The notes under the pieces: model-generated
Seen by the model: the letters and a program-made list of their open reading frames with translations, nothing else
What the model was told of the DNA's origin: nothing
Database searches by the model: none
Source of the DNA: Octopus sinensis
Taxonomy: Eukaryota
Direction of reading: 5' to 3'
Assembly: GCF_006345805.1 (NCBI RefSeq)
Contig: NW_021836571.1
Coordinates: 1 to 23,716, forward strand
DNA length: 23,716 nt
Program-made: the position numbers and the translations under genes
Part shown: piece by piece, positions 1 to 23,716 of the stretch
Position numbering within the stretch: the first letter of the stretch is position 1
How the letters are laid out: each line of letters opens with the position of its first letter

Positions 1-160
1 GTGGAAAGGGAGGATAAGTGTTTCACATACGCCACTCCTATACGTGCCTTTGTCGCAGCTGTTGGCCCATTTTGTGTATAAGGGAGTTTGACCCTTTTCC
101 ATTTCTATTTTGAACACAAAATACTGCATGGCAACGCGGGAACATCTCCTAGAAGCAACC

Positions 161-377
161 AAGGCGGTGAGCTGACTGAATCGTTAGCATGATGGACAAA
201 GTGCTTGGCGACATCTCGTCTCTCTTCACAGTCTGTGTTCATATTACGCCGAGGTCGACCCTGTATTTCATCTTTTCGGGGTCGATGTAATAAGAACCAG
301 TCGAACCCTGGGGTTGCTGTAATCGACTTACCCCAACCCCGAATTGCTGGCCTTGTGCCAAAATTTGAAACCAATAT
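161..377 (+). mobile_element. SINE family A copy (tRNA-like head), diverged
   Basis: Head AAGGCGGTGAGCTG, body GCCGAGGTCGAC..TTTCATCTTTTCGGGGTCGAT, tail GCTGGCCTTGTGCCAAAATTTGAAACC; aligns by eye to copies at 14634 and 20068. Confidence 0.8.
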
Positions 378-675
378 ATCATAGAAGTGGCTCCCAAAGC
401 GAACTGCGAATATTGTTTTCCTATCAGTTTTAACCGCATTTAGGTCCCTAATCCCAAACAATATAACAACCTCTATGTTTAGAAATAGCCACAGAATCTC
501 ACCTAAAACATTGCAATGTGTGGTGATTGAATCCCTTTCTCTGAAAATATATAATTCATATTCCTCATACGCTTATTCTATGAAGGGCTCAACCGGGGCT
601 GATAAAACAACAACGAGGTATACTCCTCATACATAGCGTTTTGTCCCGAGGAATATAACATATTTCAAAATGTAC

Positions 676-1054
676 GCATTGCTGTGTGGTAAGGATCATG
701 GGAAAAAACTTGTGAGTAGATTTGGTAGATAGAAACTGAAGGAAGCATGTCGTGTGTGTGTGTGTGTATATGTGTTCCTGTGTCTGTATCTGTGTGTGTC
801 TGTGTATGTGTGTATATCTATATGTGTGTGTATCCGTGTGTGTATCTGCGTTTCTTCTCCACCACTCCTCGACAACCGGCGTTGGTGTGCTTACATCTCG
901 TAATTTAACGACTCGACAAAAAATACCGTTGGAATAAGAACCGGGCTTTAAAAAATTAAATAAATAAGTACCGGGATCTATTCGATCGACTGAAAATTTC
1001 TTCCAGTCGGTGTTCCAGCTTGGCCGTAATCTCATGACTGAAAGAAATAAAAGA
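676..1054 (+). mobile_element. SINE family B copy with internal (GT)n tract, internally deleted
   Basis: GCTGTGTGGTAAG head remnant, TTGTGAGTAGATTTGGTAGA..AAACTGAAGGAAGC, (GT)n, GACAACCGGCGTTGGTGTG..CCAGCTTGGCCG; matches 9594-9957. Confidence 0.7.
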
Positions 1055-1660
1055 CAAACGATATCACTGATTCGTTCTCTCTCTTCCAAATCTATGGCGT
1101 TCTCTGGTTAGTTTTTAACATTTTTAAATATGTAAAACCACCAAAAAAAAAAAATCAATATCTCTGTCTGTGGCGCACAACCTGGAAAGATTTAGCAATA
1201 TCAAATTCCACTCCCACGAGAAATACTATTATTCAACAATTGAGAAGAGATTATAAAATAAATTATTGAAACGCTGCATACATTAGTTATAATCGGATTT
1301 ATTGTATTTCTAAATTTCAAAGCCAGGAGAACAAATGTTCTTTGAATCTTATCACTGCATAGAATTGGTATCTGTTCTACTCTTTATATCCCAGAGAGAA
1401 TCGATATCAAAGATTAGTTTATCAAATGTCAATCGGTATATTTACATAGTTTAATGGATCGTCTGAGCAGAGTGTGTTGGCAGATTCAAAAGAGCTTCGT
1501 ATAAAAATATCATTCATATATTTTCATCAGCTAGATATCAGAGTTCGAATTCAAGAAACGTAGATTTTAGGCTTCTTCTTTTATTTTTTGCGTGTCTGAA
1601 GCACTGTTTCTTACAAATGATTGTATTCGATTTCTTTTTTTTAACTTACAAAGCAAAGCG

Positions 1661-1820
1661 ACGAGAGGCCAAATATGTTACCACGCTGGACAAAACGGTT
1701 AAATATATTTCGTCCGTTTTTACGTTCAAAATCTACTGACGTCAACATTGCCTTTCATCTTTTCGGGGTCGATAAAATATGTATCATTTGATCACTGGGG
1801 TCGATATGATTGACTACCCC
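1661..1820 (+). mobile_element. SINE family A fragment, diverged
   Basis: TTGCCTTTCATCTTTTCGGGGTCGATAAAA..CACTGGGGTCGAT matches the family A body. Confidence 0.65.
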
Positions 1821-1974
1821 TACTATGGAAACAACTCTATAGTAAAGACCACGATATATTTTTGGGTCGCTGAAACACCAGAATCTGCGGTTTTCGTCCC
1901 TTTATAGATGAATTGTCTTAACAAAAAAATTTTTTTTTGAGGCGAAACAAAATCGCTCAGAATTTAACTGCGTA

Positions 1975-1975
1975 A

Positions 1976-2017
<42 letters not shown>

Positions 2018-2084
2018 TGTGTGTGTGTGTGTGTGTGTTGTGTGTGTGTGTATGTGTGTACTTACATACATACATATATAACAT

Positions 2085-2134
<50 letters not shown>
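1975..2134. repeat. Compound microsatellite (TA)n(TG)n..(CA)n(TA)n
   Basis: Read directly. Confidence 0.9.
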
Positions 2135-2137
<3 letters not shown>

Positions 2138-2260
2138 ACGGGTTTTATACAGAGTTTCTGTCTGCATAATCCATTCAGAAGGCATTGATCGGCCCGGAGT
2201 TTATAGTAGAAGATACCAGCACAAGGTACCGCCTAGTGGAATTGAACCCGAAATTTACTT
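2135..2260 (-). mobile_element. SINE family B 5' fragment, diverged
   Basis: GATCGGCCCGGAGTTTATAGTAGAAGATAC..CAAGGTACC..AGTGGAATTGAACCCG resembles 18480-18600. Confidence 0.55.
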
Positions 2261-2323
2261 GTTACAAATTATGCTTATCAACCCCATATCCATTTGTATC
2301 CCTTTGATATTACATTTTCTCTT

Positions 2324-2521
2324 AAGATGCCGAGCTGGAAGAATTGCGACGGACAAAATGCTTATCAGCATTCCGTCCGTCATTAGCCTCTGAGTTCAAA
2401 CTCCACCGAGGTCGACTTTGCCTTCCATCATTTAAGGTTGGGAGATCGATAAAACATGTACCAATTGAGCACTGGGATTGATATAATCATCGCTGGCCTT
2501 GTGCTAAAGTTTGAAACTAAT
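2324..2521 (+). mobile_element. SINE family A copy, diverged
   Basis: CTGAGTTCAAACTCCACCGAGGTCGACTTTGCCTTCCATC and tail GCTGGCCTTGTGCTAAAGTTTGAAAC. Confidence 0.75.
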
Positions 2522-2685
2522 CTTACTTCTTCTCTCTCTTTCTCTTTGTAATTTTAATAATTCGAGTGATAATTGTACATATTCAGGCACGATACGTGTT
2601 GGATAAAACAAAACAATTCCGGTTTGCTGTCTTGCTTGGCAGACTGTGCCTATGGATAAGATAAATAGTGTAAGGGTAACTTCCT

Positions 2686-2860
2686 TCTCTCTTACCCTAT
2701 CTCTATATATCTATATCTCTCTACATATCTATATATCTATATCTCTCTATATATCTATATATCTATATATCTATATATCTATATATCTATATATCTCTAT
2801 ATATCACTATCTATATATATCTATATCTAATATATCTATATCTAATATATCTAATAATAC
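2686..2860. repeat. Degenerate (ATATCT)n-type simple repeat
   Basis: Read directly. Confidence 0.85.
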
Positions 2861-2963
2861 CATATACGCCTATAAAGATTTACAAACATACTTCCCCAAT
2901 GAAACTCGGTTTTTTCTCAAACCTTTTATAATGTGATACAAGTCTTTGGTGTAGCAATTGTAC

Positions 2964-3056
2964 GCGGCTGAAGAAGGCTTTTGATCTATCTGTTATATCG
3001 ATTATGCATTGATGTATTAATAACTTGTTCTATAAAGCCCGAAACATATGTACCAC
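2964..3056 (+). ncRNA. Type I hammerhead ribozyme-like motif (Penelope-associated type) with long stem II
   Basis: CTGAAGA (2968-2974), stem II GGCTTT 2976-2981 / AAAGCC 3034-3039, GAAA 3041-3044, palindromic stem III ACATATGT, GTA cleavage triplet (after 3052); stem I GCGG/CCAC has only 3 of 4 pairs. Confidence 0.65.
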
Positions 3057-3804
3057 AACAACCTTTGCGTCCTGTTTTTCATTTATTTCATTTGATACAT
3101 ATATATCTATATATCTATATCTATAGTGTGTAGTCCTCTGACGTTAGCCTAAAAGTTGCTAGTCCAGAAAGACTTGGGATAAAAATGTAAAATGCAAAAC
3201 TGACCAAAGCGAAAATATTTGCATCCTGTCTTCGAATTCCTACAGTTTCTAATCAAATATCTTAACCACGAAGACAAGGAATAGCTTAGTAAACAAATTA
3301 AAATTTATTATTGATTAGTCGCGAATATTATTATTGAATAACGCCAATGGCAATGTTATCGCGAAGTTTTTTCTTTTTCTTTCGTTCTGAAATATTTAAT
3401 CCTACTTTCGCCAAATGTTTCCTGTAATGTCTTCTGCAAATTCTACCACTTTTTCTTTCTTTCTTTGAATAGATCTGATGCAAGAATGATTTGTTGCTTT
3501 TAACATTTCCTGAAAGCTATTTTGTCTTGAATGATTTTTAAAAGGTCAAGATCTGTAGAATCTCAAAGAACATCACTACGATTCGGCCACCGCTAAAAAG
3601 AAAAGAAAAGCGGAAGAAAAGCAAAAAAATTCAAAGAAAAAATTTATATCAAAGTCAACAATAATTCCACTCAGTCTTGGAGAAAATATGTTTTGGTCAT
3701 TTTGATAATGAAACAAAATGAACGCCATCATTACATGAGTTGTTTGACGCTTAATGTCCATCTGCGTAGATTATGTTTGCGTTTATGAAGTGGTGTGTTT
3801 ATGC

Positions 3805-4205
3805 GTTGATGATGATGATAAGGAGGACGAGAAGGAGGAGAAGGAGGAGGAGGAGGAGGAGGAGGATTGCAGTGACATTGTTTATGAGGCGGTGGTGGGG
3901 ACGGGAAAAAGAACGCGGCCACGGCGATGTAATGATGATTATGATAGTGACGAAAACGAAGGCAAGAACGGACATGGCGTTGATGATGATGATGATGAGG
4001 AGGAGGAGAAGGAGGGGAGATAGAGGGAGATTATCATGATGATGATGGCTACATTGATGATGATGACTACATTGATGATGATGATGATGATGATGCCATT
4101 GATGATGGTGGTGGTGGTGGTGGTGGTGGTAGTGAAGATTATGATGATGACGATTATGATGATGATGATAATGATGACGATGATAATGATGATGATGACG
4201 ATGAC

Positions 4206-4243
<38 letters not shown>

Positions 4244-4245
4244 AT
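3805..4245. repeat. Compound trinucleotide repeat (GAT/GAG/GTG/GAC)n
   Basis: Read directly; source of the poly-M/D/E/R/P ORFs. Confidence 0.9.
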
Positions 4246-4549
4246 ATATACATATATAAATCCAGAAATGCAGGAGCGGAGTAGATTAAAATCTGGTCTG
4301 CATATGTTTCATACCGAGTGGAATCTCCCTCTAACTTTCACTCGATTCCCCTATTTGTCTATGTCTTTCCCTTTTCCGTTCTGAGAACGTCTACCATTTG
4401 CAACGAGGTAAATACCTATTTAGCCCAACTATGGTGCACAGAAACAGCTGTAAACTCACTCAAATCCTCACCTGGCTTAATTAAATAAATAATGGCTTTT
4501 TAGCACGACAGATCCACTTCTATTTGTTTTTCCCCCATTTTCTTATCGT

Positions 4550-4898
4550 CTCTATATATACATATATGGTATATTTGTATATATATATATATATATTATA
4601 TATATATATATATATTATAATATATAATATTAGGGAGTAAATCCAAACTTACAGGGAAAAATTAGGTTTAGGATTAAATCTAATTTTATAGTAAATATAT
4701 ATATATTTAAATATATTAAATTAGTGATAAAACCACTATTAGGCAAATCAAACAGTGAAAATCATAAACCAATTAATAGAAATAAAAGTAATTAATAAAA
4801 AATATATAAAATATAAAATTCAAAATTTTAAATATGTTAAATTGAAGTTAAAATTATTTAAATTAATAATTTATACTTATAATTTTTTAATATATATA

Positions 4899-4943
<45 letters not shown>

Positions 4944-5046
4944 TATACATATATATATAACTATCAAAAAGTATTAAAAGTTTATATAAGATAAGAGTAA
5001 TATATATAGATTTATGTATATATATAATATATATATCTTGTGTATT

Positions 5047-5100
<54 letters not shown>

Positions 5101-5110
5101 TGCGTATATA
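4550..5110. repeat. Extremely AT-rich low-complexity region with (TA)n and (TAT)n
   Basis: Read directly; the 4630-4760 core may be a dispersed-repeat fragment (not verifiable here). Confidence 0.75.
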
Positions 5111-5469
5111 AATATATGGTGCTTCTGTGGCCTAGACTGTCCATATATTAATTTATTTTGTCTTGTCTATTCAATTATGCAACTATATCGTTGTATCTAT
5201 ATCTGTAATATATGATTGTGTACATATAAGATACAACCGCGCGCACGTCTGTCCCCGTGTGTTCATTTATCTACGTTTTAGCGGATCAACAATATTTACA
5301 CTTCTCCAATATATTGAGAAAATGTCCACTTGTTCATAAACGTATATCTAGATTCAAGACAATTACATATTCAGACACAAGTGTGTCTGTATTTGTACGC
5401 ATATGTATATGTGTGTGTGTATGCTTGTGTGTATACCCTCATGTACATACACATATATACAGGTTTGTA

Positions 5470-5503
<34 letters not shown>

Positions 5504-5647
5504 GGAGTAAGCACATAAATGTGAAAAAAGTTGGAAGAAAAGAGTACTCAAATACCAGAGGAAGAGGAATGTGCTTTATTTAAAAGCGGATTTTGTTATA
5601 TTTCTGCTGCTTTTGAATAAAGTGTATATTCATATATATAGGTAGCC

Positions 5648-6055
<408 letters not shown>

Positions 6056-7034
6056 TCACAGGTGGATAGATGGATTGGTTCCCATTTCAACAACATATAT
6101 GGAGTAACGAAAGAATACTGTAAATAGGATACTTGTATCCTTTTTTATAAAGAATTCTATATAAATATATATTCACACCTACGTATATTAAATAGCTGTA
6201 TAAAATGTATATGTATACCGACACACACATTGTGCAACGGTAAATTCGTCACGTGATTAATAGCAAAACAACAATACATTAAGGGACATTATCGATGGTA
6301 AAGTAACTATTCCAAGCGAATTACGTAACACAATTCAGCTTATAATAACGCCTCTATTCAATTTATTTCCACACTGCAGACCTATGAAAGAATATTATTT
6401 CTCCATGGCATAATATATTTCTCTCATAACAACCATGAAATAATATTTTATGAGATATTCGGCTTGTTATCATTATTTGCTTGGAAAAAGCAGGAAAAAA
6501 ATTGCTTCAAAATGGAGTAGCAGAAACTATTAATATGGTGATCTTATTGCCTGTATCGTTGATTTCGTTGCGTTTCTGTTTATTTTTTTAATCTCAGTGC
6601 TGCTTGGGATTGTGGAGTCCTATTTATGTTTAATATTCCATCCATGGCTATCTCCTCATAGTTTCAAACATAAAGTCACTAGGACTACATTATATTCCGA
6701 TGGAAACGTTGGTTTATGTTGTTTGTTTTTTGTTTCTTTTTTATTATGTATTTATTGTTGCGAATGGTAGTTTGGGGTGTCATGGCGATTTCGACGTAAA
6801 ATCTGGCAGATGCCGATAGGAAGATAATATTTCCCTAACTGAATCGATGCCTTTGTTGTAGCTGCTGTTATTTTTTATATTAATCTTGCAGATGTTCTTG
6901 CTGCTGCTGCTACTGCTGCTGCTGCTGCTTTTGTTGTCGTTGTTGTTGTTGAACCACCTGTCAGAGCTGTTCTGGCATACCTGTTACCAAATAAACACGC
7001 TCACACATACACACACATATTTATTTAGGTAGGT

Positions 7035-7166
7035 CAGTCGATAGATAGATAGATAGAGAGAGAGAGAAAGACTGAGAGAGAGAGACAGACAGACAGATAG
7101 AGAGACAATCAGACAGACGGACAGATAGAGAGAGAGAGAGAGAGGCAGACAGACAGACAGACATGT

Positions 7167-7211
<45 letters not shown>

Positions 7212-7250
7212 TAGATATATATAGATAGATAGATAGATAGATAGAAATAG

Positions 7251-7293
<43 letters not shown>

Positions 7294-7295
7294 GT
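7035..7295. repeat. Compound (GATA)/(GA)/(GACA)/(TA) microsatellite
   Basis: Read directly. Confidence 0.9.
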
Positions 7296-7340
7296 AGTGA
7301 GTATGTGTCTGTATATGTAAGTATATAATGGGGTCACAAG

Positions 7341-7442
7341 GGCGCGCGATTAAAGCGTTGTAGTCACAATTGCCTGATCTTAGCATCGATTCCTGGGTCA
7401 GGCGGTGTTTTGTGTTCTTGAGCAAAACAATTTACTTTGCGT
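7341..7442 (+). mobile_element. Possible third SINE family (tRNA-like head plus CORE-like segment), decayed
   Basis: GGCGCGCG..TCGATTCCTGGGTCAGGCGGTGTTTTGTGTTCTTGAGCAAAACA: box-B-like TCGATTCC followed by CTTGAGCAA, reminiscent of CORE-type SINE bodies. Confidence 0.4.
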
Positions 7443-7982
7443 TTCTATGCGACATTTTCTACACAAAGTGTGGCAAACCATGCTACTAGCATCATATCAC
7501 ATCGCATCATATGTATGAATATATAAACACACGCAGTCTGGTTAGCCGGAAACTTTTGCGCATCAGAGAAAAGGCCTGGGGGTATTTAGTGATGGTTGTT
7601 TACATTCTGAATTCAAAGTCTTTCAAAGTCACCTTAGCATGTTGCCCCTCCTGGGCCATAATATAGTCCTGTAATGCTTCTAAGAGATGTGAATGAAATT
7701 ATATACAATAGGAGAAAGCGTATTCAGAAACGATGTGCGCGTGGGTGTGTATGTTCTACCCTTTTTTTTAAGTTCATGGCTTCCTGCAAGGATAGTGGCG
7801 CTTTCTAACAAAGATATCCATCTCAATTGTTAGAATGTAGATAACAAAAACAATATCAGTTGTTGAATTACAGAAATATCATAATAAATTATTAATGTGC
7901 CGCTTACAGATTTATAATGATATCTGGTTGATTTCTTCTTTTGAAACAAGAGCACCAAGAATTCTTTTCTACTCTTTCCTAC

Positions 7983-8180
7983 TCTAGGCACAAGGCCCAA
8001 CATTTTGGAGGAGGATGATAGTCGATTAGGGTGACACCAGTACGCAACTGGTACTTAATTTATCAACTCTGAAAGCTGATGACATCGATCTCAATGCTTA
8101 ACTGGTACATAGTTTATTTGACCCCGAAAGGATGAAAGACAAAATCAGTGCCCGGCGGAATCTGAACTCAAAACTCAGAA
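7983..8180 (-). mobile_element. SINE family A fragment with partial internal duplication
   Basis: GGCACAAGGCC tail, CCAGTACGCAACTGGTACTTAATTTATC, GACCCCGAAAGGATGAAAG, GGCGGAATCTGAACTCA. Confidence 0.75.
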
Positions 8181-8649
8181 TTTTACCCAGGGTGCAAACG
8201 ATTTTATCATTCCACCATCTTCAGTTACAAGATTATATTATACGACATTCAAGAGCTGTCTACACTGACCTCCAGCCTCTACCTTATTCGCCTCCAAGGC
8301 AGATCCTGTCAATATCCTTGTTTCTATGCAAGTTTATGCGCGAGCGTATGTATATAACCGGCGCCCAGTCAATCCTTCTCCATTTCAAATCTTCCTCGCG
8401 GTTGTGTTATAAATTAGTGTTTTAACAAAGTATCCAAAATGGATACATTTCCTCGCTTGATTTTAAAATATGCGGAATATTGAAAATAAGAAACGAAATG
8501 TCATCAACTAAAAGAACTATTGAAAGTATTTATACAAAAAAGAATCCTTATTTTGGTAAAATTTCATTTCTGTTTTCTGCAGTTTCGTATCTATTTTTAA
8601 TTTTGTTTTAGACATTAAAGTTATTGGAAATTTTTGCTATAAACATTTT

Positions 8650-8878
8650 TGCCGAAGGAAATTCGCCGTAAGATATTTCCTTCTAACTAGCCTCATCGTG
8701 TTTAACATTGAATAATCATTTGCATATTTAATGCTTTTATAAAAACTTTTATTATTCTTTTCTTTGTTTTAAAAAAAAATACTGATATAATGCTCTTTAT
8801 AATTGTCATACGGTGAATTTGCCTTACGGCAAATTTTGCTATACGGCGAAATTTCTTACGGTTAATTTGCCGGACACG
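8650..8878. mobile_element. Possible decayed non-autonomous DNA transposon with inverted clusters of an AAATT(T/C)GCCGTAAG-like subrepeat
   Basis: Motif forward at about 8650-8680; about four reversed copies at 8810-8878 ending GCCGGACACG. Confidence 0.4.
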
Positions 8879-9593
8879 ACACTTTATAACAATGGCAGGA
8901 GGACGTAAAATGTCAGGTATAACAACTTCCATTATTTTACACAACTATTGACGTGCTGCTTGTGAAGTTAGGCAGCCGATAACAGCATCTGCATTTAACT
9001 CGTCTTTTATCGTCTGCTTTTAGTCGCCATTTTTGTTTGGACCGCTGTACACATTTGTGCATTCTTTGATAAGATCTTTACCAAGAATAGTAAATCTTAA
9101 CTCATCGTGTTGATGGTTATAGAACAAATACCTCCATATTAATAAATAGGGAGAAACAATAATTAATATTTATATTTATATATTTAACGATTTATCAAGA
9201 ACATAAATATATCACAACTAAAAGCCTAAATTTAAGGCAAGAGAAATAAAACACAAGAAAATCTTAGCAAATATTAAAATTTCGGATTGTGAGCAACTTG
9301 TTTCAGAAATTAATTAGTTATTCCCAATTTTCTATCAGATCTCTAATACATGTGTTGATGTCCATATTTCTCCCTTGATAGTTTTTCACAATTTCTGAAA
9401 TGTTTAGATCAGTTGCGATTAATATATGCTACCAAGCGGAATTTAATCCCTTTCTATATGCGTTCATTTTTAATTGTTTTTAATTCTCCTGAAATATAGG
9501 AAATACAACCCGTCCTTTAGTTATGTTATATATAAGAGAAATCCAGCAGAGGTTCGATTTCTATGCATGACTTCAGAAATATTTGTAAACATA

Positions 9594-9957
9594 GGTGCAG
9601 GCGTGGCTGTGTGGTAAGATGCTTGCTTCCCAACCACATGGTTCCGGTTTCTGTCCCACTGCGTGCCACTATGTTCTGTCTGCTACTCTAACCTCGGGCC
9701 GACCAAAGCCTTATGATTGGATTTGGTAGACGAAAACTGAAACAAGCCCGTCCTATATATATATATATAATATATATATTATATATATTGTGTGTGTCAC
9801 TGCACATTCGCTTGACAACCGATGTTGGTGTGTTTACGTCCCCGTAACTTAGCGGTTCGGCAAAAGTCACCGATACAATAAGTCCTGGGTTGGATTTGTT
9901 CGACTAAAGCCGGTGCTCCAACATGGTTGCAGTCAAATGACTACAAGAACTAAAAGT
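9594..9957 (+). mobile_element. SINE family B, near full length
   Basis: tRNA-like head GCAGGCGTGGCTGTGTGGTAAG..GGTTCCGGTTTC, CTCGGGCCGACCAAAGCC, internal (TA)/(GT) tract, tail GCCGGTGCTCCAACATGG..CAAATGACT. Confidence 0.85.
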
Positions 9958-10130
9958 AATATATACAGATATATGTACACACATATTTAAGTTTGTTTTG
10001 TATGCGATATTATATATATGATATGATATGATATTATATATGATAAATAATAACATTACATTCAAGGATTAGTCAATACCCATTCGTAGAGTACAACTGT
10101 ATTAATTTTTACACGGAATAGACTGATAGT

Positions 10131-10164
10131 GATTTCGAAGTTTCAGCTTCGAAGCCGTCATCAG
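10131..10164 (-). ncRNA. Hammerhead-like core (minus strand), probably decayed
   Basis: Minus strand reads CTGATGA-C-GGCT-TCGA-AGCT-GAAA-CTTCGAAA-TC; stem III is a near-palindrome; no clear stem I. Confidence 0.45.
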
Positions 10165-10304
10165 ATTGTACGCTAATAGTTAGTAAGTGGACACTTCGAA
10201 GTTACCGTTAAACCTGTTATACTTAATGTATCTGCGTGTGTATGCTTGTGCGTCGCGCACGGACGCGTGTATATATATATTTGTGCGTGTATAAGTATAC
10301 AGAT

Positions 10305-10697
10305 GATGTAGACCTCCGTGTTGAGTCTGTGGCCATGTGGGACGATGAATGGAGGCATAATGTCGCCATCACTAGTGTTCACTCCAAACACCATGATGTT
10401 AACATGATGTTTGATTTTCATCACCCTCGGAACATGTCCTTAGATTGCACTGTCCTCAGATTCATACCCAAACTCTCTGAAATGTTTGTATTGGAGCTTC
10501 CGACGCGAATACCAAGCACTTTACAGCATGTCGTTTCCAAATGTCTTGCAGAATGATTTGTTTCATGGTACTATTTTTCTCATAGAGGGGACACAACTGA
10601 TGCTGCTATTGTGTGTAGTCGACAAAATCAAAAACAACCAATGCCCATACGCGAAATTGAAAACATAAAATGGTGACCATTTACCCATCGCACGCTG
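10305..10697 (-). mobile_element. Internally deleted Tc1/mariner (IS630-Tc1-mariner) transposon remnant
   Basis: Minus strand: terminus-like CAGCGTGCGATGGG at 10697; ATG at 10566 gives a frameshifted N-terminus (IWKRHAV/LGIRVGSSNTNISESLGMNLRTVQ) fused near 10440 to the catalytic-domain fragment MKIKHHVNIMVFGVNTSDGDIMPPFIVPHGHRLNTEVYI. Confidence 0.8.
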
Positions 10698-10699
10698 CG

Positions 10700-10712
10700 A
10701 GTGTGTGTATGA

Positions 10713-10764
<52 letters not shown>

Positions 10765-10845
10765 TGTGTGTGTGTGTGTGTATGTGTGTGTGTGTGTGTG
10801 TGTGTTTGTGTGTGTGTGCGTGTATGTATGTATATATATATACGA
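10700..10845. repeat. (TA)n(TG)n microsatellite
   Basis: Read directly. Confidence 0.9.
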
Positions 10846-10861
10846 CGCCATGATAGATCTT

Positions 10862-11040
10862 TAGCCACTACATATTTTTTTTCTTTTCTTGTTTCTCTCC
10901 TTGTTTTTTCTGTGTTCCTTTCTGTAGAAGAGCGTAGGCTCGAAACGTAAAAGACTTTTTCTATTCCTGAGCGTTATACTAATACATCTGTTTATTTTCT
11001 ACACCACCTGCCTTTGTCTTTTGTTGCTTTTTTTCGTATA
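10862..11040 (+). mobile_element. Probable Penelope-like element terminal repeat (pseudo-LTR)
   Basis: T-rich segment surrounding a minimal hammerhead-like motif and flanked by microsatellites; class assignment is inferred from the ribozyme motif. Confidence 0.55.
10918..10953 (+). ncRNA. Minimal type I hammerhead-like motif with non-canonical core (CUGUAGA)
   Basis: CTTT-CTGTAGA-A-GAGC-GTAG-GCTC-GAAA-CGT-A-AAAG: stem I CTTT/AAAG, stem II GAGC/GCTC, palindromic ACGT stem III, GTA triplet (after 10949). Confidence 0.6.
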
Positions 11041-11041
<1 letters not shown>

Positions 11042-11086
<45 letters not shown>

Positions 11087-11110
11087 ATATATAGATATAT
11101 ATATATATAT
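11042..11110. repeat. (CT)n(TA)n microsatellite
   Basis: Read directly. Confidence 0.9.
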
Positions 11111-11111
11111 A

Positions 11112-11409
11112 CCAGCAGTATCGCCCGGCGTTGCTCGGGTTTGTAAGGGAAATAACTATATAAGCATTTTAGAGAGTTACTTCCCTTATATAATAGCAAA
11201 AAAATGCATTAAAAATGGGAAAAAAATAATGGTAATTTTTTTTTAAATCGTAGACTCATCATAGACGTGCGCTAATACCCAGAAGGGCTCGATATGAATC
11301 ACAACTATAAGATACCCGCTTTTGGTTAAACTGCACCGCAAAATGTGGGAGTAGTTAGGAATCTAAATCGTAGGAGACAGACACACAACTTCACTTTTAT
11401 ATATAAAGA
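11112..11409 (-). mobile_element. Non-autonomous Helitron, 298 bp
   Basis: Minus strand A|TC...hairpin CCCGAGCAACGCCGGG...CTGG|T (CTRR end), no TSD; near-identical to 17663-18055. Confidence 0.85.
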
Positions 11410-12229
11410 TATACAGCGAGTGTTCGTATCTTCCGGTTACCAAATTTTAATTCCTATCGTTCGTTCTCTCACTGAATCTAAAGACAGTTCTTGAATGTGT
11501 TACACGGTTTGAATCCCACGCAGAAACACGTGTTTCCAAAGTCACACTGTCTAACCACTCAACCACAGAACTAAGTATTCCGAAAACTACTACTAGACCA
11601 GGTGAATGGTTGCGAACTGAATAAATACACTTTTATCGAGAGATGAAACGAAGTCTTTATGTTCATAATCTGTTTGAGTTGACGCTGTCAAGAGATTTAA
11701 TTTGATTAATAGGATATTATCAAAGACATTTATGTAAAGAGATCTGAACAGGAAGTCATAAACCCGACAATAAGCTAGTCTCATATCACACATAAATGTT
11801 ACAGTGAAGTACCTTCAACGTGGTTATCTAATGTGTTAGAAATAGCAGCCAGATATCTGTATTATCACATTGCTTTATTGTCTTTCCGTTTAGTCCTGTG
11901 CAGTGAATATAGGTAGGCTGTCTTTGAATGGGTTCGAAAGATTCCATGTACGATTTTCTTTGAGGAGCGGGGACTGTCCCTGCTCTCACTTGTTCTACAT
12001 TTTGGGGCAAAGGGACTTTTTTAAGTGCTGCCCTATGACTCTTCTCGTGGTGAAATTTACCCAATTACACAAGGTAGATAAAAAAAAAAAAGAGCTCGGG
12101 TGTTTAAATTTTGCATGATGTGGACGAAATTATTAGTTTTTCAATATTTACTTTCTCGTGATTTTATATTTCATTCAATTTATTAAAACACAAATAAAAA
12201 AATTGTGATTTATATTACTTTCAATTTTC

Positions 12230-12430
12230 GGCACAAGGCCAGCAATTTTGAGGTAGGTAGTAAGTCGATTATATTTACCCCTGACTTCAACTGGAGTTTA
12301 TTTCGTCGATCCCGAAGGATGAAAGGCAATGTCGATCTCGTGGGAATTTGAACCCAGAACCTAAAGAGGAACGAAATGCCTCTAAACATTCTGCCCGGCG
12401 TGCTAACAGGTATACCAGCTCGCCGCCTTA
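12230..12430 (-). mobile_element. SINE family A, full length
   Basis: Ends CCAGCTCGCCGCCTTA (reverse complement of the head) and begins GGCACAAGGCCAGCAATTTT (reverse complement of the tail). Confidence 0.85.
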
Positions 12431-12449
12431 ACCGTGTTCAATATTCTTT

Positions 12450-12826
12450 TCTACTCCAAGCACATGGCCCGAAATTTTGGGCAGTCGATTAGATCGCCCC
12501 CAGTACGCAACTGGTACTTAATTTATCGACTCGAAAGGATGAAAGGTAAAGTCGACCTCGGCGGAATTCGAACTCAGAACGTAAAGATGAATTACCTATT
12601 TCTTTACTACCCACAAGGGGCTAAACACTGAGAGGACAAACAAGGACAGACAAACGGATTAAGTCGACTATATCGACCCCAATACGTAACTGGTACTTAT
12701 TTAATCGACCCCGAAAGGATAAAAGGCAAACTCGACCTCGGCGGAATTTGAACTCAGAACGTAACGACAGACGAAATACCGCTAATCATTTCGCCCAGTT
12801 AAAGTTTCTGCCAGCTTGCTGCTTTC
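12450..12826 (-). mobile_element. SINE family A dimer: head + 184-bp unit + terminal body
   Basis: Junction motifs at 12780 and 12596 are 184 bp apart; the internal unit carries the CT-rich tail ending GTGGGTAGTAAAGAAATA. Confidence 0.85.
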
Positions 12827-12968
12827 TTATCCGTGATCTATATTAAAGCTCATAGGATTTGCTGCAAAACTAAGCTAAGGGAGCAGATGTGTTTATACGC
12901 AGCCCCCCCCCCCCAAAAAAAAAACAAAGACATATAAATTCCTTTTTATTATTTATTCGAATTTTGAA

Positions 12969-13160
12969 GGCGGTGAGCGGGTAAAATTTGTTGTATTTCG
13001 ACCATCGCTACGTTCTGAGTGCAAATTCCGCCGAAGTTAACTTTGCCTTCCATCTTCTCAGGGTCGGTAATTTAAGTACCAGTGAAACACTGGGGTTGAT
13101 GTAATCGACTTGCCCCCTCCCCAAAATCTCAGACCTTGTGCCATTAGAAGAAATGATTAT
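12969..13160 (+). mobile_element. SINE family A copy (tail CAGACCTTGTGCCATTAGAAGAAA)
   Basis: GGCGGTGAGC head and GCAAATTCCGCCGAAGTTAACTTTGCC body; flanked by 16-bp repeats. Confidence 0.8.
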
Positions 13161-13176
13161 TTATTCGAATTCTGAA

Positions 13177-13392
13177 GGTGGTGAGTTGGAAGAATATTTA
13201 GCGCCCCGGTAGAAAGGGTTAGCGGTATTTCGCCCGTCGCCACGCTCTGAGTTCAAATTCCGCCGAGGTCGATCTTGCGTTTCATCATTACGGGGTCAAT
13301 AAAATAAGTACCAGTTACATATTGGGGTCGGTGTAATTGACTTAATCCCCTCCCCCCGAACTCCCTTTGTGACAAAAATTTGAAATCATTAC
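13177..13392 (+). mobile_element. SINE family A copy (tail TTTGTGACAAAAATTTGAAATC)
   Basis: GGTGGTGAGTTGG head and CTGAGTTCAAATTCCGCCGAGGTCGA body; flanked by 16-bp repeats. Confidence 0.8.
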
Positions 13393-13451
13393 TTATTCGA
13401 ATTATGAAACCCAGCAACCAGAATCGTAGTGCTCCAGACATGCATGTATAG

Positions 13452-13489
<38 letters not shown>

Positions 13490-13500
13490 ACCCACACACA
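13452..13500. repeat. (CA)n microsatellite
   Basis: Read directly. Confidence 0.9.
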
Positions 13501-13836
13501 TGCGCACAAGTAAAGAAAAGGTATCGCAGCGTAAATAACGGACAGAGTCAAGACGATTGAAAAGGTTGCAAGACGCAACGAAAATTTTAGGAAAATAAAA
13601 AATAAGAAATAAGTAGAAATTTTACCGTGTGTGTGTTATATTAATGCACACAAAAAGGAGAATGTCTCTTCCCAGACAAACAGAATATATATATAGTATA
13701 TATATATATATATATATTATATATCATATATTATAATATATATTATATACTCTCTCTCACCCACACACACATACTCACACAACATATATATATATATAGG
13801 TATGTATATGAATATATGTATATACTAATATACTAT

Positions 13837-13955
13837 GGGCTTCTTTCAGTTTCTGTGAATCAGTTCCACACACGAAGCAATGGTCAGCGGCACGGCTATA
13901 GCAGAAGACACTTGCCTAATTTGCGGAGCTTCTCAACCACAAAGCCACACCTGCA
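13837..13955 (-). mobile_element. SINE family B 5' fragment
   Basis: GGGCTTCTTTCAGTTTC..GGCTATAGCAGAAGACACTTGCC..AGCCACACCTGCA. Confidence 0.65.
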
Positions 13956-14540
13956 AATCAAAATACACAGCAAAATTTTATCAGACACATAACCTCTTTG
14001 TCAATTCTCCTGCTTATCATAGAAAATATTACAGTCACATAACAACATGGGAAAGCCATAGTCTGAACTTAGCTATACAGACGTTCTTTACACAGCGTAC
14101 CTTCAAAAACGCCCGAATTTCTTTTGAAGTTGTTTTATCTTACGTTAATATTTTATTTTGTATACTCACTTTCTGGTAATGTCACCGTAAAATGCTTTGG
14201 AATTTGATTCAAATTATTATTATCATTTCCCTTTTCAATATTTTCCTGGTCGTTTTTGCTGCGCTATAAATTTCCACCTCCATATTATCCCTTCATTGAG
14301 CAGTGATGTCTTTCGGGATCGAAATAATGTTTGTGAGTTACGTTTGTCTTGTTTTATTACACAGCTATTTTTGTTTTGTTCTGTTTTGTTTTTGTTCTTT
14401 CTGTCTGCTGTTACATCAACATTCGTGTGTTTGTTGTACAGAATACATTCACTTTATGTGTCGTGTCATTTTACCAGATGCAGTCTGTGTTTACTATGTT
14501 TTGTGTCAATTATGCGGGTATCAAACATCACGTGAGTGAA

Positions 14541-14606
14541 GGCGTATAGCCTAGCGGAGAGGGTATTCGGCTCAGCTCCACGAGGTAGTGTCTTCGATTC
14601 TTGGCA
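14541..14606 (+). mobile_element. Decayed tRNA-like SINE head (not a tRNA gene)
   Basis: GGCGTATAGCCTAGCGG (box-A-like) and TTCGATTC (box-B-like); no consistent cloverleaf. Confidence 0.4.
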
Positions 14607-14633
14607 TTGAGTAAGACAATTTATTTTCGCGTT

Positions 14634-15565
14634 AAGGCGGCGAGCTGGCAGAAACGTTAGCACGCCGGGCGAAATGCTTAGCGGTATTTCGTCTGCATTA
14701 CGTTGTGAGTTCAAATTCCGCCGAGGTCGACTTTGCCTTTCATCCTTTCGGGGTCGATAAATTAAGTACCAGTTACGCACTGGGGTCGATGTAATCGACT
14801 TAATACCTATGTCTGTCCTTGTTTGTCCCCTCTATGTTTAGCCCCTTGTGGGTAATAAAGAAATAGGTATTTCGTCTACCGTTACGTTCTGAGTTCAGAT
14901 TCTGCCGAGTCGACTTTGCCTTTCATCCTTTCGGGGCCGATGTAATCGACTTAATCCTTTTGTTTGTCATTGTTTGTCCCCTCTATGTCACTTCTATTTC
15001 GTCTGCCGTTACGTTCTAATTTCAAATTCCGCCGAGGCCGACTTTGCCTGTCATTCTTTCGGGGTCCATAAATTAAGTACCAGTTACGCACTGGGGTCGA
15101 TATAATCGACTTAATCCCTTTGTCTGTCCTTATCTGTGCCCTCTATGTTTAGACCCTTGTGGGCAATAATAAGAAACGGTAGCCCGCTGGGCGAAATGCT
15201 TAGCGTTATTTCATCTGCCGTTATGTTCTGAGTTCAAATTCCGCCGAAGTCGACTTTGCCTTTCATCCTTTCGGAGTCGATTAAATAAGTACCAGTTACG
15301 CAATGAGGTCGATGTAATCGACTTAATCCGTTTGTCTGTCCTTGTTTGTCCCCTCTGTGTTTATCCCCTTGTGGGTAGTATAGAAATAGGTATTTCATCT
15401 GCCTTTACGTTCTAAGATCAAATTCTGCTCAGGTCGACTTTGCCTTTTGTCCTTTCGGGGTCGATGAATTTAGTACCACTTGCGTACTGGGGTTGATCTA
15501 ATCGACTGCCCCACCCCACCCCCCAAAAAATGTCAGGCTTTGTGCCTAAAGTAGAAAACATCATT
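14634..15565 (+). mobile_element. SINE family A pentamer: head + four internal units + terminal body with standard tail
   Basis: Unit starts at 14683, 14866, about 14994, 15205 and 15389; intact periods are 183-184 bp; unit 2 has an internal deletion; unit 4 is preceded by a partial head from 15172. Confidence 0.9.
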
Positions 15566-15649
15566 TTCTAATTTTTTAAATCCATTTAAATAGTTAAGTC
15601 TCACAAAATCTTACATTTCTCCGACTCCAGCACTCCTTCGACACTATCA

Positions 15650-15678
15650 TATATTATTATTATTATTAGTATTAGTTA

Positions 15679-15728
<50 letters not shown>

Positions 15729-15745
15729 CTATTATTACTATTACG
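15650..15745. repeat. (TAT)n/(TAG)n repeat
   Basis: Read directly. Confidence 0.85.
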
Positions 15746-15955
15746 TTGGTGAGCTGGCAGAATCCGATGAAAACCGGCCGAAATGTTTAGCAGTACTTCG
15801 CCTGTCGCTGGTTCTAAGATCAAATTCTGCCGACGTGGATTTTGTCTTCCATCTTTGGTGTCGATAGATTAAATACCAGTGAAACACTGGAGTCCATTTA
15901 ATCGACTTATCTCCTCCACCAAAACCCCTTGTGGCAAAATTTAAAAACATCAATA
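15746..15955 (+). mobile_element. SINE family A copy, diverged
   Basis: GGTGAGCTGGCAGAATC head, AAATTCTGCCGACG, TACCAGTGAAACACTGG. Confidence 0.75.
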
Positions 15956-15967
15956 TTATAATCATCA

Positions 15968-16006
<39 letters not shown>

Positions 16007-16007
16007 T

Positions 16008-16077
<70 letters not shown>

Positions 16078-16145
16078 TCATCATCATCATCATCATCATT
16101 ATTATTATTACTATAATAATAATAATTATTATTATTATTATTTTT
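15956..16145. repeat. (TCG)n(TCA)n(TAT/AAT)n repeat
   Basis: Read directly. Confidence 0.9.
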
Positions 16146-16517
16146 TTATTATGTTTGTTCTCTTTTTTTCTTTTCTTCTTCGTTACTGTTGTTCGTTCTA
16201 GAATTAATGTTGTGTTCAATATTAGATTATACCAATCAGACTACCAGATCGCTGATAAAACAAATATCATACCAATGTCTGCTTGATTGGGGAATTTATG
16301 TAATTCACATTTAATTAAAACTGAAAGCAATTCCACCAAAAATCAATACAGACTGGTTTCCTTTTGTTTTTGTCTCTGACGATAAATGACAGCAACACAG
16401 TCGAATGTTCTCAGCTTCTCTTCTTAATCTCTTGTTTCCCATTTTCGTCTCTAGATCAACGAAAACATTATCGTTAAGTGTACATATGTTTAGTCGTTTA
16501 TCGTGTGCTTGTTTTAA

Positions 16518-16690
16518 GTCATTAGACTGCGGCCATGCTGGGGCGGCACCGCCTTGAAGAATTTTAGACGAAAGAAATTGACTCTGGTATTTATTTTTAT
16601 CTTTAAGATGGATATGTTTTCTATTGGGTACTTTTGCCGGACCTCTAAGTTACTGGGACGTAGCACACACGAACAAATACACACACGTGT
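16518..16690 (-). mobile_element. SINE family B 3' half, diverged
   Basis: GTCATTAGACTGCGGCCATGCTGGGGCGGCACCGCC is the reverse complement of the family B tail. Confidence 0.6.
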
Positions 16691-16842
16691 ATGTATGTAT
16701 GTATGTATGTATGTATGTATGTATGTATGTATGAATGTATGAATGTATAGACAGATAGATAGATAGACAGACAGGCAGACATATAGATAGATAGATAGAT
16801 AGATAGACAGACAGACAAACAGACAGATAAATAGACAGACAG

Positions 16843-16920
<78 letters not shown>

Positions 16921-16956
16921 CACTAGACAAACAGACATATATATAGATAGATAGAT
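16688..16956. repeat. (GTAT)/(GATA)/(GACA)/(TA) compound microsatellite
   Basis: Read directly. Confidence 0.9.
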
Positions 16957-16958
16957 AT

Positions 16959-17280
16959 GTTTCTTATTAGCCACACAGGGCTGCACACAGACAGAACAAA
17001 TTACAGGGTAGAGCTTTTCTTTTGGGGGTAAAAAAAAGGGGGTTGGTTTTCGATCAAAAGGGATCGTAAAAGGAAAGAAAGAGGACAAAAAAAGGGGAGG
17101 ATTTTTAAAAATAGGTGGGGAGAGGAAAAAAAGGAAAGGGGAGAGGAAAAAAAGTTGATCAATAGGGATCGTAATCACAGAAATGTCAATATGAAGTGTA
17201 AAGGGGAGGACAGGTGAGGTTTACCCGTGGAAAGAAAAGCCTACGGAAAAGACCACGGTAGCCTCGGTCAATGAAGTCAC
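16959..17280 (-). mobile_element. 5'-truncated LINE-like 3' UTR embedded in (ATCT)n repeats
   Basis: Non-microsatellite block between GATA arrays; on the minus strand it is pyrimidine-rich and ends GCAGCCCTGTGTGGCTAATAAGAAAC. The LINE (possibly L1/Tx1) assignment is recall and inference; no coding sequence is present. Confidence 0.5.
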
Positions 17281-17288
17281 ATGTTATT

Positions 17289-17413
<125 letters not shown>

Positions 17414-17530
17414 CTGAAGACATGACACGGAAGATTACAGAAGATCGCCACTAATAGTTGTAGCTTAACAACAATATAATACAAATGATGGGCTATATAC
17501 CCCTTCTGATTTAGTCATCCATAGTCTGAT

Positions 17531-17573
17531 GATATTTCGGAATAAAATTCCTTCTTCAAATATACTTAGATGG
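17531..17573 (-). ncRNA. Hammerhead-like motif, C3U core variant
   Basis: Minus strand TTGAAGA-A-GGAA-TTTTA-TTCC-GAAA-TA-TC; stem I is short or interrupted. Confidence 0.45.
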
Positions 17574-17637
17574 AGTCGCTGCTATAATCGGTTTTCCAAC
17601 AGTTTTTTTTTTGTTTTTTTACCCCATCTAAGAATAT

Positions 17638-17662
17638 CTGAAGAAGGAATTATATTCCGAAA
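17638..17662 (+). ncRNA. Hammerhead-like motif interrupted after GAAA by a Helitron
   Basis: CTGAAGA-A-GGAA-TTATA-TTCC-GAAA, with the continuation TATCATCAGAC at 18056. Confidence 0.55.
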
Positions 17663-18055
17663 CTAGCAGTATCGCCCGGCGTTGCTCGGGTTTGTAAGGG
17701 AAATAACTATATTAGCATTTTTAGAGATGTAAGGCATAATATCCATCTCAATATGGCTAACCACAAATGGGGAGGGGTTACTGTAGCTTTTTACGTTCTG
17801 AGATTTAATAATAAATTTTTAGAGAGTTACTTCCCTTATATATGCCAAAAAATGCATTAAAATGGGAAAGATTGATGGTAATTTTTTTTTTAATCGTAGA
17901 CTCATCGTAGACGCGCGCTAATACCCAGAAGGGCTCGATATGAATCACGACTATAAGATACCCGGTTTTGGTTAAAGTGCACCGCAAAATGTGGGAGTAG
18001 TTAGGAATCTAAATCGTAGGAGACAGACACACAACTTCACTTTTATATATAAAGA
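17663..18055 (-). mobile_element. Non-autonomous Helitron, 393 bp
   Basis: Minus strand A|TC...CCCGAGCAACGCCGGG hairpin, 8 nt, CTAG|T; no TSD; the empty site is confirmed by the uninterrupted inverted copy at 17472-17573. Confidence 0.9.
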
Positions 18056-18204
18056 TATCATCAGACTAGGGATGGTTAAATTACAACAGGTATACAGCAC
18101 ATTGTTTGTATTATAGTGCATTGTTATACCATTCAAAACATTTTATGCTTTACAAACAATACACAATGCTTCAAGCAAACTACATTACTCTCCTAACAAT
18201 ATAC

Positions 18205-18384
18205 TCTTGGCCATTCTGGAGCACCGGCTGTAGTCGAGCAAATCGAACCCAGGACTTATTCTTTGTAAGCCTAGTACTTATTCTATCGGTTCTTTTTGTC
18301 GAACTGCTAAATGACGGAGAGGTAAACACACCAGCATCGGTTGTCAAGCGATGTTTGGGGGACAAACACTGACACACAAATACA

Positions 18385-18470
<86 letters not shown>

Positions 18471-18637
18471 CATATATACGACGGGTTTCTTTCCGTTTCC
18501 CTCTACCAAATCCACTTACAAGGCTTTTGTCGGCCCGAGGCTATAGTAGGAGACACTTGCCCAATGTGCCACGCAGTGGGACTCAACTCGGAACCATCTG
18601 GTTGGTAAGCAAGGTACTTACCACACATACACTCCTA
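18205..18637 (-). mobile_element. SINE family B, near full length
   Basis: Reverse complement of 9594-9957, including GACACTTGCCCAA (CORE-like CTTGGGCAAGTGTC) and the internal (CA)/(TA) tract. Confidence 0.85.
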
Positions 18638-19094
18638 CGACTATGTGTATCATTGGCGAGAATTTCTCGAGGTATCCTTACTTCCTTCGCCAAGTTTCTC
18701 GGCACACAGTAGACATGCTATAGGGGAGTTCTAACTCACCCGCATCTCTCCAATATAGCGGCTTAAACAAAGGAAATATTGGGGTATTGCATTTCAGGTA
18801 CACAGAGACCTGATGATGGAATATGATTTGAAGTGTTTCAGCAACAACAACAACAACAACAGTACTTCGTTACCTTCAAACATTTCTTCGAAACCGAAAG
18901 TCTTTGATAGGAATCTAACGTTTATCCGCCTGTAATTGGAATGGATGCGGCAAAAATACATCCAATAGTTTACAAAATATTACATTATAACAGGAATTTT
19001 TGCATTTAATTAAAAATTAAATTCGAAAATAAAATGAGAAACTCTCTTACAAGAACGCTAACTTGAAGAACATGAATACAGAAAATCTAGCAAC

Positions 19095-19325
19095 CACATA
19101 TGCCAACATATATATACATATATATATATATATATGTAAATGTGTATATATATATTATTATATATGCATATATATATATGTATGTATATATATATACATA
19201 CATACAAATACACACGTAAATATGTATGTGTGTATTCGCCTATCTCTATATGCATATATACATATATATATATATATGCGCATACAATTATTTCTGTGCA
19301 TGTTTCTATGTATGTATATATATTA
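19095..19325. repeat. Degenerate (TA)/(CA)/(TG) low-complexity repeat
   Basis: Read directly. Confidence 0.85.
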
Positions 19326-20067
19326 CTATATTTTTCTTAATTTTCCTCTTAAAGCCGATTCTAATGAGCTCAGTTACTGCCAACTTTCTGAACAAGATTG
19401 TATCTACATTCTTAATTATTTTCTAATCTAACATCTCACCCAGTTTAATATCCGCAGTTGTGCAGGTTAGTCAAAACTATGAAAATAATTCTATTTCATA
19501 CTCTTTATTTATTTATGTATTCATTTTATTTTACGTTTCGTTTTTTTTCTCTTTTTCCTTGTTTTTATATTTCCCAGGTTTCCTTGCAAGTATGGTTCGC
19601 CATGTTGTTGGTTGGATTCTCAATAAATCATTAATTTTTAGATAAGATTCTTCTTTTACAGCCGTGACAAGGTTTCATCACACATCGTGGCAATTTTTTT
19701 CTTTTTTTTTTTTGTTAGTTTCCTTATAAATTCCTTCCATGGATTTTTATTATATTTTATTTAATTTCAGATTATTTTCAAATTCATTTTACTTTATTTT
19801 CTAATTTCAAACCGAATCTTATTGGTATAAATTAAATATATCGCTGTGAAATTCTTGCTCTGCGTTTTACGCATTGGCATCGAAACGTAAATACATTTTG
19901 GCAATTCCTCTCAGCATTATTGGCTTATTACATAATAATTTACATATTCTTAATTCTTTTCAGTTTTTTCTTTATTTTGCAGGTTTCACTCATTGGACTG
20001 CGACCATGCTGGAGCACGTCTCTCAGGCCATTAATTGGATCATATTGAACTTGGTATTTTGTCCGGT

Positions 20068-21191
20068 AAGGCGGCGAGCTGGCAGAATCGTTAGCACGCC
20101 GGGCGAAATTCTTAACAGTATTTCGTCTGCCGCTACGTTCTGAGTTCAAATTCCGCCGAGGTCGATTTTGCCTTTCATCCTTTCGGGATCGATAAATTAA
20201 GTACCTGTTACGCACTGAAGTCGATGTAATCGACTTAATCCGTTTGTCTGTCCTTGTTTGTCCTCTCTGCGTTTAGCTCCTTGTGGGTAGTAAAGAAATA
20301 GGTATTTCGCCTGCCGTTACGTTCTGAGTTCAAATTCCGCCGAGGTCGACTTTGCCTTTCATCCTCTCGGTGTCGATAAATTAAGTACCAGTTACGCACT
20401 GGAGTCGATGTAATCGACTTAATCCGTTTATATGTCCTTGTTTGTCCCTTCTGTGTTTAGACCCTTGTATGTAGTAAAAAATTAGGTATTTCGTCTGTTG
20501 TTACGTTCTGAGTTGAAATTCCGCCAAGGTCGACTTTGCCTTTCATCCTTTCGGGGTCGATAAATTAAGTAGCAGTTACGCACTGGGGTCGATGTAATCG
20601 ACTTAATCCGTTTGTATGTCCTTGTTTGTCCTCTCTGTGTTTAGCCCCTGGTGGATAGTAACGAAATAGGTATTTTGTCTGCCGTTACGTTCTGAGTTCA
20701 AATTCCGCCGAGGTCGACTTTGCCTTTCACCCTTTCGGGGTCGATAAATTAAGTAGCAGTTACGCACTGGGGTCAATGTAATCTACTTAATTCCTTTGTC
20801 TGTCCTTGCCTGTCCTCTCTGTATTTAGCCCCTTGTGAGTAGTAAAGAAATAGGTATTTCGTCTGCCGTTACGTTCTGAGTTCAAATTCCGCCGAAGTCG
20901 ACTTTGCCTTTGATCCTTTCGGCGTCGATAAATTAAGTACCAGTGACGCACTGGGGTCAATGTAATCGACTTAATCCGTTTGTCTGTCCTTGTTTGTCCT
21001 CTCTGTGTTTAGCCCCTTGTGAGTAGTAAAGAAACAGGTATTTCGTCTGCCGTTACGTTCTGAATTCAATTTCTGCCAAGGTCGGCTTTGCCTTTCATCC
21101 TTCCGGAGTTACGCACTGGAGTCGATGTAATCGACTTAGTCTGTTTGTTTGTCCTCTCTGTGTTTAGCCCCTTGTGGGTAGTAAAGAAATA
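20068..21191 (+). mobile_element. SINE family A hexamer: one head + six units of 184-bp period (last internally deleted)
   Basis: Unit starts at 20117, 20301, 20485, 20669, 20853 and 21037; flanking 14-bp repeats at 20053-20066 and 21192-21205. Confidence 0.95.
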
Positions 21192-21694
21192 GGTATTTTG
21201 TCTGGCTCTGATGTCTTTCCCTGTGCACGTCAGATAAAAAATACAAAACGTTTATTCGGAGTCAACGGGTGATAATTCTTTCGCATACGGATATCGCTGC
21301 GTATTTCCATTACAATATAACAATTTTCACCCCCTGCTAATATAAGCTCGTGTTTATACGGAACACCATACAAACATTCACACACAAACACGTGTACTGA
21401 TCTGGTGAGCGTAAAACTCGCAGATATACCCAAATAACTGAATGTAATAAACAGCATTACCTCTGAGGAGAAAAGAGTTGTAATTGCTGTCCATGTTGTA
21501 AGAAAACAATTATCGAGAACTCAATAAGGTTTGAAAATCAATCAAAATTTGTCCATCATTTTTCTTCAAACTACGTAGTAACAGTTAAAATTTGCTGCTT
21601 GAATTTATTACTCTGCGTCGCTTTAAATACATTTTGTCATACCCTGGCCATGCATGGACAGAGATCTGCGTTAAAAGCCAGCTTATACTACTTT

Positions 21695-21862
21695 CTACTA
21701 CACACAGGCTGAAATTTGGGAGAGGGGAACAGTCGATTGCATCGATCCCAGTGCATCACTGGTGCTTAATTTATCGACTCTGAAAAGATAAAAGGTAAAG
21801 TCGACCTCGGCGGAATTTGAACTCAGAACGTAAAGACAGACGAAATACCGCTAAGCATTTTG
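21695..21862 (-). mobile_element. SINE family A copy lacking the 5' head
   Basis: GTCGACCTCGGCGGAATTTGAACTCAGAACGTAAAGACAGACGAAATACCGCTAAGCATTT. Confidence 0.85.
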
Positions 21863-21870
21863 TTCTGCGT

Positions 21871-22205
21871 ACTAAAAAGAGAAACAATTCCTATCATAGT
21901 AGGCGCATTAGGTATGATAAAAAAATATTCAGACAAATGGCGGTGCCTCAGCATGGCCACAGCTCGTGAGCTGAAACTGGATAAAATAAAAAATAATAAA
22001 ATAAAAATACATAACAAATACACCAGGACTAATAAGTATATATAACATACAGAAAATGCACTACTAGGCACTGCACACATCCTAAGTAAAACACTTTCAA
22101 TGCAGTAAAAATAAGACCATCACAACAAATCACAGCACATACCCAAGGCACACAGAGCTGCGCTCGGTAGTGAAGTGAAAGCACGCTATAAAAATAAAAC
22201 TACTG
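21871..22205 (+). mobile_element. 5'-truncated R4/Dong-type (RLE) non-LTR retrotransposon 3' end
   Basis: Decayed C-terminus ETIPIIVGALGMIKKYSDK/YITNTPGLISIYNIQK(fs)ALLGTAHILSKTLSMQ*, then a 3' UTR and (TAA)n. Confidence 0.7.
21939..22003 (+). mobile_element. SINE family B-like 3' tail inserted in the retrotransposon ORF
   Basis: GGCGGTGCCTCAGCATGGCCACAG plus an A-rich tail interrupts ..GACAAAT|ACATAAC.. Confidence 0.65.
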
Positions 22206-22278
22206 AATAATAATAATAATAATAATGATAATAATAATAATAATAATAATCTATTAGATAATAATAATAATAATAATG

Positions 22279-22320
<42 letters not shown>

Positions 22321-22329
22321 TAATAATAT
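22206..22329. repeat. (AAT)n microsatellite
   Basis: Read directly. Confidence 0.9.
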
Positions 22330-22622
<293 letters not shown>

Positions 22623-22623
22623 A

Positions 22624-22696
22624 GTTTCTCTGCCCTAGGAGTCGGGAAGACACTCGGCAAGAAATGGAAACAAATTTGAAAGACGAAAAAAAAGAT
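22624..22696 (+). mobile_element. Possible 3' UTR stub of a different TAA-associated retroelement
   Basis: Unique 73-bp block with an A-rich end between TAA arrays; no coding evidence. Confidence 0.3.
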
Positions 22697-22751
22697 AATA
22701 ATAATAATAATTGACTCGCTAGAAGCTAGGAACAGTAACAATTACCACAAT

Positions 22752-22935
22752 AACAACCTGGCTCGACTCAAAGAATCGATAAATATATAGATAGAACACC
22801 TACAAAAAACATCTTTGCTTGGAATTGCAAGTCTGCTGTCGAAAGGTTCTTAACATGATCAGTAAACAACTGTAGTCAGCTCACTTTGGTCTGCTGGCTG
22901 TGGGCAGCTGACATTTTCCATCATAACAACAAATA
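22752..22935 (+). mobile_element. Older, divergent R4-type C-terminal remnant
   Basis: NNLARLKESINI*IEHLQKTSLLGIASLL matches the QKxxLLGxA motif of the neighbouring copies; the 3' boundary is approximate. Confidence 0.45.
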
Positions 22936-23176
22936 AGTGAGAGTTTTTCATCAAATAAAATATTGGTCACGGCTGGAACGCATTTCACCATATATATATT
23001 TACTCGATGGTGTTCTTATCTGTCGTAAAGCCATGATAACAAATAGGTGGAACAAATGTAATGAGAGAATGGTGGAAACGAATTCGATGAATTCTTATTG
23101 CGAAATTTATTGATTTTACCATTTACATATATCTGGAATATATATATAGTGGTAGGTAGTATACTATACGCAACGT

Positions 23177-23483
23177 GACAGTCCCCTAAAGGGAATCACA
23201 CCACCGCTATTTAGCCCTAGGAAGCATATCGACGCCTCCTGTCGGCTTGACACATTTCATGTGTCCTTATATTGCAAAGGGAGCTGTAGCAGGAGACATA
23301 CCGGACCCCGGACTGATGACGGCAAGACCCAGAACATGTCTCCAGGTACTAATCCTAGCTGGCGGGGGTGATTGCCTCCCCTTTGCAAATATAAGGACAC
23401 AGAAAATGTGTCAAACCCGACAGGAAGCGTCGATGTTTCCTAGGGCTAAATGGCGGTGGTGTGATTCCCTTTACGGGACTGTC
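23177..23483. mobile_element. Fold-back / MITE-like element with about 107-bp inverted arms
   Basis: 23177-23283 is the reverse complement of 23376-23483 (roughly 90% by eye); the right end continues CTG|TA. Confidence 0.8.
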
Positions 23484-23716
23484 CTGTATAGTTGTGTGTT
23501 GACAGTATACAACCACTCTATCGCTCCACCACCGCCTCAGGTCTCTCTGAGACATTAGAAATTCAATATTTCTAATTTTAGAATATATATTTTTGAACAA
23601 AATGTTCGATATTACAAGAAAACGCCAGACTTTGTAATGTTTAAAATTATCGAATTTCTGACTTTGCCTAAGATAAGAATGAACCTTATTCTGTCGATGC
23701 ATTTAAGTTCTATTCT

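What the first reader, a model, noticed from the sequence alone, without database searches (positions are those of the whole stretch)
20053..21205. Head-(184 bp)6 SINE array whose flanking duplication mimics its own unit junction: candidate self-targeting or rolling-template SINE system
There is one 5' head, then units at an exact 184-bp period. Each unit starts GGTATTT(C/T)G(T/C)CTG, contains the box-B-like GAGTTCAAATTCC and lacks box A. The array is bracketed by GGTATTTTGTCCGG (20053-20066) and GGTATTTTGTCTGG (21192-21205), 13/14 identical. So the apparent target site in unique DNA resembles the motif inside the SINE where units are joined. Model A: a sequence-specific endonuclease cuts at GGTATTTYGTC, so the SINE repeatedly inserts into itself. 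Model B: a circular or multimeric RNA is reverse-transcribed round and primed by homology to the target. Model C: copying of a multimeric master or local unequal crossing-over. The sequence alone cannot separate these, and I cannot confirm that this is undescribed.
Basis: partly seen in the sequence, partly recalled or inferred. Interest (0 to 1): 0.8.

Follow-up and report, generated by a model that had tools for sequence, protein, structure and literature searches.

The report
SINE-derived tandem array with look-alike flank
One insertion of a short retrotransposon (SINE) has its last 184 bases repeated six times, and its flanking duplication resembles the repeat junction; this is a known kind of SINE-derived tandem array, with a useful clue to how such arrays start.

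Summary
One head (20067-20116) is followed by five exact 184-bp units and a sixth of 155 bp. The whole is bracketed by GGTATTTTGTCCGG and GGTATTTTGTCTGG (13/14).

Each unit runs from SINE position ~49 to the SINE's natural 3' end (…GAAATA). The "CT tail" is therefore an internal linker. The same junction occurs at three other places in the window, so it was not created from this flank.

The flanking repeat is a real target-site duplication. Both copies share T8 and G14 against the unit consensus, and the left copy lies inside an old, reversed copy of a second SINE, so the target is not unique DNA. Its likeness to the junction (11-12/14) is not chance: 0 of 18,004 window 14-mers do as well.

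Units of this array are no closer to each other than to units in other arrays. A two-unit form is dispersed. Elsewhere in the window, two different elements share one triplicated target site.

Best reading: the retrotransposition machinery joins this SINE's 3' end to GGTAT-type sites, including its own position 49. DNA-level unequal exchange remains a serious rival. Head-(unit)n arrays within one TSD pair are already described in bivalves and squamates, so I rate this a new member of a known kind, of moderate interest.

The parts
19975..20052 (-). Old, decayed copy of a second SINE family, in reverse orientation. It is the DNA into which the array inserted. Its clearest block is 19984-20017.
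   Evidence: Local alignment of 19975-20066 to in-window copies at 9560-9960(-) and 16500-16720(+) gives z = 9.4 and 8.5, with 0/200 shuffles as good.
20053..20066 (+). Left copy of the target-site duplication, GGTATTTTGTCCGG. The last GG may belong to the SINE's 5' leader GG(T)TAAGG, which would be microhomology at the 5' junction.
   Evidence: It matches 21192-21205 at 13/14 with anchored P = 0.0008. It shares T8 and G14 with the right copy against C8 and C14 in the unit consensus.
20067..20116 (+). The single SINE head (leader plus 5' ~48 nt), carrying the only box-A-like motif, TGGCAGAATCG, at 20080-20090.
   Evidence: It aligns with the heads of other copies at 14634, 12826(-), 12429(-), 13175 and 161. 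ARAGORN and the Rfam tRNA model do not call it.
20117..20300 (+). Unit 1 (184 bp), contiguous with the head. It runs from SINE position ~49 to the 3' end. The box-B-like GAGTTCAAATTCC is at 20142-20154 and the core hairpin GTCGATGTAATCGAC at 20220-20234.
20301..21036 (+). Units 2-5, four exact 184-bp units (20301, 20485, 20669, 20853). Each starts GGTATTT(C/T)G and ends …GTAGTAAAGAAA(T/C)A.
   Evidence: TRF period 184; spacing. Units differ from the CT consensus by 3.8-7.1%.
21037..21191 (+). Unit 6 (155 bp, with internal deletions of 19 and 10 nt). It ends at the SINE's natural 3' end, …GTAGTAAAGAAATA.
   Evidence: Unit alignment. Tail homology to normal-type copies.
21192..21205 (+). Right copy of the target-site duplication, GGTATTTTGTCTGG. 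It is not the start of a seventh unit.
   Evidence: It carries T8 and G14 like the left copy, unlike the unit consensus GGTATTTCGTCTGC. The single difference from the left copy (T12 versus C12) is a CpG-to-TpG change.
14634..15560 (+). Second multi-unit locus of the same lineage: head+B1, B2 (deleted), B3, then head (from position ~18)+B4, then B5 with the normal tail. The same junction occurs at 14866/14867 and 15389/15390.
12195..12860 (-). Third locus: TSD, then a dimer (head+C1 CT unit+C2 normal unit), then TSD, then a different monomer, then TSD. The same junction occurs at 12596/12597.
   Evidence: The outer repeats TAATATAGATCAC and TAATATAAATCAC match 12/13, and the internal copy is AATATTGAACAC. 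Anchored 12-mer tests give 10/12 with P = 0.0012 and 10/12 with P = 0.0018. The two elements are 74-76% identical.

Best explanation
**What it is**
This is one retrotransposon insertion locus of a SINE with a tRNA-like (box A/box B) head and a conserved core. It is bounded by a genuine 12-14-bp target-site duplication. The 184-bp segment from SINE position ~49 to the SINE's own 3' end is present six times behind a single head.

**The junction**
The unit junction (…GAAATA|GGTATTTCGTCTG) is the SINE's 3' end joined to SINE position 49. It is a family-level feature rather than a product of this locus.

**Proposed mechanism (inferred)**
- The LINE-type target-primed reverse transcription that moves this family starts on primers from sites beginning RNTAT. 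All scorable TSDs start that way, directly after the GAAANN end.
- The SINE carries such a site, GGTAT, at position 49, in the 3' strand of a conserved head hairpin.
- The 3' end of a SINE RNA can therefore be copied onto position 49 of another or the same SINE. This could happen by nested insertion followed by read-through transcription, or by the nascent cDNA end …AAATACC re-priming on an RNA 3' end.
- The result is heritable head-(unit)n multimers.

**This locus**
This copy went into a GGTATTTTGTCC site inside an old reversed SINE. The flank mimics the junction because both are places where the same SINE 3' end was joined to a GGTATTTYGTC-like primer.

**Shown versus inferred**
- Shown: the anatomy, the TSD, the shared junction at other loci, dispersal of the dimer, and the lack of array-specific clustering.
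- Inferred: that reverse transcription rather than DNA recombination did the joining, and whether six units arrived together.
For: 1. The unit equals position ~49 to the true 3' end. The CT segment aligns to the normal tail …CCTTGTGCC…GAAA of nine other copies. One breakpoint therefore coincides with an RNA end, as expected for a reverse-transcription product.
2. The identical junction occurs at 14866/7, 15389/90 and 12596/7(-), in different surroundings.
3. The dimers B4-B5 and C1-C2 share subfamily markers in both units (T77/A80, plus five markers in the second unit) but have different flanks. Multimers therefore spread as units.
4. The array's units are 3.8-7.1% from the consensus, the same as single units elsewhere (4.4-6.0%). 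Shared derived variants are 0.53 per pair within the array against 0.43 per pair between arrays, so there is no clustering by array. The TSD's 1/14 mismatch fits the same age.
5. The TSD is target-derived and significant. Paired as bottom-strand primer against RNA, 12 of 14 positions pair including one G:U, and the seven 3'-terminal primer bases pair perfectly (read from the sequence).
6. The other flank or junction repeats that can be scored (C-cluster outer pair, C-cluster internal copy, and the monomer at 161-372) also begin immediately after GAAANN, with AATAT-type pentamers. One target site is triplicated with two unrelated elements between the copies.
7. Base pairing between the RNA 3' end and the nicked target at TPRT initiation is documented for I factor, R1Bm, R2Ol and RTE-type elements (PMC6007223).
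Against: - Only one window was available. No other copy of this genome could be retrieved, so n = 2 for CT-lineage joining sites.
- Some neighbouring units share variants (A3/A4, A4/A5 twice, A2/A3). B1-B3 share an array-specific base. Both hint at some local DNA-level duplication.
- No partner LINE, no SINE RNA 3' end and no empty allele were examined.
- The RNTAT start of the TSDs is weak evidence in a 64% A+T sequence.
- Rfam and ARAGORN do not support a tRNA origin for the head, so Pol III transcription is inferred from motifs only.
Confidence: 0.5

Rival explanations
1. DNA-level origin. A monomer or dimer inserted here, and the 184-bp unit was then amplified by replication slippage or unequal sister-chromatid exchange. 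The first step was helped by the 11-12/14 homology between the right TSD and SINE position 49-62, exactly 184 bp upstream. On this view the flank mimics the junction because such homology makes a locus prone to become an array (ascertainment).
For: - It explains the period, the single head and the mimicry in one step.
- The literature on SINE tandem arrays invokes unequal recombination, including between TSDs (PMC11481361; PMC10702118).
- Adjacent units share a few derived variants, and B1-B3 share an array-specific base.
- The junction B3 to B4 lies at an AGAAA microhomology, as a deletion would.
Against: - The same junction exists at three other places and in a dispersed dimer, so it need not and probably did not arise here.
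- Units of this array are as far from each other (87.5-92.4% identity) as from units of other arrays, and they do not cluster. Any local amplification must have been completed early.
Confidence: 0.3
2. Strict form of the reader's Model A. The partner LINE, or the CT lineage's RNP, has a long sequence-specific target GGTATTTYGTC. It therefore hits SINE position 49 and look-alike sites in the genome.
For: The two places where a CT-type 3' end meets a target-like sequence are the family junction and this locus. They share GGTATTT.GTC.G, and chance is below 1 in 18,004 for a fixed register.
Against: - TSDs of related copies share only the first ~5 nt (TAATATAGATCAC, AATATATCATAGAAG).
- Given an RNTAT preference, the remaining 6-7 of 9 matches have P of roughly 0.01-0.03 by my own binomial estimate. 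That is suggestive but rests on n = 2.
- No LINE endonuclease was available to examine.
Confidence: 0.1
3. Circular-RNA or rolling-circle template (the circular form of Model B; retrozyme-like). A 184-nt circular RNA is reverse-transcribed round and round.
For: The exact period and near-consensus units would fit.
Against: - No hammerhead or other ribozyme family matches the array, even at E <= 10.
- A head outside the repeating unit is present.
- The unit ends coincide with a linear SINE's 3' end.
- The dimers have two different unit types (CT and normal), which a single circle cannot give.
Confidence: 0.03
4. Coincidence. This is an ordinary TSD that happens to resemble the unit start.
For: The genome is A+T-rich, and TSDs of this family tend to start RNTAT.
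Against: The match is 11-12/14 at the exact junction register. No 14-mer among 18,004 outside the SINE clusters reaches 11/14.
Confidence: 0.05

Closest known systems
TSD1-(SINE)n-TSD1 tandem-like SINE structures in the blood clam Scapharca broughtonii (PMC11481361)
   Same: [quoted passage not shown] The host is also a mollusc.
   Different: There, the repeated copies are also truncated in the 3' tail, and only the last copy has a complete tail. Here every unit runs to the natural 3' end, and the TSD resembles the breakpoint. No such TSD-breakpoint likeness appears in the passages I read.
SINE-derived satellites (sSats) of squamate reptiles (PMC10702118)
   Same: These are tandem repeats made from part of a SINE, with a longer terminal unit that extends to the SINE terminus. 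Repeat length is in the 150-180 bp class.
   Different: sSats reach up to 1000 units and are homogenised. Their TSDs were not analysed. Here there are six old, non-homogenised units inside one TSD pair.
TSD1-(SINE-TSD1)n arrays and Alu target-site triplication (Lee et al. 2015, cited in PMC11481361)
   Same: The locus 12195-12860 has TSD-SINE-TSD-SINE-TSD.
   Different: Those cases are ascribed to unequal recombination between TSDs of one element. Here the two elements are different (a dimer and a monomer, 74-76% identical), which points to re-use of the site.
Base pairing of the RNA 3' end with the nicked target in TPRT (I factor, R1Bm, R2Ol, RTE-type SINEs; PMC6007223), and internal priming of L1/Alu (from my own knowledge, Srikanta et al. 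2009)
   Same: The start of the TSD correlates with sequence carried on the template RNA. This would explain a TSD that looks like the sequence next to the SINE 3' end in a multimer.
   Different: Reported microhomologies are 1-2 nt in animals or involve simple repeats. Here up to 12/14 positions could pair.
Dimeric or multimeric SINEs that amplify as units (Alu; multimers of Dip/B1 in jerboa, mentioned in PMC10702118)
   Same: The two-unit form (CT unit plus normal unit) occurs at two loci with shared markers in both halves.
   Different: Only the first monomer has a head. Later units start at position 49.
Octopus OR2 and other CORE-SINEs (Ohshima and Okada 1994, cited in PMC4758252)
   Same: There is a tRNA-like head plus a conserved central block (…TTTCATCCTTTCGGGGTCGATAAATTAAGTACC…). 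From memory this resembles the MIR/CORE domain.
   Different: Membership was not tested: no consensus library was available, and the organism was not identified by any tool.

Membership tests
SINE (LINE-mobilised, Pol III-type head) | Internal box A and box B promoter derived from a small RNA | tested here: inconclusive
   TGGCAGAATCG (9/11 to TRGCNNAGTGG) lies at 20080-20090, and GAGTTCAAATTCC lies in every unit. ARAGORN finds no tRNA and Rfam gives no hit even at E <= 10.
SINE (LINE-mobilised, Pol III-type head) | Short, dispersed, multi-copy, with 5'-truncated copies | tested here: met
   At least 13 copies or fragments lie on both strands of the window at 66-91% identity.
SINE (LINE-mobilised, Pol III-type head) | Target-site duplications of variable sequence | tested here: met
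   Array: 13/14, P = 0.0008. C cluster: 12/13 (10/12 in the anchored test, P = 0.0012). Monomer at 161-372: 12/15 by eye (9/12 in the anchored test, P = 0.0054).
SINE (LINE-mobilised, Pol III-type head) | 3' tail shared with a partner LINE | not testable with these tools
   There is no LINE in the window (ORF list) and no genome of the organism could be reached.
SINE-derived tandem array (sSat; TSD1-(SINE)n-TSD1) | Tandem units that are a portion of a SINE, with a longer terminal unit reaching the SINE terminus | tested here: met
   Period 184, one head plus six units.
SINE-derived tandem array (sSat; TSD1-(SINE)n-TSD1) | A single TSD pair around the whole array | tested here: met
   20053-20066 and 21192-21205, 13/14.
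SINE-derived tandem array (sSat; TSD1-(SINE)n-TSD1) | Internal units truncated at both head and 3' tail, as described for the clam arrays | tested here: not met
   Units are head-truncated but keep the full 3' end, …CCCCTTGTGGGTAGTAAAGAAATA, which is homologous to normal tails.
Multimeric SINE amplifying as a unit | The same multimer architecture at independent loci with different flanks | tested here: met
   Met for the dimer only: B4-B5 and C1-C2 share markers in both units. It cannot be tested for the six-unit form.
Site-specific non-LTR targeting (R2- or Dong-like) | The same long target sequence at independent insertions | tested here: inconclusive
   There are two CT-type joining sites, both GGTATTTYGTC-like. 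Other TSDs of the family differ after ~5 nt.
Retrozyme / ribozyme-bearing circular-RNA tandem repeats | A self-cleaving (hammerhead) ribozyme in each unit | tested here: not met
   No Rfam family matches 20040-20320 at E <= 10, and none matches the array in the whole-window scan.
MITE- or Helitron-borne tandem repeats (bivalve type) | Terminal inverted repeats or Helitron ends flanking the array | tested here: not met
   No inverted repeat pairs the two array ends. Only one weak AT-rich pair lies ~290-325 nt outside either end (I1), and the other pairs are within or between units. Helitron ends were not looked for specifically.

The most novel reading that the evidence does not exclude
The reverse transcriptase that moves this SINE repeatedly re-primes. 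When the growing cDNA reaches position 49, at the loop of the head hairpin, its end …AAATACC is released and used again as a primer on the 3' end of the same or another SINE RNA, exactly as a nicked GGTATTT… target is used. One insertion event would then lay down head-(184 bp)n. The same rule would make resident SINEs and their TSDs preferred targets. SINE satellites would be born by "rolling" target-primed reverse transcription rather than by recombination.
Probability: 0.2. Interest if true: 0.7.

Novelty: new member of a known kind. Interest (0 to 1): 0.4.

Why it matters
How interspersed repeats turn into tandem repeats (satellites) is an open question. The first duplication is usually just attributed to unequal recombination.

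This locus, and the family around it, offers a concrete and testable rule. One breakpoint is the SINE RNA's 3' end. The other is an internal site that looks like the family's insertion sites. The locus's own target duplication looks like that internal site.

If a genome-wide survey confirms the rule, it would show that the retrotransposition machinery itself seeds SINE-derived satellites. It would also explain why these SINEs pile up head-to-tail. If the survey does not confirm it, this is one more ordinary SINE-derived tandem array.

Tried and rejected
1. **The junction was created locally from the TSD.** Rejected as the sole origin, because the same junction is present at three other places.
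2. **The right 14-mer is just the start of a seventh unit.** Rejected: it shares T8 and G14 with the left copy, not with the units.
3. **The natural SINE tail includes GGTATTT (terminal redundancy, Pol III stop at TTTT).** I first inferred this from the conserved RNTAT after GAAANN. I dropped it when the left flanks of the C cluster and of the monomer at 161 showed that this pentamer belongs to the TSD.
4. **The last units B5 and C2 are older resident copies hit independently.** Not supported: the excess of private changes is small, and both halves share markers.
5. **The left flank is an old SINE1 tail in the same orientation.** There is a 9-mer ATATTGAAC shared with the C2 tail, and a 31-mer 74% identical to a unit end. 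Shuffling tests are weak (z <= 3). Collinearity with the reversed second SINE is much stronger. This is left as unexplained.
6. **Continuity of the second SINE across the empty site.** The right flank is only marginal (z = 2.6).
7. **External copies.** Nothing came from a protein-space search of translated units (one distant hit), DNA pattern scans of metagenome, viral and prokaryote-genome collections, or sequence strings in the paper library.
8. **tRNA or ribozyme identity.** Rfam and ARAGORN gave nothing.
Full report
**1. The observation**

- Tandem Repeats Finder reports 20118-21106 with period 184, 5.4 copies and 90% matches.
- The repeat finder gives start-to-start spacings of 184, 184, 184, 184 and then 155.
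- In the register that starts with GG, the units are 20117-20300, 20301-20484, 20485-20668, 20669-20852, 20853-21036 and 21037-21191.
- The sixth unit is shortened by deletions of 19 and 10 nt.
- A single head (20067-20116) holds the only box-A-like motif, TGGCAGAATCG at 20080-20090. Every unit holds GAGTTCAAATTCC or a one- or two-base variant of it.
- GGTATTTTGTCCGG (20053-20066) and GGTATTTTGTCTGG (21192-21205) are at the stated coordinates and match 13/14.

**2. Is the bracket more than chance, and is it a target-site duplication?**

- In a test anchored on the SINE ends (the 12-mer after the 3' end against the 34 nt before the head), P = 0.0008.
- Both copies carry T at position 8 and G at position 14, where the unit consensus GGTATTTCGTCTGC has C and C. 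The right copy is therefore target-derived and not the start of a seventh unit.
- The one difference between the copies (C12/T12) is a CpG-to-TpG change.
- The left copy's best register in a consensus unit is the junction (11/14; next best 8/14). None of 18,004 window 14-mers outside the SINE clusters reaches 11/14 to the junction 14-mer. The mimicry is real.

**3. What the unit is**

The window holds at least 13 other copies or fragments of the same SINE.
- Aligning them shows that the CT-rich segment is not a free tail. Its end, …TTTAGCCCCTTGTGGGTAGTAAAGAAATA, is homologous to the normal 3' end, …CCTTGTGCC…GAAA. About 30 CT-rich bases replace the normal CCCC…AAAA stretch.
- GGTATTTCGTCTG is native SINE sequence. 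In other copies the head reads …GCTTAGCGGTATTTCGTCTGCCG.
- Each 184-bp unit is therefore SINE position ~49 through the natural 3' end. The junction is "3' end joined to position 49".
- The same junction is present at 14866/14867, 15389/15390 and, on the minus strand, 12596/12597. It was not made from this locus's flank.
- Position 49-60 is the 3' strand of a hairpin whose 5' strand (GGGCGAAATGC) lies in the head. The hairpin is kept in the RNAalifold consensus of ten copies, and by eye some copies read GGAC/GUCC where others read GGGC/GUCU. The breakpoint sits at its loop.

**4. The surroundings**

- The left flank 19975-20066, including most of the 14-mer, is collinear with reversed copies of a second SINE family present at 9560-9960(-), 16500-16720 and 18180-18660 (z = 9.4 and 8.5). 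The target is an old SINE, not unique DNA.
- Continuation of that old copy into the right flank is only marginal (z = 2.6).
- No terminal inverted repeats flank the array.
- Rfam finds no tRNA, ribozyme or other family in it, even at E <= 10. ARAGORN finds no tRNA.

**5. Unit relationships**

- Units of this array differ from the CT-type consensus by 3.8-7.1%. Single units elsewhere (B1, B4, C1) differ by 4.4-6.0%.
- Pairwise identity within the array (87.5-92.4%) equals that between arrays.
- Shared derived variants run at 0.53 per pair within the array and 0.43 per pair between this array and others. The units do not cluster by array, although neighbours A3/A4, A4/A5 and A2/A3 share a few changes.
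- The TSD's single mismatch in 14 fits the same age. The six units therefore date from about the time of insertion.
- In the second locus, B1-B3 share one array-specific base.
- B4-B5 and C1-C2 have the same two-unit architecture (a CT unit followed by a normal-type unit with the normal tail). They share markers in both halves and have different flanks. Multimers do spread as units.

**6. How this family inserts**

- TSD-type repeats can be scored for the array, for the minus-strand cluster (outer pair and internal copy) and for the monomer at 161-372.
- In each, the repeat begins immediately after the SINE's GAAANN end with an RNTAT-like pentamer: GGTAT, (T)AATAT, AATAT.
- The SINE's 5' end is GG(T)TAAGG. 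The last GG of the left 14-mer may therefore be leader sequence, which would be microhomology at the 5' junction.
- The minus-strand cluster is TSD, dimer, TSD, monomer, TSD: TAATATAGATCAC, AATATTGAACAC, TAATATAAATCAC. The two elements are only 74-76% identical, so one target site was used twice.
- At 12890-13450, three or more full-length copies about 77% identical lie head to tail, joined by the same 19-nt ATTAYTTATTCGAATTNTG.
- The one external relative I could fetch, a Logan contig of unknown organism, also shows five related units head to tail.

**7. Explanation**

The best-supported reading is that the retrotransposition machinery itself joins this SINE's 3' end to GGTAT-type sites, one of which is the SINE's own position 49. 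This gives heritable head-(unit)n multimers.
- One such copy, or a copy built up during insertion, went into a GGTATTTTGTCC site. The flank resembles the junction because both are products of the same joining reaction.
- Read as primer against RNA, the bottom strand of the target, CCGGACAAAATACC, pairs with GGUAUUUCGUCUGC at 12 of 14 positions, and the 3'-terminal seven pair perfectly.
- Pairing between the RNA 3' end and the nicked target at initiation is documented for several non-LTR elements (PMC6007223).
- I put this at about 0.5.

The main rival (about 0.3) is DNA-level slippage or unequal exchange after insertion, favoured by the TSD's homology to position 49-62. It explains the mimicry by ascertainment. 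It is weakened by the pre-existing junction elsewhere and by the lack of array-specific clustering.

The other rivals are weaker:
- A dedicated endonuclease for GGTATTTYGTC (0.1) rests on n = 2.
- A circular-RNA template (0.03) lacks any ribozyme and cannot give the mixed dimers.
- Pure chance is about 0.05.

**8. Comparison with what is known**

- The architecture [quoted passage not shown] is described for a clam (PMC11481361).
- Tandem repeats from part of a SINE, with a longer terminal unit, are described in squamates (PMC10702118).
- Target-site triplication is described for Alu and for bivalve SINEs.
- The differences here are that the units keep the full 3' end, that the TSD resembles the breakpoint, and that the triplicated site holds unrelated elements.
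- I found no description for cephalopods. I searched the held library and read in detail only two recent octopus genome and repeat papers.
- The organism was not identified by any tool. The repeat landscape looks octopus-like to me from memory only.

**9. Verdict**

This is a new member of a known kind, with interest 0.4.

Noticed in passing
window 12195-12860 (minus strand): A target site is triplicated around two different SINE elements. The order is TAATATAGATCAC, then dimer (head+CT unit+normal unit), then AATATTGAACAC, then an unrelated monomer (74-76% identical), then TAATATAAATCAC. This suggests the same nick site was used twice.
   Followed up: partly
window 12890-13450: Three or more full-length copies of the SINE (~77% identical to each other) lie head to tail, joined by the same 19-nt linker ATTAYTTATTCGAATTNTG. 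A degenerate tail lies upstream, and the last copy is cut by a (CA)n run. TRF did not call this array.
   Followed up: partly
window 14634-15560: A composite locus: head+B1, B2 (32-nt and other deletions), B3, then a head starting at position ~18 fused to B3's tail at the microhomology AGAAAC, then B4 and B5 with the normal tail.
   Followed up: partly
window 20098-20130, and the same region of other copies: A conserved hairpin: GGGCGAAATGC in the head pairs with GGTATTTCGTCTG at the unit start. The tandem-duplication breakpoint lies at its loop, so units 2-6 carry an unpaired 3' strand.
   Followed up: partly
window 20036-20066 versus 20652-20682 and 21175-21205: The left flank resembles the unit end beyond the 14-mer (31 nt, 74%), and it shares the 9-mer ATATTGAAC with the tail at 12437-12445(-). 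Shuffling tests are weak and the cause is unexplained.
   Followed up: partly
window 9560-9960(-), 16500-16720, 18180-18660, 600-1010(-), 19984-20017: A second abundant SINE family with a (TG/TA)n-rich middle. It shares the …GATAAA.TAAGTACC… core block with the first family.
   Followed up: no
window 14540-14625: A tRNA-like stretch (…GCCTAGCGGAGAGGGTATTCGGCTCAGC…GTCTTCGATTC…) lies directly upstream of the B1 head. It may be a third SINE head. ARAGORN does not call it.
   Followed up: no
window 2011-2140, 19146-19290, 10700-10850 and others: The Rfam hits to mir-297, mir-466 and similar families all fall below their gathering scores and lie on TG/TA microsatellites. They are low-complexity artefacts.
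   Followed up: no
L001 1-1257 (Logan SRR11869390 contig): A contig from an unidentified organism holds five diverged units of a related SINE head to tail, each ending …GAAAGA(A/G)TTATTCAGG. One unit is 5'-truncated, so tandem stacking seems to be a trait of the wider family.
   Followed up: partly
window 15652-16152 and 22206-22623: Long trinucleotide microsatellites, (TAG)n, (ATC)n, (ATT)n and (ATG)n, directly abut SINE copies, for example the monomer at 15748-15960.
   Followed up: no
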